From a virus (Duplodnaviria; Caudoviricetes): a stretch of 64,000 nt of DNA. Below, one piece after another: positions 1 to 64,000 of this stretch. The notes below the pieces were generated by a model that did not search any database, was not told the DNA's origin, and saw nothing but the letters and a program-made list of their open reading frames with translations. Position numbers and translations under genes: made by a program. The stretch covers positions 64,001 to 128,000 of the IMG/VR virus record IMGVR_UViG_3300026258_000271; one strand, 5' to 3'. The stretch's first letter is position 1; every line of letters starts with the position of its first letter.

Positions 1-402
1 TGTATTGATCACTATACTGAAACTTTTTTCTGATATATTTAGGTCCTTGATGTCTTTCTCAACAAACTCAACACTTGGAAACAACATCCTGCCCACCTGT
101 CCGGCGTATGGATCAAAATCATATGAATAGATATTCCTAATGGGTTTTAAAGAAAAATGATCTGACACTATCTTGGCCATCAAACCATACCAACCTCCTA
201 GGATTGCAATGTCTATGCTGTCTTTTGTTTTCATTTTGAAGTGATAAGGGTATTGATTCAAGCAATCGATCAACCAAGTCTTACAATCAAACTGATTTTG
301 ATTGAAACAGTCCAAGACGTCTATAAGTCTGCCTGGAAATTTATTGGCTATCTTCTTGATATTTTTATAGATATCAATTATTTGCTGGTTGTACTTGTTC
401 AT
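1..402 (-). CDS. Class I SAM-dependent methyltransferase-like protein, 3' end outside window
   Basis: Not in ORF track. Hand-translated from ATG at 402: MNKYNQQII...IDIAILGGWYGLMA...YSYDFDP...IVINT, open to base 1. Glycine-rich motif I followed by an acidic motif II. Confidence 0.65.
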   Translation of the reverse strand, partial: MNKYNQQIIDIYKNIKKIANKFPGRLIDVLDCFNQNQFDCKTWLIDCLNQYPYHFKMKTKDSIDIAILGGWYGLMAKIVSDHFSLKPIRNIYSYDFDPYAGQVGRMLFPSVEFVEKDIKDLNISEKSFSIVINT

Positions 403-964
403 ACTTGCCATTATACAACACAATAGCACTATTATCAATGTTTTCTAACCAACTGGTAATATTATTTGTCTTGATAAGTTGGTAATCTACCTCTTCGTTG
501 TATATGAATCTATCTATTCCTGAATAAAGCCTCAAATACATGTCTCTGTGCTTCATAAACTTTTCAAATACATGTGAATGATTGCTCCAACGCATGATAC
601 TGGAATTCACCATGGTGTTTTGTGTGATCCTGAATACGTAATCGTCCTTTACACCTTTCCAAGGAGTGCTATCTATGAGAGAAAAGTTTTGAAAGTCTTC
701 ACACAAGAAATCAATGTTGGAATTTATTTTGATGTCTAGATCAAAGAAAAGACTATCGCCTTTGTTTTCTAGCAGAGCGAGTTTGTGCCAGACACCACGC
801 AGGTATGAATATTTTACAGGTAAATCATAATCATATTCGGGTGTGTCGGTGTAACAAACAAATTTGTGAGGCACAGTTAGATTTTTTGCTATCGACTCTT
901 TCAGTTCCTCGACAAAATGCCTAGGGTATTTGTCTCCCCATCTAACGCAATATACTGTTAACAT
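374..964 (-). CDS. Glycosyltransferase (GT-A fold, GT8-like)
   Basis: N-terminal CVRWGDKY, FVCYTD, WHKL, DxD motif FFDLD and NSSIMRW. Confidence 0.7.
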   Translation of the reverse strand: MLTVYCVRWGDKYPRHFVEELKESIAKNLTVPHKFVCYTDTPEYDYDLPVKYSYLRGVWHKLALLENKGDSLFFDLDIKINSNIDFLCEDFQNFSLIDSTPWKGVKDDYVFRITQNTMVNSSIMRWSNHSHVFEKFMKHRDMYLRLYSGIDRFIYNEEVDYQLIKTNNITSWLENIDNSAIVLYNGKYEQVQPANN

Positions 965-1440
965 TATTTGTTTTGTTTTTGTACAATGTCCGTATAGGCC
1001 AACAACACCTCAAGTGGCGTTTTTGCCTGACGAATTTTCTTCTTGTCTTCGTTTCCGTTGTAGTCCTTAACTATATCTTTGTCAAAAACTTTCAGTTTCA
1101 GGTTGAACAGTTGCTCAGCATGTTCTTTTTCACTGTAATTCAATACAAAGTCGATAACACTATCGAAACTACGCATTGGACTGTCTTCCATTTTGATTTT
1201 CATTCTCGCATCAACTACCCTGTTCAATTGATTCAATGCTTGTTTGTTTCTGGCAACAGTTGAATCTGCTATTTTGGCCAACGGATACTCCTCAACAAGA
1301 TCTCTGAAATCATTGTGTGTCATGTCGACTGGCAGGTAATGATTGATTGCACGTTTGCCATCTTGATATATGACCTCTACTGTCGTGTTGTCAGGATCCG
1401 TGTAGTATGCTTCTATTATCTTTCCTGAAAATATTGCCAT
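964..1440 (-). CDS. Hypothetical protein
   Basis: 158 aa ORF, AGGAG RBS upstream, stop/start overlap with the next gene. Confidence 0.7.
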   Translation of the reverse strand: MAIFSGKIIEAYYTDPDNTTVEVIYQDGKRAINHYLPVDMTHNDFRDLVEEYPLAKIADSTVARNKQALNQLNRVVDARMKIKMEDSPMRSFDSVIDFVLNYSEKEHAEQLFNLKLKVFDKDIVKDYNGNEDKKKIRQAKTPLEVLLAYTDIVQKQNK

Positions 1441-1451
1441 TTTTATTTCTC

Positions 1452-2387
1452 CTATGATTTCTGTATTTTAAACGAATATGTGTTAACTGTCGACGGTGTT
1501 CCGTCTGGAAATTCCTGTGCTCGGTAATCACTGCCACTGACAAATCTGGTTTGATAATTTCCACTTCCACCAGTCAATTGTGTGTTAACAATGGCTGATC
1601 CTCTCAAATTACCAATACTGCCATCAATGTTATATGAAATTTGGTTTCCGGCTGAGTTGTTGACCACATGATGCCTAATGTATTCTTGCATTAATGCACC
1701 TATATTTGCTGTGGAATACTGTTGTAGGTCATTATTTGAATCTATTTGCAATGGAGGATTGAATGTTCCAAGCACTCCGTCTATACGATGTAGATAATAG
1801 TTGGTAATCGTCTGTGGTTGATCCAATGCTTCACCTATGGCATCTGCCGAATACAATGATGTGTCTGCCCTTGTGTCTGTAAACACTGGTGTAGACGAAA
1901 CTAATGTGGATCCTGTCACGGAATCTGATGTTGCAATATGATATGTTCCTGCCTGGTCCGATGTTGTTGTGGCCGCCGCCAAAAGATTGATTGCTGGAAG
2001 TATAAAAGTGTCAACAAAATCTGTTTCCGTCATTGCCCTGATTTGAGTTCCTGTCCAGTACACTGGAAATGTTTTGCCTGTGTCTGATGTTGTTACGTTT
2101 GCGGTCTGTGCCGCTTGTGTAATCCTCTGGTATGATACTGTGACAACGCTTGGCTCTGCAGTTGTTGCCTCACTGGGGAAACTGCCTGATGCCGTTGATG
2201 CCGCACCTGCCTGCAATCTGGTGTCATCTATCGAAGTTAGATTTCCACCTGACCCTGCCACTGTCAATACTCTCGATGGATTCAATGAATAATAGTAAAC
2301 TGCTAAGGAATAAAGATTGTTTAAATCAGTTGTTTTTGCCTGTTGGAGTTGGGATCCATTGTATAATAGGGGTACTCTGACAGTCAT
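1452..2387 (-). CDS. Virion structural protein (tail fibre/baseplate associated)
   Basis: 311 aa, T/S/G/A-rich, directly abuts the upstream fibre gene in the baseplate operon. Confidence 0.55.
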   Translation of the reverse strand: MTVRVPLLYNGSQLQQAKTTDLNNLYSLAVYYYSLNPSRVLTVAGSGGNLTSIDDTRLQAGAASTASGSFPSEATTAEPSVVTVSYQRITQAAQTANVTTSDTGKTFPVYWTGTQIRAMTETDFVDTFILPAINLLAAATTTSDQAGTYHIATSDSVTGSTLVSSTPVFTDTRADTSLYSADAIGEALDQPQTITNYYLHRIDGVLGTFNPPLQIDSNNDLQQYSTANIGALMQEYIRHHVVNNSAGNQISYNIDGSIGNLRGSAIVNTQLTGGSGNYQTRFVSGSDYRAQEFPDGTPSTVNTYSFKIQKS

Positions 2388-3605
2388 CTACGCTCCTGCG
2401 CCGTTGATGGTCTTTAATACGCTCCCTGAACTACTTAAAATTTGTAGTGATGTTGGTGTAGCCATCATGGCCGCTGTTACAGTGCCAGAATCACCTGTTG
2501 TTACAACCGATCCTGTTACGTTAGGAATAGTGATTGTTCTGTCGGCTGTTGGATTTGCAACTGTTAAAGTTGTTTCGAATCCATCATCGGTAGAACCTTC
2601 AAAAATAATTGTGCCATTCTGAGTGATCTCTATGCCTGATGTTGTAACTGCACCAGTTATTGGGCCAGTGAACGCTGTGGCATTTACAGTGCCCGACACA
2701 TCAAGTTTAGTAGAAGGTGATGTTGTGCCTATACCTATTCTTGATTCAGCACCATCTATTGTCATTACCGTAGTTGTTGCGCCACCATCGTTGACTTTGA
2801 ATGTGATATCAGTATTTTGTATTGTGTTTGCCACATTTATTCCTGAGCCATCCACTGTTATTGACAAGTCGTTGTCAGCACCAACGGTCATACCAGAATC
2901 TGTTACAATACCTATTGTGCCTGTTGTGGTGTCATTGGCATCTGATCTCAGGAAAGACGCCGCAGAAATGCCACCAAGTTTGTCGGCATCTGTTGATGTT
3001 CCGTGTAATTTAATCCCAGACGGTGATGTTGTTAATGTGATTCCTTTGAACACTGTTGGAAAACCTGCGATTGTGGTCTGTGGTGTGAATTCCGTATCTG
3101 AAACAATGGCAATTAAAGTGCCATCACTGTACCATTTCGTAATTGGTTGGCTGGCAGTAGTCGAATCTGTTACATTTTCAAAAATAAAACCATTGAGTGA
3201 TCCTGTTGAAGCAGGGGGACCTACTAAAACACTCTGAGAGCCATCATAGTAATACAGTTGTCCTGTATCCGAGTCAATCCAAAGGTCACCTTGTTGAATC
3301 GCTGTTGGCTGTGTGGACTGATAGGGTACGTTACCTCCCGCTGGAACAAAAGCAGTTCCTGTGTATACCTTTAACCTGTTCCCTGCCGAGTCATAGTACA
3401 GTTGTCCTTGTATAGGTTTTGTTGGTGCCGTTGGACCCGAAAAATTTTCTAATAGGTGTAAGAAATTTTCTGCTATCAGTTCTCCATAACCTGCGTAGCC
3501 TTTTCCGATAAAACTTAAATCTGTTTGTGTGTTTACAACACCATCTTGCACTATGTACTGGTTTGGTGATGCAGAACTGTTAGTCTTGTTTACTGTATAT
3601 GCCAT
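2388..3605 (-). CDS. Tail fibre / baseplate-fibre connector protein
   Basis: MAYTVNK...IGKGYAGYGE..ENFLHLLENFS..GQLYYD N-terminus typical of large-myovirus fibre proteins; IGIGTTSPSTKLDVSG fibre repeat. Confidence 0.7.
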   Translation of the reverse strand: MAYTVNKTNSSASPNQYIVQDGVVNTQTDLSFIGKGYAGYGELIAENFLHLLENFSGPTAPTKPIQGQLYYDSAGNRLKVYTGTAFVPAGGNVPYQSTQPTAIQQGDLWIDSDTGQLYYYDGSQSVLVGPPASTGSLNGFIFENVTDSTTASQPITKWYSDGTLIAIVSDTEFTPQTTIAGFPTVFKGITLTTSPSGIKLHGTSTDADKLGGISAASFLRSDANDTTTGTIGIVTDSGMTVGADNDLSITVDGSGINVANTIQNTDITFKVNDGGATTTVMTIDGAESRIGIGTTSPSTKLDVSGTVNATAFTGPITGAVTTSGIEITQNGTIIFEGSTDDGFETTLTVANPTADRTITIPNVTGSVVTTGDSGTVTAAMMATPTSLQILSSSGSVLKTINGAGA

Positions 3606-3608
3606 CTA

Positions 3609-4334
3609 TTAGTATCCTGTGTTACCGCCTGAAGTTGTACCACTAACTGTGTTAGAAGTTGTCAAGTTAGTTGAACTTGTTTCAGTAAATGTAGTTAAAC
3701 TTTGAATTCTAAGTGTGTAATCGATCTGGATTAATCTGTTCAACGACTTCTGAACCGGGTGGAATACAACGTGTGTCAATAATTTGTTTGTGCCACCATT
3801 CTCAGAACCTTCCCATGATTTCAAACCTAGTTCATCGAACACATAGTCACCATTGAAATTTGTTGTGTTGTCAAATGACTCCTGTCCTGTTGGCTCACCA
3901 TAATCAAGTGTGCAAGTGCAAACTATATCTGTGTACTTGTTTCCTGTGGTGTGTCTCACTTCCATCTTGTTTCTTGATGTGTCTTTGTTGGTTGTTGAGT
4001 TGTCATCTATAACTTTGTAATATGTCTGATTGTAAAGTGTTGAATTTGTTCCTGTCGTGTTAGGAGTAAGATATGTGATAATACCTGTTGGGTCTACACT
4101 TGTTCCACCGTTTCCAAATGCCATCTCATGTATGAAGCCTGTCGATTTGTTTGCTAATGAATTTGCCATTGCCTGAGACATGTTTTCGTAGTGTATTGCG
4201 TTTCTTTTATCAACAATCACTTCGCCCGTTTCAGGATCGAAAATCTTTATGTGTCCCTGCATCATCACTCCTGTGTGATCTTGCGGCTTCTTATGCTCTT
4301 CTTGTGCTTCTGTAGGTTTGTTGTCCTGTGTCAT
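3609..4334 (-). CDS. Baseplate-associated structural protein
   Basis: GHIKIFDP..NAIHYEN..FDELGL..LTHVVFHPVQKSLNRLIQIDYTLRI; position directly after the giant baseplate gene. Confidence 0.6.
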   Translation of the reverse strand: MTQDNKPTEAQEEHKKPQDHTGVMMQGHIKIFDPETGEVIVDKRNAIHYENMSQAMANSLANKSTGFIHEMAFGNGGTSVDPTGIITYLTPNTTGTNSTLYNQTYYKVIDDNSTTNKDTSRNKMEVRHTTGNKYTDIVCTCTLDYGEPTGQESFDNTTNFNGDYVFDELGLKSWEGSENGGTNKLLTHVVFHPVQKSLNRLIQIDYTLRIQSLTTFTETSSTNLTTSNTVSGTTSGGNTGY

Positions 4335-4343
4335 CTAGTGTAT

Positions 4344-7300
4344 TTATTCAGGTGAGTTTGTCGGCTCGTCCGCTATGAATTTAGCCTGTTGAGTGGTAGA
4401 CCCTTGTAGACCTTTACCATCAGCAGGATTACCATCGGCCGGTGTAGTCCATACCTGTCCTCTCTTGTGTAGTATTTTGATCTGTGTGGAAATAGCCGGT
4501 ACACTGCTCAAAGTAACCGATGGTGTACTTCCGTCCACAGAATAGTTAATAGTTGACCCGTCCTCACTCTCGTATAACAATCGTTGGCCACCAATGAATA
4601 TGTCTACGTCGGGTTTCCCCGTATGCTGAGATACGGACGGGACCTGTGATATCGTGAACGTTGCTGTACTTCCGTCACTAATGAAAGTGTTGGTGTACAC
4701 AGTGTCCACATAAGGTATGGTTTGAGTACCAGACGCATCTACCACTTTAGCGCCTGATCCATGGTCCTTAATTCCTGTTCCAAGTGTGCCACGTTGTAAT
4801 TGACCTAACGTGTTTCCTGACTTGGTAAAATATTCAATTCTTTCTTTATCAACGAATACCACTCCTGGTATTATTGTTGACACTGTTGATCCATCTAGGC
4901 CAACCACCGGTTGTGGATTAGCCAATGCCGAACCGTTTGCGACTTTGATTTCTGTGTCATCTGTCGCCAATGTCTCTACAAGTTCTGTTGTGTGTGCCTT
5001 GCTTATTCTCTTATAGAATGTTCTGTTCATCATGTCTTTGAAAATTCTATAACCAACAGCATCGGCAATAGTTGGAAGAGCAAAGTATAGAATGTCTAAT
5101 CTATCTGCCTGTGTCATTGTTCTTCCAATCACAGTGATTGTATTTCCTGATAAAGTGAAATCATGATTTTGTACCAGACTTTGTCCATTCAGCCAAACAT
5201 ACATGTATGTTGAATTTGATGGAGTAAAGTAAGTTTTATACACACCATCTGATCTTCCTTCTAGTACTTCTCTTCTCAGGTTCATACCAATTGCATTATT
5301 GAACGTTGTCACTGCCATCTTATCGTTGATATTAAGAGTGTATCCATCTGATGCGATCTGTGATGTGTTAAGCACCAACCTGTTACTTTCATCAATGCTA
5401 TAATGATGATCGACGAGAGTGGTTATACTGATCATTTGATCTGCTGTTGGTACCTTACCTGATACGAAATTTATATTTTGATTGACGAGATCGACCGTGT
5501 AATCTGTTGTCAATGTTTTTATAGATCCATTTACATGAACTTCAACTTGATCTGCTGATGTAATTGTTTTGGCCGGATCCACCGTTGAGTCATCTAATAA
5601 TCCGTTGGTCACTCCATAAGTGTATGTGCTTCCGTCACCATTGTAGTAAGTGGTGTCTGGCGCTCTCAACATTTTGCCATTTACTTCCACCAATGTCAGT
5701 CCTGTAAACGGTCGAATTGCTCCTGGTGGGTAAGTCAGCACATGAGTAGTTGAACCATCATAGGTTATCTCCTCATTCCTCATCCTCATATGGCTTCTTC
5801 CTGTGAATGTGTCTGTTCCCCTCATGAATCCTGCTACCTGTATGAATGCTCCTGATGAAGGTGCCGAGTTGAAAGTCAAAACCAAAGTGTTTCCAATTTT
5901 AGTTGTTGAAAGATCTCCAAACTCAGGTGTAGTGGTTGTTGTTGTAAAAGCAGTTGTAGGTACACCGTCTATGGTGACGTACAACTCTGCTAGAGTTGAA
6001 TCTAAATTGAAATCTTCTCTTGACGAAGAAGTAAACTGTGTTGTGGAACCATCTCCAGAAAACTGATCTAAAACTGCAAAATCTCTTCCTGATATTGCAA
6101 AAGTTTTTGTGGCAATCACACTGAGTGGATCTGGTGCAGTGGTAAATGTTATTGTTTTTGCACCAACATCAACTGTGTAATCGGTAGTTAATTTTTTCAC
6201 CACACCATCAACCGACACTGTAATCGAACCAATTGTCCCAGGATGGTCACCTATGCCGAAAGTTGTTGTGGTTCCATCTCCTCTGTAAATTCTATCTGAA
6301 ATGTAAGGTGCGCCTGAAGTAGGAGTGGTGTAAACTTTGATATCCAATGTGTCGAATATCTGTCCTGGAACAACTTCTTCTGGTGCATAACTTGTTGTAG
6401 AAGATATAAATTCGTCACCATCGACATTAATGTCGCTTGGTGCTGAACCAAGTGCTGAGCCGTAAAGTCCATCTTTTGTGAATAATCCACCTTTTACAAT
6501 TGAATCTAGTGTTCTGTCATCTGTTGGTGTCAACACTCCATCGTCATCTGCCGGAATGAACTCTACTAAGGCATTTGCATTTTGGCTTTCACTCAATACA
6601 AAAGTGGTTGTGCTTCCATCTCCTGTGAACACATCAGAAAGTTTTCTACGTGTACTATCATTCTCTGAAACGTACACATGATATACCTCACCCGAAGCAG
6701 GTGCAGTGTCGAAAGTGTAGGATTTGGTTGTACCGTCAGCCAGGAATGGTACTGTTCTTGACAGTCCATAGTTATCCCATGGATAATCATACCATGCGGA
6801 GTTATCCCATCCTTGACTTTGATTAAACAATAATCCTGTTACCATTGTACCACCATAGTCAACACCCGACATAACCTGTGAAAGTTCGTTGCCTGGCATT
6901 CCCGAAGTTGGTGTATAGAAACCTAATATTCTGTCAGCGGCTGTAAGTCCTGACTCATCACCATAGTATTTGTACATACTGTTAATGCCGTCATCGAAAT
7001 CCGTAGTTGATGTGAATTCATTTGTAACTTTGTATAGTTGATTCTCGTATCTCAATAATGTGCCGTATTTGTATGTTGTATTAGCCGCCCAGTGTACCAC
7101 AGTAGATGAACTAGATATCCTGTCAAATTTTATCGTTGTATCAAAATCTCTTACCAAATCATTGTTTAGGTTCACATACGCCTTGGCAACGTCTGTTGGT
7201 GTTGAACCATCTGCAAGTCCGCCTGTGATTGTTATGGTAGGAGTTGTGGAATATCCAAAGCCAACACCAGTGACAGTTATGCCTGTAACTTTGCCACCGT

Positions 7301-10300
7301 CGATTGTTGCGGTTGCGGTTGCTGATACGCTGTCATCGCCTGTTATCGTTACTGTGGGTACCCTGACATAGCCTGAACCACCATGATATACAGTTATTGA
7401 TTTCGCATGTTTCTTGTGATAGTCGTACCATAGTTGCCATGGATACTGTGTAAGTTTATCAGTGTCAGTTTGAACATTCAATCTTCTAATCTTGCTAACG
7501 GAAGCGTCGTAGAAAGGTGGATTGTCAAAGTCTGTGATCACACCATCGTGTTGTTCAGGTGCATTGTATCCTAGTTTGTATTCACGTAGTTTAGTATGGA
7601 ACGGTTTGACTTCATTTATGTAGTCTTCGATCCAACTGTCAGTGCCTGTGGTATATGTTTTCCTTTGGCTGAAAGTCCTAACTTTGTTGACGGCTGTGAT
7701 GAAACTTGTTTTGAACATCCAATCAACATACGATTGTTCAGATAACACTCTTCGTAATCCTGTAAAGAACAATGTGTTGTATTCCACAGCGAGATCATTT
7801 ATGAATAAGTCATCTCTCAATGCTGTCAATATTTTTCTTGTTTCTTCAACCGGTTCTTGGTCAAAAGTGTTGTCATCGAAATTATCTCCACCTGCAAATC
7901 CTGTTCCGTCTTGCGTGTAGTCATAGAGTTTGGTTGACAATCTGATTGTACCGTTTTCAGTACCAACATTGGTCCATCCTGTTGCAGTCTTCATAAACAG
8001 TTTCCAACCACCCGTGTCTGCGTTTGTTACTTTCACGTGTTTGCCAATGGCCATATCTAATGTGTCTAACTCGTATTGGAAAGTAACCTGTTTGTCAATA
8101 GGTGTATTTTCATCATGTATCATTTCATGCACGTCAGGATCAGTGCCATACCAGTCAGTGTAACTCCAGTATCGTGATGTGTTGTAAGTTTGGATTCTAG
8201 TTCTGTTCCACGAAGTGCCATCCCATTGGTATATAGACCAATAGTTGTTTGCAGTTTCGTCCGCTTTTACCAGATAATTCACAGTGCCTGATATGTCGGC
8301 AGTGTTGATGTAACTTAGATCTGCGTATGTGTCTACTGTCGCATCGAACTCACCACTTGCTGTTGTCGGTTCAGGTTCTTTTGAATCTAGGTTCCCTAAT
8401 TTAATCAATCCAGACAATTGGTTTTTCTTGAGCACTGTATTTGCATAATCTATCAATTCTTTGAGAGCGGTGTATCTGTCAAGATACCAACTTTGCCTTG
8501 GTCTAATTCTGTTTCCATATCTTTGATTCAAAGGTAAATCGATATCAGGAACGGCATCGCCGGCTGTATTTTTTCCTACTAGAGAATCCCACCAACCTTG
8601 TTCTATCTGAGTGCTTGGTCTAAAGTCCGGATCTCCTTCACGTACAAGTTTCCACACACTGTGGCCCTGCCCATCAAAATTATTTGTTCTTACATCAACA
8701 TTTAACACAATAGAATCATTTATTAGATCATTGACACCATATATGTAAAACTTATTGGTATCTGTTATTGCAAAATGCTTGATATCCACCGCTTTAGGAT
8801 CTTTTATTGCATTAGAAACAAAAGCAGATGTATTCTTTCTTTGAACCACAGTATTCCGAGGTATTGATGATCTGTTTTTTACCCAGTAATAGAAGTAACT
8901 TACAAACGTATCAATCTTGGAATTGTAAATTTGTGTTTGCGTGAAATCTGTATTAGCAATACCTGTGACTTCATTGGCAAGTCCTTGTTGTGTACCTGAT
9001 AGATCATTCCATTCGTCTGGTGTTAAAGTTGATTCTGTCCACTCATATATGTCAATGCTGGAACCTGGAAAAATCTTACCCCAGTTGTTGTATTTGTATT
9101 CTTGATCGTCCTGTTCATACCATATCCATTTGACCGTAGACAGGTCCCACCAAACTTCTCCAATGTGATTTTCTGCCCATGGTGTTTTTGTGTTAGCATT
9201 ATTGCCTGTGTTGTACACAGCCGGATCCCATGGTGACTTGATGTTTATTTCTCTATCCGCGACTCCAAGGATTCTCCCTTTGACTGGATCATAAAGATCA
9301 TAGTAATCTCTTATTTGTTTAGTGCTGTTGTTGAAATCAAAAACCTGTCCAAGTTTTTCAATATCTATTAATGCAGTTTCTGTTGTGATGTTCTTCCACG
9401 CATATTCATTTTCAACTGTACAATCATACCCATACACTGTTCCATCGTTGGTCAAGTTTGGATTGCCTTCGTCAAATGGTGCACCAACAAACACGTTATT
9501 ATCGATTATGCACACACCTTTTCCAAAGTCATCGAAAGATGAAACTTCGTCTGATATCAACTTGTCATCTAAAACAAATTTAGTGTTGTACACTGTTGCT
9601 GTGTAGGCCGCCCCCGATCCGGCATTGGTGTCTACAATTCTTGTATCTTGTAGGTCGAATGTAGTTTCACCTGAGTCGAATTTCATTTCTCTGGAGTTTG
9701 AAGATTTCTCTGCACCAATTATAAGTCTTGTTCCCGCTTGGTTTATCGAAAGTGCTGAACCAAATTTTCCTTCTGATACTTCATCTGGTTCATTAATCGT
9801 TTGATCCAAAGTGTAAGTGTTTGTAGAACCGTCCCTGTTCCATTTGTAGATGTAAACCGCACCCCTATCAGGTGAATCTGTTAAATCCAACCCAGGTGCA
9901 CCAATTACAAGCGTTGTTCCATCTTTGCTCATTGCTATGGAATCACCAAATTTTGTATTCAAAGTAGATCCATCTAATGGCACACCTGTAAGTGTTTGTG
10001 CTAGTGCAAAAGAGTTCTGTGTGCTACCATCGTCGCTTTGCGATGTTCTTATGAATATTTCTACCTTACCTGCCTGTCCTGGAGCCAATGAACTCACAGC
10101 AAGTATGTCCGCATTATCGTTTGCTTCTAATCTATGACCGAACCTGTGACCTTCGCCTGCAGATGGAGCCTCTAACGTGTAGTCTAAAGTCCATGTGTCG
10201 TATGTACTTCCGTCAGCACCAATTCCCCATGTGTAAACATAAACTCTTCCATTATCGCCTGCGTGTCCCGGAGCGGAAACAAACAAGTATTTTGTTGCCG

Positions 10301-13300
10301 TGTCTCTTTTTGAAAGCACTCCAGGTTCAGATATCTTGTGTGCCCATCCAAAATTTAGATTCTCATTAGATGATGACCCGTCTGTTGGTGGATTGACTGT
10401 TCCTAGTAAGCCATATTTGAAAGTTGCTGGATCCCAAACAAAAGTTTTAACCAGTCCAGAATCAATCTGTCTTGTGCTTCCATCAGAATCTACGGTATTT
10501 GTATAAGGTGCACCCGCCACAACAAAGTTCTCATCAGTACTGATCGATAACGATTCTCCAAGCCTGCTGGTGTTGTCGTCGTTGTCGGTCATTGTCACTG
10601 TGGACTGCACCGAATATGTCGTGCCTGCTGAATGACTTGATCTAAACAGGAAGTGTAGTTCTCCCTGGCCTTTTCCCGGCGCAGATATTACTGCTGACCT
10701 ACCATCATTTCTTGCAACGATCTTGTGTCCAAACTCTTGATTTGACGTTGCCGAATCTGGTGTCAGTATACGTAACTGTGTATAGGGATCTTGTTTTTCG
10801 TATACACGCCATAAGCCTGAACTGTCAGCATCGGTGTATGCCTTATCGCCCTGCACTGCTAGTGAATCATTTTTATCTCTGAATACACTGTAATTTAATC
10901 TATCATTTACATTATCCATCGAAGACATCCTTACAGAAATAAATTTGTAGATGTTTCCGTAACTGTCTGCTGTGGAACCGTCTACCAACGTTGGTATAAA
11001 CGATATGTTATCATCATATTCTATCTCAACTGTCTTGTGGTCAGGTGTGCTTTGTACTTTGAAAACTCTATTCAAAGATGTTGCTTCACTGTTTGAGATT
11101 GCAAAATAATCTGCTTCTTGGCTTGGTGTGCCTGCGGACAATCCATGAGAGTCTGTGAAGGCAATTCTCAACTGTGTGCCACCTTCTGACGTGCTTAGGT
11201 TAGCAATCTTAAAGTTTGCATTCGTTAGTCTGAATACGTCCCAATCTTTGTTCTCTTTGTTTGCAACCCATATCAAATCATTGTTTGTGATTGCATTCAC
11301 ATCCAAATTCAATAGGTCTTCGATGTTAAATGCTGTGTGCTGAACCTGTTGCAACTGCGGATAGCCTGCAGTCTTGAATATCTGTGCAGTATCTTTATCT
11401 ACACTTTCTTTGGTATAATCCAATCTTGAAAACGTCGAACTGGCTGTGTATTCCACAGGTTTACTGTAAAGGTCATCTTTCGTTACTGCAAGTGACCTCC
11501 CGTACTGTTTGGTCTCAGATCCATTGTCCAACAACTCTATGCTTTGTGGATTTCCGTTCACCGCTGAATCTTGTAATGTAATCTGTATGCTTTCCTTACT
11601 GTCAACATTTCCAAACTCTCCGGTACGAACCATCCATTCAGGATAAAGGTCTAATGTAATGTCGGAATCTTCATATTTTGCCTTTAATAATTTGTCAATT
11701 GCATTCAATGTACCTTTTTGTCTGATGTACCCTTGATAGAACTTGTACTGTGATACATCATTCACAAACAAGTTTTCTAGATAATCTCTAGATTGATATC
11801 CTGTAAGTCTCTGTGCCAATTGCTCTTGTGATTCATCAAAATTGTTAGATTCTAGATCATAAAAAGTATTGAACTGAGAAATCTTGTAGTCAAAGTTTGG
11901 AATCAATTGAGGCGCTGGTTTTTGACTCTTCAATGTCCAGTAGTCTGAAACAAATTCATTTCCTGAATTGTGATTGACATTAGCCACATAAAACTTGGCT
12001 TGATATTCTATCGAGTCCCCAATTCTGTAGTCCGTGCCTGTGGTCCAACGTGTTACCTGTGCCGCATCAAAAATAAATCCTGGTGCATAGTAATCACCAT
12101 TCCAGTTGCCCGTTTTCCAACCCACTAATTTTAATCTGGCCTGTCTGAATCCTGTGTATGCCTCGTAGATTATGTCTGAAAACACAGTGCTGTTATCAAA
12201 TAATAAAATATGTTCTTTCTGGACTGTGTTCAAAGCAACATTGTATAGTCCGACATCTTCGGATTTAATCGATAGATCAAAAGTTTTTCCAATACGCTTG
12301 GTACTGAACTCCCGTATATCTATCTTTCTACCTCCGGCATCTAGCAATGAATAATCGCCTGCAAGGTTTCTTAATTTACCCACAACAGTGTTGCTGGTGT
12401 CTAATTCAAATCCGTCCGCGGCAGGTGATACTGTGATTGCAGATCCGGGTGCCCATGTTTGTGTGGTCCAAAATAAAAATTCACGTACAGCGTTGCCCCA
12501 ATTCAACACCTCTTTTATCTCGTTTGAATACTTGTTGAATTTGAATCCTTGTGTTTCTAGATAGTTGCCATAACCGAAAAGGAAATCTGCAACATCTTGT
12601 ATTGTGTCAAACACGTAGCCATATGGTATAGTCTGCACAGTTTCCTGGAAGTTCGAATATTTTTTGACAACAGTGGAACCTCCCGCCTGGACTTTTCCAT
12701 GGTTTGTCCCTTTTACGGGATAATTGAATCTAAAGTAAGGCTTTGTTGTTGAATAACCTAAAATTTTGTAACCACCAACGTCAGTCACTGTTGATCCGTC
12801 CGTTGATGTTGTTGTGTCTGTGTTCTTTTCTATCAAAACACCTGAATATTCAAAACTTTCGACTGGGTTTGAGGTTCTAAATAGAATTTTGTAGTTCTCG
12901 TCTGGTATAAATTTAGAGCCAGATGTTGAACCTGGTGATACAGAGTCTGTAAGAACTTTTAAATTTTCCTTGTCCGTGAATCCACCTAACTTGTACGCTA
13001 GTTGCACATTCAATTTTTTCATCTTATCATAGTAGAAAGTTTTAGGATCTAAATTTTTTCCTATCAAATGATTAACAACAAAAACCTGATACCCTGCTGT
13101 TTGGTATCTAGTTGTGATGCCGGTATTATTGTCAGTCGATGTTTCTAGGTAATACTTGGCAGTGTTCAAAACAGTCCTAATTCCAGTATCAGAATAAATC
13201 TCATTGCCTGACACGTTTGTTGAGATCCTTGATGTGTCAAAGAATTTAGAGAAAAATTTTGCTGGTTTTGTTATTGCCAAAGTCTTGACAACAGTGAAAG

Positions 13301-16300
13301 GATAAGAACTAGATCTTCTCCATGCTGTCTCCGCCGGCGCCTGATCACCAAACTTCCAGGTTCGTGCTCGTCCGGGAACATCAAGATTGCTGATCAAACC
13401 TATTGCTAATGGGTCTAACAAGTTTCCTGATGCATCTACAGGAATGTAAGTTCTAATGCTTGGTTTGCCATACCTGCCTGGTTCCGTCGCTATTGCATTC
13501 CATAGTATGTCATTACCCGCTGTGTACGGAGCAACACCGTAAGTGTCGTCCCAAGTGCTTGGTTTTTCAGAGTGTCCCAACATCTCCCATGGTCTGGTGT
13601 GTGGTGAATCCGTGTCATAAAAATATTTGTAGATACCTCTCCAGTAGCCTGGCAGTTTATTTTGGTTGAGCCTGTCTGTGCTGTTTGCATAATTGTATGT
13701 AAACGGTGATCCTTCTGAAAATACTGTGTTGTTGATATATTGCACATTGTTACGTCCTGCCCAGTTGTAAAAATCTGGACCCATTATATCATCTATTTCA
13801 CTGAAACTGTACTCAGTTGAGGTGAATGCACTAGGCATCACTTCCGACACATCCAATAATGTGTTATCATATTCTACTTTACAGTTGTTGTAAATTCTTT
13901 TCTCTAACTCTAAAATCAAATCATCTCGTTCATCGCCGTAGGCTTTTATTATAGAACCGTCGTGTCTTCTGATAGCATTTGTAGTTGTGATGTATGTGTT
14001 ATCGCTGAAAAGTTCTGGTTTGAACTTAGGATACATTCCAAGTTTAGTTGGACTAGATGGCAAATAACTTCCAGTGGTGTCACTGTAATCTTTGATTTTT
14101 AATATATCTCCAACGGCAACAGTTGTTGAAAGTGTGATACTGTCATCTTCAGTGCTGAATGTATATTCTGATCCATGAACCAGTTGCACATCATTTTTGT
14201 AAACGTAAACTGCTCTGTTGCTCAATGTTGTTAAGTTGTGTTGTGAATCTAGGGCAAATTCTTTTTGAGATGTTCCCTGCACTGTGATTGTTCTTGTTGA
14301 AACATTTTCACCCCAACCAATCATATCGTCGTAATAGAAAGGAAAACTGCTGTTCTTGCCTAGGTTAATCGCTGATATTATTTCGTCAACTCTGTCAGCA
14401 GGCACGCCTTCGTACGCTGAACCTGTTGCATGTGTCAAGAAAGAATTGTACCATTTTTCGTACTCTCGGTTAACATAATCAATGGCCGTAATTGCATTTG
14501 CCTCTTGGTCCGTCAAATTGAATATCGCAGGTACCAAGGACGCTTCGTGTTGTACGATGGTACCACCGTTGAGTCTGCTGTCAGGCTTGTCCCTGAGGTT
14601 TGTTACTCCGGGAATTGCACCAGTGACATCTGTATTCTTTTCTAAAATATCCGTTGTGTGTTTCAAAATCTGACCATAAGTGAAAGTGCCAACTGTTGAA
14701 TTCAGTGCATTGATAGATAAATTTTCAGGCACCTCGTAAATTCCTTTGCCGGCAACCTTGTTAGCACTGCTGTAACCAGCAATCCTAATTTGATCATTCA
14801 CTTTCAATTCATCCACAAATCTCACATATTTGTTCGTGGAACCATCTACTAGTGTGTAATCTGTTGTAAGTGATTTTTGAACACCGTTTACACTTACGGA
14901 AATTTCGAGATCGGTAAGTGATGCCGAATTTTCATAGAAGTCTATTGGAAAAAGTCTCTTCTCGGTAGCATCAACAATAGCCGTCCTTATGACACGCTGT
15001 TTAGATTCACTTGTACGTTTTATCCATGCACTTTTATTATTGTGAGATTGCAAACTTGTTGTGTAGTGTAGATGACCTTCTGCTTGATCCTTGGTTTTTG
15101 TCGTACCATCTTGCTGATATGTAAATGTTCCTGCTGTGTGATCCGACTCGAATACAATATCTCCAACATTGTTAATTGTGTTGTATTTTACTTTGATGCC
15201 AAGCACAGTGTCCGTTGTCGCTGTATCTGAAGTCGCGTATGCAAAAATCTTTGCACCTGTGAACGTTGAGTTTGGATAGGTTGTTGCATCATCAAACAGC
15301 ACGTGGTTGTTGTCGTAAAGATTGAACAAAGGCTGTTGGTTTAATTTTGTTTTCTGTTGTGTTGCCACCCATAGTGTACTTGCTTCATCGTAGTAATACG
15401 AATTTCCTTTATTTTCGGTGCCTTGTTTCACAAAAATGTTTTCTTTATCTTGCGCCGTACCATTTACCTCTTCTGTCAGTGTCAATGACAACACTGATGA
15501 ATCACCAGCATCCACAAAGTTTGCAACGTATATTTTATTTCTTACCAATGGATCTGTGTCAGCAGAGAAAACCACACGCATACCGTCCGTGATTGCCACG
15601 CCGTCGATTATGTAACCAAATGTTCCAGAAACGTTACTCATCGCATCTTTCTGTGTTGTGTCAAACAAGTCCACAGGTGTCTTTGCAACTGTTCCTGAAT
15701 TGTATAACGCAAGTCCTGAATCGAATTCTATAATCGGTCTTTTGGCACGAGCAGTTTCGTCTAATGCTGTTGTTGTTCCGTTGATAGCATTGGCTCTTTC
15801 TATCACAGACCTATGGAACCATCTGTTGTATCTAGTCCATGCATTCAAATCCCTAGAATCTCTCTTGATTGTGATGTAGTCCTTGTCCACCGGAACACCA
15901 TCGTCTGCATAACTTTCGGGTGTTGCCAGGTTTGACACATCAGTAATTGTTATTGCATCTCCTACACCTTCAACATAATATTCTTTTCCTTGATAAGCAC
16001 TGGCCACTTTGCTTGAAGTGAATTTGATCTTCATGCCGTTTGACAGTTGTAGGTTACGCAATTTGTAATTTTTCGTTCCTACTATATCATCCTCTACATC
16101 AATATTTGTAGTACTTGCAACAGTGTGAATGTTTATCAGTCCGTACATGTTCTCATGATTTCCACACTGATAATACAACTTGTTTGGTGCATTGTTTGGA
16201 ATAACAAACGTGACTGTTCCTTCACTGGCTCCATTATTTGTAACACCTGATGTGTACAAAGTCGAAGACGAACCATCCGATGCCACTTGATCCTTTCTTG

Positions 16301-17000
16301 GTTCTGTCATTATGTAGAACGGATGTCCTTTTGCGTTCACTTTGAATTTGTATGTGTTGCCCCTGTAAAGTATAAGTTCTGAATTCCTCTCATTGCCTAG
16401 ATGTGGGAAATGCCAGGCTTTGCCAGAACTTCCGTCGTCCGGCAATGCTTTCACATCGTATTCTGCTTCCGCACCTGTGCCGGCAGAGTCTATTTCTATG
16501 CAGTCAGGTCCGTTACTCAACCAATAGTATTCCCTGTAATTGATCAATTTGTCTAAATCTACTGCTGGGTTCCAACTGTAAACATTGCCTTTGTTGAGCC
16601 TGTCGTGGTTGTTTACCTTTCCTCCTAGGTACTTGATCTGATTAAGATAATCATCGTATGTGCCTGTGAACTTTACTTGGTCTTCTGGGTTGACTGAAGT
16701 TGTGTCTTTGTCTGTATAAGTTACAGCAGGTTCTAGTTGATAGGTATATCTATCAGCACTTGTGGCAGTCAGATATCTGTCAGTCACTTTTCTTGTGTAT
16801 GCGTCTTGTCTGCCTACAAATCCGTCCAATCTCTCCAACGAACCTTTTTGCACCAACGGATCCAAAGTGCTTGACAGGAATCTTTGGTTTGAATCAGTTC
16901 TGTAGAATGAGGGTAGATGTTGAACAGTTCTTCTGTATTCGTTGTTGCCCTGTTTTACAACTTCTTCGTTTGTTGTTGAGTTAGTAGGTGTGTCAGCCAT
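4344..17000 (-). CDS. Giant baseplate wedge/structural protein (4218 aa, possibly gp7-like)
   Basis: Uninterrupted 12.6 kb ORF coupled to gp6. Contains a cupredoxin-like segment, FG-GAP-like propeller repeats, a GGSGY..PTVTI repeat, EVKPFHTKLREY and GDGxTxxF repeats. Confidence 0.8.
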   Translation of the reverse strand: MADTPTNSTTNEEVVKQGNNEYRRTVQHLPSFYRTDSNQRFLSSTLDPLVQKGSLERLDGFVGRQDAYTRKVTDRYLTATSADRYTYQLEPAVTYTDKDTTSVNPEDQVKFTGTYDDYLNQIKYLGGKVNNHDRLNKGNVYSWNPAVDLDKLINYREYYWLSNGPDCIEIDSAGTGAEAEYDVKALPDDGSSGKAWHFPHLGNERNSELILYRGNTYKFKVNAKGHPFYIMTEPRKDQVASDGSSSTLYTSGVTNNGASEGTVTFVIPNNAPNKLYYQCGNHENMYGLINIHTVASTTNIDVEDDIVGTKNYKLRNLQLSNGMKIKFTSSKVASAYQGKEYYVEGVGDAITITDVSNLATPESYADDGVPVDKDYITIKRDSRDLNAWTRYNRWFHRSVIERANAINGTTTALDETARAKRPIIEFDSGLALYNSGTVAKTPVDLFDTTQKDAMSNVSGTFGYIIDGVAITDGMRVVFSADTDPLVRNKIYVANFVDAGDSSVLSLTLTEEVNGTAQDKENIFVKQGTENKGNSYYYDEASTLWVATQQKTKLNQQPLFNLYDNNHVLFDDATTYPNSTFTGAKIFAYATSDTATTDTVLGIKVKYNTINNVGDIVFESDHTAGTFTYQQDGTTKTKDQAEGHLHYTTSLQSHNNKSAWIKRTSESKQRVIRTAIVDATEKRLFPIDFYENSASLTDLEISVSVNGVQKSLTTDYTLVDGSTNKYVRFVDELKVNDQIRIAGYSSANKVAGKGIYEVPENLSINALNSTVGTFTYGQILKHTTDILEKNTDVTGAIPGVTNLRDKPDSRLNGGTIVQHEASLVPAIFNLTDQEANAITAIDYVNREYEKWYNSFLTHATGSAYEGVPADRVDEIISAINLGKNSSFPFYYDDMIGWGENVSTRTITVQGTSQKEFALDSQHNLTTLSNRAVYVYKNDVQLVHGSEYTFSTEDDSITLSTTVAVGDILKIKDYSDTTGSYLPSSPTKLGMYPKFKPELFSDNTYITTTNAIRRHDGSIIKAYGDERDDLILELEKRIYNNCKVEYDNTLLDVSEVMPSAFTSTEYSFSEIDDIMGPDFYNWAGRNNVQYINNTVFSEGSPFTYNYANSTDRLNQNKLPGYWRGIYKYFYDTDSPHTRPWEMLGHSEKPSTWDDTYGVAPYTAGNDILWNAIATEPGRYGKPSIRTYIPVDASGNLLDPLAIGLISNLDVPGRARTWKFGDQAPAETAWRRSSSYPFTVVKTLAITKPAKFFSKFFDTSRISTNVSGNEIYSDTGIRTVLNTAKYYLETSTDNNTGITTRYQTAGYQVFVVNHLIGKNLDPKTFYYDKMKKLNVQLAYKLGGFTDKENLKVLTDSVSPGSTSGSKFIPDENYKILFRTSNPVESFEYSGVLIEKNTDTTTSTDGSTVTDVGGYKILGYSTTKPYFRFNYPVKGTNHGKVQAGGSTVVKKYSNFQETVQTIPYGYVFDTIQDVADFLFGYGNYLETQGFKFNKYSNEIKEVLNWGNAVREFLFWTTQTWAPGSAITVSPAADGFELDTSNTVVGKLRNLAGDYSLLDAGGRKIDIREFSTKRIGKTFDLSIKSEDVGLYNVALNTVQKEHILLFDNSTVFSDIIYEAYTGFRQARLKLVGWKTGNWNGDYYAPGFIFDAAQVTRWTTGTDYRIGDSIEYQAKFYVANVNHNSGNEFVSDYWTLKSQKPAPQLIPNFDYKISQFNTFYDLESNNFDESQEQLAQRLTGYQSRDYLENLFVNDVSQYKFYQGYIRQKGTLNAIDKLLKAKYEDSDITLDLYPEWMVRTGEFGNVDSKESIQITLQDSAVNGNPQSIELLDNGSETKQYGRSLAVTKDDLYSKPVEYTASSTFSRLDYTKESVDKDTAQIFKTAGYPQLQQVQHTAFNIEDLLNLDVNAITNNDLIWVANKENKDWDVFRLTNANFKIANLSTSEGGTQLRIAFTDSHGLSAGTPSQEADYFAISNSEATSLNRVFKVQSTPDHKTVEIEYDDNISFIPTLVDGSTADSYGNIYKFISVRMSSMDNVNDRLNYSVFRDKNDSLAVQGDKAYTDADSSGLWRVYEKQDPYTQLRILTPDSATSNQEFGHKIVARNDGRSAVISAPGKGQGELHFLFRSSHSAGTTYSVQSTVTMTDNDDNTSRLGESLSISTDENFVVAGAPYTNTVDSDGSTRQIDSGLVKTFVWDPATFKYGLLGTVNPPTDGSSSNENLNFGWAHKISEPGVLSKRDTATKYLFVSAPGHAGDNGRVYVYTWGIGADGSTYDTWTLDYTLEAPSAGEGHRFGHRLEANDNADILAVSSLAPGQAGKVEIFIRTSQSDDGSTQNSFALAQTLTGVPLDGSTLNTKFGDSIAMSKDGTTLVIGAPGLDLTDSPDRGAVYIYKWNRDGSTNTYTLDQTINEPDEVSEGKFGSALSINQAGTRLIIGAEKSSNSREMKFDSGETTFDLQDTRIVDTNAGSGAAYTATVYNTKFVLDDKLISDEVSSFDDFGKGVCIIDNNVFVGAPFDEGNPNLTNDGTVYGYDCTVENEYAWKNITTETALIDIEKLGQVFDFNNSTKQIRDYYDLYDPVKGRILGVADREINIKSPWDPAVYNTGNNANTKTPWAENHIGEVWWDLSTVKWIWYEQDDQEYKYNNWGKIFPGSSIDIYEWTESTLTPDEWNDLSGTQQGLANEVTGIANTDFTQTQIYNSKIDTFVSYFYYWVKNRSSIPRNTVVQRKNTSAFVSNAIKDPKAVDIKHFAITDTNKFYIYGVNDLINDSIVLNVDVRTNNFDGQGHSVWKLVREGDPDFRPSTQIEQGWWDSLVGKNTAGDAVPDIDLPLNQRYGNRIRPRQSWYLDRYTALKELIDYANTVLKKNQLSGLIKLGNLDSKEPEPTTASGEFDATVDTYADLSYINTADISGTVNYLVKADETANNYWSIYQWDGTSWNRTRIQTYNTSRYWSYTDWYGTDPDVHEMIHDENTPIDKQVTFQYELDTLDMAIGKHVKVTNADTGGWKLFMKTATGWTNVGTENGTIRLSTKLYDYTQDGTGFAGGDNFDDNTFDQEPVEETRKILTALRDDLFINDLAVEYNTLFFTGLRRVLSEQSYVDWMFKTSFITAVNKVRTFSQRKTYTTGTDSWIEDYINEVKPFHTKLREYKLGYNAPEQHDGVITDFDNPPFYDASVSKIRRLNVQTDTDKLTQYPWQLWYDYHKKHAKSITVYHGGSGYVRVPTVTITGDDSVSATATATIDGGKVTGITVTGVGFGYSTTPTITITGGLADGSTPTDVAKAYVNLNNDLVRDFDTTIKFDRISSSSTVVHWAANTTYKYGTLLRYENQLYKVTNEFTSTTDFDDGINSMYKYYGDESGLTAADRILGFYTPTSGMPGNELSQVMSGVDYGGTMVTGLLFNQSQGWDNSAWYDYPWDNYGLSRTVPFLADGTTKSYTFDTAPASGEVYHVYVSENDSTRRKLSDVFTGDGSTTTFVLSESQNANALVEFIPADDDGVLTPTDDRTLDSIVKGGLFTKDGLYGSALGSAPSDINVDGDEFISSTTSYAPEEVVPGQIFDTLDIKVYTTPTSGAPYISDRIYRGDGTTTTFGIGDHPGTIGSITVSVDGVVKKLTTDYTVDVGAKTITFTTAPDPLSVIATKTFAISGRDFAVLDQFSGDGSTTQFTSSSREDFNLDSTLAELYVTIDGVPTTAFTTTTTTPEFGDLSTTKIGNTLVLTFNSAPSSGAFIQVAGFMRGTDTFTGRSHMRMRNEEITYDGSTTHVLTYPPGAIRPFTGLTLVEVNGKMLRAPDTTYYNGDGSTYTYGVTNGLLDDSTVDPAKTITSADQVEVHVNGSIKTLTTDYTVDLVNQNINFVSGKVPTADQMISITTLVDHHYSIDESNRLVLNTSQIASDGYTLNINDKMAVTTFNNAIGMNLRREVLEGRSDGVYKTYFTPSNSTYMYVWLNGQSLVQNHDFTLSGNTITVIGRTMTQADRLDILYFALPTIADAVGYRIFKDMMNRTFYKRISKAHTTELVETLATDDTEIKVANGSALANPQPVVGLDGSTVSTIIPGVVFVDKERIEYFTKSGNTLGQLQRGTLGTGIKDHGSGAKVVDASGTQTIPYVDTVYTNTFISDGSTATFTISQVPSVSQHTGKPDVDIFIGGQRLLYESEDGSTINYSVDGSTPSVTLSSVPAISTQIKILHKRGQVWTTPADGNPADGKGLQGSTTQQAKFIADEPTNSPE

Positions 17001-20000
17001 TAATATCCTGCCCCACTACTGCCAGTTGATGAACTGGAACCTGTTGTAGTAGAGCCTGATACTGCTGATCCTGTTGTGGTGTTCGACGTGGCAGTTGATG
17101 TTGATGTTACAACAGTGCCAGATGCCTCCAATTGGTTGGCTCCTAGTGCTGTTATAATCGACACATCATCAACGGTGGCCCCACTGATGAAAATTTCGTC
17201 TGCCGCCGAATTGATCTGAAACAGAGAACCAAAAACTTGTCCTTGTTCATTAGGCACTATCACTACTGTAAGCAAGTCTGGTGCCAACTGATTGTGTATA
17301 TACGCGGCTAATTCTGTAAAGTAAAATGCATCTCCAAAGTCCCAATTATCCAACGCAAAAAATTCATTGATTGCGGCTATAACCCTTGTCTTGATCACTG
17401 CGTCAGATACTTTAGTTTGTGAGTTCTTCACAACTTTGAAAGTTGCCTGCAGTTGTTCTTCTGCATTTTTGCCAAATAAAATTTTGTATTTTACCGGATG
17501 GTATATTATTTGGTCGGACAACGATTTCAAAGGATTCAAAATTCCTGAATAGTTTATTCTCAACTGATCTGATGTTGATGCAGAAGGTTTTGTTCCGCCG
17601 TCCTGTAACCAAATCCTAAATCTGTTATCATATGTTCGTTCTAGCAAGTATGTGTCAACAATGTTAGACACGCTAGGATCTATTCTTGTTTCTTGTCCTG
17701 CATGATGCTTGTATTGGAAGTCTATGGAACTTCTACCTTTCCTTGCATAATAATCTGTTGTTGTTGCCATAGTGTTTGTTGAAAGTGTGTATTTCTTAAT
17801 AACATCCTCACTGGTATCATAAAAATAAAATAATTGTCCATCAGTGTAAGTGGCAGTGTTTAGGTCTATATCTGTTTCGTTTTGTGTCACAACAAAATTT
17901 GTTGCGGCATACGGTCTGAATCTTTCGATACTGTCATAAGATAGATATTTTTCATAAAAAACAAATTTTGTCGATTCCGCTGTGCTAGGTTCTATGAATA
18001 TGTCGAACAGTTCCGGATTGTCAACAACACCGTCATCATCATCATCGAGGAATCCAACCTTCACTTTTCTGTTATCTTGATATCCATCTGCCTCTTTTAC
18101 AGTGTCAACAACTTGCCACAGCAACGGATATCCTATTGCGTTTCCTGTTGAAACAATGCTATTTGTTTTTAAAATTTTTACTGTGTCTTTGACTGTCTTA
18201 CCAGTTTTATAATCGTAGATTTTTTCATCTAGATCGAAGTGAAACTTGTTCTGTGATTCTGATTCAAAAATGTATTCTAGTGATCTGTAATGCACAGTAT
18301 AGGTGTTTCCGTCATTTGTAAATTTAAACCAATGACTAGCATCTTTATTTGTGCCGGAAGTGTTTCCTTGATTGGTAAGGCTGAATGCTGTGCTAGAACT
18401 TAAATTTGTTGATGTGATAACTTTCCATGACTGAGACTCAATATCGTATCTTAGACCAAATTCTTCAAACGCTTCGATTCTGTCGATAATGTCTGCTTCA
18501 AGAGTTGCCGAAAACGAGGTTGTAAAAGTTGGTATAACAACACTCACAACTGATCCATTTGGAATAATACCATTCAGTGTTATTGGACCTAAACCTGATG
18601 ATAGATTTCCTGTTCCGGAGTTGCTTCCGTCTCCCACTACACCTGATATCTTTGCCCACTGTCTATCTTCTGCGTTTTCTGTGCCGGCCGTAACTAATTT
18701 GTTGTTTAAAAATTCTCTGGTGTCTGGAGATGTAAATTTAACTAATGCTCCTGTTTTTACATATTTCAAATTTGATGTTGCAGAATCACCCACTGCCAAT
18801 GCACCACCTGACGTGAAATATCCAGTGTTTGTATTTGTTGTTGTGGTAGTCGAGTTCCATGTTGCTGTCAATGATGACAGGTCCTGCGTACTATATTTTT
18901 CATAATAGAAATGTCGAGAATATGCAGTTTTTAATTTTGCTTCTATACTTGTATTGAGCGTAGATTGAATATCGCTTCTGTTATTAAAACTGAAAGTGAA
19001 TGAAGGATTGCTTTCTTCTCTATACAATATTCCGTCCTCTGCAAACACATTCACGTTTGAATACGCACCTGTTGGATCTAGTATTTCTTTTGCCCTGCTG
19101 ATTCCTGATGCTGATCTGTTCACTGATCTTGTTTTGACTATCTCTTGCGATGCACTCAAAGGTACCACTTGGTAGTCCTCTGCTGTGATCATTCTGTCCT
19201 GAGAGTAGTATACCTGTCCTGCTTTTTCCCTAATAGAAGCATTAGACTCTGTTGCTGAAGCATTGTATATTGAACCTTTAAGACTCATTGTGATTGTTAG
19301 ACTTTGATTGGCCCCGTTTGCGTCAACATATGGAACATCTATTTGAATGTTCTGCATGTCAGCAGGTTGTAAGGCGTACTTGGCATTGTCACTGACTCTG
19401 TAGTATGCTCTGAAAGATCCTAGAGGTAAGTTTGAAAAGTTTCCGTCTCCAAAAACAAGATCTACTGTGTCATTGTTTTTAGTGACAACATTGTAAATGT
19501 CTCTAACACTTTTTGATAATGAATTGTAGATTGCATTGTTTCCCGTAAGTGAAGGGACCTTTGTCCATTCCTGTTCAATCTGCCCAAATTGGTCTATTCC
19601 ATACAGCCACACATCTGAATCATTGATGTTCTCAACTGAAATAGATTTCACATAATTTGTCACTGCATTGTTTACTGTGAAATCATCATTCCGTAAAGTG
19701 CCCTGTTTGAATAAGAAGAAAAATCCTGTGCTGTTTGAACTGTCACCAGAACCGTCGTTTCTGTAAACATACGTCAGGCCTGTGCCCTCTATTGGTGCAG
19801 TCTCATAGATTGATTCACTGTCACTAATTGCAGACGATACAATCTCAAAATCCCTGGCAATACCACCTACAGTTTTTGAAAAATTAAAAATAGGCAATCC
19901 ATTTTGATTGGATGCAAATGTGTACAATTCTGTGTCAACTCCTCCAATGGTATCTTTGTCTCTGGGTTTGCCAAAAATTTGTCCAGTTTGATTCGCCGCA

Positions 20001-20482
20001 TTCATTATCGCCGTGAACTGTTCTCTGTAATTAGAATTTGCTGAATCGTTCCATATTATAGTTGAGTTTGCAAGATTTGTGCCTGTTGAATCTCTCACAT
20101 CTTGTGTTGTTGATATTGCATCAATCTTCAGAAGTCCAGTTGCGGGTTTGTTTCTTTTGGCGTTGTAATTTATAAGTCTTGCTAATCTTAAAACAGAGTT
20201 TCTTCTCTCTGCTGTCTCTAGGAAATTTTCTCTTGCATTGAGGTCAACTCTGAAACTTAAAGCCTGTGCGATGTAGGCAATAAGATCTATAAGTGCAACA
20301 TACTCAGAACTCTCTACAAAATCATTGAAATCATCTGGATAGTTCTCCTGTAGATATGCTACCATTGTTCTTCTCAATGTTTCAAAATCGTATGATTTGA
20401 AATCTGCCTGTTGGAAAGCCTGGTAGATCTTTCTCCAATCTTCCGCTACAAGTAATCTGTTCTGTCTATCTGTTGTGGCCAT
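17000..20482 (-). CDS. gp6: Baseplate wedge subunit (T4 gp6-like)
   Basis: SYDFETLR..ENFLETAERRNSVLRLA, LVFGDG, QDRMITAEDY; follows gp25. Confidence 0.85.
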   Translation of the reverse strand: MATTDRQNRLLVAEDWRKIYQAFQQADFKSYDFETLRRTMVAYLQENYPDDFNDFVESSEYVALIDLIAYIAQALSFRVDLNARENFLETAERRNSVLRLARLINYNAKRNKPATGLLKIDAISTTQDVRDSTGTNLANSTIIWNDSANSNYREQFTAIMNAANQTGQIFGKPRDKDTIGGVDTELYTFASNQNGLPIFNFSKTVGGIARDFEIVSSAISDSESIYETAPIEGTGLTYVYRNDGSGDSSNSTGFFFLFKQGTLRNDDFTVNNAVTNYVKSISVENINDSDVWLYGIDQFGQIEQEWTKVPSLTGNNAIYNSLSKSVRDIYNVVTKNNDTVDLVFGDGNFSNLPLGSFRAYYRVSDNAKYALQPADMQNIQIDVPYVDANGANQSLTITMSLKGSIYNASATESNASIREKAGQVYYSQDRMITAEDYQVVPLSASQEIVKTRSVNRSASGISRAKEILDPTGAYSNVNVFAEDGILYREESNPSFTFSFNNRSDIQSTLNTSIEAKLKTAYSRHFYYEKYSTQDLSSLTATWNSTTTTTNTNTGYFTSGGALAVGDSATSNLKYVKTGALVKFTSPDTREFLNNKLVTAGTENAEDRQWAKISGVVGDGSNSGTGNLSSGLGPITLNGIIPNGSVVSVVIPTFTTSFSATLEADIIDRIEAFEEFGLRYDIESQSWKVITSTNLSSSTAFSLTNQGNTSGTNKDASHWFKFTNDGNTYTVHYRSLEYIFESESQNKFHFDLDEKIYDYKTGKTVKDTVKILKTNSIVSTGNAIGYPLLWQVVDTVKEADGYQDNRKVKVGFLDDDDDGVVDNPELFDIFIEPSTAESTKFVFYEKYLSYDSIERFRPYAATNFVVTQNETDIDLNTATYTDGQLFYFYDTSEDVIKKYTLSTNTMATTTDYYARKGRSSIDFQYKHHAGQETRIDPSVSNIVDTYLLERTYDNRFRIWLQDGGTKPSASTSDQLRINYSGILNPLKSLSDQIIYHPVKYKILFGKNAEEQLQATFKVVKNSQTKVSDAVIKTRVIAAINEFFALDNWDFGDAFYFTELAAYIHNQLAPDLLTVVIVPNEQGQVFGSLFQINSAADEIFISGATVDDVSIITALGANQLEASGTVVTSTSTATSNTTTGSAVSGSTTTGSSSSTGSSGAGY

Positions 20483-20524
20483 TGTAATTACAATGGTATT
20501 TATATGTTAGGAAATGTGCGTATA

Positions 20525-20941
20525 TTAAGATAGACGCAATAGTGCGTTCTCATCGAAATTGAATCGTAGTTTCTCTGTGATGTTTAATGGCACATAAGTG
20601 ATAGTGGCCTGTATTGCAATGCCTTTGTCCGCTTCTGAGACCAGTATATCCTCTGTGGATAGTCTTGGATCAGCGTTGAGATTCGCTGTGATGTCATCTA
20701 TGATTGCTTCTTTCAATTGCTCGGTAAATGGCTCAAATATGGCGTCATATATTATCGTGCCAAATTCAGGGTTTTCAACACGTTCGCCCTTTCTCACACT
20801 CAATCTGTTGATCAGGTCCTGTTTCGCCACTTCGAAGTCGTAAATTTTGAAGTTCTGCTTGTCAGCACGTGAACTGAAACCTTTGAACGTAACAGATTTG
20901 TTAGATGTGTTGTTTGCTGATCCTCCGTCTCCGTATGCCAT
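20525..20941 (-). CDS. gp25: Baseplate wedge subunit / sheath initiator (gp25-like)
   Basis: KGERVENPEFGTIIYDAIFEP..DPRL motif. Confidence 0.9.
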   Translation of the reverse strand: MAYGDGGSANNTSNKSVTFKGFSSRADKQNFKIYDFEVAKQDLINRLSVRKGERVENPEFGTIIYDAIFEPFTEQLKEAIIDDITANLNADPRLSTEDILVSEADKGIAIQATITYVPLNITEKLRFNFDENALLRLS

Positions 20942-23376
20942 TAATTCAATCTCCTAAATGTCACATCAACCTTGCTGTAATCTACAGCGTAGTATCCTGT
21001 GTCTGTTAAGTGCCGTGCCCATGGCACTTCCTGTGCCATAACTCCCATGTACCTGCCCGGCAACTGCTTGTATTTAAACGAATAGACATTGACACCCGCG
21101 GGTGACTGTCCTATGAGTCTTATGTCTTCCTTTAGCCTCATGTCGCTGAACTTGAATCCACCACCTGAGAAGAATTTGCCAACCGAACTAGCAATACTGC
21201 CAATTTTTAGTCCAACGTTTGTTCCCACGTTTTGCCAGAAAGATTGTCCTCCCAGTTGGGCATCTCTGGCATTGAACAGACCAGTTTTTGTGGCAAGGCT
21301 CTTGACTTGGCTCATGCCAACAACCTGTCCTCCGATCACACTAGAATATGTCTGCGTGATGCTGTTTAGATTTGCTATCGTTCCTTCGATGTTGCCAGCA
21401 GATAAATCTTTAGTCAATCCTTTCACGTCATTCAAGGATTTATTGGCAAGATTTAATTGGTCCAATCCTGTCTTGCCTAGTGTGAATAATTCTCCCGTGG
21501 AGTTGACAAACACATTGTCTTTGAACAGTTCTGTGCTGGATCCAGTGTATTTCTCTACCACCTGTGAGGCCAACGTTGATGTAAAATCTTTTGTTTTCTT
21601 ATATAGATCTGTGGTCTTCACAAGTTTTACTTTTTCCGATATACTGTCTTTGAGTTCGAACGGTAGGTCTATTCTTTTTGTTATTCCATATATGTCATTG
21701 TATTTTGTTCCAAACTCTGTGAGAAGTTTTTTTGCTTTTGCACCATCTTTGCTGTTTCCCATTTTCTGTTTCAGGTATTCTAGTGCGTCAGCCTGGTACT
21801 GTGCATCACGTATGGCACTGTTCTTGCTGATCCTGTTCTGCATGTTGACAAATTCTGCTGTGCCTGGAGTCCGTGACAGTTTGCTCCATTGCTTTTTATC
21901 GTCCGAATCGATTGGTATCAATCCATCACTGCCTATCACACTGGCCCTGAACATAGGTTCGTGCGTGACAAGTCTATGAACAGTCGTCTTGGTATCCCTG
22001 GTGAATTTTTCTAGCGGCTTGATTCCTTTCTGTGTGAGTTCAACATCTCCTTCATCTCGCAACTGCATTCCTACTTTGTCTTTGGTCAACCAACTTGGTC
22101 CCCATGCACTGCTTGGCGCTGTTGAATTGAAGTGGACCTGTGCACCTGCCAAATGTATCTGTCCTCCTGCACCGTGCAGTTGTGTTCCACTTGTGAATGA
22201 TGTTATGCCATCCCTGGCGTAATCCCTTATGGATCCTTTCTGTGAACTGTTGAGTATTCCTTTGTCACCTATGTTGAGCATTGTGTCTGCGGAATGTATC
22301 ATCTCGTTAGCCGAACTGACTCTCAACTGACCATTGGCATGGATGTTCACGTTTGAATCGGAGTGCAAATTGAAGTCTCCCTCGGTCCTCATGTTGATTC
22401 CACCTATGCCCGAATACAGATCTATCCTTCCGTTCGACTGCATCTCTATCCAAGCGTTTCCAGACGCATTGGCTATGTATATGGAACCGTCTGTGTCATG
22501 CATCAATATCTGGTGCCCGGATGCGGTACGCAATCTCGTCAGTTGGTTGTTGCCTCTGATGTCACCGTCATCCATTACAAAACTGTGCCCTGGAACCCTG
22601 TCCGGACGTACGGATGATCCTTCCAATCCATAGTTTATTGACCGGGAGTCCGGTCTCACTCTACCCGGTGTGCTGATACCAAAAACTTGGCTGGGGGTCT
22701 CCCTACGTGCCGAGGATGTTGTGGTTCCCCTCACGTTGTCTGATATAAGTCCCTGCTCCAACAGTTGCTCGGCCAGTATGTCATTGACCGGGTACTTCCA
22801 TTTATCCATTGTCTCAAGTGTTTCACCGTCTGCATACATCCTCATGTTTTTCTCTCCGGCCGGTACAAAATCCGTGCCGTATATTTCTTTTTTGGTTTGA
22901 GAGAAATCCACTCCGCCTGCACCTACCCTAGAATCTTGTGTGGCACCATGCCCTGGTATCTGTTGATTCACTAAAGGTTTCTGCACACAGCCTATCCAGA
23001 ATGCCGAACTGGCACCCCTCTCGCCTTTGGCAAATATAACCAATACCTCTGTGTCTATGTCGGGTGGCACCGCCCACATACCATAACTGTGCTGTGTCTC
23101 CTTGTAATCATAGGGATCAGTTTTTGAAACTGCTTCTATGCTCTTGGCACCGTAGAACGGTGACAGGTACTGACACCAGATCACCTGATTGGCAGTTGGC
23201 TTGGTGGTGTTTGTGAGGGCGGGTATGTTCACTCCCAGTCTACCCATCTTCAATGGATCGATCGCGTATTTCACTGTGCCCACGTACGGACCACTGTCGG
23301 TGTCCTGAAATTTCTTGTTGAAGTCCTTCTGGTTGTCGTGTGTGTCTGTGAATCCTGATGAATAATTGTATGTCAT
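20941..23376 (-). CDS. gp5: Baseplate hub/spike protein (gp5/VgrG-like) with C-terminal peptidase S74-type chaperone domain
   Basis: N-terminal OB fold (DPLKMGRLGV..YGMWAVPPDIDTEVLVIF), GHSFVMDD..RLRTASGHQILMHD, beta-helix repeats; C-terminal SDMRLKEDI..YSFKY..GVMAQEV. Confidence 0.8.
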   Translation of the reverse strand: MTYNYSSGFTDTHDNQKDFNKKFQDTDSGPYVGTVKYAIDPLKMGRLGVNIPALTNTTKPTANQVIWCQYLSPFYGAKSIEAVSKTDPYDYKETQHSYGMWAVPPDIDTEVLVIFAKGERGASSAFWIGCVQKPLVNQQIPGHGATQDSRVGAGGVDFSQTKKEIYGTDFVPAGEKNMRMYADGETLETMDKWKYPVNDILAEQLLEQGLISDNVRGTTTSSARRETPSQVFGISTPGRVRPDSRSINYGLEGSSVRPDRVPGHSFVMDDGDIRGNNQLTRLRTASGHQILMHDTDGSIYIANASGNAWIEMQSNGRIDLYSGIGGINMRTEGDFNLHSDSNVNIHANGQLRVSSANEMIHSADTMLNIGDKGILNSSQKGSIRDYARDGITSFTSGTQLHGAGGQIHLAGAQVHFNSTAPSSAWGPSWLTKDKVGMQLRDEGDVELTQKGIKPLEKFTRDTKTTVHRLVTHEPMFRASVIGSDGLIPIDSDDKKQWSKLSRTPGTAEFVNMQNRISKNSAIRDAQYQADALEYLKQKMGNSKDGAKAKKLLTEFGTKYNDIYGITKRIDLPFELKDSISEKVKLVKTTDLYKKTKDFTSTLASQVVEKYTGSSTELFKDNVFVNSTGELFTLGKTGLDQLNLANKSLNDVKGLTKDLSAGNIEGTIANLNSITQTYSSVIGGQVVGMSQVKSLATKTGLFNARDAQLGGQSFWQNVGTNVGLKIGSIASSVGKFFSGGGFKFSDMRLKEDIRLIGQSPAGVNVYSFKYKQLPGRYMGVMAQEVPWARHLTDTGYYAVDYSKVDVTFRRLN

Positions 23377-23388
23377 ATTTTATTAAAT

Positions 23389-25752
23389 TTATATAGTAGG
23401 TATTCCTAAGTCCTTGTAATCTTTTATGTTATTCCATCTTTCGTTTTTCCGTTTTTCCTTCTCGGCATCCTTTAAAATGTTGTCAATACTCTGGTTGGAG
23501 AACTGCACCATCTCTGGATCTATTCCTGCACCCTGTTGGTTGTTGAATCTACTACAGAACAGAGTCTGTTCGAATGTCCCCTGATTGAACGAGCTCTCTA
23601 TCTTGTTGACCTGATACAGTCCATTGAAAAATATGTTCTCGTCACGATATTTTGCTTTGTTGGTAAATGTTGTGCCTTCCAGTTCGTCTATGTCATCGGG
23701 AATCCTGTAATTTATGTTTATAATAGGCACGTACTGATCTGCGTTGAAGTTCTCGTTGTCGTAATCGTATGGTCCTTCACCACCAAACTTGGTGCTATTT
23801 CTCAAATTCTTTATAGGCATGTATGTGTCCTGGCACAGGTATGCGGGATCTCCCAGTATCTGCAATTCGATCTTGGCCATGTCAGCCACCGGATTGGTGA
23901 GATAGTCGTAGAACTCCTGTGGCTTCTTGGACTTTTCATCGCCCTTGAGTAGGCTCCTACCTCGCAGAGATGATGGGTAAGTCCGCAACGGCATCAGTTC
24001 CTCTGGGTAGTCTTCCCTTCCGATCGCTCCCTTACGCTTGGTGGCGTCGAATGTGATCTGTCCTGTGTTGGCTTCATCATCTCCCCTTACATTCCTCATG
24101 TAGTACGCTGTTTTGTAGTACATTCTCAAATTACGTACATCTATGTTGTCTCCTGTGTATATGTAATTGTATTCCTTATGAACCCTAGAACTCCAATCTA
24201 TCTTGCCTATGGATATTCCCGGTTTCAGGAATTTTGCCACGTGTAACTTGACCTGCACCGCTTGGTATATGATTTTCTTTGGATGCATTTTCGTGATCTT
24301 GTCAAAACGCTTGGTGTCTGTTCTCACACTGGTCTTGATTTTGAACCAATTCACGAATTGATTCTTGTCCACTATCGCTTGAATCTGCTTGCCATCCTTC
24401 TTTGTGAATAGTTCGGCCACTTTAACAGGATCTTTCAGCGTGGCATCATCCACTTGTCCTGTTCCCTTGAGATATGCCGTCCAGAAATTCTCCGCAAGGT
24501 CCTGGTATCCCGTGCCGGCCCTGATGGCGTCCTCGAAAAATTTCACCAGAGATATCTGCATGTCTGCACTGCCTTCGATCTTTTTGACTTTTGGATTGCC
24601 GGTCTCAACTGAATCGTTGGTTCCCACAGAATCCGTCCCTAATTTTATTTCTGTGTCAATTTCCTGGCCGTACCTGTTTGTGAATTTTAAGGTCTCACCC
24701 ACACTGCCGGTCAGGTTGGTCTTTTGTTGGCCACGATAGGTGAGTCCTGCCTCCCTCACCTCGTCTGTGATGTCAAACACATATTCATCCGCATACTGCC
24801 TCTGTCCTTCTTTGATCTCATCCGTCATCTGTTGTTTCAGCACACTTTGTACATTTGCTACCCATTCGTCGATGTCTTTTGCGAACACGGGCACCAGTGT
24901 TCTGGAAAACTTGAATCTGTCATCGTAGGCCAATTCTGGATAAGGCGTGGCGACCATGGAATACTTTGTTCCGGATTGATCCACGTCAAATTCCACCCTG
25001 GATATAAGCACAGGTATCTTCCGCACGTGTCCTGGCTGTGAGGCAACCGGTTTGCCATGCTCGTCGAACCCCTTGAAATCTATGGTCAACAGCAAAGGTG
25101 CGTCCTGGTAATCCTTGTACCCGTTCAGTGCCGTGGTCGCCCTGACCTTTTCTATGAAAGAACAACCATATGGTTCATGTATCTCAAACTCCATCTTTGT
25201 GAACTGTCCCAGGCCACGTTCCGTGTTTGGTCCTGCCGTGGACACTATGTTCACGTTTTCTATGAATATGTCATGTCCCCTCAGCAAAATCCTGATGCTG
25301 TCGTTGTACTCTTCATCAAATGCCTTTTGCCTCTGTATTGTAGTTGCATCATACTCTGGATCCTGACCGCCAGTGTCTTTCACTTCGGTGGTTCCACTAA
25401 AATTAGCATCTCCAATTCCGCCAGTCCTCGCTATAATATCATGCGGAGGATTTTTTAGATATTTGTGTGTGTTGAGTTCCTCTTCATTTATTCCACTCAG
25501 CGTGAATATATAGTTGTAGGTTGCATACCTGTGCAACACGTTTGGTCTGATGTTGGAATCTTTTTCACCTGACTTGTTGGCGTTGTTATCTTCGTAATCA
25601 TTAAGGTTGGTGGCCTTGATGAAACTAGTCTCGAGCCCTTTGTAGTCGTTGTTGTCGACACGTCCTATAGTATTTTTGTTGTTTTTGAATGCGGCATCAA
25701 CCAATTGTTTAGGTGGCATTCTAGATGTTCTTCCTTTTACAACTTTAGCCAT
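23389..25752 (-). CDS. Baseplate hub protein (gp27-like)
   Basis: NVLHRYATYNYIFTL, IELQILGDP, GLYQVNKIESSFNQGTFEQTL; lies between gp53 and gp5. Confidence 0.6.
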   Translation of the reverse strand: MAKVVKGRTSRMPPKQLVDAAFKNNKNTIGRVDNNDYKGLETSFIKATNLNDYEDNNANKSGEKDSNIRPNVLHRYATYNYIFTLSGINEEELNTHKYLKNPPHDIIARTGGIGDANFSGTTEVKDTGGQDPEYDATTIQRQKAFDEEYNDSIRILLRGHDIFIENVNIVSTAGPNTERGLGQFTKMEFEIHEPYGCSFIEKVRATTALNGYKDYQDAPLLLTIDFKGFDEHGKPVASQPGHVRKIPVLISRVEFDVDQSGTKYSMVATPYPELAYDDRFKFSRTLVPVFAKDIDEWVANVQSVLKQQMTDEIKEGQRQYADEYVFDITDEVREAGLTYRGQQKTNLTGSVGETLKFTNRYGQEIDTEIKLGTDSVGTNDSVETGNPKVKKIEGSADMQISLVKFFEDAIRAGTGYQDLAENFWTAYLKGTGQVDDATLKDPVKVAELFTKKDGKQIQAIVDKNQFVNWFKIKTSVRTDTKRFDKITKMHPKKIIYQAVQVKLHVAKFLKPGISIGKIDWSSRVHKEYNYIYTGDNIDVRNLRMYYKTAYYMRNVRGDDEANTGQITFDATKRKGAIGREDYPEELMPLRTYPSSLRGRSLLKGDEKSKKPQEFYDYLTNPVADMAKIELQILGDPAYLCQDTYMPIKNLRNSTKFGGEGPYDYDNENFNADQYVPIININYRIPDDIDELEGTTFTNKAKYRDENIFFNGLYQVNKIESSFNQGTFEQTLFCSRFNNQQGAGIDPEMVQFSNQSIDNILKDAEKEKRKNERWNNIKDYKDLGIPTI

Positions 25753-25753
25753 A

Positions 25754-26053
25754 CTACACTCCTAAATCTTTAGAAACATTTGCTGGCTTTGGTAACTGTA
25801 TGGTCACTCCTGGTTTGAAGTCATATATGGGGTCTTCGATCTGATCTGGGTTACGCTGTGCGAACACCCACCAAAGCCTCGGTGAGCCATAAAGGTCAAA
25901 TGCCAACAGGTCGGGCCTGTACGCATATGTTCTTTCAATGGTGTAACTTTGATCGTCTTGTTCTGCTGTCAATGTCCTCGGTACCAGTGTGCCCAGGTTG
26001 ATGGCGTTCTGGGGTGTGTTGAAATATGGTGATGTGGATGAATACTTGGCCAT
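25754..26053 (-). CDS. gp53: Baseplate wedge subunit (gp53/LysM-like)
   Basis: RPDLLAFDLYGSPRLWWVFAQRN motif. Confidence 0.8.
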   Translation of the reverse strand: MAKYSSTSPYFNTPQNAINLGTLVPRTLTAEQDDQSYTIERTYAYRPDLLAFDLYGSPRLWWVFAQRNPDQIEDPIYDFKPGVTIQLPKPANVSKDLGV

Positions 26054-26883
26054 TAGATGAATCCTACCTCGTTGGCTCCTTTGCCGTTCAACTCACCGTT
26101 GACGAATTTCTTCATTGAGAACTCCTTGATTGATTCTCTCGAGTAGACAGGAGTTATCAGTACCGAAATGTTTGACAGGGTTGGTGCCCAAGATTGGTCT
26201 GTTTCCAATGCCGGGAGGCCCAGTAGTTTCTCTCTGGTTCTGGCAGAAGTATAGTCTGATTCATTCTGCCTAGTAGATATGTAGTCTATGCCTGGTCTCA
26301 GTTCAACGTTGAACGAATTTATCACAACAGGTATCTTGTGGAACATGTGATCACCGTAACCAAACAAGTGCATGATCGGTGGTGGATTCCCCTTGAGGTT
26401 GTCTGTGTCCTTTCCGAAAAACATTTTTGTTGCACTACGTAGGAAATTCACTGTGGCTACCCAGTGCTTGGCGTCATCGGAGTTCTGTACTGGAAATTCT
26501 CCAATGATGTTCATCTGGTCGACCTGTGAATTCTGATACGCCTGAGCAGGATAATTGTTATGGGTCACTGCCAGTGGATTGTAGTTTGCAGAATGCTGTA
26601 TCACAACCGCTGGAGTCAATGGCCAAAATATTCCCCTAGATTCGGCCAGGGGTTTCAGTAATTCATTGTTATCGAAATCAAAGAATCCTTCCAGGGGTGA
26701 TCCCTGTGGCACCTGTAATCTCACACGCCAGTCTGTTTTGTCCTGTCTGCCAGACCATTTTGCCTGAGCTCGCGTTAGTCTGAGATCCCTGTTAATACCA
26801 GAACCTGATAGCCTTGCGAGGGTTCGGTTAAAGAATCCTGTCGCTACGTTCTTTACTGCTGTTCCTATTGCTTTTAATGGCAT
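26053..26883 (-). CDS. Baseplate/tail tube initiator (gp48/gp54-like)
   Basis: FLRSATKMFFG..GNPPPIMHLFGYGDHMFHKIPVVINSF, a tube-like fold motif; first gene of the baseplate operon. Confidence 0.6.
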   Translation of the reverse strand: MPLKAIGTAVKNVATGFFNRTLARLSGSGINRDLRLTRAQAKWSGRQDKTDWRVRLQVPQGSPLEGFFDFDNNELLKPLAESRGIFWPLTPAVVIQHSANYNPLAVTHNNYPAQAYQNSQVDQMNIIGEFPVQNSDDAKHWVATVNFLRSATKMFFGKDTDNLKGNPPPIMHLFGYGDHMFHKIPVVINSFNVELRPGIDYISTRQNESDYTSARTREKLLGLPALETDQSWAPTLSNISVLITPVYSRESIKEFSMKKFVNGELNGKGANEVGFI

Positions 26884-27026
26884 CTTTACTGGTTGATTTC
26901 CTTTTCAAAATTTTGTATACTTTAACTATATTTATAGGCATTATTTTAGGCGCACTTAATTACCCACACGGCACGATTTAACAGACCTGTTTGTGGTCAC
27001 TTTTACACTAACAATATTGGAGAAAC

Positions 27027-28007
27027 ATGAAGAGAGTAAAATACCTAAACAACCGAGATCTGCTCATACAGATACACGCCAGCAAGAACACATATTGCTC
27101 ATATGTGAATACAGAGGATTCACAGTACGATATCATAGTGCCAAATCTCAAGAAAATAAATGTGAGGACCATAGCAGAAGCGAAAAAGAACAGGGCCAAG
27201 AGATTGACACAAGAAGCGTGGGAACAGGCCAAAGCGGCAGGAATAAAGAAAATAAAACTTGCAGACTACACAGTATCGCCAAGGAAAATTGATAAAACAG
27301 ATCTGGTGTTCAGGGTAATGATGTTTGACCACATACCCATGGACAGCGAAAGAAAAAAGAATCCAAAACAGACAGCAGACCATCACAGCAAAGTGAACTT
27401 TCCGCCATTTCAACACTTCAGGGTTGACAGCAAGAACAAACCCAAATGTGTAGGCAAAAGCCATTGGGTTGGTGGAATGGACAACGGACATTTCTCAGCG
27501 GATCACGGAAAAATGACGAACCAACTGGCATTGATGTACATGAAGTTGTGTGAGAGGTATGGTACCAGAGCAAACTGGAGAGGCTACACGTACAATGACG
27601 AAATGCAATCACAGGCACTGATGCAGTTGAGTCAGATTGGTTTACAGTTTGACGAATCAAAATCGGACAACCCATTTGCATATTACACAGCGGCAATAAC
27701 GAACAGTTTCACAAGAATACTGAACATTGAAAAGAAAAATCAAGCAATAAGGGATGACCTTTTAGAATTCAACAACATGATGCCAAGTTTCACAAGACAG
27801 AACGAGAATGAAACAGGTACAGCCAGTTACAAGAAAAGAATAAAATCTGCACATGGCGAAGGTAAAATTGTTAACAAGACAGGTATAAAAAAATTAAACA
27901 AGATATACAAGAAAAAAGGTACACTCGACTCAGAAGACTTTAAAGAGGTAAACTACAAGAAAGTAGACATGACCGATCACAAACCAATAATTAAAAAGAA
28001 ATGGTAA
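27027..28007 (+). CDS. gp55: Late-transcription sigma factor (gp55-like)
   Basis: YLNNRDLL..NWRGYTYNDEM..FDESKSDNPFAYYT; upstream of gp47/46 as in T4-like phages. Confidence 0.85.
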   Translation: MKRVKYLNNRDLLIQIHASKNTYCSYVNTEDSQYDIIVPNLKKINVRTIAEAKKNRAKRLTQEAWEQAKAAGIKKIKLADYTVSPRKIDKTDLVFRVMMFDHIPMDSERKKNPKQTADHHSKVNFPPFQHFRVDSKNKPKCVGKSHWVGGMDNGHFSADHGKMTNQLALMYMKLCERYGTRANWRGYTYNDEMQSQALMQLSQIGLQFDESKSDNPFAYYTAAITNSFTRILNIEKKNQAIRDDLLEFNNMMPSFTRQNENETGTASYKKRIKSAHGEGKIVNKTGIKKLNKIYKKKGTLDSEDFKEVNYKKVDMTDHKPIIKKKW

Positions 28008-28010
28008 CCT

Positions 28011-29030
28011 ATGTTTTTTAAAAAAGTTGCTTGTTTCACTGACATACACTTTGGAATGAAGGGCAACAGTCGTGTACACAACGACGACTGTGAAGCGTTC
28101 ATTTATTGGTTCATAGAACAAGCCAAAGCACATGGTTGCGAAACCTGTATATTTCTAGGGGATTGGCACCACCACAGAGCAAGTACAAACGTGTCCACAA
28201 TGAACTACACTGTATCAAATATGGAAAGATTAGGTGCGGCATTTGAAAAAGTTTATGTGATAATGGGCAATCACGATTTGTTTTACAGAGAAAAAAGAGA
28301 AATCAACTCAATGGAATTCATAAGAAATATCCCAAACATACATCTTGTCAACGAATGGATAGTGGAAGATGACGTTGCAATCATACCGTGGATAGTTGGA
28401 GATGAATGGAAAAAAATCCAAAAAATGAAACAAAAATATGTGTTCGGACATTTTGAACTTCCATATTTCAAAATGAATGCAATGGTGGAAATGCCTGATG
28501 TAGGAGGAATACAGACAGATCATTTTGCAAACTGCGGACAAGTTTTTTCAGGACACTTCCATAAAAGGCAAGTAATGAAGAATGTCACATACATGGGCAA
28601 CGCATTTCCACACAATTATGCAGATGCTTGGGATGATGATCGAGGCATGATGGTGATAGAAATGGGTGGCAAACCAAAATACATAAACTGGCCAGACATG
28701 CCGAGATATATTACAATCAAAGTTTCCGAACTATTAGAAGATCCTGACAAATATCTCAAGCCAAAAATGTATGTGAGAGTAACCTTAGATATTAAGATTT
28801 CATATGAGGAGGCGAATTTTGTCAGAGAAACATTTATAGAAAAATACCAATTGAGAGAACTACAACTTATACCGGAACAAGTAGACAATGCACAACAACC
28901 AACTGTTGAAGTGCAAAAGTTTGACAGTGTAGATCAAATTGTTATAAAACAATTACAAGGAGTAGATTCTGAAACATATGACAAAAATATATTAACAGCA
29001 ATCTATAATGATTTGGATGTCCAGAATTAG
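28011..29030 (+). CDS. gp47: Recombination endonuclease subunit (Mre11/SbcD-like)
   Basis: Metallophosphoesterase motifs DIHFG, GDWHH, GNHD, GHFE and SGHFH. Confidence 0.92.
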   Translation: MFFKKVACFTDIHFGMKGNSRVHNDDCEAFIYWFIEQAKAHGCETCIFLGDWHHHRASTNVSTMNYTVSNMERLGAAFEKVYVIMGNHDLFYREKREINSMEFIRNIPNIHLVNEWIVEDDVAIIPWIVGDEWKKIQKMKQKYVFGHFELPYFKMNAMVEMPDVGGIQTDHFANCGQVFSGHFHKRQVMKNVTYMGNAFPHNYADAWDDDRGMMVIEMGGKPKYINWPDMPRYITIKVSELLEDPDKYLKPKMYVRVTLDIKISYEEANFVRETFIEKYQLRELQLIPEQVDNAQQPTVEVQKFDSVDQIVIKQLQGVDSETYDKNILTAIYNDLDVQN

Positions 29031-29181
29031 TAAAAAGAAATTGATAAAAGTTTTAAAAGGTGATCTTGAGCAACCTGTCACAAAACAGTCACTCTTGGAT
29101 CAACTTGCAAAACCTGTAACACAGGAAGAATGGCTACGAGGCTACAACGAATGGAAGAAGAAACAACTTGCTAACGATTAA
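29017..29181 (+). CDS. Small hypothetical protein (54 aa) overlapping gp47 and gp46
   Basis: Hand-translated: MSRISKKKLIKVLKGDLEQPVTKQSLLDQLAKPVTQEEWLRGYNEWKKKQLAND. Fills the gap with 14 nt overlaps on each side. Confidence 0.6.
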   Translation: MSRISKKKLIKVLKGDLEQPVTKQSLLDQLAKPVTQEEWLRGYNEWKKKQLAND

Positions 29182-30943
29182 AGAACTTACAGTCAAAAAT
29201 TTCATGAGCGTGGGAAACCAGGCCCAAGCAATAAATTTTGCCAACAAAAATTTAGTATTGGTTATTGGTGAAAATTTAGATCTGGGCGGCGACGATGCAG
29301 GTGCTAGGAATGGTACTGGTAAGACAACAATCATCAATGCACTGTCATATGTGTTCTTTGGCGAAGCACTAACAAATATTAGAAGAGACAATCTTGTCAA
29401 TAAGACCAACGAAAAAGGAATGTTGGTCAGTGTTAAATTTGTAAAAAATAATGTTGAGTACACAATTGAACGTGGAAGGAAACCACAAATATTCAAATTC
29501 TATGCAAACAACATAGAACAAAATGTTGAAAGCAACGAAGCACAAGGTGAGAACAGAGAAACACAGATAGAGATAAACAAGTTGATGGGTATGACCCATG
29601 CAATGTTTAAAAACATAATTGCATTGAACACATACACACAACCATTCTTATCAACTAAAGCAAATGAGCAAAGGGAAATTATTGAGCAGTTGCTTGGTAT
29701 TACTTTGCTTTCACAAAAAGCAGATTTGCTAAAAGAAAAACAAAAAGCAACCAAACAGATGTTGACTGAAGAAAAATTAAAAATAGACGCCAGAGTTGCA
29801 TCTAATGAAAAGATCACAGAATCAATTGAGAGTTTGAAGATAAGATCAAGTGCTTGGCAAACACAGAAAGAAGAAGATTCAAAAAGTTTCGCAGAAGCGA
29901 TAGCAGAATTAGAAAAAGTAGATATAAAAAAAGAACTGGATGCCCACAAACGTCTACAAAAACACAACGAGAATTACATAAAATTATTGAGTTTACAGAA
30001 AGAAAAAGCATATCATGAAGATTCGTTTACCAAAGCAAAAAGCACTGTAGAAAAAACTGAAAGCGATCTGGAGTACGCGGCACAACAAAAATGTCCAACT
30101 TGTGAACAAGAATTAAAGGACGATAAGCACACCCATCTCGTGGACAAACTTAAAGCAACACTAACGGAAGCAAAAGAATACAGTTCAAAACTTGAATCTG
30201 ATCTTGCAAAAATACAACAGGACATAGATACAATAGGTGACCTAGGCCATATGCCAGATACGTATTATGATACCATGGACGAAGCATACAATCACAAAGG
30301 TTCTTTGAAAGACCTCAACAGACAACTAGAGCAAAACGAGAAGAAGCAAGATCCATATGCAGAACAGGTTGAGGAATTAACAAAAACAGCAATACAAAAG
30401 ATTGATTTTGAGAAAGCAAACGAACTGGAGGACCTGCACAGACACCAAGACTTCTTGTACAAATTGTTGACCGCAAAAGACTCGTTCATAAGAACAAGGA
30501 TAATAGAACAGAACTTAACATACCTGAACCAACGTCTAGCATACTTCCTGGGCAAGGTGAAATTGCCACACACTGTAACTTTCCAATCTGACCTGAGTGT
30601 GCGTATTGAAGAACTGGGCCGAGAATTAGACTTTGACAATTTAAGCAGAGGTGAAAGAAACAGATTGATATTGAGTCTGAGTTGGGCGTTCAGAGATGTA
30701 TGGGAAAGCCTTTATCAACAGATCAACTTGCTGTTCATAGACGAACTTGTGGACGCAGGTATGGACATATCAGGTGTTGAAAGTTCTATGGCTGTGCTGA
30801 AAGACATGAGCAGAACGCAACAGAAAAACATATTCTTAATATCACACAAAGACGAACTTATCAGCAGAGTAAACTCAGTCTTAAAAGTTACTAAAGAAAA
30901 CGGCTTTACGAACTACGCAAATGATGTTGATATTGTAATCTAA
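29168..30943 (+). CDS. gp46: Recombination ATPase (Rad50/SbcC-like), TTG start
   Basis: Walker A NGTGKTT, zinc hook CPTC, signature LSRGE, Walker B LLFIDE, ISH. Confidence 0.93.
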   Translation: MLTIKELTVKNFMSVGNQAQAINFANKNLVLVIGENLDLGGDDAGARNGTGKTTIINALSYVFFGEALTNIRRDNLVNKTNEKGMLVSVKFVKNNVEYTIERGRKPQIFKFYANNIEQNVESNEAQGENRETQIEINKLMGMTHAMFKNIIALNTYTQPFLSTKANEQREIIEQLLGITLLSQKADLLKEKQKATKQMLTEEKLKIDARVASNEKITESIESLKIRSSAWQTQKEEDSKSFAEAIAELEKVDIKKELDAHKRLQKHNENYIKLLSLQKEKAYHEDSFTKAKSTVEKTESDLEYAAQQKCPTCEQELKDDKHTHLVDKLKATLTEAKEYSSKLESDLAKIQQDIDTIGDLGHMPDTYYDTMDEAYNHKGSLKDLNRQLEQNEKKQDPYAEQVEELTKTAIQKIDFEKANELEDLHRHQDFLYKLLTAKDSFIRTRIIEQNLTYLNQRLAYFLGKVKLPHTVTFQSDLSVRIEELGRELDFDNLSRGERNRLILSLSWAFRDVWESLYQQINLLFIDELVDAGMDISGVESSMAVLKDMSRTQQKNIFLISHKDELISRVNSVLKVTKENGFTNYANDVDIVI

Positions 30944-31749
30944 TACTGTTCTAGTATTTTCGCCACACCAACATTTTTTCCATCCTGTTTTGCCACATGT
31001 ATAAAATTGGTGCTGTCTAAATTCAATTTGTCACATATCTCGTTATAGTGGTTTATGTGTGTTGCCCATGGATAATCAACGTGAATGTTATCAAAAATGT
31101 AATCTGCACAATTTATTACGTTTTGATTGATCCAGTTGGTGTTATGATTTCTCACAGTAATTGGGTCAATTGTCTTTTGTTTTGAAAGTCTTATGCCAAA
31201 CTTGTTCCATTCAAATCCTGATTTTGTTATACTGAATGCAATACTTTTAATGTTAGGATGAGATATATCTAAACCAAAATTTTTTGTTGCAGTGTACCAA
31301 GCGGCATCTATGTGTATTTCAATATTTTTACTCTCACATGTCTTTGTAAAATCATCCCAATCTGGCCTAGTGTTTCCAAAATTGTAATTAGGCAAAGATA
31401 CCAAAACAATGCTGTTAGGCTGTAACTGATCAATAGGGGTACCTTTCATTCCAAAAAGCGAATAATAGGAGTACTCGTTTTCAAGAACTTGGTATGTTTT
31501 TTCCCTGGAAATAAAATTGTTTATAAAATCTGTGCAACCGTAAGTCAAATCTGTTTTGAGATCTTGGGTGTTTGTAACTGTGTTCAGTTTACTATCTAAA
31601 AACCATTCCTTTGCTTTGTTCTTGATCTCTCCTGCAGAAACTATTTTGCTGTTCACTGAGTTGAACCAATCACTTTTAATTTGTGTAATTTTTTTGTCAT
31701 TGAAATGAAAAAGTTTTTCTGTAAGTGATTCTTTACGAATATCTGGCAT
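30940..31749 (-). CDS. PLP-dependent transferase-fold protein
   Basis: IHIDAAW and AFSITK (putative Schiff-base Lys). Start taken at MPDIRK; the ORF track starts at 31767. Confidence 0.55.
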   Translation of the reverse strand: MPDIRKESLTEKLFHFNDKKITQIKSDWFNSVNSKIVSAGEIKNKAKEWFLDSKLNTVTNTQDLKTDLTYGCTDFINNFISREKTYQVLENEYSYYSLFGMKGTPIDQLQPNSIVLVSLPNYNFGNTRPDWDDFTKTCESKNIEIHIDAAWYTATKNFGLDISHPNIKSIAFSITKSGFEWNKFGIRLSKQKTIDPITVRNHNTNWINQNVINCADYIFDNIHVDYPWATHINHYNEICDKLNLDSTNFIHVAKQDGKNVGVAKILEQY

Positions 31750-32278
31750 AAAGACTGATCCTCCCATCCTGTGTTACTTCATCTACTCCATGAACACTGT
31801 GTTCGTTGTTTAACAATGCATATCCTTTATTTTTTTCAAAATCAAATGTGTGCAACTTTTTTTTATTTTTTCCATAAAGGCTAGTGCCAACACTATTGTT
31901 AGATAGATAGATCTGCAGATGCAGTTTGATTGTTGGATCATCAACGTGAGGTGTCAAGGAATAACCTTTACCGTCAATCCACACATCAAGCGAACTGAAT
32001 TTTAGATCTATGTTAAATTTTTTCTTTAGGGCCTGAGTTATCTTAGAATTCATAAAAAAAATTTTAAGTTTCTTCATGTCTATATCATCATCTCTCAACT
32101 TAACACGATTTGAATCTTTTTGTTTTTCCAATTTTTCAAAACTTTTTTTATTATCCAACGTCAAGTTGAAACTATTACCAAAAAAATTATTATATTCTTG
32201 GTAAACTAAACCGTCTAAATTTACCAAAGGTGTATTTTCTATTGACAAAACCACTTCTTGTGTGCTTAAATTAAACAT
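31733..32278 (-). CDS. 2OG-Fe(II) oxygenase
   Basis: HxD (PHVDD), LQIYL, distal His (HGV) and RISLY. Confidence 0.75.
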   Translation of the reverse strand: MFNLSTQEVVLSIENTPLVNLDGLVYQEYNNFFGNSFNLTLDNKKSFEKLEKQKDSNRVKLRDDDIDMKKLKIFFMNSKITQALKKKFNIDLKFSSLDVWIDGKGYSLTPHVDDPTIKLHLQIYLSNNSVGTSLYGKNKKKLHTFDFEKNKGYALLNNEHSVHGVDEVTQDGRISLYARYS

Positions 32279-32322
32279 ATGTTAATTAATTATATCGTAC
32301 GAACATAGGAAGGACAATTAAT

Positions 32323-32514
32323 ATGTCACAAACACATGAATCGATCATGACAGAGATTCAAACTTACTCTGAAGAGAACAGCAAGTTCACAGAGAAAGGC
32401 GTTAAGGCTTCGGCTACTAGAGCCAGAAAAGCATTAGCAAATCTTTCTAAATTGATCAAAGCAAGAAGAAAAGAAATTCAGGAAGTTAAGAACGCGGCAA
32501 AAACTGCGGCGTAA
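32323..32514 (+). CDS. Small basic histone H1-like (Hc1-type) protein
   Basis: KFTEKGVKASATRARKAL..LIKARRKEI; AGGA RBS; own terminator. Confidence 0.7.
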   Translation: MSQTHESIMTEIQTYSEENSKFTEKGVKASATRARKALANLSKLIKARRKEIQEVKNAAKTAA

Positions 32515-32538
32515 TTAATATTGAATTGCAATTCTTAG

Positions 32539-32570
32539 AACCCTCGGCTTTTACTAGTCGGGGGTTTTTT
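32539..32570 (+). terminator. Intrinsic terminator
   Basis: ccctcggct/agtcggggg stem followed by T6, between convergent genes. Confidence 0.75.
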
Positions 32571-33441
32571 ATTTGCACGTTCCACACATTGTAAGACAAG
32601 TGGGTATGTAATTTTTTTGTTTGATTGTGCTCAGTATATCTACTGAAGTGTGTTCTGTCTTTTCCAAATAACAACAAGGTGTAAGTCTACCCAAGGCACT
32701 TAGAAAAAGACTTTTCAATGCTAAATGCATACAGTCCTTTGTCTGCACTGTGTTGTTTTCAACACCGAGAGTGTTCTTGTGCAGTATACCATCTTTCCTT
32801 TCCCATTGTTTGCGATGTCCTGACCATGGTTCTATTTTTACAGGCTCTCCTGTTCTATAGTCAAATGCCTTTTTATGATATCTTGCATTTTTAATAAATT
32901 CGAATCTTCGAAATCCAAGTTTGGCGGACATCCTCATACAGTCCTTAATTTGGTGTTCGTTGTGTTTGAACGGAATAAACTGCCAAACTGCTTTTCCGCC
33001 TGCTTGTATAAATGAGGTTGCGTTACCGATAACCTTTTTCCAATTGGTACCTTGTCTGTAAATGCTGTGAGTGTCTTCTAATCCATCCAAAGCAAACCAA
33101 ACTTCCAAATCGGGTAGTCTATCCGGAAGTTCTTTCCACCATTTTTTTGTCCGTAAACTGCCGTTGGTCTGTAATTGGACCGATACTCCGGCCTTTGCCA
33201 ATACATCTATATGCTTGTCAATTAGTTTACCTGCACAAGGATCACCATAAACTCCGCATAGTTGCACAGTCTCCAAAGACGGCAACTTTGCTATTGTGTC
33301 GGACAACTTATCAACCGGCAGGTCCGTGACCTTCACACCGCTGAGTCCATAGCCGAAATTGTTACGTCCACATCCACTGCACCATGCGTTGCATCTAGTG
33401 GATGGTTCAACGTGTAACCATTTAATATCTTGTAGATGCAT
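32569..33441 (-). CDS. Radical SAM protein with C-terminal Cys cluster (SPASM/twitch-like)
   Basis: CNAWCSGC (CxxxCxxC), GDP, TNGS, FALDG; C-terminal PCC..CLTMC. Confidence 0.85.
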   Translation of the reverse strand: MHLQDIKWLHVEPSTRCNAWCSGCGRNNFGYGLSGVKVTDLPVDKLSDTIAKLPSLETVQLCGVYGDPCAGKLIDKHIDVLAKAGVSVQLQTNGSLRTKKWWKELPDRLPDLEVWFALDGLEDTHSIYRQGTNWKKVIGNATSFIQAGGKAVWQFIPFKHNEHQIKDCMRMSAKLGFRRFEFIKNARYHKKAFDYRTGEPVKIEPWSGHRKQWERKDGILHKNTLGVENNTVQTKDCMHLALKSLFLSALGRLTPCCYLEKTEHTSVDILSTIKQKNYIPTCLTMCGTCK

Positions 33442-33846
33442 TTATTTCAATATGCCTTTACCGTGTACCCTTACACGTATATGCCCATTGTAGTAATCGT
33501 TTGTTTCTAGCACCTTACGTGCAAACTGCTCACGTGCCTCAACGTAAGATAGTTCTGCTTTGGACTTGCAGAAAAAAAGTATTTCTCTCTTGAACTTGTC
33601 CTTGCCTAGTTTATTAACATCCATAGTGAGATCATCACTTGACCCGTAATAGTCTTGCCAATCAGAATTAACCTTGTATCTACGCTTGTTCTTTCTGCCT
33701 TTCAGTGGTGGTCTGGATCTTTTAAATCTAGCAAGTTTCTTACCTACGTACATCCTACCGTTGGTTGTATTTGTAATAAGGTACACAAATCCCACAACGT
33801 TTTCTGGCATATTGGTAATTTCATTTCCTTGATAAGTCCAATGCAT
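33442..33846 (-). CDS. Minimal GIY-YIG family nuclease
   Basis: GFVYLITN..GRMYVGKK, YYGSS, FKREIL, conserved E and YYN. Start reassigned to MHWTY (33846), just after TAAATA. Confidence 0.7.
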   Translation of the reverse strand: MHWTYQGNEITNMPENVVGFVYLITNTTNGRMYVGKKLARFKRSRPPLKGRKNKRRYKVNSDWQDYYGSSDDLTMDVNKLGKDKFKREILFFCKSKAELSYVEAREQFARKVLETNDYYNGHIRVRVHGKGILK

Positions 33847-33900
33847 AGCCATATTTAAAGCCAAAAAGATTGACCTACAAAGAAAACTCATATAAACATA

Positions 33901-34312
33901 TGCGATAGGCACATCTCAATTTCAATCAGGCAAACATAGCATCGCAACCAGTGAGCAAGGAAATGCGGCAGAAATGCGACAGGTGAATCCTTAGATGCAG
34001 ACAGCAAAAAATGATGAGGCTCCTAGAAAAAGATAGACCTCAGATTTACCAAGAACCATTATACAGGGGTTTGGTAGATTCGCGTTGTAATGAATGAGCA
34101 AACGGGTACAGCACAACCGCCCGACGCAAGTAGCGATGTATAGTGACTGTGAACTCACCACAGAGTTTAGTCAGTTCGGCTAGAGATAGCCGAATTGTGA
34201 CTGCTCATCTACCACAGAGAACGCATACTGCGTTCAAGTTTTTTACAACTGCGTAAGTTAAAAAAAGAAACGAGCGTAAGCGAAGTTTCAGATGGCGTAA
34301 GCCGTCTCTGAA
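33901..34312 (+). ncRNA. Putative large structured non-coding RNA (family not recognised)
   Basis: No ORF of 60 aa or more. About 10 helices found by eye, including nested long-range pairs, GNRA loops and G-U wobbles that favour the + strand. Confidence 0.6.
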
Positions 34313-34330
34313 TCAGCAGTAAGTATTAGC

Positions 34331-35104
34331 ATGGAACTACTATTCGATCACACTTTCGGCAAACAGGAACAGCAGGACCTAGTGATATGCAAACCCATGG
34401 CCATAGTGGACCATGACGAGGAGGCGGAGGCATTGGACCGAGGCTGGCTGGCGCTGGACCACCCCATAGACAAGCACAAAGAAGTTTTCTACCAATCACG
34501 TAGCACACGCATAAACATGGACCTGTACCGTCCCAGATACAAGTCACACACCTACAATGGTGAGCAGATAGGCGTAAAGGTTATCGACGCATCTGAGATG
34601 GTTAAACTGTTGTCGCTACCGCACATCTACAAGCAGTACATGAAGCGGAAAAATTTTGGCGCGGACTACGACCCGTTCGCACACTATCACAAGCGTGACC
34701 AGTTCATGGTGTTCTACCTGGGCACCGCTGACAACATTGTGGGATTCACCAAACAGAAGAGATACAGGTTCCAGGAGGACAACTACTCGACCATAGACAC
34801 CTTTGACTCACAGGACCTGGCGGGACTGGAGAGCGTGATACACGCCAACACCATACCCATATCGGACATCACGCTGGACATGGAGATCGAGTGGGCCAGC
34901 AATCACTACGTGAGGTACTTCTACATGGGTTCGGGGTATGAGCAGAGCTCGGAATACAAGGCCAACTACAAGGGATTCGAATGGTGGACCGGCACCGAGT
35001 GGAGCACCAACAAGAAGCAGTATCGTAGATTGTGTCGCAGGGACAGTAAACTCACTGAGTTTTCCGCTCTCGGAAACCTTTCACTGATTCCAGATAAGTC
35101 TTAG
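34331..35104 (+). CDS. ATE1/Bpt-like aminoacyl-tRNA--protein transferase-like protein
   Basis: ALDRGW..YQSRSTRI, IYKQY, and C-terminal EIEWA..YFYMG..SEYKANYKGFEWWTGTEW resembling the ATE/Bpt C-terminal domain. Confidence 0.55.
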   Translation: MELLFDHTFGKQEQQDLVICKPMAIVDHDEEAEALDRGWLALDHPIDKHKEVFYQSRSTRINMDLYRPRYKSHTYNGEQIGVKVIDASEMVKLLSLPHIYKQYMKRKNFGADYDPFAHYHKRDQFMVFYLGTADNIVGFTKQKRYRFQEDNYSTIDTFDSQDLAGLESVIHANTIPISDITLDMEIEWASNHYVRYFYMGSGYEQSSEYKANYKGFEWWTGTEWSTNKKQYRRLCRRDSKLTEFSALGNLSLIPDKS

Positions 35105-35570
35105 ACCAGTTCCGGTAATAGGGACCTGACTCCAGCATTTTAGAAAATCTGTTCAACTTGCTCAAACTTTGCACGAGGAACAGCGTGTACTCGCCGTTGT
35201 TGAGTTTCACGTGTCGCACACTCTCGTCGATCCCAGGATGGTCCTCCAGTATCACCACGTCACGGGGCATCTGTTTTTCGTTGAACCATTCCGCCATGCT
35301 CACAGTCTGTTCCGCGGTGAACGTGTCCGGATCACAAATGATGCAGAGCACGTCCTTGTCCCTGCTGTCATACTGACATATGTGCCTGTACACCTGGCGC
35401 CAGTCTGCGTCACGTGGTATCTCCACGAATGCTACCTTGTCCTCTATGATCGCCTTCTGTGCGAACGGACAGGGTGGCAGGTTGCCGAAGACGGGATTTG
35501 GTTTCGTGACGAAATCCTTAATCCAGTTCTTTATCTTCTGTGTCGGGGTCTGTTTCTTCTGTTGAGTCAT
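35052..35570 (-). CDS. DUF1415-like protein
   Basis: WIKDFV..NLPPCPFA motif and LEDHP. Confidence 0.5.
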   Translation of the reverse strand: MTQQKKQTPTQKIKNWIKDFVTKPNPVFGNLPPCPFAQKAIIEDKVAFVEIPRDADWRQVYRHICQYDSRDKDVLCIICDPDTFTAEQTVSMAEWFNEKQMPRDVVILEDHPGIDESVRHVKLNNGEYTLFLVQSLSKLNRFSKMLESGPYYRNWSKTYLESVKGFRERKTQ

Positions 35571-35835
35571 CCGTCAGTGATTTGATCCTTTCAAGTGCCT
35601 GTTCAAGCAGTCGTTCCTTGGTCTCCAGTCGGGCCTCCAGGTCTGCCATCTTCTTGTTCTGCTCACCTATCTTGTGGCCCATGCTCTGCACGTCGTCTGT
35701 TGCGTGTTCGAGTTTTATCATGACCTGCCTCATACGGCTCTCCTTGGTCTTGCACTTCGCCAGGGCATCATCTCGGTCCTGTGTGAGTTCCTTGATGTTT
35801 TCCTTAAGTTCTCGAACTAGATCTCGTTCTGACAT
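35518..35835 (-). CDS. Coiled-coil hypothetical protein
   Basis: 105 aa, heptad-rich with an acidic tail. Confidence 0.65.
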   Translation of the reverse strand: MSERDLVRELKENIKELTQDRDDALAKCKTKESRMRQVMIKLEHATDDVQSMGHKIGEQNKKMADLEARLETKERLLEQALERIKSLTDDSTEETDPDTEDKELD

Positions 35836-35886
35836 AATGTTCTGTAATTATCTGCTTTTTCAAACACCATTATAGTATACTATATT

Positions 35887-36108
35887 CTAGAAGAAAGGCT
35901 GACCACTTTTTTTGGTAGTTTCCAAGTTATCTTTTACCAGTTGTGCAATGATTTCACGTTCTGTTGGGCTCAAAGCGGAGGCTTCTGAGTAGGTCATTCC
36001 GCCACGCATGTACCAACATATCTTCATGAGTTCATGTTTGTACTCTTTTTGGGAGTTTTCCATGTCCTTCAAAGTTTTTATAATTTCAGAATTCGTTTGT
36101 GAAAGCAA
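35887..36108 (-). CDS. Baseplate hub assembly protein (gp51-like); possibly the frameshift extension of the upstream gene
   Basis: ICWYMRGGMTYSEASALSPTERE; -1 frame relative to the upstream gene. Alternative ATG at 36063. Confidence 0.65.
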   Translation of the reverse strand: MLSQTNSEIIKTLKDMENSQKEYKHELMKICWYMRGGMTYSEASALSPTEREIIAQLVKDNLETTKKSGQPFF

Positions 36109-36110
36109 GG

Positions 36111-36965
36111 TTATACGAAAAAATTTGCGTTGTCAAAACTCACTGGTATCTCGTAATTTGTAGGTGCACCTTTTTTGATCTGTTCTTCGGTGGCCTTCAA
36201 CTTCAATGGTTTGACAGCACCCTGCGATCTCAACTCAATCATCTTTGTTTCGATCTCTTTGATGATTTTTGCATTCGCTTTGTCGAAGAACTCTTTGATT
36301 TGTGCGGGATCAGTCACCTCAGTGCCATCCGGCATCACGATGCTTTGCATATTTTTCAACAACACATTTGAATTCAGTTCTGTTAATTTTTTAAATGCCT
36401 CATTGAACCTAGTGGTCTTCTCTTCGTCTGCCATCTGTGAGTCCGACACTGCGGTATACATCTTCTGCTGTTGGAAAGTCTGCAAAGATGTCTGTGTCAT
36501 GTCTTTGTATGTCAATGGTCTTACTTTAACTCTCAGTCCGTCGTCCAGTGTGACCTCTGTCAAGATCTTCTCGGCTTTGATGTCTTCAAGCAGTGCTGGA
36601 AGATTTACCGAATGATTCACTGTTTCATTTGCCCCAGGAACAACGAAACTCATGTCCATTGTCTCACCGTATGTGGCTATCCTGATTGCTATCAATATAG
36701 TGTCCAAATCATAACTTTGGATCTGCCATGCGTCCTTGATATCTGGACAACAACTTTGTATAACGTCAACAACTCCCTGGCCGTTCATGAGTGCGTCTGG
36801 TGTTTTGAACCTGATTTCATCCTTGGCCGTCATTGGCATCACTCCCAATTCGCCTGTCTGTGAGGGTGTTACCACGTGTGGTGGATAGTTGGTGCCCGAA
36901 GGCAGTGATACATACAGGGCCGGTTGCCTGAAATACTTGTTAAGTGGATTGCTATTTTCTGTCAT
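36111..36965 (-). CDS. gp26: Baseplate hub subunit / tail assembly chaperone (gp26-like)
   Basis: YVSLPSG..PMTAKDEI..DLDTILIAIRIATYGE..VRPLTY. Confidence 0.75.
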   Translation of the reverse strand: MTENSNPLNKYFRQPALYVSLPSGTNYPPHVVTPSQTGELGVMPMTAKDEIRFKTPDALMNGQGVVDVIQSCCPDIKDAWQIQSYDLDTILIAIRIATYGETMDMSFVVPGANETVNHSVNLPALLEDIKAEKILTEVTLDDGLRVKVRPLTYKDMTQTSLQTFQQQKMYTAVSDSQMADEEKTTRFNEAFKKLTELNSNVLLKNMQSIVMPDGTEVTDPAQIKEFFDKANAKIIKEIETKMIELRSQGAVKPLKLKATEEQIKKGAPTNYEIPVSFDNANFFV

Positions 36966-36975
36966 TTTTTTATTC

Positions 36976-37016
36976 TATAAATATACACTAACAGCGTATA
37001 AGTGTCAATATTTATA
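36976..37016. promoter_or_regulatory. Face-to-face T4-type late promoters
   Basis: TATAAATA on + (36976-36983, towards tape measure) and on - (37009-37016, towards gp26). Confidence 0.65.
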
Positions 37017-37046
37017 TGCGTATAAAAAGGTGCAAAATAAAGTCAT

Positions 37047-39152
37047 ATGGCAATAGATGATAAAGAAATAGAAAATCTGGAAAAACGGATTAGAGGCCTA
37101 TCTTCGGAGATTACAAAAGAAGCAAGGGCCAAAAAAGCGTCCAGAGAACAAGAAGCGAGAATAGCCAGGGACAAAATAAGAGAAGCACGACAAGAGATTA
37201 ATAATCTTAAAAAGAGCAACCCACTCAGAAAAAAATTAACAGACGAACTAGAAGATCAAATTGACAATTACGAGGACCTTAAGAAATCACAGGAAAAACT
37301 TGATGAGGTCACTAAAAAGGTAGGACAGTCATTTATTGGTTTAGGTAAGGCGGCATTCGAAGGATCAGGATCAATCAGTGCTTTCACAGACAATGTGAAA
37401 GGTCTAGGAATATTAGGCAATAGGCTAGATGTCAACATAGAAACATTCAGACAACTGTCACAGTCAGGTGCCAACTTTGGTAAGAGCATAGTGGATCTAA
37501 GAATGGCGGCCCACGACGCCGCGTTGCCTTTGGATGATTTCGCAAAACTTGTTGCAGAAAATTCTCAGAATTTGGCGGCGATAGCAGGGTCATCTTCACA
37601 GGGTGCAAAATTCATAGCACAGTTGGGTCAGCAGACCAGAGACTTGGGCGTCAAGCAATTGGCTCCACTGGGATTCACAGTTGATGAAATAAATGAAACA
37701 CTATTGTTAAACCTAGACTCACAGAGAAGAACCGGAGTGCTAGATCGTTTGACCAGTGATCAACAAAGAGACAGTGCAATATCTTTCGCACTTGAACTTG
37801 ATAGATTAGCAAAACTGACAGGACAGCAAAGAGATGAATTGAGAGCCGCTATCGAAAATCAAAAGAGCAATGAAAGATTCCAAGCGGCATTGCAAGGACA
37901 AACAGAAGAGACTAGAAAAAGATTGCAAGGCTTTGCGGCGACAGTAGAGGGCATCTCTCCGGAATTAGCAACAGGCTTTCAGGACTTGATAGCCAATGCA
38001 GGTGTTCCGGTAACTGATGCCGCACTAGAAATTGCACAGAACGTGCCGCAGGCAGGTGCAGTAATCAAACAGTTGATTGCAGGCACTCTATCAAGTGAAC
38101 AAGCACTTGTGAAATTCAGAGATCTGTCAGCAAACAGTTTGGAAAGATTTAACAAAGTTGCTGTTACTGGACAGGTAGACTTCTTAAGACTTACAGGTGG
38201 TTTCATAGAACTAGGCAGACGAGTAAACGACCTTGGAGAGGTTGAGGCCGAACAAGAAAAACAAGCATCGAAACTAGTAGGAAGTCTAACAACATTCGAA
38301 CAGGCAACTAAAGTGTTAGCAAGTCAATTCCAATCGATAGAGACAGGACTGTTACAGGCGTTTGGTCCGGCCTTGGGCACATTCTTTGATGGTGTGCAGG
38401 GAGCATTTGGCAAGGGCGGAAGCATCGCAACAGTGTTGGCAAAATCTCCAGGTGTGACGGCAGGTTTATTGTTGGCGGGTCTGGGTGGCAAATATCTACT
38501 GGACTTCGGACAACAGGTGGCGGCGATCACAGCAGGTACGTTTGCAGGATTCAAGATGGCTAACCCAACCGGTGGAGGTGCGGGCGGTTTCTTCGGCAAG
38601 GGTGGTGCAGGTAGAACAGGATTAGGAATAGCAGGCAGAGGTGTTGGGATACTAGGAGGTGTGGGATTGGCCGCAGGCGGAGCCGCACAGGCAGGCACCG
38701 CAGAAACGGCCGGTGGCAAAGCAATGGGAGTGCTATCAAGCATGGCCGGTGGAGCAATGATCGGATCTATGATCCCAGGAGTTGGTACACTTATAGGTGG
38801 CGGACTAGGATTGGGTGCAGGTCTATTGGGACTTGCAATGAACAAGAACGGAAGACAATTTGGTGGAGGCATGGATGCTGGTAAAACTTACCTCACAGGT
38901 GAGGCAGGACCAGAAATGATAACGGCAGGAACCAAATCAACTGTCACAGCCAACAACGATCTTAAAACCATATTTGATACACAGGCGCTGGAAAGTAAAA
39001 TGAACACAATGGTAACTGCCTTAAACAACACCAATCAAAGCCTGGCAAGTGTGGCAAACGGCGTAAATACGCTTGTTGCAGTGGAATCTAGGGCATTGAA
39101 AGCCGTTGAAACAACAGCACGTAAAGACCGTAATCAAGTTGGCATAGTTTAG
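37047..39152 (+). CDS. Tape measure protein
   Basis: Long helical A/L/Q/E-rich body, glycine-rich hydrophobic segments, GG..YLTGEAGPEMI motif; adjacent to the chaperone gene. Confidence 0.75.
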   Translation: MAIDDKEIENLEKRIRGLSSEITKEARAKKASREQEARIARDKIREARQEINNLKKSNPLRKKLTDELEDQIDNYEDLKKSQEKLDEVTKKVGQSFIGLGKAAFEGSGSISAFTDNVKGLGILGNRLDVNIETFRQLSQSGANFGKSIVDLRMAAHDAALPLDDFAKLVAENSQNLAAIAGSSSQGAKFIAQLGQQTRDLGVKQLAPLGFTVDEINETLLLNLDSQRRTGVLDRLTSDQQRDSAISFALELDRLAKLTGQQRDELRAAIENQKSNERFQAALQGQTEETRKRLQGFAATVEGISPELATGFQDLIANAGVPVTDAALEIAQNVPQAGAVIKQLIAGTLSSEQALVKFRDLSANSLERFNKVAVTGQVDFLRLTGGFIELGRRVNDLGEVEAEQEKQASKLVGSLTTFEQATKVLASQFQSIETGLLQAFGPALGTFFDGVQGAFGKGGSIATVLAKSPGVTAGLLLAGLGGKYLLDFGQQVAAITAGTFAGFKMANPTGGGAGGFFGKGGAGRTGLGIAGRGVGILGGVGLAAGGAAQAGTAETAGGKAMGVLSSMAGGAMIGSMIPGVGTLIGGGLGLGAGLLGLAMNKNGRQFGGGMDAGKTYLTGEAGPEMITAGTKSTVTANNDLKTIFDTQALESKMNTMVTALNNTNQSLASVANGVNTLVAVESRALKAVETTARKDRNQVGIV

Positions 39153-39187
39153 GTTGCTGAAATGAGGAAAAGATTGTAAAATAACAT

Positions 39188-40933
39188 ATGGCTTGGAAAA
39201 AATATTTTAAAGACGCTAACCTTTCTCCAATATCTGGAGAAAAAGTTCCTAACTTTGCGAAGAGAAATTACAGTTCTTATCTTCCAGATGTCTACACAGG
39301 ACACCCAAACAGAATACAGAGATATTTCCAGTATGACCAAATGGATTCAGATTCAGAAATCAATGCGGCACTGGATATACTTGCAGAATTTTCAACACAG
39401 AAAAACACAGAGAACGAAACTCCGTTTGATCTTGTGTTCAAAGATGAGACAACAGAACATGAAGTGAAACTTCTAAAGAAAGCACTTCAACAATGGACAG
39501 CATCAAACAAATTTAACAAAAGAATTTTTAGAATATTCAGGAACGCACTGAAATATGGTGACTGTTTCTTTGTAAGAGATCCAGAAACACACAAATGGTT
39601 ATACATAGACAATGCAAAAGTTGATAGAATTGTTGTCAACGAATCCGAAGGCAAGAAGCCTGAACAATATGTGATAAGAGATATCAACCCAAACCTACAA
39701 AGATTGAGTGCTACACAGATTACACCGAACCAAACTTACGGTGGCGGCGGAACAACAGGTGGTGGCACAGCGGCATACGGTCAAAGTTATGCCAATGCAG
39801 GGGCAACTGCCAACATGTCAGGATTTGCTGGTGCAAACGCAGGCGGCAGATTCTACAAAACAATGAATGCCTACAACATAAATGCAGAACACGTGATTCA
39901 TATGTCAATGTCTGATGGTTTAGACAACCTATTTCCATTTGGCCAGTCTGTTTTAGAACAAGTTTTCAAAGTTTACAAACAAAAAGAATTATTAGAAGAT
40001 GCAATAATCATTTACAGGGTCCAAAGAGCACCTGAAAGAAGAGTGTTCTATATTGATGTAGGTAACATGCCAACACACTTGGCTATGCAATTCGTTGAGA
40101 GAGTCAAAAACGAAATAAATCAAAGAAGAATTCCAAGTGCATCAGGTGGTGCAAACTTCATAGACGCCACATACAACCCAATGTCAATTAACGAAGATTA
40201 CTTCTTCCCACAGACAGCAGAAGGAAGAGGATCTAAAGTTGATACACTACCGGGCGGTACTAACCTAGGCGAGATAGATGATTTAAGATTTTTCACTAAT
40301 AAACTGTTCAGAGGTTTGAGAATTCCTAGTTCTTACTTGCCAACTGGTGCAGAAGACGGACAGCAACAGTACAATGATGGTAGAGTAGGCACTGCATACA
40401 TCCAAGAATTGAGATTCAACAAGTATTGTGCAAGATTACAAAGCATGTTGGCTTCAACTTTCGACGAAGAGTTCAAATTATGGATCAAAGGAAAAGGTTA
40501 TAACATAGACAACAGCATGTTTGAAATAAAATTGAACCCACCACAAAACTTTGCACAGTACAGACAGACAGAAATGGACCAAGCAAGGGTAAACACGTTC
40601 ACAGCAGTTGCAGAACTGCCTTACATGAGTAAAAGATTTGCTCTAAAAAGATATCTAGGTTTAAGTGAAGAAGAAATGGCAAGAAACGCTGAATTATGGG
40701 CAGAAGAAAACAATGTGCCTCAGAAGAAACAAACAAAATCCAACCAGTTGCGTAGTGCAGGCGTTACACAATCAGGTATTTCGAGTGACTTAGATCAATT
40801 TGAAGAGCCAACAGCAGACGCAGAAGCACCAGAACCAGGACAACCACAACCAGGACAGCCAGGAACAACACCAGGTGGACAAGGTGGAGGCGGTGGAACA
40901 CCCGGCGGTACAGGTGGCGGAGGCCAAGTTTAA
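39188..40933 (+). CDS. gp20: Portal vertex protein
   Basis: LLEDAIIIYRVQRAPERRVFYIDVGNMP, EDYFFP, TLPGGTNLGEIDD. Confidence 0.95.
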   Translation: MAWKKYFKDANLSPISGEKVPNFAKRNYSSYLPDVYTGHPNRIQRYFQYDQMDSDSEINAALDILAEFSTQKNTENETPFDLVFKDETTEHEVKLLKKALQQWTASNKFNKRIFRIFRNALKYGDCFFVRDPETHKWLYIDNAKVDRIVVNESEGKKPEQYVIRDINPNLQRLSATQITPNQTYGGGGTTGGGTAAYGQSYANAGATANMSGFAGANAGGRFYKTMNAYNINAEHVIHMSMSDGLDNLFPFGQSVLEQVFKVYKQKELLEDAIIIYRVQRAPERRVFYIDVGNMPTHLAMQFVERVKNEINQRRIPSASGGANFIDATYNPMSINEDYFFPQTAEGRGSKVDTLPGGTNLGEIDDLRFFTNKLFRGLRIPSSYLPTGAEDGQQQYNDGRVGTAYIQELRFNKYCARLQSMLASTFDEEFKLWIKGKGYNIDNSMFEIKLNPPQNFAQYRQTEMDQARVNTFTAVAELPYMSKRFALKRYLGLSEEEMARNAELWAEENNVPQKKQTKSNQLRSAGVTQSGISSDLDQFEEPTADAEAPEPGQPQPGQPGTTPGGQGGGGGTPGGTGGGGQV

Positions 40934-40947
40934 GGTTAAATACGATT

Positions 40948-41190
40948 ATGAAACTAATGGAATTCTTTACATACACAGCAGACGGGTTCGAGCAGGACAA
41001 AACCTATGAGCCTGAGCACGATATATCTGTTTTGGATTCCGAAGACACAAGAAAAACTAGACTATCTTTGAAAGATATCAACTCAATGAGACTTGCATCA
41101 GAGGCCCACGATGCTCAGCAAAAGGAAGAAGCAGTTTTTGTCCAAAAAATGTACGGACAACCTGCCACAGACGATAACTTAGAGTTATAA
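40948..41190 (+). CDS. Small head-assembly region protein
   Basis: 80 aa after the portal gene, DTRKTRLSL..MYG; TAAATA 5 nt before the ATG. Confidence 0.65.
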   Translation: MKLMEFFTYTADGFEQDKTYEPEHDISVLDSEDTRKTRLSLKDINSMRLASEAHDAQQKEEAVFVQKMYGQPATDDNLEL

Positions 41191-41807
41191 TGTCATCAAT
41201 AGCGTTCGTATTAGGTAACGGTGAATCACGTAAGGGCATCGATATCGATGATCTTAAGAAGTTAGGCAAAGTTTATGCCTGTAACGGTGTCTACAGAACA
41301 CATAGACCAGACTTTCTAATAGCGGTTGACCCAAAGATGTGTTTCGAAATAGCAGAAACTGACTACGCACAACATAATAAAGTGTGGTCAAACTTCAATG
41401 CCCAGTACAACAAAAATCAAAAAATAATGGATCACTTCAACTGGTTCCGACCAAGCCTAGGGTGGTCAAGCGGCCCAACCGCACTTAGAATGGCCTGTGA
41501 ACATGGTTTCAAGGAGATCTACATACTTGGATTCGACTATCGTGGGCACGGTGACAACAACAGGTTCAAGTTCAACAACATTTTCAAGGACACAAGGAAC
41601 TACAAAAAGTCAAAGGACGAAGCAACGTTCTATGGCAACTGGATGAATCAGACAAAACGTTGCGTACAGGATTTTAAAGACGTCAAATTCCATAGAGTTA
41701 TACCTGAAGGATGGTTCAAACCCAAAGACCTTGCGTGGGCAGGACAGATAGATCATCCAACTATCGAAGAATTCGTCACAAAATTTGGTTTGCAATTAAA
41801 AAAGTAA
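41190..41807 (+). CDS. DUF115/GT29-like Rossmann-fold protein (possible sugar transferase)
   Basis: AFVLGNGESR, YACN, PDFLIAVD, SSGPTAL, IYILGFD. Confidence 0.55.
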   Translation: MSSIAFVLGNGESRKGIDIDDLKKLGKVYACNGVYRTHRPDFLIAVDPKMCFEIAETDYAQHNKVWSNFNAQYNKNQKIMDHFNWFRPSLGWSSGPTALRMACEHGFKEIYILGFDYRGHGDNNRFKFNNIFKDTRNYKKSKDEATFYGNWMNQTKRCVQDFKDVKFHRVIPEGWFKPKDLAWAGQIDHPTIEEFVTKFGLQLKK

Positions 41808-41914
41808 CAAAAATACGTCTTTTTACGCCAATTATACCGCCGTTTTTAGGCCTTTACAGTAAATACAAACACTTATAAGTACAAATCGACAATAAAACAA
41901 GGAGCACGTGTAAA

Positions 41915-42889
41915 ATGTCAAACAATAAATTTGAGTCGTTATTAGAATTACTAATTAACGAAGAAAACGATAAAGCAGAGGCTTTATTTCACGAAATCGT
42001 AGTTGAAAAATCTAGAGACATCTACGAAAACCTAGCAGACGAAGAAGTAACTGCTGAGGCAAAAGAAGAATCAAAAGAAGACGCTAAAGAAGAAGTTAAA
42101 GAAACTGAAGCATCTGATGAGGCTAAAGTAGAAGAAACTGCTGAAGAAAAAGTAGAAGAAACTACAGAAGAAGCAAAAGATGAGAAAGTTGAAGAAACTT
42201 CTGAGGAGTCTAAAGACGAGCAAGTCGACGAAGTTGTAGAAATCGAAGACGAAGCAAAAGAGTCTGAAACAACTGAAGAAGAATCAATCGAAGAAGTAGG
42301 CGGTGACGCAACTGACGAATTGGTTAAAGACATCTCTTCTGAAGAAGAAGGCGAAATGGATGCAGACAAAGGCGAAGAAATGCCAGCAGACATGGACGCT
42401 GACAAAGGCGAAGAAGACATGGAAGACAGAGTTGTTGACTTAGAAGACGCTTTAGACGAATTAAAAGCAGAATTCGAAGCAATGATGGGCAAAAAAGACG
42501 GTGAAGAAGAGAAAGAAGAAGAATCTTTAGCACCTGAAGTTGCACCAGAGTTAACTCCAGAAGTTGAAATGGAAGGCAAAAAAGACATGGATAAGAAAGA
42601 GAAGATGAAAGAGTACAAAAATCCTGTCAAAGCGGACACAGCCGACCATGCAGATAGCAAAAAATCACCAGTAAATGATGCAGGTACAAAAATGGGCCAT
42701 GGCGGTGCTAACATTGCCAAAGGCGGAGCAGACGAAAAAGGAAGACCGGCTCCAACTGCACAGAAAATGAGTGATTTCGAGAACACAGGCGGAAAAGCAA
42801 AATCTACTTCATACAAGAAGCAAGAGAAGGCAAATACTGCTGACGGTTCAGACAAATCTGCTAAATCACCAGTTAATTCTCAGAAATAA
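41915..42889 (+). CDS. Acidic prohead core protein
   Basis: Extremely E/D-rich, between portal and protease, AGGAG RBS. Confidence 0.7.
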   Translation: MSNNKFESLLELLINEENDKAEALFHEIVVEKSRDIYENLADEEVTAEAKEESKEDAKEEVKETEASDEAKVEETAEEKVEETTEEAKDEKVEETSEESKDEQVDEVVEIEDEAKESETTEEESIEEVGGDATDELVKDISSEEEGEMDADKGEEMPADMDADKGEEDMEDRVVDLEDALDELKAEFEAMMGKKDGEEEKEEESLAPEVAPELTPEVEMEGKKDMDKKEKMKEYKNPVKADTADHADSKKSPVNDAGTKMGHGGANIAKGGADEKGRPAPTAQKMSDFENTGGKAKSTSYKKQEKANTADGSDKSAKSPVNSQK

Positions 42890-42912
42890 TTGTTGATTAA
42901 AGGAGGTCATCG

Positions 42913-43545
42913 ATGGCATCACTATACCTAAGAGAGAATCTAACATTCGATCAGGCCAGAGTGCAGATCTTACACGAGGGAAAAGACGGTAAGGATTTGT
43001 ACATGAAGGGCATCTGCATTCAAGGTGGGATCAAGAATGCTAATCAGAGAGTTTACCCAGTGTCAGAAATCGCAAAAGCGACAAAAACACTAAACGATCA
43101 GATTAGTTCTGGATACTCTGTGTTAGGTGAAGTAGATCACCCAGATGATTTAAAAATTAATTTGGACCGTGTGTCTCACATGATTACAGAAATGTGGATG
43201 GACGGACCAAATGGATACGGTAAGATGAAAATCCTACCAACACCGATGGGCAAACTTGTCGAAACTATGTTGCAATCGGGTGTGAAACTAGGCGTTTCAA
43301 GTAGAGGTTCTGGAAACATGAACGAATACGGAAGCGGTGAAGTTTCAGACTTCGAGATCATCACAGTCGATGTTGTTGCCCAACCTTCGGCACCGGGTGC
43401 TTATCCTACGCCAATTTACGAACACCTAATGAATACAAAGGGTGGTAACATGGCAAAAGGACTGGCGGCTGAAGTTAGAAATGACCCAAAAGCACAAAAG
43501 TTCCTCAAAGAGGCACTAACAAACATAATAAAGGACCTGAAATAA
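42913..43545 (+). CDS. gp21: Prohead core protease
   Basis: NANQRVYP, LGEVDHP, GVSSRGSG, DVVAQPSAPGA. Confidence 0.95.
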   Translation: MASLYLRENLTFDQARVQILHEGKDGKDLYMKGICIQGGIKNANQRVYPVSEIAKATKTLNDQISSGYSVLGEVDHPDDLKINLDRVSHMITEMWMDGPNGYGKMKILPTPMGKLVETMLQSGVKLGVSSRGSGNMNEYGSGEVSDFEIITVDVVAQPSAPGAYPTPIYEHLMNTKGGNMAKGLAAEVRNDPKAQKFLKEALTNIIKDLK

Positions 43546-43546
43546 C

Positions 43547-44611
43547 ATGATAGACGCAATATCAAAATTAGTAGAGTCTGGAGCAATCTCGGAAGATGTG
43601 CAAAAAGGCATCCAAGAGGCTTGGGATTCGAAAATTAAAGAAAACAAAGAAATTGTAGGCGCTGAGTTAAGAGAAGAGTTTGCTAAAAGATACGAACACG
43701 ACAAAGCAAACATGATCGAGGCTATCGACAAAATGATGACTGAGAAATTATCTGAGGAAATCACTAAATTTGTCGAGGACAGAAAAGCACTTGCACAAGA
43801 AAAAATCGCTTACAAAGAAAACGTAGGCAAACACTCTGCAAAATTAGAAAGTTTTATCCTTTCTAAATTGAATGAGGAGTTAAAAGAGTTACACACTGAC
43901 CGAAAAGGTGTTCATGAAAACTTTAAGAAAATGGAAGAGTTCGTAGTTAACGCTCTTGCAAAAGAAATTAAAGAGTTCCATGAAGACAAAAAAGGTGTTG
44001 TGGAAACGAAAGTCAAACTAGTAGCCGAAGCCAAAAAACAAATGGCTAAGATGAAAGAGGCTTTCATAACAAGATCTGCTAAAGTTGTAGAATCTGCTGT
44101 TAACAAAAAACTTGCTGAAGAGTTAAAAGCTCTTAAGGAAGACATCACAGCGGCTAGAGAAGTCAACTTTGGCAAGAAAATATTCGAGGCGTTCGCTTCA
44201 GAGTATCAGAATTCTTACTTAAATGAGAAATCTGAGTCCGCGAAGTTAATGAAAGTTGTGGATGAAACTACAATGAAGTTAAAAAACGCTGAGAAGGCTA
44301 TCGAAGAGAAACAAGCGGTGATTGAGTCGAAGGAAGCCGAGTCCAAAAGACAGGCAGACTTGATGGAACGTAAGGAAAAGATGGCCGAGATGCTCAAACC
44401 ATTGGGCAAAGAAAAGAGTGAAGTAATGAGTCAGTTGTTAGAATCAGTTCAAACAGCGAAACTTCAAAGTTCATTCGACAAGTATCTACCACACGTGATG
44501 GCTGATAAACCAGTTGAGACAGGAAAACAAGTTATTTCTGAATCAAGTGGTGACAGAGCACAAAGGGAAGATGCTGACTTAACAAATATCCGTAAATTAG
44601 CGGGTATATAA
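43547..44611 (+). CDS. gp22: Prohead scaffolding protein
   Basis: E/K-rich coiled coil between gp21 and the major capsid gene. Confidence 0.8.
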   Translation: MIDAISKLVESGAISEDVQKGIQEAWDSKIKENKEIVGAELREEFAKRYEHDKANMIEAIDKMMTEKLSEEITKFVEDRKALAQEKIAYKENVGKHSAKLESFILSKLNEELKELHTDRKGVHENFKKMEEFVVNALAKEIKEFHEDKKGVVETKVKLVAEAKKQMAKMKEAFITRSAKVVESAVNKKLAEELKALKEDITAAREVNFGKKIFEAFASEYQNSYLNEKSESAKLMKVVDETTMKLKNAEKAIEEKQAVIESKEAESKRQADLMERKEKMAEMLKPLGKEKSEVMSQLLESVQTAKLQSSFDKYLPHVMADKPVETGKQVISESSGDRAQREDADLTNIRKLAGI

Positions 44612-44637
44612 CAACTAAACAAGGGGAAAAGATACAA

Positions 44638-45810
44638 ATGTCAGATATATTTGAATCAAAATGGGGCGAAACTAAAGCGGCCCTAACCGAAGGTTTAGCG
44701 GGTAACAAGAAAAAAACTATGGATGTCGTGTTAGAAAACACGAAAAGATACTTGGCAGAACAATCAACTGCTGGTGCCACATCTGCAGGTAACGTTGCTA
44801 CGTTAAACAGGGTTATCCTTCCAGTAATACGTAGGGTTATGCCTACTGTTATAGCGAACGAGATCGTTGGTGTACAACCAATGACTGGTCCGGTTGGACA
44901 GATCCACACTTTAAGAATAAGATATGCAGACACAGTTGCGTCAAACACGACAGCAGGTGAAGAAGCATTATCTCCATTCAAAATCGCGAAAGCATATTCT
45001 GGTAACCAGAACAATTCTACTCCAAAAGCGGCATCAACTGCCTCTTTAGAGGGAACTGGTGGTAAGAGATTATCAATCCAGATCTTGAAACAACCGGTTG
45101 AAGCGAAGTCTAGAAAATTAAGTGCTAGATGGACGTTTGAAGCGGCTCAAGATGCTCAGGCACAACAAGGTATCGATGTAGAAGCAGAAATCATGGCGGC
45201 ATTAGCTCAAGAGATTACTGCTGAGATCGACCAAGAGATCATTGGATCATTAAGAACATTGGCGGGTTCCGCTTCTGAGACTTTTGACCAAGCGGCTGTG
45301 TCAGGTACTGCAACATTCGTTGGTGATGAACACGCGGCATTGGCTGTGTTAATCAACAGAGTTGCTAACCAAATCGCAACAAGAACAAGAAGAGGCGCTG
45401 GAAACTACGCAGTAGTTTCTCCAACTGCTTTAACTGTTCTTCAATCAGCAACAACTTCAGCATTTGCTAGATCAACTGAAGGTACTTTTGAAGCACCAAC
45501 AAATACTAAATTCGTTGGAACTTTAAACGGTGCTATGAGAGTATACGTTGACGCTTACGCGGCAGACGGTACATCAGTACTAGTTGGTTACAAAGGTGCA
45601 AGTGAGGCAGACGCTCCAGCGTTCTATTGTCCTTACATTCCTTTAATGTCTTCAGGTGTTGTATTAGATCCGGCTACATTCGAACCAGTAGTAGGCTTCT
45701 TAACAAGATACGGTTATGTAGAGTTAACAAACACTGCATCATCACTTGGTAACGCGGCTGACTACGTTGGATTAGTAGCGGTAACATCTGGTAACTTAAA
45801 ATTCAAATAA
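44638..45810 (+). CDS. gp23: Major capsid protein
   Basis: GVQPMTGPVGQI, EAKSRKL, EITAEIDQE, FYCPYIPL, TRYG. Confidence 0.95.
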   Translation: MSDIFESKWGETKAALTEGLAGNKKKTMDVVLENTKRYLAEQSTAGATSAGNVATLNRVILPVIRRVMPTVIANEIVGVQPMTGPVGQIHTLRIRYADTVASNTTAGEEALSPFKIAKAYSGNQNNSTPKAASTASLEGTGGKRLSIQILKQPVEAKSRKLSARWTFEAAQDAQAQQGIDVEAEIMAALAQEITAEIDQEIIGSLRTLAGSASETFDQAAVSGTATFVGDEHAALAVLINRVANQIATRTRRGAGNYAVVSPTALTVLQSATTSAFARSTEGTFEAPTNTKFVGTLNGAMRVYVDAYAADGTSVLVGYKGASEADAPAFYCPYIPLMSSGVVLDPATFEPVVGFLTRYGYVELTNTASSLGNAADYVGLVAVTSGNLKFK

Positions 45811-45835
45811 GCCAAGGCTTATTTTATTTTCAAAG

Positions 45836-45862
45836 AAAGGCGGCTTTATGTCGCCTTTTTTT
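45836..45862 (+). terminator. Intrinsic terminator after major capsid gene
   Basis: aaaggcggc/gtcgccttt stem followed by a T-run. Confidence 0.8.
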
Positions 45863-45892
45863 GTGACGGTGGTGCAACAATTTAAATACTTT

Positions 45893-46468
45893 ATGCACTA
45901 TTGCTTCCATCACATACCAAAGACAGGCGGTAGCACTCTGAAATTACGCCTAGAAGACAGAGCAAACAAAGGACAGATTAGCAAACTCGACTATGCTGTC
46001 GGACATAACACCACTTTTAGAACACCGGGCTCACATTTTGTTTGGTTGAGAGACCCGTTGGACAGAGACATATCACAGTTCAACTATGACATGGACAAAG
46101 GAGAAGCACAGGCCAGCACATTTGAAGAAAGTTGTAGACAACTTGCAGGAAATTTCATGACTCTTTGGCTCTACAAAAACTATTTGCTGTTAGATCCTGA
46201 TGCAGAAATTGAAACCAAGTACAACACTGTCAGAAATGCGTTGAGAAATAATTTTAGAAAAGTTTTTACAAGCAAAAATTTTGAAACTAGTTGGAATGAA
46301 GTGGCAGAAATTTTGAACTTGGACAAAGAACCAAGGATGAATACCAATCGAAGCAATCAAGATTATAAAAAATATGTGTCGAGAGAAAACATTAATGAAG
46401 AATTTATCTCGTGGCATAAAACCTATAACCAATATGATTTTAAACTCTACAACGAGTTTTGTGCGTAG
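45893..46468 (+). CDS. Sulfotransferase-family protein
   Basis: PAPS-binding motifs HHIPKTGGST and LRDPLDRDISQF. Start moved to ATG 45893, after the terminator and TAAATA. Confidence 0.7.
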   Translation: MHYCFHHIPKTGGSTLKLRLEDRANKGQISKLDYAVGHNTTFRTPGSHFVWLRDPLDRDISQFNYDMDKGEAQASTFEESCRQLAGNFMTLWLYKNYLLLDPDAEIETKYNTVRNALRNNFRKVFTSKNFETSWNEVAEILNLDKEPRMNTNRSNQDYKKYVSRENINEEFISWHKTYNQYDFKLYNEFCA

Positions 46469-46590
46469 ATAAAAAAAATATTTCACCTTCATACCTGACG
46501 CAGACCAAATAAGGTAGTTTTACTTTTAAGCAGTGCTTCTAAATAATTCTGAGTTTCATTAGAAACTTACAACATCAAGGGAGGTCCAAT

Positions 46591-46824
46591 ATGGATATCA
46601 TGATGAAAGTAAAAGGATGGGCGAAAGCAATCGCTGATGTCGGTGTATCATTCATCGCGTTAGGAATTGTTTTAGAAATTCTTTTCAACGGTCAAGGTAT
46701 TCCGTTCTGGCCAAACGTTTCAGTAATCGGAAACGTCCAGGGCGTACTGCAAGGATTCTCAGATCAAGGTTTGATCGGATTAGTTGCAGTTTGGATTTTA
46801 TATCATATCTACAACAGAAAATAA
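46591..46824 (+). CDS. Small two-helix membrane protein
   Basis: Two hydrophobic stretches, GGAGG RBS, TAAATA at 46540, own terminator. Confidence 0.7.
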   Translation: MDIMMKVKGWAKAIADVGVSFIALGIVLEILFNGQGIPFWPNVSVIGNVQGVLQGFSDQGLIGLVAVWILYHIYNRK

Positions 46825-46852
46825 TATAAAAATCTAGAAATACGTTAACCTC

Positions 46853-46891
46853 GAGAGTGGTGTGAGCCATTTTGTTTACACCACTCTTTTT
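46853..46891 (+). terminator. Intrinsic terminator
   Basis: gagagtggtgt/acaccactctt stem followed by Ts. Confidence 0.75.
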
Positions 46892-46920
46892 CTACACATT
46901 TAATAACTCACAAAATTTGG

Positions 46921-47028
46921 TAAATACTATCAGTTCAAACGTGCTTTCACATACAGTGAAAGACTTATGCGGATAACAACCGCGTAGCCAGGAGAACTGG
47001 CATTGGACTCCTATAAAGGAGAAAACAA
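46921..47028 (+). promoter_or_regulatory. Late promoter plus structured 5' leader
   Basis: TAAATA followed by four tandem hairpins; the last (ctcct/aggag) sequesters the RBS. Confidence 0.55.
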
Positions 47029-47466
47029 ATGGGAAGACCTATCAAAAAAAGTAAAATGGCTGGAAGTGCCTCAGGTGTAGCAGGTAACATTGCAGTTACG
47101 GCTTACAGAGCATCTGGTGGTTCAAAAGTTGACTCTACAACGGCTTATATCATAAGTCAAAGAGGATCTAAATTATTCAAGATTTCTTTGGAAGATTCAA
47201 CTTCTGGCGTTTACTGTTTAAAAGCAGTAGCACCAGGTTCATTATCAGCGTCTCCACCAAACGGATCTGCAGGTGAATTCTGTGTACAGATGATTCTAAA
47301 TGACTCAACTGTTGCATACGTAGAGAAATTCTACAACAACACAGTACACTATGTTGATGCCGCAGGAAACACAGGTGTTACAAAATACACACTTGGAACT
47401 GAGACAACTGACGAAGGACAAGCAGGCGCAGGAATTGGTAACATCGACGTTATCACAGACCAGTAA
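47029..47466 (+). CDS. Probable virion (head decoration/fibre) protein
   Basis: MGRPIKK.., YIISQRGSKLF; strong RBS, late promoter and terminator. Confidence 0.55.
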   Translation: MGRPIKKSKMAGSASGVAGNIAVTAYRASGGSKVDSTTAYIISQRGSKLFKISLEDSTSGVYCLKAVAPGSLSASPPNGSAGEFCVQMILNDSTVAYVEKFYNNTVHYVDAAGNTGVTKYTLGTETTDEGQAGAGIGNIDVITDQ

Positions 47467-47487
47467 TAGGGAACACGTGCTTATAAG

Positions 47488-47515
47488 AGGGGGGAGTTTC
47501 GGCTTCCCCCTTTTT
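47488..47515 (+). terminator. Intrinsic terminator
   Basis: ggggag/cttccccc stem followed by T5. Confidence 0.8.
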
Positions 47516-47533
47516 CTATATAAATAACAACAA

Positions 47534-48760
47534 ATGGCTAAAACTCTACGTACATCAGGTGATTACACCATAAAAGCAGGCGACGGGTACAACTCGGGAT
47601 CTGGAGCAAACACAATCAATCTTGACAGTTTGAATGTAAGCGTAACTGGTAACCTCACAGTAGGCGGATCAACTTCGACCATAAGCACTACAAACACAAC
47701 AGTAGAAGACAACATATTAGAATTAAACACAGGCGCAACAGCAAACAGTAACAATGCTGGAATAATAATAGAGCGAGGATCAACAGGCGACAACGCCGCA
47801 ATCATCTGGAAAGAGGACACAGATACTTTTATATTAGGTACAACAACAGCAACGGCGGCAGACAAATCAAGTTCATTATCGGTTACCGCAGGGGCGTTAC
47901 AGACTGGGGCCTTGACAGCAACAACAGGAACGTTCAGTGGCGCTGTCACAAGTGCAGGTTCAACAGTAACAGGAAACTTCACTGCAGGCTCAGTAACAAC
48001 AAACGAGATCGAAGGCAATGGTTCAAACGCGGCTATCACAGTAGCGTCATCAGGCACAGGAGATATAACTTTAGACGCTGGTGGAGATATAATACTAGAC
48101 GCAGACAACGCCGACATAAAATTACAAGACGGTGGTGTAGAATTTGGTAGAATAAGCAGAGTAACTTCAGACCTAGTCATTAAAAGCATGGGCGACAACA
48201 ATGATATATTGTTCAAAGGAGTAGATGACTCGGCCACAATCACAGCATTAACACTTGACATGAGTGCGGCAGGTGCCGCAACTTTCAATGACATGGTCAC
48301 CATTGGTGGATCATTCAAAAAAGCAATACACACATTCACAGGCGATGACGCAATCACAGAAGTAGAACACGCAGGAAGAACACTATTACTAGGAGAAGTA
48401 GGTGGTAATGCCAATGTTGTTCTAACACTTCCAGATGCGACAGGTTCAGGAAACATCTATCATTTCATAGTAAGCGTTGCAATGGGAGGATCAACAACGT
48501 ACAAAATTCAAGTTCCAGATGCTGATAACACGATAACAGGACAGATCATGTACCTCGACGAAGACGGCACAGCAGTTACATCGTTTCCAACTGTGGCGGC
48601 ATCGGACACAATTACATTGAACAGTGGCACACAAGGTGGACTAGTTGGTGACACACTAACACTTATCGACATTGCCGCAGACAAATACGCAGTGTCAGGT
48701 AATATGAGAGTGGCGGCGGGTGCCAATCCATCAACACCATTTACTGCCGCGGTAAGTTAA
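47534..48760 (+). CDS. Virion fibre protein
   Basis: GNLTVGG..VEDNILELN..GIIIERG fibre module; T/G/S-rich. Confidence 0.7.
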   Translation: MAKTLRTSGDYTIKAGDGYNSGSGANTINLDSLNVSVTGNLTVGGSTSTISTTNTTVEDNILELNTGATANSNNAGIIIERGSTGDNAAIIWKEDTDTFILGTTTATAADKSSSLSVTAGALQTGALTATTGTFSGAVTSAGSTVTGNFTAGSVTTNEIEGNGSNAAITVASSGTGDITLDAGGDIILDADNADIKLQDGGVEFGRISRVTSDLVIKSMGDNNDILFKGVDDSATITALTLDMSAAGAATFNDMVTIGGSFKKAIHTFTGDDAITEVEHAGRTLLLGEVGGNANVVLTLPDATGSGNIYHFIVSVAMGGSTTYKIQVPDADNTITGQIMYLDEDGTAVTSFPTVAASDTITLNSGTQGGLVGDTLTLIDIAADKYAVSGNMRVAAGANPSTPFTAAVS

Positions 48761-48763
48761 TAG

Positions 48764-49207
48764 ATGAGATACAAGGAAATTGACATCAACATAAAAGCAA
48801 TTCCTGATAAGGAAGACGAAGCATTGTTAAATCAATTGATGGGTGCTAAAGGTGTATCAGTGTCAGACGCTGATGATAAAACAGAACCTTCAACAGACAA
48901 TAGCGATAACCCAGGTAAGGTTGCGTCAGATGATCCGAACACAGTAGCAACAGTTTTCCCACCACAACAAGAATTAGAAATGAAGAAGAAAGAAGCGGGT
49001 AAAGACATTGCCCAATTTGATAATATCGTACAAGATGCAGATGACAAAGCACCGGATCAAGAAGCGAGAGTTGACGAACCTTTGGTAAAGCAACCTGAAC
49101 TTACTGGTGGAGATCAACCAGGTGTACCTGCTGAAATGAAGAAGAAACAACCAAAGACAGAAAGTGAATTCATTCAAAGACTAAAAACATTATCTGGCCA
49201 AAACTAA
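48764..49207 (+). CDS. Acidic hypothetical protein
   Basis: 147 aa, FPPQQELEMKKK motif, in the fibre operon. Confidence 0.65.
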   Translation: MRYKEIDINIKAIPDKEDEALLNQLMGAKGVSVSDADDKTEPSTDNSDNPGKVASDDPNTVATVFPPQQELEMKKKEAGKDIAQFDNIVQDADDKAPDQEARVDEPLVKQPELTGGDQPGVPAEMKKKQPKTESEFIQRLKTLSGQN

Positions 49208-49216
49208 GGAGCGTAC

Positions 49217-50158
49217 ATGGCATTCAGGAAACTAGTAGGGTCCTACAAAGATTACAACTTATCAACACACATCTTGGAAGACGGTTATCTAGCAGTAGAT
49301 GTAGATACAGGTAGTTTAAGATTAGGTGATGGAACAACAGCCGGCGGTATTTCTGTTGGTGGAGGTGGTGGAGGTGGCTCCGCATCTGGATTAAAATTTG
49401 GAGACACTACATCATCAACTATTTCAATTGCCGATGGTGCCACGTTAAATCTTGTTGGTACAGGCGGTGTTACTGCAACAGTCAGTGGCGACACTTTGAC
49501 CATTGATGGTTCAGGTGTTTCGGGAGGTGGCGGAGGTGCCAGCAGTCTTGGAGATTTGACTGCTGTTGGATCAACTTTAACTGCACCGAGCAATGCTGAC
49601 CTTACTCTCGTGTCCAGCAATGGAAATGTTGTAATTGAAGGAATCAGAATAGCAGGAACCACAATATCAACTGAAGATTCAAGTCCAGGTATCGAAATAT
49701 CAGGTAATCTTATACCTAGTCAGGACGGAGTATTCCAACTTGGATCCTCAACACGTAGATGGCAGACAGCATATCTATCAGCAGAAACAATTGATCTAGG
49801 TGGAGCAACCATATCATCAGATGGAACAGGTACAATCGAAATTGCGGCAACAGGTGCTACACTGCCTGAAGGATCTAAAGTAAAATCAGGTGTTACAACG
49901 CAAAATATACAGTTGCAAGGAAAAACTTCTGCAACAGCAAACAGACCTATACAGTTAGTAAAAGTATTTGTAAGTGACGGCACTACCACATTCACAGACG
50001 CAGAACTTTTGGCCAAAGAAGGCGATCTGGAGTTGGAATTCAACGGCACAATCGAAGAAATTCCTGTTTATACAGAAGCACAACAAACATTTACATTATC
50101 AAACGGTACTTCTCTACAATCACAATACAGCACTAGAAACACGCTGTTTCAATTTTAA
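49217..50158 (+). CDS. Virion fibre-associated protein
   Basis: N-terminal LRLGDGTTAGG (Mtd_N-like), poly-Gly linkers, LIPSQDGVFQLGSSTRRW. Confidence 0.65.
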   Translation: MAFRKLVGSYKDYNLSTHILEDGYLAVDVDTGSLRLGDGTTAGGISVGGGGGGGSASGLKFGDTTSSTISIADGATLNLVGTGGVTATVSGDTLTIDGSGVSGGGGGASSLGDLTAVGSTLTAPSNADLTLVSSNGNVVIEGIRIAGTTISTEDSSPGIEISGNLIPSQDGVFQLGSSTRRWQTAYLSAETIDLGGATISSDGTGTIEIAATGATLPEGSKVKSGVTTQNIQLQGKTSATANRPIQLVKVFVSDGTTTFTDAELLAKEGDLELEFNGTIEEIPVYTEAQQTFTLSNGTSLQSQYSTRNTLFQF

Positions 50159-50236
50159 TCTTACGATAAATATCTACAATATAAAGGAAATGAATGCATT
50201 CCGTGAGTTCAAGAAGGCGGAGCACAGAATTGAGTT

Positions 50237-52174
50237 ATGGCTGATAAAACACCGGTACGAGTAGTCTTTAATGCATCTAATGTAGCCACGGGGATGGCAG
50301 AATTCCAATCGGGGGAAACGGTACCAGTAGCAAATGGTGGTACAGGCCTTTCATCAATTGGTTCAGCAGGACAGGTTTTAAAAGTAAATGCGGCAGGATC
50401 TGGTTTAGAATTTGGCGCTGAGGGTGACATCTCAATTACAAACTTGGTAGCACCAACTAACGCAGATTTAACATTCACAACATCAGGCACAGGAAACATT
50501 GTTCTTGATGCAGTCACAGTAAGGGGCACAACTTTTAGTGCCGCTGACTCAACTAAAATTACAATAGCAGAAGCACTTGATGTAACAGGTGCTTTGACAT
50601 TTTCAGGACTTACACTTCCAACATCAGATGGAACAGTAGGGCAATTTTTAAAAACAGATGGATCAGGCACATTATCATTTGCAAGTGTTTCGGTAGGTGA
50701 TTTAGATATAGTTGGATCATCGATAGCCTCGCCAAGCAACGCAGATTTGACTTTGGACCCAAGCGGTTCAGGTAGCATTAAATTGAACGCCGCGACCGAT
50801 GTAACAGGTACATTAACAGCAACATCTTTAAACATTGCCAGCGATGGTGCGACAGTGACAGGCATCAAAGATGAAGATAACATGGCGTCCGATAGTGCAA
50901 CAAAATTGGCAACACAGCAATCTATAAAAGCATTTGTTGAAAGTGGCACACATACATTAACAAATAAAACTTTAACGAATCCAACAATCAATGCATTCAC
51001 TGGCACAGGCAATGGCAGTATAACAGGAACTTTAAGTATTGCAAACACAACTACAGACGATTCGTTATTGCTTACAAGCACAGAAGATTCAAACAGTGGG
51101 GCACCAGTTTTAACTTTAAAGAGAAACAGTTCAAGTCCGGCGGATGCCGACTACCTGGGTAGGATCAAATTCAAAGGTGAGAATGATGCAGATCAGGAAG
51201 TTCAGTACGGATCTATATCAGGAAAAATACTAGATGCTTCGGATGGTACAGAAGATGGTGCGATAGAATTCAATGTAAAGAAAGCAGGCTCAAATAATAT
51301 CGCAGTAAGAATTAATAGTGACACAGTAAAATTATTGAACAATACTGATTTAGAAGTGCATGGATTAACTTATCCAACTTCTGATGGTTCCGCAGGTCAA
51401 TTCATGACCACAGATGGATCGGGTAATTTATCCTTTGCAAGTGTATCGGTTGGTGACTTTACTTTCACAGGCTCAACAATGAGCTCACCATCAAATGCAG
51501 ATATTACTTTAGACCCAAGTGGATCTGGTGACATTCAATTGAAAGCAAACACAGTCATAACAGGAAATTTGACGGTATCAGGTACGCAGACTACACTTGA
51601 AACAACAACATTAGTTGTTGAAGATCCGTTGTTAGAAATGGCGAAAAATAATTCAGGTGGTATAGCAAATACCATGGACCAAGGATTATTTTTCAACAGA
51701 GGATCATTGGCCAATGTTTCATTCCTGTGGGATGAATCCGCTGATGAATTTGCTTTTGCCGTTACTTCAGGAGAGGACGGAACTACTACAGGAAATGTAA
51801 CAATTGACTCTTATGCGAACTTAAGAGTAGGCACAGTTAGTACAACAGGAAACGTTGTGCTTGGCGAAGATGCCGTGGTTGTATTCGAAGGTGCAAGTGA
51901 TAATACTAACGAGACAACTTTAACAGTAGTTGATCCAACAGCAGATAGAACAATTAGTTTACCAAATAAATCAGGTACTCTTGCCATGGATACGGATTTA
52001 AATTTCCCTGCATCAACACTAGCGGCACACCCAGCCGCATCTGGAGACGCTGATTTAGGCTCTAATTTAACTGCCGCAGTACTTGATGCTTTTGGCATAC
52101 CAGTTGATAACATATACGACATGGTTGAGCCAAGGGGATCCACATCAACCGTCGATTTAGGGGCGTTTAGTTAA
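50237..52174 (+). CDS. Repetitive virion fibre protein
   Basis: VANGGTG, repeated PSNADxTLDPSGSG and PTSDGxxGQFLKTDGSGxLSF modules. Confidence 0.75.
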   Translation: MADKTPVRVVFNASNVATGMAEFQSGETVPVANGGTGLSSIGSAGQVLKVNAAGSGLEFGAEGDISITNLVAPTNADLTFTTSGTGNIVLDAVTVRGTTFSAADSTKITIAEALDVTGALTFSGLTLPTSDGTVGQFLKTDGSGTLSFASVSVGDLDIVGSSIASPSNADLTLDPSGSGSIKLNAATDVTGTLTATSLNIASDGATVTGIKDEDNMASDSATKLATQQSIKAFVESGTHTLTNKTLTNPTINAFTGTGNGSITGTLSIANTTTDDSLLLTSTEDSNSGAPVLTLKRNSSSPADADYLGRIKFKGENDADQEVQYGSISGKILDASDGTEDGAIEFNVKKAGSNNIAVRINSDTVKLLNNTDLEVHGLTYPTSDGSAGQFMTTDGSGNLSFASVSVGDFTFTGSTMSSPSNADITLDPSGSGDIQLKANTVITGNLTVSGTQTTLETTTLVVEDPLLEMAKNNSGGIANTMDQGLFFNRGSLANVSFLWDESADEFAFAVTSGEDGTTTGNVTIDSYANLRVGTVSTTGNVVLGEDAVVVFEGASDNTNETTLTVVDPTADRTISLPNKSGTLAMDTDLNFPASTLAAHPAASGDADLGSNLTAAVLDAFGIPVDNIYDMVEPRGSTSTVDLGAFS

Positions 52175-52222
52175 TATGTTCATAACAATAAATATAAGCA
52201 ATAAGGAAAATAGGAATTAAAA

Positions 52223-54361
52223 ATGCCAACAGCACTGCAATTTAGACGGGGAACGACATCACAAAACAACTCATTTACAGGAGTTGTGGGTGAACTTACT
52301 GTCGACACAGATCTAGATACAATCGTAGTACATGATGGCTCAACAGCAGGTGGTTTTCAAATTACCCAAAATAATGCTGTACAAACTTTAACAAATAAAA
52401 CACTTACAAATCCAACAATTAATGGTGGTACATTCAGTGGTACATTCACTGGTACAATATCACCCGGACAGGTTACAACCAATTCAATTATATCTAATGG
52501 TTCGAATGCAGATATCAGCATCCAACCTAGCGGCACAGGTGATATACTATTAAGTGCATTAAGAGTAAATGGAACAACATTAGACAGTTCAGACTCAACG
52601 AAAATCACAATAGCAGAAAATGTTGATGTTACAGGAACTTTAAGCGTAGAAGGAGCATTGAGTTCATCTACAAGTTTAGCATTAGCCTCAGGAGCAACAG
52701 TAACAGGTATTGCCGACGAAGACAACATGTCAAGCAACAGTAACACATTGTTAGCAACACAGCAGTCAATCAAAGCGTATGTAGATGCACAACTAACAGC
52801 AGAAGATCTTGACTTCCAAGCAGACTCAGGTGGTGCATTAGCAATCGATCTAGACAGCGAAACAATGACATTTACTGGTGGCACAGGTATTGACACATCA
52901 GGATCAGGCAACACAATTACATTCGCGATAGACTCTACCGTTGCCACACTCACAGGGTCACAAACACTTACGAACAAAGTGTTAACATCACCAACGATTG
53001 CTACACCTACAATAACCGGCAATGCTACAATTGGAGAGATTACAACAAATAAAATTACATCAAATGGATCAAACGCAGAATTATCACTACAAGCAAGTGG
53101 TACAGGAGATGTCTTAATCAGTGCATTAAGAGTAAATGGAACAACATTAGATTCAGCGGATTCAACAAAGATTACAATAGCAGAGGCACTAGATGTAACA
53201 GGTGCTTTGGTTTACAATGGCTTTACAATGCCGACTACAGACGGTTCAGATGGACAAGCAATCGTTACAGACGGTTCTAAAACTTTAAGTTTTGCAACAG
53301 TAAGCACAGAATCTAACGCTTCAGATGACACAACTGCAACTGCTGTTACACAATTACAAATCAGCAACAGTGCAAAAACTATTGACTCATTTGTATCTAG
53401 TTTCCAAGACAGTGCATTATACTATTGTGTATCAAAAGATTACAATACAGATACAGTAAACATTCAGAAAGTTTCATTATGCCACAACGACAGCGATGCA
53501 TTTGTATCGGCAGTTGGTGCGAAATCAGGTACCAACACAGCAGGCACAGACATGACGGCATTCACAGCGGCACTAACAAATGGTATCGTACAATTGAAAG
53601 CACAGACTCCAAATGCGGCGGGAGGTGCAATATCTTTCCTACAGTTTGGGTTAGGAGATAACACATCTGCAGGCACATCAGGCAACGTGATTATCACACA
53701 GAATACAGATGTTGATTCAGCATCAGAATCACTTGTTAGTTTTGCTCATTCAACTTTTAGAGGTGCAAAATTGTTTATATCAATTAACAACAATGCTAAA
53801 ACTGAAGTTGGAAACATGGAAGCACTTGTTGTGCATGATGGCAGTGATGCATATATTTTACCATACAATGGAATGCAATCAGGAGACAATCCACTGCTAA
53901 CATTAACAGCGGCAATTGACGGAAGTAACGTTGTTGTCTCAGCGGCAGGTGGTGAACCAAACTTGAGGGTTACTGTTTCTGCAATTATGTTGAAAGACAC
54001 AATGACAGCAACAGGTACACAATTTGATAACATCCTTGCTATTGCTCCGGTGACAGTTTCTTCAACTGCAACTGAAATAGACGCAATGCCGGCCGATGCT
54101 AACAACGGAGCAGTGTATTACTGTGTTAGTAAAAATACTGCTGAAGGTTCTTATGCCGTGCATGAAGTTTTCCTAGCACTTGGGCCAGGAGATGCAACTG
54201 TGGCAAGTGGACCGTATGTTAGTACAAAAGGTACACACCAACTAGATTTTACTGCTGAATACAAAAGCACAGGAAAAAACACAGGTGCTTTGAAGGCATC
54301 TTCTACTTCTGGTGCATCAACTACTGTAAGTTCGTATAGAATAAACGCATTAGCGAAATAG
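52223..54361 (+). CDS. Virion fibre protein with Mtd_N-like N-terminus
   Basis: LQFRRGT..FTGVVGELTVDTD..VVHDGSTAGG; internal repeats; three related C-terminal beta domains. Confidence 0.75.
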   Translation: MPTALQFRRGTTSQNNSFTGVVGELTVDTDLDTIVVHDGSTAGGFQITQNNAVQTLTNKTLTNPTINGGTFSGTFTGTISPGQVTTNSIISNGSNADISIQPSGTGDILLSALRVNGTTLDSSDSTKITIAENVDVTGTLSVEGALSSSTSLALASGATVTGIADEDNMSSNSNTLLATQQSIKAYVDAQLTAEDLDFQADSGGALAIDLDSETMTFTGGTGIDTSGSGNTITFAIDSTVATLTGSQTLTNKVLTSPTIATPTITGNATIGEITTNKITSNGSNAELSLQASGTGDVLISALRVNGTTLDSADSTKITIAEALDVTGALVYNGFTMPTTDGSDGQAIVTDGSKTLSFATVSTESNASDDTTATAVTQLQISNSAKTIDSFVSSFQDSALYYCVSKDYNTDTVNIQKVSLCHNDSDAFVSAVGAKSGTNTAGTDMTAFTAALTNGIVQLKAQTPNAAGGAISFLQFGLGDNTSAGTSGNVIITQNTDVDSASESLVSFAHSTFRGAKLFISINNNAKTEVGNMEALVVHDGSDAYILPYNGMQSGDNPLLTLTAAIDGSNVVVSAAGGEPNLRVTVSAIMLKDTMTATGTQFDNILAIAPVTVSSTATEIDAMPADANNGAVYYCVSKNTAEGSYAVHEVFLALGPGDATVASGPYVSTKGTHQLDFTAEYKSTGKNTGALKASSTSGASTTVSSYRINALAK
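52553..53151 (+). repeat. 32 bp exact direct repeat inside a fibre gene
   Basis: agtgcattaagagtaaatggaacaacattaga at 52553-52584 and 53120-53151. Confidence 0.9.
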
Positions 54362-54418
54362 CATCAAATCATTATAAATACAGTACATTAACAACAATCA
54401 TGCGGGAGATATGGAACC

Positions 54419-55456
54419 ATGACAACACGTAACTTTAGAGTTAACAACGGTATTGAAGTAGGCGATATTACGATATCAGCATCTACTAATAAAATTACCG
54501 GCGGTAGCACAGCGGCACCATCAGGAGACGGTGATTTCGCTAACAAAAAATACGTCGACGATTCAATCGCGGCGGTATCAACAACTGCAATTTCGCAACT
54601 TAACACATCAGTAGCATGTACAGACACAGGTACAGACGGAAAAGTCTTGATCACTTGTGACGGTAATGCTGAATTAACAATTACTGATTCAGGTGTAAGA
54701 GTACACGGCGACTTGACAGTAGACGGAAGTGAAACTGTAATTAACACAGCGACACTATCAGTTGAGGACAACATCATCGAAGTAAACAGAAACATTTCAT
54801 CTAATTCAGGAATGCCTGCTTACTCAGGATTAAAAATTAACAGAGGTCAAACATCAGCGGCGACAGAACAAGACTTGTTCTGGGTATGGGATGAAGGCTT
54901 TAACGATGGCGACAGTACTATATTTGGTAATGCAGGCGGTGCCTTTACGGCATTGAGAGCATCAACAGGTACAGACAACCAATCTGAAATTACATCAACA
55001 GAGACCAATTTGGTTGATATAAGATGTAATGTGGTACACGCCCTAGCAACTTCGGCCCAGTACGCGGACGTTGCCGAGCGTTTCGAAGCAGACGCTCCTA
55101 TGTCAGCAGGCGCAGTAGTAATGGTAGGCGGTGAAGCAGAAATCACAGAAACAACATCAGAATTATCTGATCAAGTTTTTGGTGTTATATCTGATAATCC
55201 AGCATATGCCATGAACGCGGCGGCAGGTAACAACGAATCACATCCTTTCGTTGCAATGACTGGAAGAACTCCAGTAAGAGTAACAGGAGAAGTAACTAAA
55301 GGACAAAGATTAGTTAGTTCAACAGTAAAAGGTTGTGCAAGAGCAGTAGCAACAGGTGAATCAATTTCACCATTCCAAGTTATTGGTAGAGCATTAGAAA
55401 GTTCAACAGACGCAGGTATCAAATTGGTAAACTGTGCAGTGAGAACAAACAACTAA
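54419..55456 (+). CDS. Fibre protein with C-terminal peptidase G2/IMC-like domain
   Basis: ATSAQYADVAERF..GVISDNPAYAMN..VAMTGRTPVRV..IGRALE. Confidence 0.7.
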   Translation: MTTRNFRVNNGIEVGDITISASTNKITGGSTAAPSGDGDFANKKYVDDSIAAVSTTAISQLNTSVACTDTGTDGKVLITCDGNAELTITDSGVRVHGDLTVDGSETVINTATLSVEDNIIEVNRNISSNSGMPAYSGLKINRGQTSAATEQDLFWVWDEGFNDGDSTIFGNAGGAFTALRASTGTDNQSEITSTETNLVDIRCNVVHALATSAQYADVAERFEADAPMSAGAVVMVGGEAEITETTSELSDQVFGVISDNPAYAMNAAAGNNESHPFVAMTGRTPVRVTGEVTKGQRLVSSTVKGCARAVATGESISPFQVIGRALESSTDAGIKLVNCAVRTNN

Positions 55457-55484
55457 TAAATAATTTTACTTTTTAGTAGAACAT

Positions 55485-55514
55485 AAAGGGCGGTGGAAAC
55501 ATCGCCCTTTTTTT
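55485..55514 (+). terminator. Intrinsic terminator
   Basis: aaagggcggtg-gaaa-catcgcccttt followed by a T-run. Confidence 0.85.
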
Positions 55515-56087
55515 ATGACTTTACAAACAGACGGCACAGATAAAAATGGCAACTATGATATTCTTCATGAATATCTGCGTGGAAAACATTTACGCAGGTT
55601 AATAGACATTGGTGCATGGTGGGGGCCATGGTCACTGTTTTGGCAACCACGTGCAGAGAAAATTGAAATTTTTGAACCAAACAAAAGGATCTTGCCAATG
55701 TTAGAAAATAACATTTCCGAATTTTCTAATTGCACACTACACAAAACAGCATTGGGTAACTACCAGGGAAAAGTGTCAATGGAGTATGAATCACACTCTG
55801 GAACAAATCATATCACTAAATTAAGTGGTGATGTAAATTTGACAACGCTAGACAGTTTTAAATTTGAAAACGTAGATGTGATAAAAATTGATGTTGAAGG
55901 TTATGAAATTTCGGTACTTGAAGGTGCAAAAGAAACAGTGATGAGGGAGAAACCAATAATTCAAATAGAAGCAAATAAGTCGGGAAAAAGATACGGAAAG
56001 ACTAAAATTGACATACTTGAAATGCTTTCAGGTTGGGGAATGAAAAGATTAATAAAAAAATGGCCCGACCAAGTGTGGGCGTTTTAA
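55515..56087 (+). CDS. FkbM family methyltransferase
   Basis: IDIGAWWG, FEP, ALG, IKIDVEGYE..VLEGA, PIIQIE. Confidence 0.85.
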   Translation: MTLQTDGTDKNGNYDILHEYLRGKHLRRLIDIGAWWGPWSLFWQPRAEKIEIFEPNKRILPMLENNISEFSNCTLHKTALGNYQGKVSMEYESHSGTNHITKLSGDVNLTTLDSFKFENVDVIKIDVEGYEISVLEGAKETVMREKPIIQIEANKSGKRYGKTKIDILEMLSGWGMKRLIKKWPDQVWAF

Positions 56088-56512
56088 ACAATCAAATCGA
56101 GAATAGTTTGAAGTTTACCTTTAATACTTTTATTATTAAGAGTGTTCCTTAAACCCATGTGTAGATTCTTAGGCCAACACTCAAAAGAAGTCCAACAGTA
56201 TCCTGAATGTTCTCCATTTAGTTTAGGTATAAATTCTGTTTCTAGTGCAATTAGATAAGTGTGAAAATAAAATTTTTGATCGTTTGATGTAAACATTTCT
56301 AAAGGAATTACTTTTTTGAACTTAGGTGTTGCACCAACTTCTTCCTCAATTTCTCTCTTTAGTCCTTCAAACGCACTCTCAGAATACTTCGCCTGTCCAC
56401 CGACCAATCCCCACATGCCTTGTGTTTTCTTTGCTGTCCTCTGCAGAAATAAAAAACGTTTGGTGCTAGTAGAATAGAACAACGCTCCAGAACAAATTAT
56501 ATTTTCTTTCAT
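56084..56512 (-). CDS. NUDIX hydrolase
   Basis: Nudix box GG..SESAFEGLKREIEEEVG. Confidence 0.9.
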   Translation of the reverse strand: MKENIICSGALFYSTSTKRFLFLQRTAKKTQGMWGLVGGQAKYSESAFEGLKREIEEEVGATPKFKKVIPLEMFTSNDQKFYFHTYLIALETEFIPKLNGEHSGYCWTSFECWPKNLHMGLRNTLNNKSIKGKLQTILDLIV

Positions 56513-56517
56513 AATAT

Positions 56518-56546
56518 ATTATAACAATTTAACAAAAAATTATCAA
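56518..56546 (-). promoter_or_regulatory. Sigma70-type promoter for NUDIX gene
   Basis: TTGATA-17 nt-TATAAT with extended -10 TG; ATG 5 nt downstream. Confidence 0.7.
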
Positions 56547-57988
56547 GGAGTAGTAGCATCTTGGCCAGATGCATCGTCATTTGCCACAAATCCACCATCA
56601 AGTACAATGCTCCAATTACCAGCAGTATACACACCCTCGTATGACTTCACCCACTCTGTGCCATTGAATCTATACTGAATCCCTGTGTTCAAGTTTGTTA
56701 CATAATGTTGCGTACTGTCTGGGTTAGAGGCATCAAAAGCGATATTCCACTTGCTTGTTGTACCATTGTATTCTATGATATCACCAACACTAGCGACCAA
56801 ACTGCCCCACGTTGCACTCTGAAAGGATGCTGACGAATCTCCAACATCATTAATCACAAGATACCTATCACCGTCTGTAGGAGTGCCTGGATCAAATGTT
56901 GCAGGGTTAATTATTTTCTTGACTGCTGTCAGTGTGCTACTAGGTATTGTATCGTCATCTATGCTGTATAATAGTATTGTATCGTCTAATGTAGTTGTAG
57001 CAATAGTGCCTACAATTTCGTTCCCATTTGGTTGTGTCAATCTTATTTGTGATGTGCCATTTGTAACTTTGCCGTATTGGTCAAGCAAAAGTTTCCAGTT
57101 TAATGGTGGACCAAACGTTTCAAAAGGATCTGCTAATCCAGGATCATTTGCCCCTGAGTAATACCCATCACCACCAGATTTGGCACTTATTCCTGTTGTT
57201 CCTAAAAGTCTTAATTGGTTTCCTGAAACTAACAGTCCATAGTTGTTTGGTGTGACATAACTTCTTGAAATGAGATCTCCATCTATCAATCCTTTGGCCA
57301 TTCCGCCATCATCGTCGTAGATACTCATAATGATTTTCTGTACAACTCCTAATTTTTTAACTTTCACAGGAGGTGATAACCATATTGGCATACTGAATGT
57401 CAATGTTGCGACATCTATCTCTGTATCTGCTCCTACAGGTATAGTTCTGCTACTAAAAGTAATACCTGTAAGTTCAACGTAACTTAAAGATGTCCAGTCT
57501 ATGTAGTTGTCTGTCTTCTGTATTTCGAAATCTGGATTGAAGAGATATAGTATCTGCTCCATGATTTGTAATTTTTGATCGGTATTTGTGGTCCATATAT
57601 CTGCTGACACTTCCAACCTAAAAGGTGACGGCATTACCTTCTCAACTGTGTACCCTGCACCTAATTGATTGGTGTAGTTGCCATCACTGTCTACGTCTCT
57701 TTCTTTAAGATGTTGCTTTTCGACGTGATAAGGATTCTGCATTCTGTCTCGATCATAGTTCAATTCTCGCACATATGCGGCAATTCTTGGAGCATACTGT
57801 AAAGCATTTTCTGAATTGTTCCTTATTATATTAGCAACCTGTCTTGTTGGATCTCCGTACACCACTGGCACTGCTCTCAACGCCACTTGTCCGTCTTTGC
57901 CTCTACCTTGCTCAACAGAAAAGTTGCTCAAAATCCTTATAAATTGAGTCAAAAACTTCCTAACCTGTCCGTCGTAAAAGTGTAACAT
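56543..57988 (-). CDS. gp15: Tail sheath stabiliser / tail completion protein (gp15-like)
   Basis: HFYDGQVRK..VPVVYG..QIMEQILYLFNPD..PPVKVKK; follows the gp14-like gene. Confidence 0.75.
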   Translation of the reverse strand: MLHFYDGQVRKFLTQFIRILSNFSVEQGRGKDGQVALRAVPVVYGDPTRQVANIIRNNSENALQYAPRIAAYVRELNYDRDRMQNPYHVEKQHLKERDVDSDGNYTNQLGAGYTVEKVMPSPFRLEVSADIWTTNTDQKLQIMEQILYLFNPDFEIQKTDNYIDWTSLSYVELTGITFSSRTIPVGADTEIDVATLTFSMPIWLSPPVKVKKLGVVQKIIMSIYDDDGGMAKGLIDGDLISRSYVTPNNYGLLVSGNQLRLLGTTGISAKSGGDGYYSGANDPGLADPFETFGPPLNWKLLLDQYGKVTNGTSQIRLTQPNGNEIVGTIATTTLDDTILLYSIDDDTIPSSTLTAVKKIINPATFDPGTPTDGDRYLVINDVGDSSASFQSATWGSLVASVGDIIEYNGTTSKWNIAFDASNPDSTQHYVTNLNTGIQYRFNGTEWVKSYEGVYTAGNWSIVLDGGFVANDDASGQDATTP

Positions 57989-57990
57989 TC

Positions 57991-59160
57991 TTAATTGTCA
58001 GCCTTTGGTTTTAATGCGTTAGATAACGATTGTCTTTGTTTAGTAGTTAATCCGTTTATGGTGTCTTCGGTTGTGTTATTGACAAATCCAGTTTTGTAAT
58101 TCACCCTAGAGTCATCATTTGTCATGCTTATTCTAACTGAATCCTCTATTTTTACCCATCTATTTCCGTCATAACGGAACAATCTATTAGGCAAGTAATC
58201 AGTACGTAAGAAATAATCGCCTTTGTCGACATTGGCACTAGGAAAACTGATTCCAAAGCCTGCGGGATTTCCGTTTGGTGCAACTCCGTCGCCGTCTAGA
58301 TAAAAACCATAGTGTGAACCTGCTGGCGTGTCTATCACAGCATTAACTTTTTTATCACCACTTACTCTTGTTTCTTCATTATTAACATTATCAGTCCTGA
58401 TATTGCCTCTTTCATCAATTGGTGCAACATAATATTGCTTGTAGTTGAAACCTGACTTCGGTGCATTAAGTTCTGCTTCAGCAACTACTTGGTCATTTAT
58501 TGTTTTTTCTCTGTTGAAAGTTGACATATAACTTGCAAGTGAATTTTCTGTTGCGGCATCTCCTAGGATATCTCTGTATTCCTGTGAGTCTACTAGGGAT
58601 TTAAGTTTAAGTCTAAGTAGATGTGGCCACCATGTTTGTGAAAATCCTTCAGCGGCTCTGTTTACATCTTCAACAACATAATATCTTTTAAGTGCAATTG
58701 GTATGCTTTCATCTAAAGAATAGTCTTCTTTCATGTGTGGGAATTCGATAACATCACCACTCATTGGTTTTCTACCTAATCTTTCAACAACGTCATTCAT
58801 GTGTACAGTCAAAAATAGTGTGTCATTTGATAGGAACATTCCAAACTGTGAAAGGTTGAAATCTTGATCTTGGACGTTGTAGATTCCTCTTATTACATAG
58901 ATATCTGCGTCATATTTTCTGTCTCTGTTTTCTAAAAACAGTAAATCTTGGATCGTTCTCTCGTTTAGGCCATCCCCAGAATACTGTGGTTGTGTCGGGG
59001 TGGCTTCACCGTCCTTGTTTGTTTCTCCCTGATCATAGGGACCAAGATATTTGTGAAAATGTAGGTCCGTCCCACCAACCGTAAACATCTCTTTTATGTT
59101 ACGATCGAAGAACTTGTAGTCATTGCCCTTTTCAGGCTTAAAAATGGATAATCTTGGCAT
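57991..59160 (-). CDS. gp14: Neck/head closure protein (gp14-like)
   Basis: LSQFGMFL..GRKPMSGDVIEFPH; start at MPRLS. Confidence 0.7.
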   Translation of the reverse strand: MPRLSIFKPEKGNDYKFFDRNIKEMFTVGGTDLHFHKYLGPYDQGETNKDGEATPTQPQYSGDGLNERTIQDLLFLENRDRKYDADIYVIRGIYNVQDQDFNLSQFGMFLSNDTLFLTVHMNDVVERLGRKPMSGDVIEFPHMKEDYSLDESIPIALKRYYVVEDVNRAAEGFSQTWWPHLLRLKLKSLVDSQEYRDILGDAATENSLASYMSTFNREKTINDQVVAEAELNAPKSGFNYKQYYVAPIDERGNIRTDNVNNEETRVSGDKKVNAVIDTPAGSHYGFYLDGDGVAPNGNPAGFGISFPSANVDKGDYFLRTDYLPNRLFRYDGNRWVKIEDSVRISMTNDDSRVNYKTGFVNNTTEDTINGLTTKQRQSLSNALKPKADN

Positions 59161-59166
59161 ATCACA

Positions 59167-59200
59167 CATATTTATTGCACAGGCAAAGGCAATAAATATG
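59167..59200. promoter_or_regulatory. Back-to-back late promoters in a perfect 12 bp inverted repeat
   Basis: catatttattgc-N10-gcaataaatatg; each arm carries AATAAATA pointing to a neck gene. Confidence 0.75.
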
Positions 59201-59203
59201 AGT

Positions 59204-59965
59204 ATGTCAGAACTACAAACAGGTCAACAAGAGATATTCGATTACGTTAAAAACAACCTCGGTGAGGGCATGATTGATGTTGAATTAGACCCTAAACACT
59301 ACCAAACGGCCCTGGAAAGAGCAGTAAACAAATTTAGACAGAGATCATCTAACGCTGTCGAAGAATCATACGCTTTCTTAGAACTTAAGAAAAATCAGAA
59401 CACATATATTTTGCCAGATGAGATTATAAATGTAAGAAATTTGAATAGAAGAACAGTTGGATCACGTACAGAGGGTGGCGAAGGCGGAACATTGTTTGAA
59501 CCATTCAACCTAGCATACACAAACACTTACCTATTAAGAGCAGGAGCAACAGGTGGACTAGCAACTTACTATGCATTCGCTTCGTACCAAGAACTGATAG
59601 GAAAAATGTTTGGAAGTTTCATACAGTTCCATTTCGATGTTGCAACGAAAAAATTAACAATCACACAAAGACCTAGAGCAGACAACGAAACAGTTCTGAT
59701 GCACACTGACAATTATAGACCAGACATAACATTGTTCAAAGACATATATGCTAAACCATGGATCAGAGATTACACACTTGCTGTATCTAAAATAATGTTA
59801 GGCGAAGCGAGAGGCAAATTCAACACCATCGCAGGCCCACAGGGTGGCACAACACTTAATGGTGATGCATTAAAAAGTGAAGGCCAGGCAGAAATTGATA
59901 GGTTAGAACAAGACCTGGGCAATTTTGCCGAAGGTGGTACTCCACACAGTTTTGTTATTGGTTAA
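59204..59965 (+). CDS. gp13: Neck protein (gp13-like)
   Basis: LGEGMIDVEL..WIRDYTLA..LGEARGKF..GPQGGTTLNG. Start at 59204 or 59198. Confidence 0.85.
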   Translation: MSELQTGQQEIFDYVKNNLGEGMIDVELDPKHYQTALERAVNKFRQRSSNAVEESYAFLELKKNQNTYILPDEIINVRNLNRRTVGSRTEGGEGGTLFEPFNLAYTNTYLLRAGATGGLATYYAFASYQELIGKMFGSFIQFHFDVATKKLTITQRPRADNETVLMHTDNYRPDITLFKDIYAKPWIRDYTLAVSKIMLGEARGKFNTIAGPQGGTTLNGDALKSEGQAEIDRLEQDLGNFAEGGTPHSFVIG

Positions 59966-59997
59966 TTCATAATCATATATTTTTAAATAAACGTGTC

Positions 59998-60180
59998 ATG
60001 ACAGATCATCGATACAGAACATATTCAGACCTTACATTAGATGAACTTGAAGAAGTAGTGCAAGACCTAGAGAACATGAGTATTGTTGCACTAAAACAGA
60101 AAAAGAAAGACCTAAGAATTACCATTCTCAAATCTGTTCTCGAAGCAAAAAAAGAGATTGAAAGACGATTCAAAAGATAG
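59998..60180 (+). CDS. Small hypothetical protein
   Basis: 60 aa helical ORF preceded by TAAATA. Confidence 0.6.
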   Translation: MTDHRYRTYSDLTLDELEEVVQDLENMSIVALKQKKKDLRITILKSVLEAKKEIERRFKR

Positions 60181-60186
60181 TATAAT
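60158..60186 (+). promoter_or_regulatory. Sigma70-type promoter for dNMP kinase
   Basis: TTGAAA-17 nt-TATAAT; ATG 6 nt downstream. Confidence 0.75.
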
Positions 60187-60192
60187 CAATAG

Positions 60193-60846
60193 ATGCTTAT
60201 AGGAATTGTAGGACTAATAGGTTCTGGTAAAGACACTGTTGCCGAACACCTTGTGGAACAACACGGTTATAAAAGAGATAGTTTTGCTAAAAGTTTGAAA
60301 GACGCAGTTGCATCCATGTTTAACTGGGATAGAAAGATGCTTGAGGGTAAAGGAGAATCAAGCAGACATTGGCGTGAACAACCTGACAAATTTTGGAGTG
60401 AAAAGTTTGGCAAACCTGTAACTCCTAGGTGGGTATTACAATATTTTGGTACAGAAGTGATGCGTGGACAAATGTATGACGCAATATGGGTAGACAGTTG
60501 TATCGGTCGATACAAAGGACAGAATACAGTGATATCAGATACTAGATTCCCAAATGAAGTTAAAGCCATTAGAGCACACGGAGGCAAAATAATACGTGTA
60601 AAAAGAGGACAAGATCCTGAATGGTTTACTAATTATGTTGAAGGAAATGTAGAACCAACAAACGTGCATTCTTCAGAATATGCTTGGGCAAAAGAGGAGT
60701 TTGATTTTGTCATAGAAAACAATGGTACAAAAGAAGAATTATGCGTAAAAACAAATAATCTATTCATCAGCAACAAGATCCCCCACACGCCATCCAAGCC
60801 TTCGAATACTGTCAAGTCTTTGGCAATTGGCGCAAACAGTTTTTAA
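60193..60846 (+). CDS. gp1: Deoxynucleoside monophosphate kinase
   Basis: GLIGSGKDT, SFAKSLK, TPRWVLQYFGTE, ISDTRFPNE, HSSE. Confidence 0.9.
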   Translation: MLIGIVGLIGSGKDTVAEHLVEQHGYKRDSFAKSLKDAVASMFNWDRKMLEGKGESSRHWREQPDKFWSEKFGKPVTPRWVLQYFGTEVMRGQMYDAIWVDSCIGRYKGQNTVISDTRFPNEVKAIRAHGGKIIRVKRGQDPEWFTNYVEGNVEPTNVHSSEYAWAKEEFDFVIENNGTKEELCVKTNNLFISNKIPHTPSKPSNTVKSLAIGANSF

Positions 60847-61119
60847 ATTATTAGCAGTAGTGTTTCTCATGTTACCGTCAACAAACAGCACATCTAGTTG
60901 TTTTGTCTGTTGAGCTTTGAACCCACACAACTCACATTTTTTACGTTTCTTGTAGCCAGACCTTTGTAACGGAGTCACTCCACCAACACGTTTACCCGCT
61001 TTTTTTCTATTACAGGTATCACAAAGGCTACGCCAATATATTTTATTACCCTTCCTGTATGCATACGCCCTGGGTTTGCTTCCACACTTCTTACATAATG
61101 GCCTATCTTTATATCGCAT
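60760..61119 (-). CDS. Zn-finger / degenerate HNH-like protein
   Basis: Four CxxC pairs; LDVLFVDGN..NNLKTVCANCQ. Start reassigned to MRYKDRP. Confidence 0.65.
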   Translation of the reverse strand: MRYKDRPLCKKCGSKPRAYAYRKGNKIYWRSLCDTCNRKKAGKRVGGVTPLQRSGYKKRKKCELCGFKAQQTKQLDVLFVDGNMRNTTANNLKTVCANCQRLDSIRRLGWRVGDLVADE

Positions 61120-61235
61120 ATGCTTATTTACGTCGCCTATATAGGCACCATGAAAACGGTAAATTTTGTCGTAAAAACCGTATGATTGAATAAATAACTC
61201 TAGTATATACGTAACTTGCAAGGAGAATACGAAAA

Positions 61236-64000
61236 ATGGCTAGAACATCACCAGGAGTAGAGGTTTCAGTAATAAACGAAAGTTTTTACGTACCGTCAGA
61301 TGCGGGAACAACACCTCTTTTTATAGTAACATCATCAACCGACAAGGCGAATGGTGCAGGATCAGGAACAGCGGCAGGAACACAAACTGCTAATGCCAAC
61401 ACTGCATATTTGATCTCGTCACAAAGAGAATTAACAGAAACTTTCGGAGATCCGAAATTTTATCAAGACACAGCAGGCAATCCATTACACGGTTATGAAT
61501 TGAATGAATGGGGTCTACAAGCGGCTTACTCATTTTTAGGAGTTGCCAACAGAGCATACGTTTTAAGAGCAAACGTTGACACTAGCGAATTAATCGGCGG
61601 TGCATCGGCTCCTACAGCGTCACCAACAGATGGAACATATTGGTTTGACCTTGCATCAAGCTCTTATGGTTTATTTGAATGGTCACAAACAGATCAAAAA
61701 TTTACAGCGAAAACACCAACGTTGATTACAGCAGTTACTGACCTGGTAGGTAACAGTTCAACAGGTGCACCAAAAACTAATGTAGGTAGCATTGGAGATT
61801 ATGCTATCAACACAACGCATGTATCAAACAAGATATACAAAAAAACATCAAGCAACACATGGGTGCAGTTAGGTTCACCTTCATGGCATAATTCACTACC
61901 AGTGATCACAGTTGCATCAGGAACAACAGTAACAAGTTCTCACAAGATGTCAATCAACGGTGTTGAAATTACAACAGGCGGTACAGCATTATCAGATGTT
62001 GCAACAGCAATAAACACAGGTGACGGTACATCATCCGTGCCTGGCGTAACTGCAAGTGTGAACGCAACAACAGGAAACCTAGAGATATTCCACAATGGTC
62101 TATCATTTGGTGACTCAACAGCAGGCGATGGCACACTTAGATTTGAAGCAGTTTCAGGTACACTTCTAGCAGACTTAGGAATTACAGCAGGTACTTTCAA
62201 CGCAAACAAATTTTTACAAGCGGCACACACTTCAAGACCAACTTGGAAAACAGCAGATGAGAACAGACCTAACGGTTCAGTTTGGTTCAAGACAACTTCT
62301 GCAAATGCAGGTGCTAACATTGTTGCGAAACTTTACAGTTCAGCAAGTGGCAGTTTCACTTCAGTAAGTGCACCACTACACGCTACGCATCATCAAGCGA
62401 TATTCAAACTTGATCCTGCTAATGGCGGAACTGGTTTAAGTGCTGGTACATTGTACACACAATTCAACATTACAGAACAATCAAGTGATGGACAACAAGA
62501 TGACACTCCAAATGTTGGAGACTTCCAGTTGTTTAGATACGAGGGTGGAGAAACTATCATTTCAGGAAAAACTATAAACCCAACTTTCACACACAATGAA
62601 ACGTTCACTGTAAGAGAAAGTTTAAAAAATCAAGAAGCATTAGATACTGCTAAAACTGTTACAATACAATCAGGTGACGGTTCAACGTTGGCTGATTCAG
62701 AAGACTTTATCACGGCGTTTGCGGCGGCTAACTTCACAAACCTTGAAGCATCAATTATATCAAGCGGTGAGTTCGAGGGTGCTATCCAGATCAAACACAA
62801 ACTAGGTGGTGAGTTCAGAATGAATCAAACATCAGGCACACCATTAGATGATGCTGGACTAGGCGTTTCACAAGCACACAGTTATGGCGGATACACAGCG
62901 AACAGCACAACATTAATAGATAACTTGTATGTTGCACCAGCAGGTGATTCAGAAGACTCAACTGTGGGTAACGAAACAATCGCTTCTAACTGGAAGAGAT
63001 TGAGTTACACAGCAAGTTCAAGCACACCAACTAATGAACCAGCAGACGGAACATTATGGTATGACAGCAAGATTGATGAAGCAGATATCATGGTTCACAA
63101 TGGTACAACTTGGGTTGGATACGTAAGCAATTATTCTTCAACAGATCCAAATGGTCCACAGTTTAGTGCAACAGCACCAACTACACAATCAGATGGCACT
63201 GTTTTAGTAAACAATGACTTATGGATTGACACTTCAGACTTAGAAAACTATCCAAAACTTTACAAATACAACACATCAGCAACATTAAGTTCAACAAACA
63301 CAGCGAACCAAGTTGCAGTAACAACAACAGGCGCGGCTTGGGAACTAGTTGACAAAGCAGATCAAACTACAGAAGACGGTATTGTTTTTGCCGATGCAAG
63401 ATGGCACACTTCAGCAGACAAGAGTGCTAACAACAGCACACAGGCGGGAACTGCATCTTCAATCAAGAACTTATTAAGTGATAACTTCTTAGATCCAGAT
63501 GCTCCAGATCCAGCATTATATCCAAATGGTATATTGTTATGGAACACAAGACGTTCTGGTTACAATGTTAAAGAATACAAAAACAGTTACATCACTGAAA
63601 CAAAATATCCAAGTTCAGGTGGATCTGGCTTAGGTAACATTAGATTCAACAACGAAAGCGTTGGCGGTTACTACCCAGACAGATGGATTACTAAATCAGG
63701 TAACAACGCAGACGGTTCTGGAACTTTTGGAAGAAAAGCACAGAGAAAAGTTATTGTTCAACAACTTAAATCAGAGATGGACACTAACCAAGCAATCAGA
63801 GAAGACCAAAGAGGCTTCAACGTTATTGCTTGTCCTGGCTATCCAGAATTGATACAGAACATGATTAACTTAAACACAGACCGAGGAAACAAGGCTTTTG
63901 TTGTAGGTGATACACCTTTAAGATTATCAGGTACAGCAACTGACATTCAAAACTGGGCAAACAACTCATCTGGTGCATTAGACAACGGCGAAGACGGCCT
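61236..64000 (+). CDS. gp18: Tail sheath protein (3' end outside window)
   Basis: Not in ORF track. MARTSPGVEVSVINESFY..SQRELTETFGDP..ELNEWGL, and near the window end FNVIACPGYPEL..DRGNKAFVVGDTP; AGGAG RBS and TAAATA at 61191. Confidence 0.9.
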   Translation, partial: MARTSPGVEVSVINESFYVPSDAGTTPLFIVTSSTDKANGAGSGTAAGTQTANANTAYLISSQRELTETFGDPKFYQDTAGNPLHGYELNEWGLQAAYSFLGVANRAYVLRANVDTSELIGGASAPTASPTDGTYWFDLASSSYGLFEWSQTDQKFTAKTPTLITAVTDLVGNSSTGAPKTNVGSIGDYAINTTHVSNKIYKKTSSNTWVQLGSPSWHNSLPVITVASGTTVTSSHKMSINGVEITTGGTALSDVATAINTGDGTSSVPGVTASVNATTGNLEIFHNGLSFGDSTAGDGTLRFEAVSGTLLADLGITAGTFNANKFLQAAHTSRPTWKTADENRPNGSVWFKTTSANAGANIVAKLYSSASGSFTSVSAPLHATHHQAIFKLDPANGGTGLSAGTLYTQFNITEQSSDGQQDDTPNVGDFQLFRYEGGETIISGKTINPTFTHNETFTVRESLKNQEALDTAKTVTIQSGDGSTLADSEDFITAFAAANFTNLEASIISSGEFEGAIQIKHKLGGEFRMNQTSGTPLDDAGLGVSQAHSYGGYTANSTTLIDNLYVAPAGDSEDSTVGNETIASNWKRLSYTASSSTPTNEPADGTLWYDSKIDEADIMVHNGTTWVGYVSNYSSTDPNGPQFSATAPTTQSDGTVLVNNDLWIDTSDLENYPKLYKYNTSATLSSTNTANQVAVTTTGAAWELVDKADQTTEDGIVFADARWHTSADKSANNSTQAGTASSIKNLLSDNFLDPDAPDPALYPNGILLWNTRRSGYNVKEYKNSYITETKYPSSGGSGLGNIRFNNESVGGYYPDRWITKSGNNADGSGTFGRKAQRKVIVQQLKSEMDTNQAIREDQRGFNVIACPGYPELIQNMINLNTDRGNKAFVVGDTPLRLSGTATDIQNWANNSSGALDNGEDG

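Follow-up and report, generated by a model that had tools for sequence, protein, structure and literature searches.

Few RNAs are both large and complex in their tertiary fold, and to our knowledge every new class of them so far has opened up either novel biochemistry, as with ribozymes, riboswitches and guide RNAs, or a novel architecture, as with RNA-only cages. Polynucleobacter-1 (Rfam RF01718, a 141-position covariance model with a gathering threshold of 37 bits) is a 141-nt motif carried by RNAs of small Burkholderiales genomes and of a group of jumbo phages that we call subfamily 2. The available text of the survey by Weinberg et al. 2010 rates it as "RNA: probably; cis-regulatory: probably; switch: possibly" (PMC2864571), and our literature search found the motif named only in that 2010 survey. 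Among phage elements that join a small nuclease to a structured nucleic acid, the partner of the Ssn nucleases is described, in the accessible part of Chenal et al. 2025 (PMC11893778), as a short multi-copy DNA hairpin repeat that is cut as single-stranded DNA. The candidates of Fremin et al. 2023 are given as 30-151 nt long in the portion of that paper at hand, and the 19-mer of the core discussed below is absent from six supplementary files of the study that were searched (PMC10690425).

The window analysed here is a stretch of 64,000 nucleotides from the 138,715-bp record of an uncultured marine T4-like jumbo phage. Its positions 33,900-34,310 hold, on the + strand, what is very probably a real, stand-alone structured RNA. 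As an explanation of the locus as a whole we favour, with some reserve, a free-standing RNA gene of ~410 nt, for whose product a role in trans as a docking scaffold is a more tentative guess. The features on which the argument turns are collected in Table 1.

Table 1. Features of the structured RNA locus and its neighbours (window coordinates)
Feature	Position	Strand	Remarks
SegE-like GIY-YIG nuclease gene	33442..33852	-	single-domain; divergent from the RNA; Pfam PF19835, E 5e-36
Promoter-like region	33870..33898	+	TTGACC at 33870-75; TATAAA 15 nt on, or TAAACA 17 nt on
Structured RNA gene, whole	33900..34310	+	~410 nt; inferred ends
Variable 5' leader	33907..33935	+	two AGGCA(A/C)AC boxes, 33907-14 and 33928-35
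5' domain	33939..33998	+	helix 33939-43/33994-98 around 33957-61/33988-92, 33964-66/33983-85 and a GAAA-looped hairpin, 33968-70/33975-77
Hairpin Pc	34015..34042	+	34015-19/34038-42, inner 34023-25/34034-36
Hairpin Pd	34043..34080	+	11 + 2 bp; 8-nt loop 34058-65 supplies the 5' strand of PK1
PK1 kissing contact	34058-64 x 34138-44	+	covariation
PK2 5' strand	34084..34088	+	GUUGU; partner ACAAC, 34113-17, in the core loop
Core	34098..34134	+	closing pairs 34098-99/34133-34; hairpin 34103-07/34119-23; tetraloop mini-hairpin 34124-25/34130-31
PK1 3' strand	34138..34144	+	helix 8: 98.8% paired; both-side changes in 4 pairs
Twin module 1	34143..34165	+	GUGACUG-N7-ACCACAGAG
Hairpin H	34172..34197	+	11 bp, GAGA loop
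Twin module 2	34197..34219	+	GUGACUG-N7-ACCACAGAG
Terminator-like hairpin	34219..34244	+	GAACGCA-UAC-UGCGUUC + U6 (34239-44); terminator scan
3' domain	34267..34307	+	two adjoining GUAA-loop hairpins, 34267-71/34285-89 and 34290-96/34301-07
257-aa gene	34331..35104	+	ATE/FemX/MprF-like fold; accessory insertion, partner not constant

A first-pass annotation, made from the letters alone, had proposed that the gap between the GIY-YIG gene and the 257-aa ORF, free of any conserved ORF as we also find, encodes a large multi-domain phage ncRNA read from the + strand, and had named covariation in related phages and folding against shuffled controls as checks. Conservation and covariation uphold this strongly. 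The structured RNA is present in 42 of 43 loci that were collected through the neighbouring gene, at 76-96% nucleotide identity, and it is abundant, with at least 119 plus at least 72 matching stretches in the viral collection. Among 83 distinct relatives, 94.9% of 7791 alignment cells are paired as compared to 86.0% in shuffles, and 51 of 96 pairs have changed on both sides (0/500 shuffles in either case), while slid-alignment controls are 32-38% paired. An alignment across subfamilies, which was fitted to the model, is 95.9% paired as against 73.5% when shuffled (0/500), with changes on both sides in 15 of 20 pairs. The + strand folds at -123.4 kcal/mol (z -3.69, equalled by 0/100 shuffles) and the - strand more weakly (z -1.86, equalled by 3/100), and G-U cells outnumber A-C cells by 758 to 145. 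The RNA is single copy in the 138,715-bp record, where the three other matches are of 14-21 nt (E 0.3-0.6). The same annotation had called this the only large gene-free gap, which is incorrect: 46469-47028 is a 560-nt gap with a freshwater-2 RNA.

The domains of the fold are conserved to differing degrees in the 83 sequences. The leader keeps two or three copies of its AGGCA(A/C)AC box in both types of 5' flank. Helices 1-3 of the 5' domain are 96.1%, 93.0% and 81.3% paired, with three pairs apiece changed on both sides, and pair 33965/33984 alternates between G-U and A-C in alignment A3. Hairpin Pc (helices 4-6) is 98.3% and 100% paired, its pair 129/156 being GC in 40 sequences and AU in 39, and hairpin Pd (helix 7) is 97.8% paired. 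In the core, helices 10-12 are 100% paired, and 96.5-100% paired across subfamilies; the 11-nt loop of its main hairpin, ACAGCACAACC, is near-invariant, and the flanking A97/G135 and G96/A136 resemble tandem G-A pairs. Hairpin H, which is flanked by both copies of the twin motif, is 99.1% paired, with both-side changes in 10 of 11 pairs across subfamilies. Helices 18 and 20 of the 3' domain are 96.1% and 96.4% paired, with four and three pairs changed on both sides; pair 34293/34304 is U-G in 35 sequences and so marks the + strand, and the whole domain is retained in loci without a downstream + gene.

Against this alignment the helices first drawn for the element had mixed fortunes. Covariation backs aagga/tcctt with its enclosed gca-GAAA-tgc, tgagg/cctca, cggg/cccg, ac-GCAA-gt, cagttcggcta-GAGA-tagccgaattg and gatggc-GTAA-gccgtc, and atttaccaag/tttggtagat (Pd) shows both-side changes in 11 of 13 pairs. 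The gaacgca/tgcgttc helix is present, although in four of its seven pairs the departures are unpaired cells only, and gc-GTAA-gc does not covary. The helix tgcgat/atcgca has 46-84% standard pairs and no covariation, and is incompatible with the covarying helix 33939-43/33994-98. The long-range pairing cgcgttgtaa/ttacaactgcg reaches 47-78% standard pairs, and atgagca/tgctcat reaches 52-93% without covariation. Several of the proposed helices, both long-range ones included, thus give way to two pseudoknots.

These two covarying pseudoknots organise the fold, tying its domains together by long-range pairing. PK1 retains at least seven contiguous complementary bases in 150 of the 154 unique sequences of the family, representing 66 distinct sequence pairs. 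Since the region is A/U-rich, individual sequences outdo their full set of 50 shuffles in complementarity in just 30 of the 154 cases, and the support for this contact lies in covariation. PK2 occurs as 16 distinct combinations of strand and loop in 114 anchored unique sequences; with the exception of one, a chance locus, these have standard pairs at its first four positions. By eye, the bacterial loci pair GCGUUUC with GAAAC, and CCACUUAU with AUAAGUGG; both PK1 and PK2 are retained through compensating changes in the extended RNA family.

The duplication of gtgactg...accacagag that had been noticed in the sequence is real, and the bases that vary within it are identical between the two modules: 34157/34211 are AA in 67 and GG in 19 of 89 sequences, and 34158/34212 co-vary in lock-step as CC (65) or GG (14). 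Such lock-step could have its source in gene conversion between the repeats, or in one strand that has two alternative partners. A CUG/CAG stem inside the modules was considered and set aside, as helix 13 shows no covariation in the 83 sequences, and neither a complement nor extra copies of the motif occur consistently in the RNA or its flanks. Our best guess, offered tentatively, is that the RNA is a trans-acting docking scaffold which presents two identical loops. Its action would be in trans, and the genes beside it would not be its targets. The two motif copies would be held in fixed positions by the pseudoknotted core and would thereby form two equivalent docking sites. The partner of these sites might be dimeric or repeated, whether a protein or a nucleic-acid sequence present in two copies. 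No protein gene was found in common between the phage loci, which have GIY-YIG, and the bacterial loci, which have DUF6641, and for this reason the gene for the partner would most probably lie outside the locus, perhaps in the host.

The window RNA is also a divergent branch of a larger and apparently undescribed RNA family, since the 5' domain of its relatives is RF01718. The covariance model R1, which draws solely on 82 window-type sequences, covers the core domain (34080-34229, 150 positions), and this domain matches RF01718-bearing RNAs significantly over its full length. In subfamily 2 and other divergent members, matches spanning positions 1-150 were obtained for loci L190 (41.8 bits), L200 (30.7), L193 (27.6), L181 (25.6) and L258 (27.6 bits, E 1e-5), and RF01718 sits directly 5' of the R1 matches in relatives, scoring 48-96 bits in L258, L200, L226, L193, L181 and L190. 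The bacterial locus L262 gives 17.4 bits (E 0.009); L266 follows with 12.6 bits (E 0.2), and L264 and L265 are not listed at E <= 1. The family spans several jumbo-phage lineages and small Burkholderiales genomes. RF01718 itself gives no match to the window at gathering, nor at E <= 10 on 33700-34500, and is absent at E <= 0.1 from 10 window-type and 5 other divergent loci. At gathering, Rfam 15 detects only freshwater-2 (46945-47031) in the whole window, and at E <= 10 on 33700-34500 it lists five snoRNA, sRNA and lncRNA matches of 14-17 bits, far below threshold. The Rfam scan that had been suggested therefore leaves the window RNA without a model, and the description "unrecognised" holds for it but not for its model-detected relatives, with their RF01718 domain. 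Blastn searches of cultured phages, a collection from which records close to the window may be missing, returned nothing for the element or the subfamily-2 RNA and, for the core, only chance matches inside genes. Separately, 10 of 14 matches to the core 19-mer in bacterial and archaeal genomes were discarded as chance, having no further similarity and no Rfam family; these loci match R1 only locally (positions 24-44, in one case 24-52), and some 17 chance matches are expected by our estimate.

The RNA is probably transcribed by the host RNA polymerase from a sigma-70-like promoter of its own. TTGAC and an A/T-rich -10 region are conserved in both types of 5' flank, the second of which has TTGACT-N17-TATATA with a TGT extension. 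The window's promoter-like box, in which the -10 is poor and the spacer 15 or 17 nt, was not picked up by a simple scan for sigma-70 promoters. TAAGTA (34320-25), which had been read as a promoter for the next gene, lies 5 nt upstream of the ATG and by eye agrees with TATAAT at 2-3 of 6 positions. The hairpin at 34219-34244, with 7 pairs (4 of them G-C), a loop of 3 and the tail AAGTTTTTTA, has the properties of a Rho-independent terminator; it opens a variable linker that extends to 34266 and is found in most relatives, with little covariation in a stretch that aligns poorly. With such a hairpin inside the RNA, the 3' domain might exist only in a read-through form. A run of U behind the final hairpin fails to distinguish loci that have a downstream gene from those that lack one: by eye, TTT follows the last stem in ~7/19 and 10/42 loci of that comparison. 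Mapping to metatranscriptomes had been proposed as a check, and it succeeded as to coverage: contigs from four of four RNA libraries (four studies) span 33918-34210. Such contigs cannot show transcript ends, strand or abundance, and DNA can occur in RNA libraries; here none lie on 34254-34314, and their ends at 34132-34210 vary by run and give no firm 3' end.

Several other readings have to be weighed against a trans-acting scaffold, and two of them draw on the neighbouring genes. It is doubtful that the element is a cis leader or riboswitch-like attenuator, in which ligand or tRNA sensing would choose between a stop at 34219-44 and read-through that continues across the 3' domain to the ATE-like gene, despite the terminator-like hairpin it contains, the probable cis-regulatory grade that the 2010 survey, as available, gives to Polynucleobacter-1 (PMC2864571), and a twin motif that could be the two alternative partners of one strand. 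Where 700 nt or more of downstream sequence is present (68 distinct loci), the 257-aa gene comes next in 43, but a convergent minus-strand homologue ends within 450 nt of the core in 10, leaving no gene directly downstream to regulate, and 452-846 nt away in 5 more, which is not the pattern of a T-box or riboswitch, where nearly all members have a same-strand downstream gene; the earlier suggestion that the RNA is not just a leader is thereby sustained, at least 10 of the 68 loci lacking such a gene. In three loci a gene distantly related to the 257-aa gene (27-28% identity) lies upstream and divergent, the family was not found in the five subfamily-2 records (an empty result that is no proof of absence), the genes that follow in the three bacterial loci show by eye no sign of relationship, and T-box and riboswitch models give no match. 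The RNA keeps 96% and 88% nucleotide identity in L035 and L036, and the next protein 71% and 66%. The label "ATE-like" survives as a weakly supported fold: the protein has no Pfam hit and no PDB sequence hit, and tblastn found nothing among cultured phages, but its predicted structure (pLDDT 65.7, pTM 0.65) suggests an aminoacyl-tRNA-dependent transferase fold, with Foldseek matches to human ATE1 (E 2.8e-5, TMq 0.46), L-PGS (5e-5), MprF and FemX, and ATE_C is assigned to 16-100% of members in atlas clusters. It is similarly improbable that the RNA is the partner or target of the GIY-YIG nuclease, whether as an RNP that guides or regulates it or as a homing site that keeps the SegE-like gene. 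That gene, annotated correctly from the start (Pfam SegE_GIY-YIG, PF19835), encodes a nuclease domain only; it adjoins the RNA in 63 of 82 distinct loci, lies within ~3 kb in at least 14 more, and is the adjacent same-strand neighbour in 4 of 5 subfamily-2 records (54-60% protein identity), and Ssn nucleases are described, in the accessible text, as recognising structured single strands beside their own genes (PMC11893778). Yet gp46, an Hc1-like gene, GIY-YIG, the RNA and the baseplate hub form a syntenic block that both phage subfamilies share, and the adjacency may therefore be inherited gene order. In addition, 538 cultured-phage records have relatives of the nuclease at <60% identity, the Melnitz phage record has one (58% identity) with the RNA core absent, and no GIY-YIG domain was found among the scanned ORFs near the bacterial loci, where the divergent gene is DUF6641, which shows no similarity to the GIY-YIG protein and was not found in the five phage records.

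The remaining readings concern the molecule itself. An RNA-only homo-oligomer like ROOL, GOLLD and OLE, in which PK1 and perhaps the twin loops act between molecules to build a multimeric particle, is in our view unlikely. The RNA is large, ornate and linked to phages and mobile elements, with several GNRA loops, covariation is blind to whether a contact is intra- or intermolecular, and homo-oligomers are reported for three such RNAs in the accessible text of PMC12286853; against this, there is no sign of multimers here, the loop and segment of PK1 are only ~75 nt apart, which fits an intramolecular contact, and Rfam shows no similarity to these RNAs. A catalytic RNA, self-processing or otherwise a ribozyme with the pseudoknotted core as its active site, is very improbable: the invariant 11-nt loop locked in a pseudoknot, the conserved wobble pair and several tertiary contacts would suit it, but no known ribozyme model matches and nothing indicates a cleavage site. 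Still harder to credit is a DNA element that folds as single strands, such as a packaging site, a nuclease site or the replication origin that the first-pass annotation had entertained. The region does stand where two convergent gene modules meet, beside a nuclease gene, and Ssn offers, in the part of the paper available, a precedent for structured ssDNA sites (PMC11893778), but the structure is strand-specific with many G-U pairs, has GNRA loops and two pseudoknots, carries promoter-like and terminator-like signals, is covered by RNA-library contigs and is single copy rather than a dispersed repeat. We give little credence, finally, to the extended idea that the family is a new programmable RNA class, in which the two identical, lineage-specific loops on the double-pseudoknot core serve as recognition elements that read two nucleic-acid copies or two tRNAs, and which works with the GIY-YIG nuclease or the adjacent tRNA-dependent transferase in conflicts between phage, mobile element and host.

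Set beside described systems, the proposed scaffold RNA has several partial likenesses. Like ROOL, GOLLD, OLE and HEARO (omega RNA), it runs to several hundred nucleotides, combines many helices with GNRA loops and pseudoknots, and occurs in phages and genomic islands without known function. GOLLD and ROOL are larger, no match was found to the ROOL, GOLLD, OLE, HEARO or raiA models of Rfam, and no IscB- or TnpB-type gene was seen among the neighbouring ORFs scanned against Pfam. As in T-boxes, a structured RNA of some length, containing a terminator-like hairpin, precedes a gene, here one whose predicted fold resembles that of aminoacyl-tRNA users, and one may, as pure speculation, read the variable triplets of the twin loops as codon-like; unlike T-boxes, it matches no model, its downstream gene is often missing, and there is no tRNA gene in the window or the 138.7-kb record. 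The pairing of a small GIY-YIG-only nuclease with a structured nucleic-acid element recalls Ssn as far as that system is described in the accessible text (PMC11893778), but the element here is single-copy, 410 nt long, pseudoknotted, + strand-specific and equipped with transcription signals, and dispersed or flanking copies of a hairpin repeat are absent from the 138,715-bp record, where the element occurs once. A further likeness is to Polynucleobacter-1. The 5' domain of the window RNA is shorter than that motif and unlike it, but 80-110 nt further 3' the RF01718-bearing RNAs share with the window RNA the core, PK1, PK2 and the twin motif, and they have hairpin H and the two 3' hairpins in common with it. 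The published motif is thus only the 5' third of the RNA, and a 16-year-old orphan Rfam motif turns out to belong to a much larger molecule, conserved both in different lineages of jumbo phages and in genomic islands of bacteria, with two well-supported pseudoknots and an unusual lock-step pair of loops. Polynucleobacter is a genus with cultured strains, and if it can serve in culture, it would offer a tractable system for an RNA that is otherwise known only from uncultured phages.

The element at 33900-34310 is a real finding; the first-pass annotation was right in its core interpretation, a large structured RNA of the + strand, and its architecture required correction. The fold is conserved, specific to the + strand and doubly pseudoknotted. 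On this strand it reaches -123.4 kcal/mol (z -3.69), which none of 100 shuffled controls equals, as compared with z -1.86 on the - strand. The structure count on an alignment of 83 distinct window-type sequences comprises 96 pairs, with 94.9% of cells in standard pairs (86.0% after shuffling) and both sides changed in 51 pairs, levels that none of 500 shuffles attains; the covariation score is 0.310, whereas control alignments with partners shifted by 1-3 columns yield no more than 0.073 and have 32-38% of cells paired. G-U cells exceed A-C cells by 758 to 145, and the fold therefore belongs to the + strand. Most of the local helices first proposed are supported by this count. The tgcgat/atcgca helix is not (46-84% standard pairs, no covariation) and overlaps a covarying helix, 33939-43/33994-98; the long-range cgcgttgtaa/ttacaactgcg helix (47-78% standard) and the atgagca/tgctcat helix (52-93%, no covariation) also fall away, and 34098-99 pairs instead with 34133-34 (100% and 97% standard; CG 70, UA 15, GU 5). 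At the pair 33965/33984 (alignment columns 76/96), G-U is swapped for A-C in relatives, which would fit a conserved wobble geometry.

Features of the window and of the RNA element
Feature	Position	Strand	Remarks
Open frame, 4218 aa	4344-17000	-	structural region, single frame
Open frame, 1160 aa	17000-20482		follows the preceding frame
Hc1 histone H1-like gene	32323-32514	+	PF07432, E 5e-12
SegE-like GIY-YIG gene, 136 aa	33442-33852	-	PF19835, E 5e-36
PK1	34058-64 x 34138-44	+	kissing contact
Core domain	34080-34229	+
PK2	34084-88 x 34113-17	+	pseudoknot
Core hairpin	34098-34134	+	near-invariant loop
Twin motif, GUGACUG-N7-ACCACAGAG	34143-65 and 34197-219	+	one copy each side of hairpin H
Hairpin H	34172-34197	+
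3' domain	34267-34307	+	two GUAA-loop hairpins
257-aa gene	34331-35104	+	flanks element downstream
Weak DUF6875-like gene	35052-35570	-	convergent with 257-aa gene
Freshwater-2 RNA (RF02980)	46945-47031	+	81.6 bits, E 6e-11; in 560-nt gap, immediately upstream of ORF 47029-47466; consensus terminates in AAAGGAGAAAACAAAUG, ribosome-binding site plus start codon
712-aa protein	52223-54361	+	N-terminal Mtd_N domain (major tropism determinant N-terminus), E 8e-11

Both long-range contacts surfaced in a mutual-information scan. PK1 engages the 8-nt loop of the hairpin at 34043-80 and is 98.8% paired on the alignment, with 4 pairs double-changed; at least 7 contiguous complementary bases occur in 150 of 154 unique family members, as 66 different sequence pairs (e.g., UAUUAUACA/UGUAUAGUG, GUUCAACUAGA/UUUAGUUGAAU and AUUGGAUUG/UAAUCCAAU). 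Because the region is A/U-rich, this complementarity beats all 50 shuffles in just 30 of the 154, and the contact draws its support from covariation. For PK2, ACAAC in the core-hairpin loop pairs with GUUGU, and 16 strand/loop combinations are present among 114 anchored unique sequences; compensated variants are CAAAC/GUUUG, CUGAC/GUCAG and GCAAC/GUUGC, as well as GUAAC with GUUAU or GUUAC and GUGAC with GUCAU or GUCAC. The repeated gtgactg..accacagag motif that had been placed at ~34143 and ~34197 is indeed present twice, and at its variable bases the two copies change in step (34157/34211, AA 67 and GG 19 of 89; 34158/34212, CC 65 and GG 14; 34159/34213, CC 74 and UU 6). In other lineages the copies have other words in common, ACAUGAUG, AACGUGAUG, GUGUCAAGU or AGGAAAUA, and in bacteria AGCGAAA. 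A search for a complement of the motif within the RNA, and for further copies in the flanks, found neither.

The virus record (138,715 bp; completeness 39% by CheckV) contains one copy of the element together with T4-type genes for the portal (gp20), prohead protease, major capsid (gp23), gp15, gp46/gp47-like and baseplate-hub proteins, and its capsid protein shares no more than 73% identity with the counterparts in cultured jumbo phages, Phosso and PA5oct among them. Fourteen metagenome DNA runs labelled marine or seawater, two of which may be the source, each contain a fraction of 0.47 or more of the words sampled. The element is conserved in relatives, being present at 76-96% nucleotide identity in 42 of 43 viral loci found via the 257-aa protein; the 43rd begins inside that gene. 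For two of these loci, L035 and L036, RNA identity to the window's element is 96% and 88%, as against 71% and 66% for the neighbouring protein. The core 19-mer alone led to at least 119 further stretches in the viral collection and to 14 in prokaryote genomes, of which four, located on short contigs of MAGs, are genuine homologues and ten were rejected as chance matches; a pattern that disallows the base normally present at loop position 34113 added 72 loci with variant loops.

No neighbour is common to the whole RNA family, and the RNA is independent of any single neighbouring gene. Of 82 distinct loci, 63 have the GIY-YIG gene right beside the RNA (divergent in 61, same-strand in 2); it is more distant yet inside the fetched flank in 11 and was not seen in 8. 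Five of these 8 were re-checked, and in three the gene lies 2.4-3 kb away. An Hc1-like gene (63-71 aa; in the divergent locus L258, 4687-4902, - strand, E 2e-13) is a conserved neighbour of the GIY-YIG gene in both phage subfamilies. Relatives of the window nuclease (<60% identity) occur in 538 cultured-phage records; in Melnitz, with a relative at 58%, the RNA core was not found. Among the scanned neighbouring ORFs of the bacterial loci no GIY-YIG domain was found, and a divergent DUF6641 gene, not found in five phage records, takes its place in all three inspected. It is improbable that the RNA is the partner or homing target of the nuclease, frequent as their adjacency is. One bacterial locus adjoins integrase and ZorC/ZorD-like genes and another restriction-like genes. 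The RNA homologue in L264 (G060:C4:66000-79000), a locus from a Burkholderiales genome of 1.9 Mb, is part of an island and lies beside a tyrosine integrase (4730-5368), a DUF6641 gene (6873-7340), an EH_Signature protein and a 1331-aa SNF2 helicase fused to an Mrr nuclease domain, the last two of which resemble Zorya ZorC and ZorD, respectively. On the downstream side, the 257-aa protein has no Pfam match and was not found in five subfamily-2 records (a divergent jumbo-phage branch); its moderate-confidence model (pLDDT 65.7) best matches human ATE1 (E 2.8e-5, TMq 0.46), L-PGS/MprF and FemX, and atlas clusters carry ATE_C, so that the "ATE-like" label first given to it is weakly indicated. In the 68 distinct loci whose downstream sequence extends for 700 nt or more, this gene is next in 43 and preceded by inserted genes in 2; a convergent coiled-coil or 73-aa homologue ends within 450 nt of the core in 10, a convergent gene lies 452-846 nt away in 5 and a convergent coiled-coil homologue ~1.35 kb off in 1, and no homologue of the window's downstream genes was seen in 7. 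Three loci have a distantly related version of the gene (27-28% identity) on the RNA's other side, in divergent orientation; a distant version of its pair with the DUF6875-like gene (27-35%) is likewise flipped in three loci. The two 3' hairpins are retained where there is no downstream + gene, and together with the ten close convergent loci this bears out the earlier view that the RNA is not just a leader; a regulated attenuator, for which the 43 loci might speak, is unlikely. Upstream, both alternative 5' flanks conserve a TTGAC box with an A/T-rich -10 region after it, the second flank reading TTGACT-N17-TATATA with a TGT extension; the window's weaker promoter-like version was not called by a simple sigma-70 scan. 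Positions 33918-34210 are covered by contigs from four RNA libraries, which come from four studies; such contigs reveal neither strand nor ends, and the libraries may contain DNA. We regard a stand-alone structured RNA as very probable.

As to how it may work, the RNA would be transcribed from its own sigma-70-like promoter and act in trans, its rigid core displaying the two identical loops as a pair of equivalent docking sites, to be occupied by a partner that is dimeric or repeated. Since the family has no common neighbour, the gene for this partner would lie outside the locus, possibly in the host. This docking scaffold is, as a whole, a tentative proposal. PK1, and perhaps the twin loops, might instead join molecules into a multimer of RNA only, which we consider rather unlikely. 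A ribozyme is highly improbable, and an ssDNA element, the alternative originally offered for these hairpins, is scarcely credible given the G-U excess.

At gathering scores, the sole match to Rfam families in the whole window was the freshwater-2 RNA, with none on the element; a permissive search of 33700-34500 gave only five hits, scoring 14-17 bits, on models of snoRNA, sRNA and lncRNA, and ARAGORN found no tRNA or tmRNA in the window. The description "unrecognised" thus holds for the element and not for relatives whose 5' domain is the Rfam motif Polynucleobacter-1 (RF01718). In G001, a 285-kb record with the window's synteny (gp46-like, Hc1-like, GIY-YIG, RNA, then convergent baseplate genes), the RNA sits in a 660-nt gap where a permissive search places this motif directly 5' of the core (88.3 bits, E 2e-19). 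It was found in five subfamily-2 loci, and at E <= 0.1 in none of ten window-type and five other divergent loci. Polynucleobacter-1 was described as a 141-nt candidate RNA, probably cis-regulatory, of Burkholderiales and fresh-water/estuary metagenomes (Weinberg et al. 2010, PMC2864571), the only paper naming it that our literature search found; in the literature searched, with subscription journals and some supplements outside its scope, neither the complete RNA nor its pseudoknots nor this phage branch was found described. Among 151 Burkholderiales genomes RF01718 has three matches above cut-off and one weak match, and the rest of the RNA is present downstream of each: the matches above cut-off have the core GGAGACAGC-GAAAC-CGCCC, the weak match a more diverged one, with PK2 partner GCGUUUC; a PK1 pair (CCACUUAU/AUAAGUGG), hairpin H, the AGCGAAA motif in twin copies and two 3' hairpins are present as well. 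In some subfamily-2 RNAs (L217, L228) the variable linker 3' of the second twin module is enlarged by tandem 10-nt units (AUCAAAUGUG). Downstream of the RNA in locus L069 (2720-2824, - strand), a preQ1-II riboswitch match of 34.3 bits (gathering 47; E 0.027) is probably due to chance. A covariance model built solely from the window-type core domain matches subfamily-2 and other divergent members across its full length (L190 41.8 bits, L061 34.8, L200 30.7, L198 29.8, L258 27.6 (E 1e-5)) and scores 17.4 bits (E 0.009) and 12.6 bits (E 0.2) on bacterial L262 and L266, bacterial L264 and L265 being absent from its match list; chance 19-mer loci match only at model positions 24-44, once 24-52. In a 42-sequence cross-subfamily alignment fitted to this model, 95.9% of cells are paired, versus 73.5% after shuffling, and both sides change in 15 of 20 pairs. 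From these matches and the position of RF01718 next to the core, it follows that the window RNA is a divergent branch of a larger RNA, whose family spans phages and bacterial islands; Rfam holds only the 5' third of this larger RNA, and the orphan motif linked to the element covers only part of a related branch.
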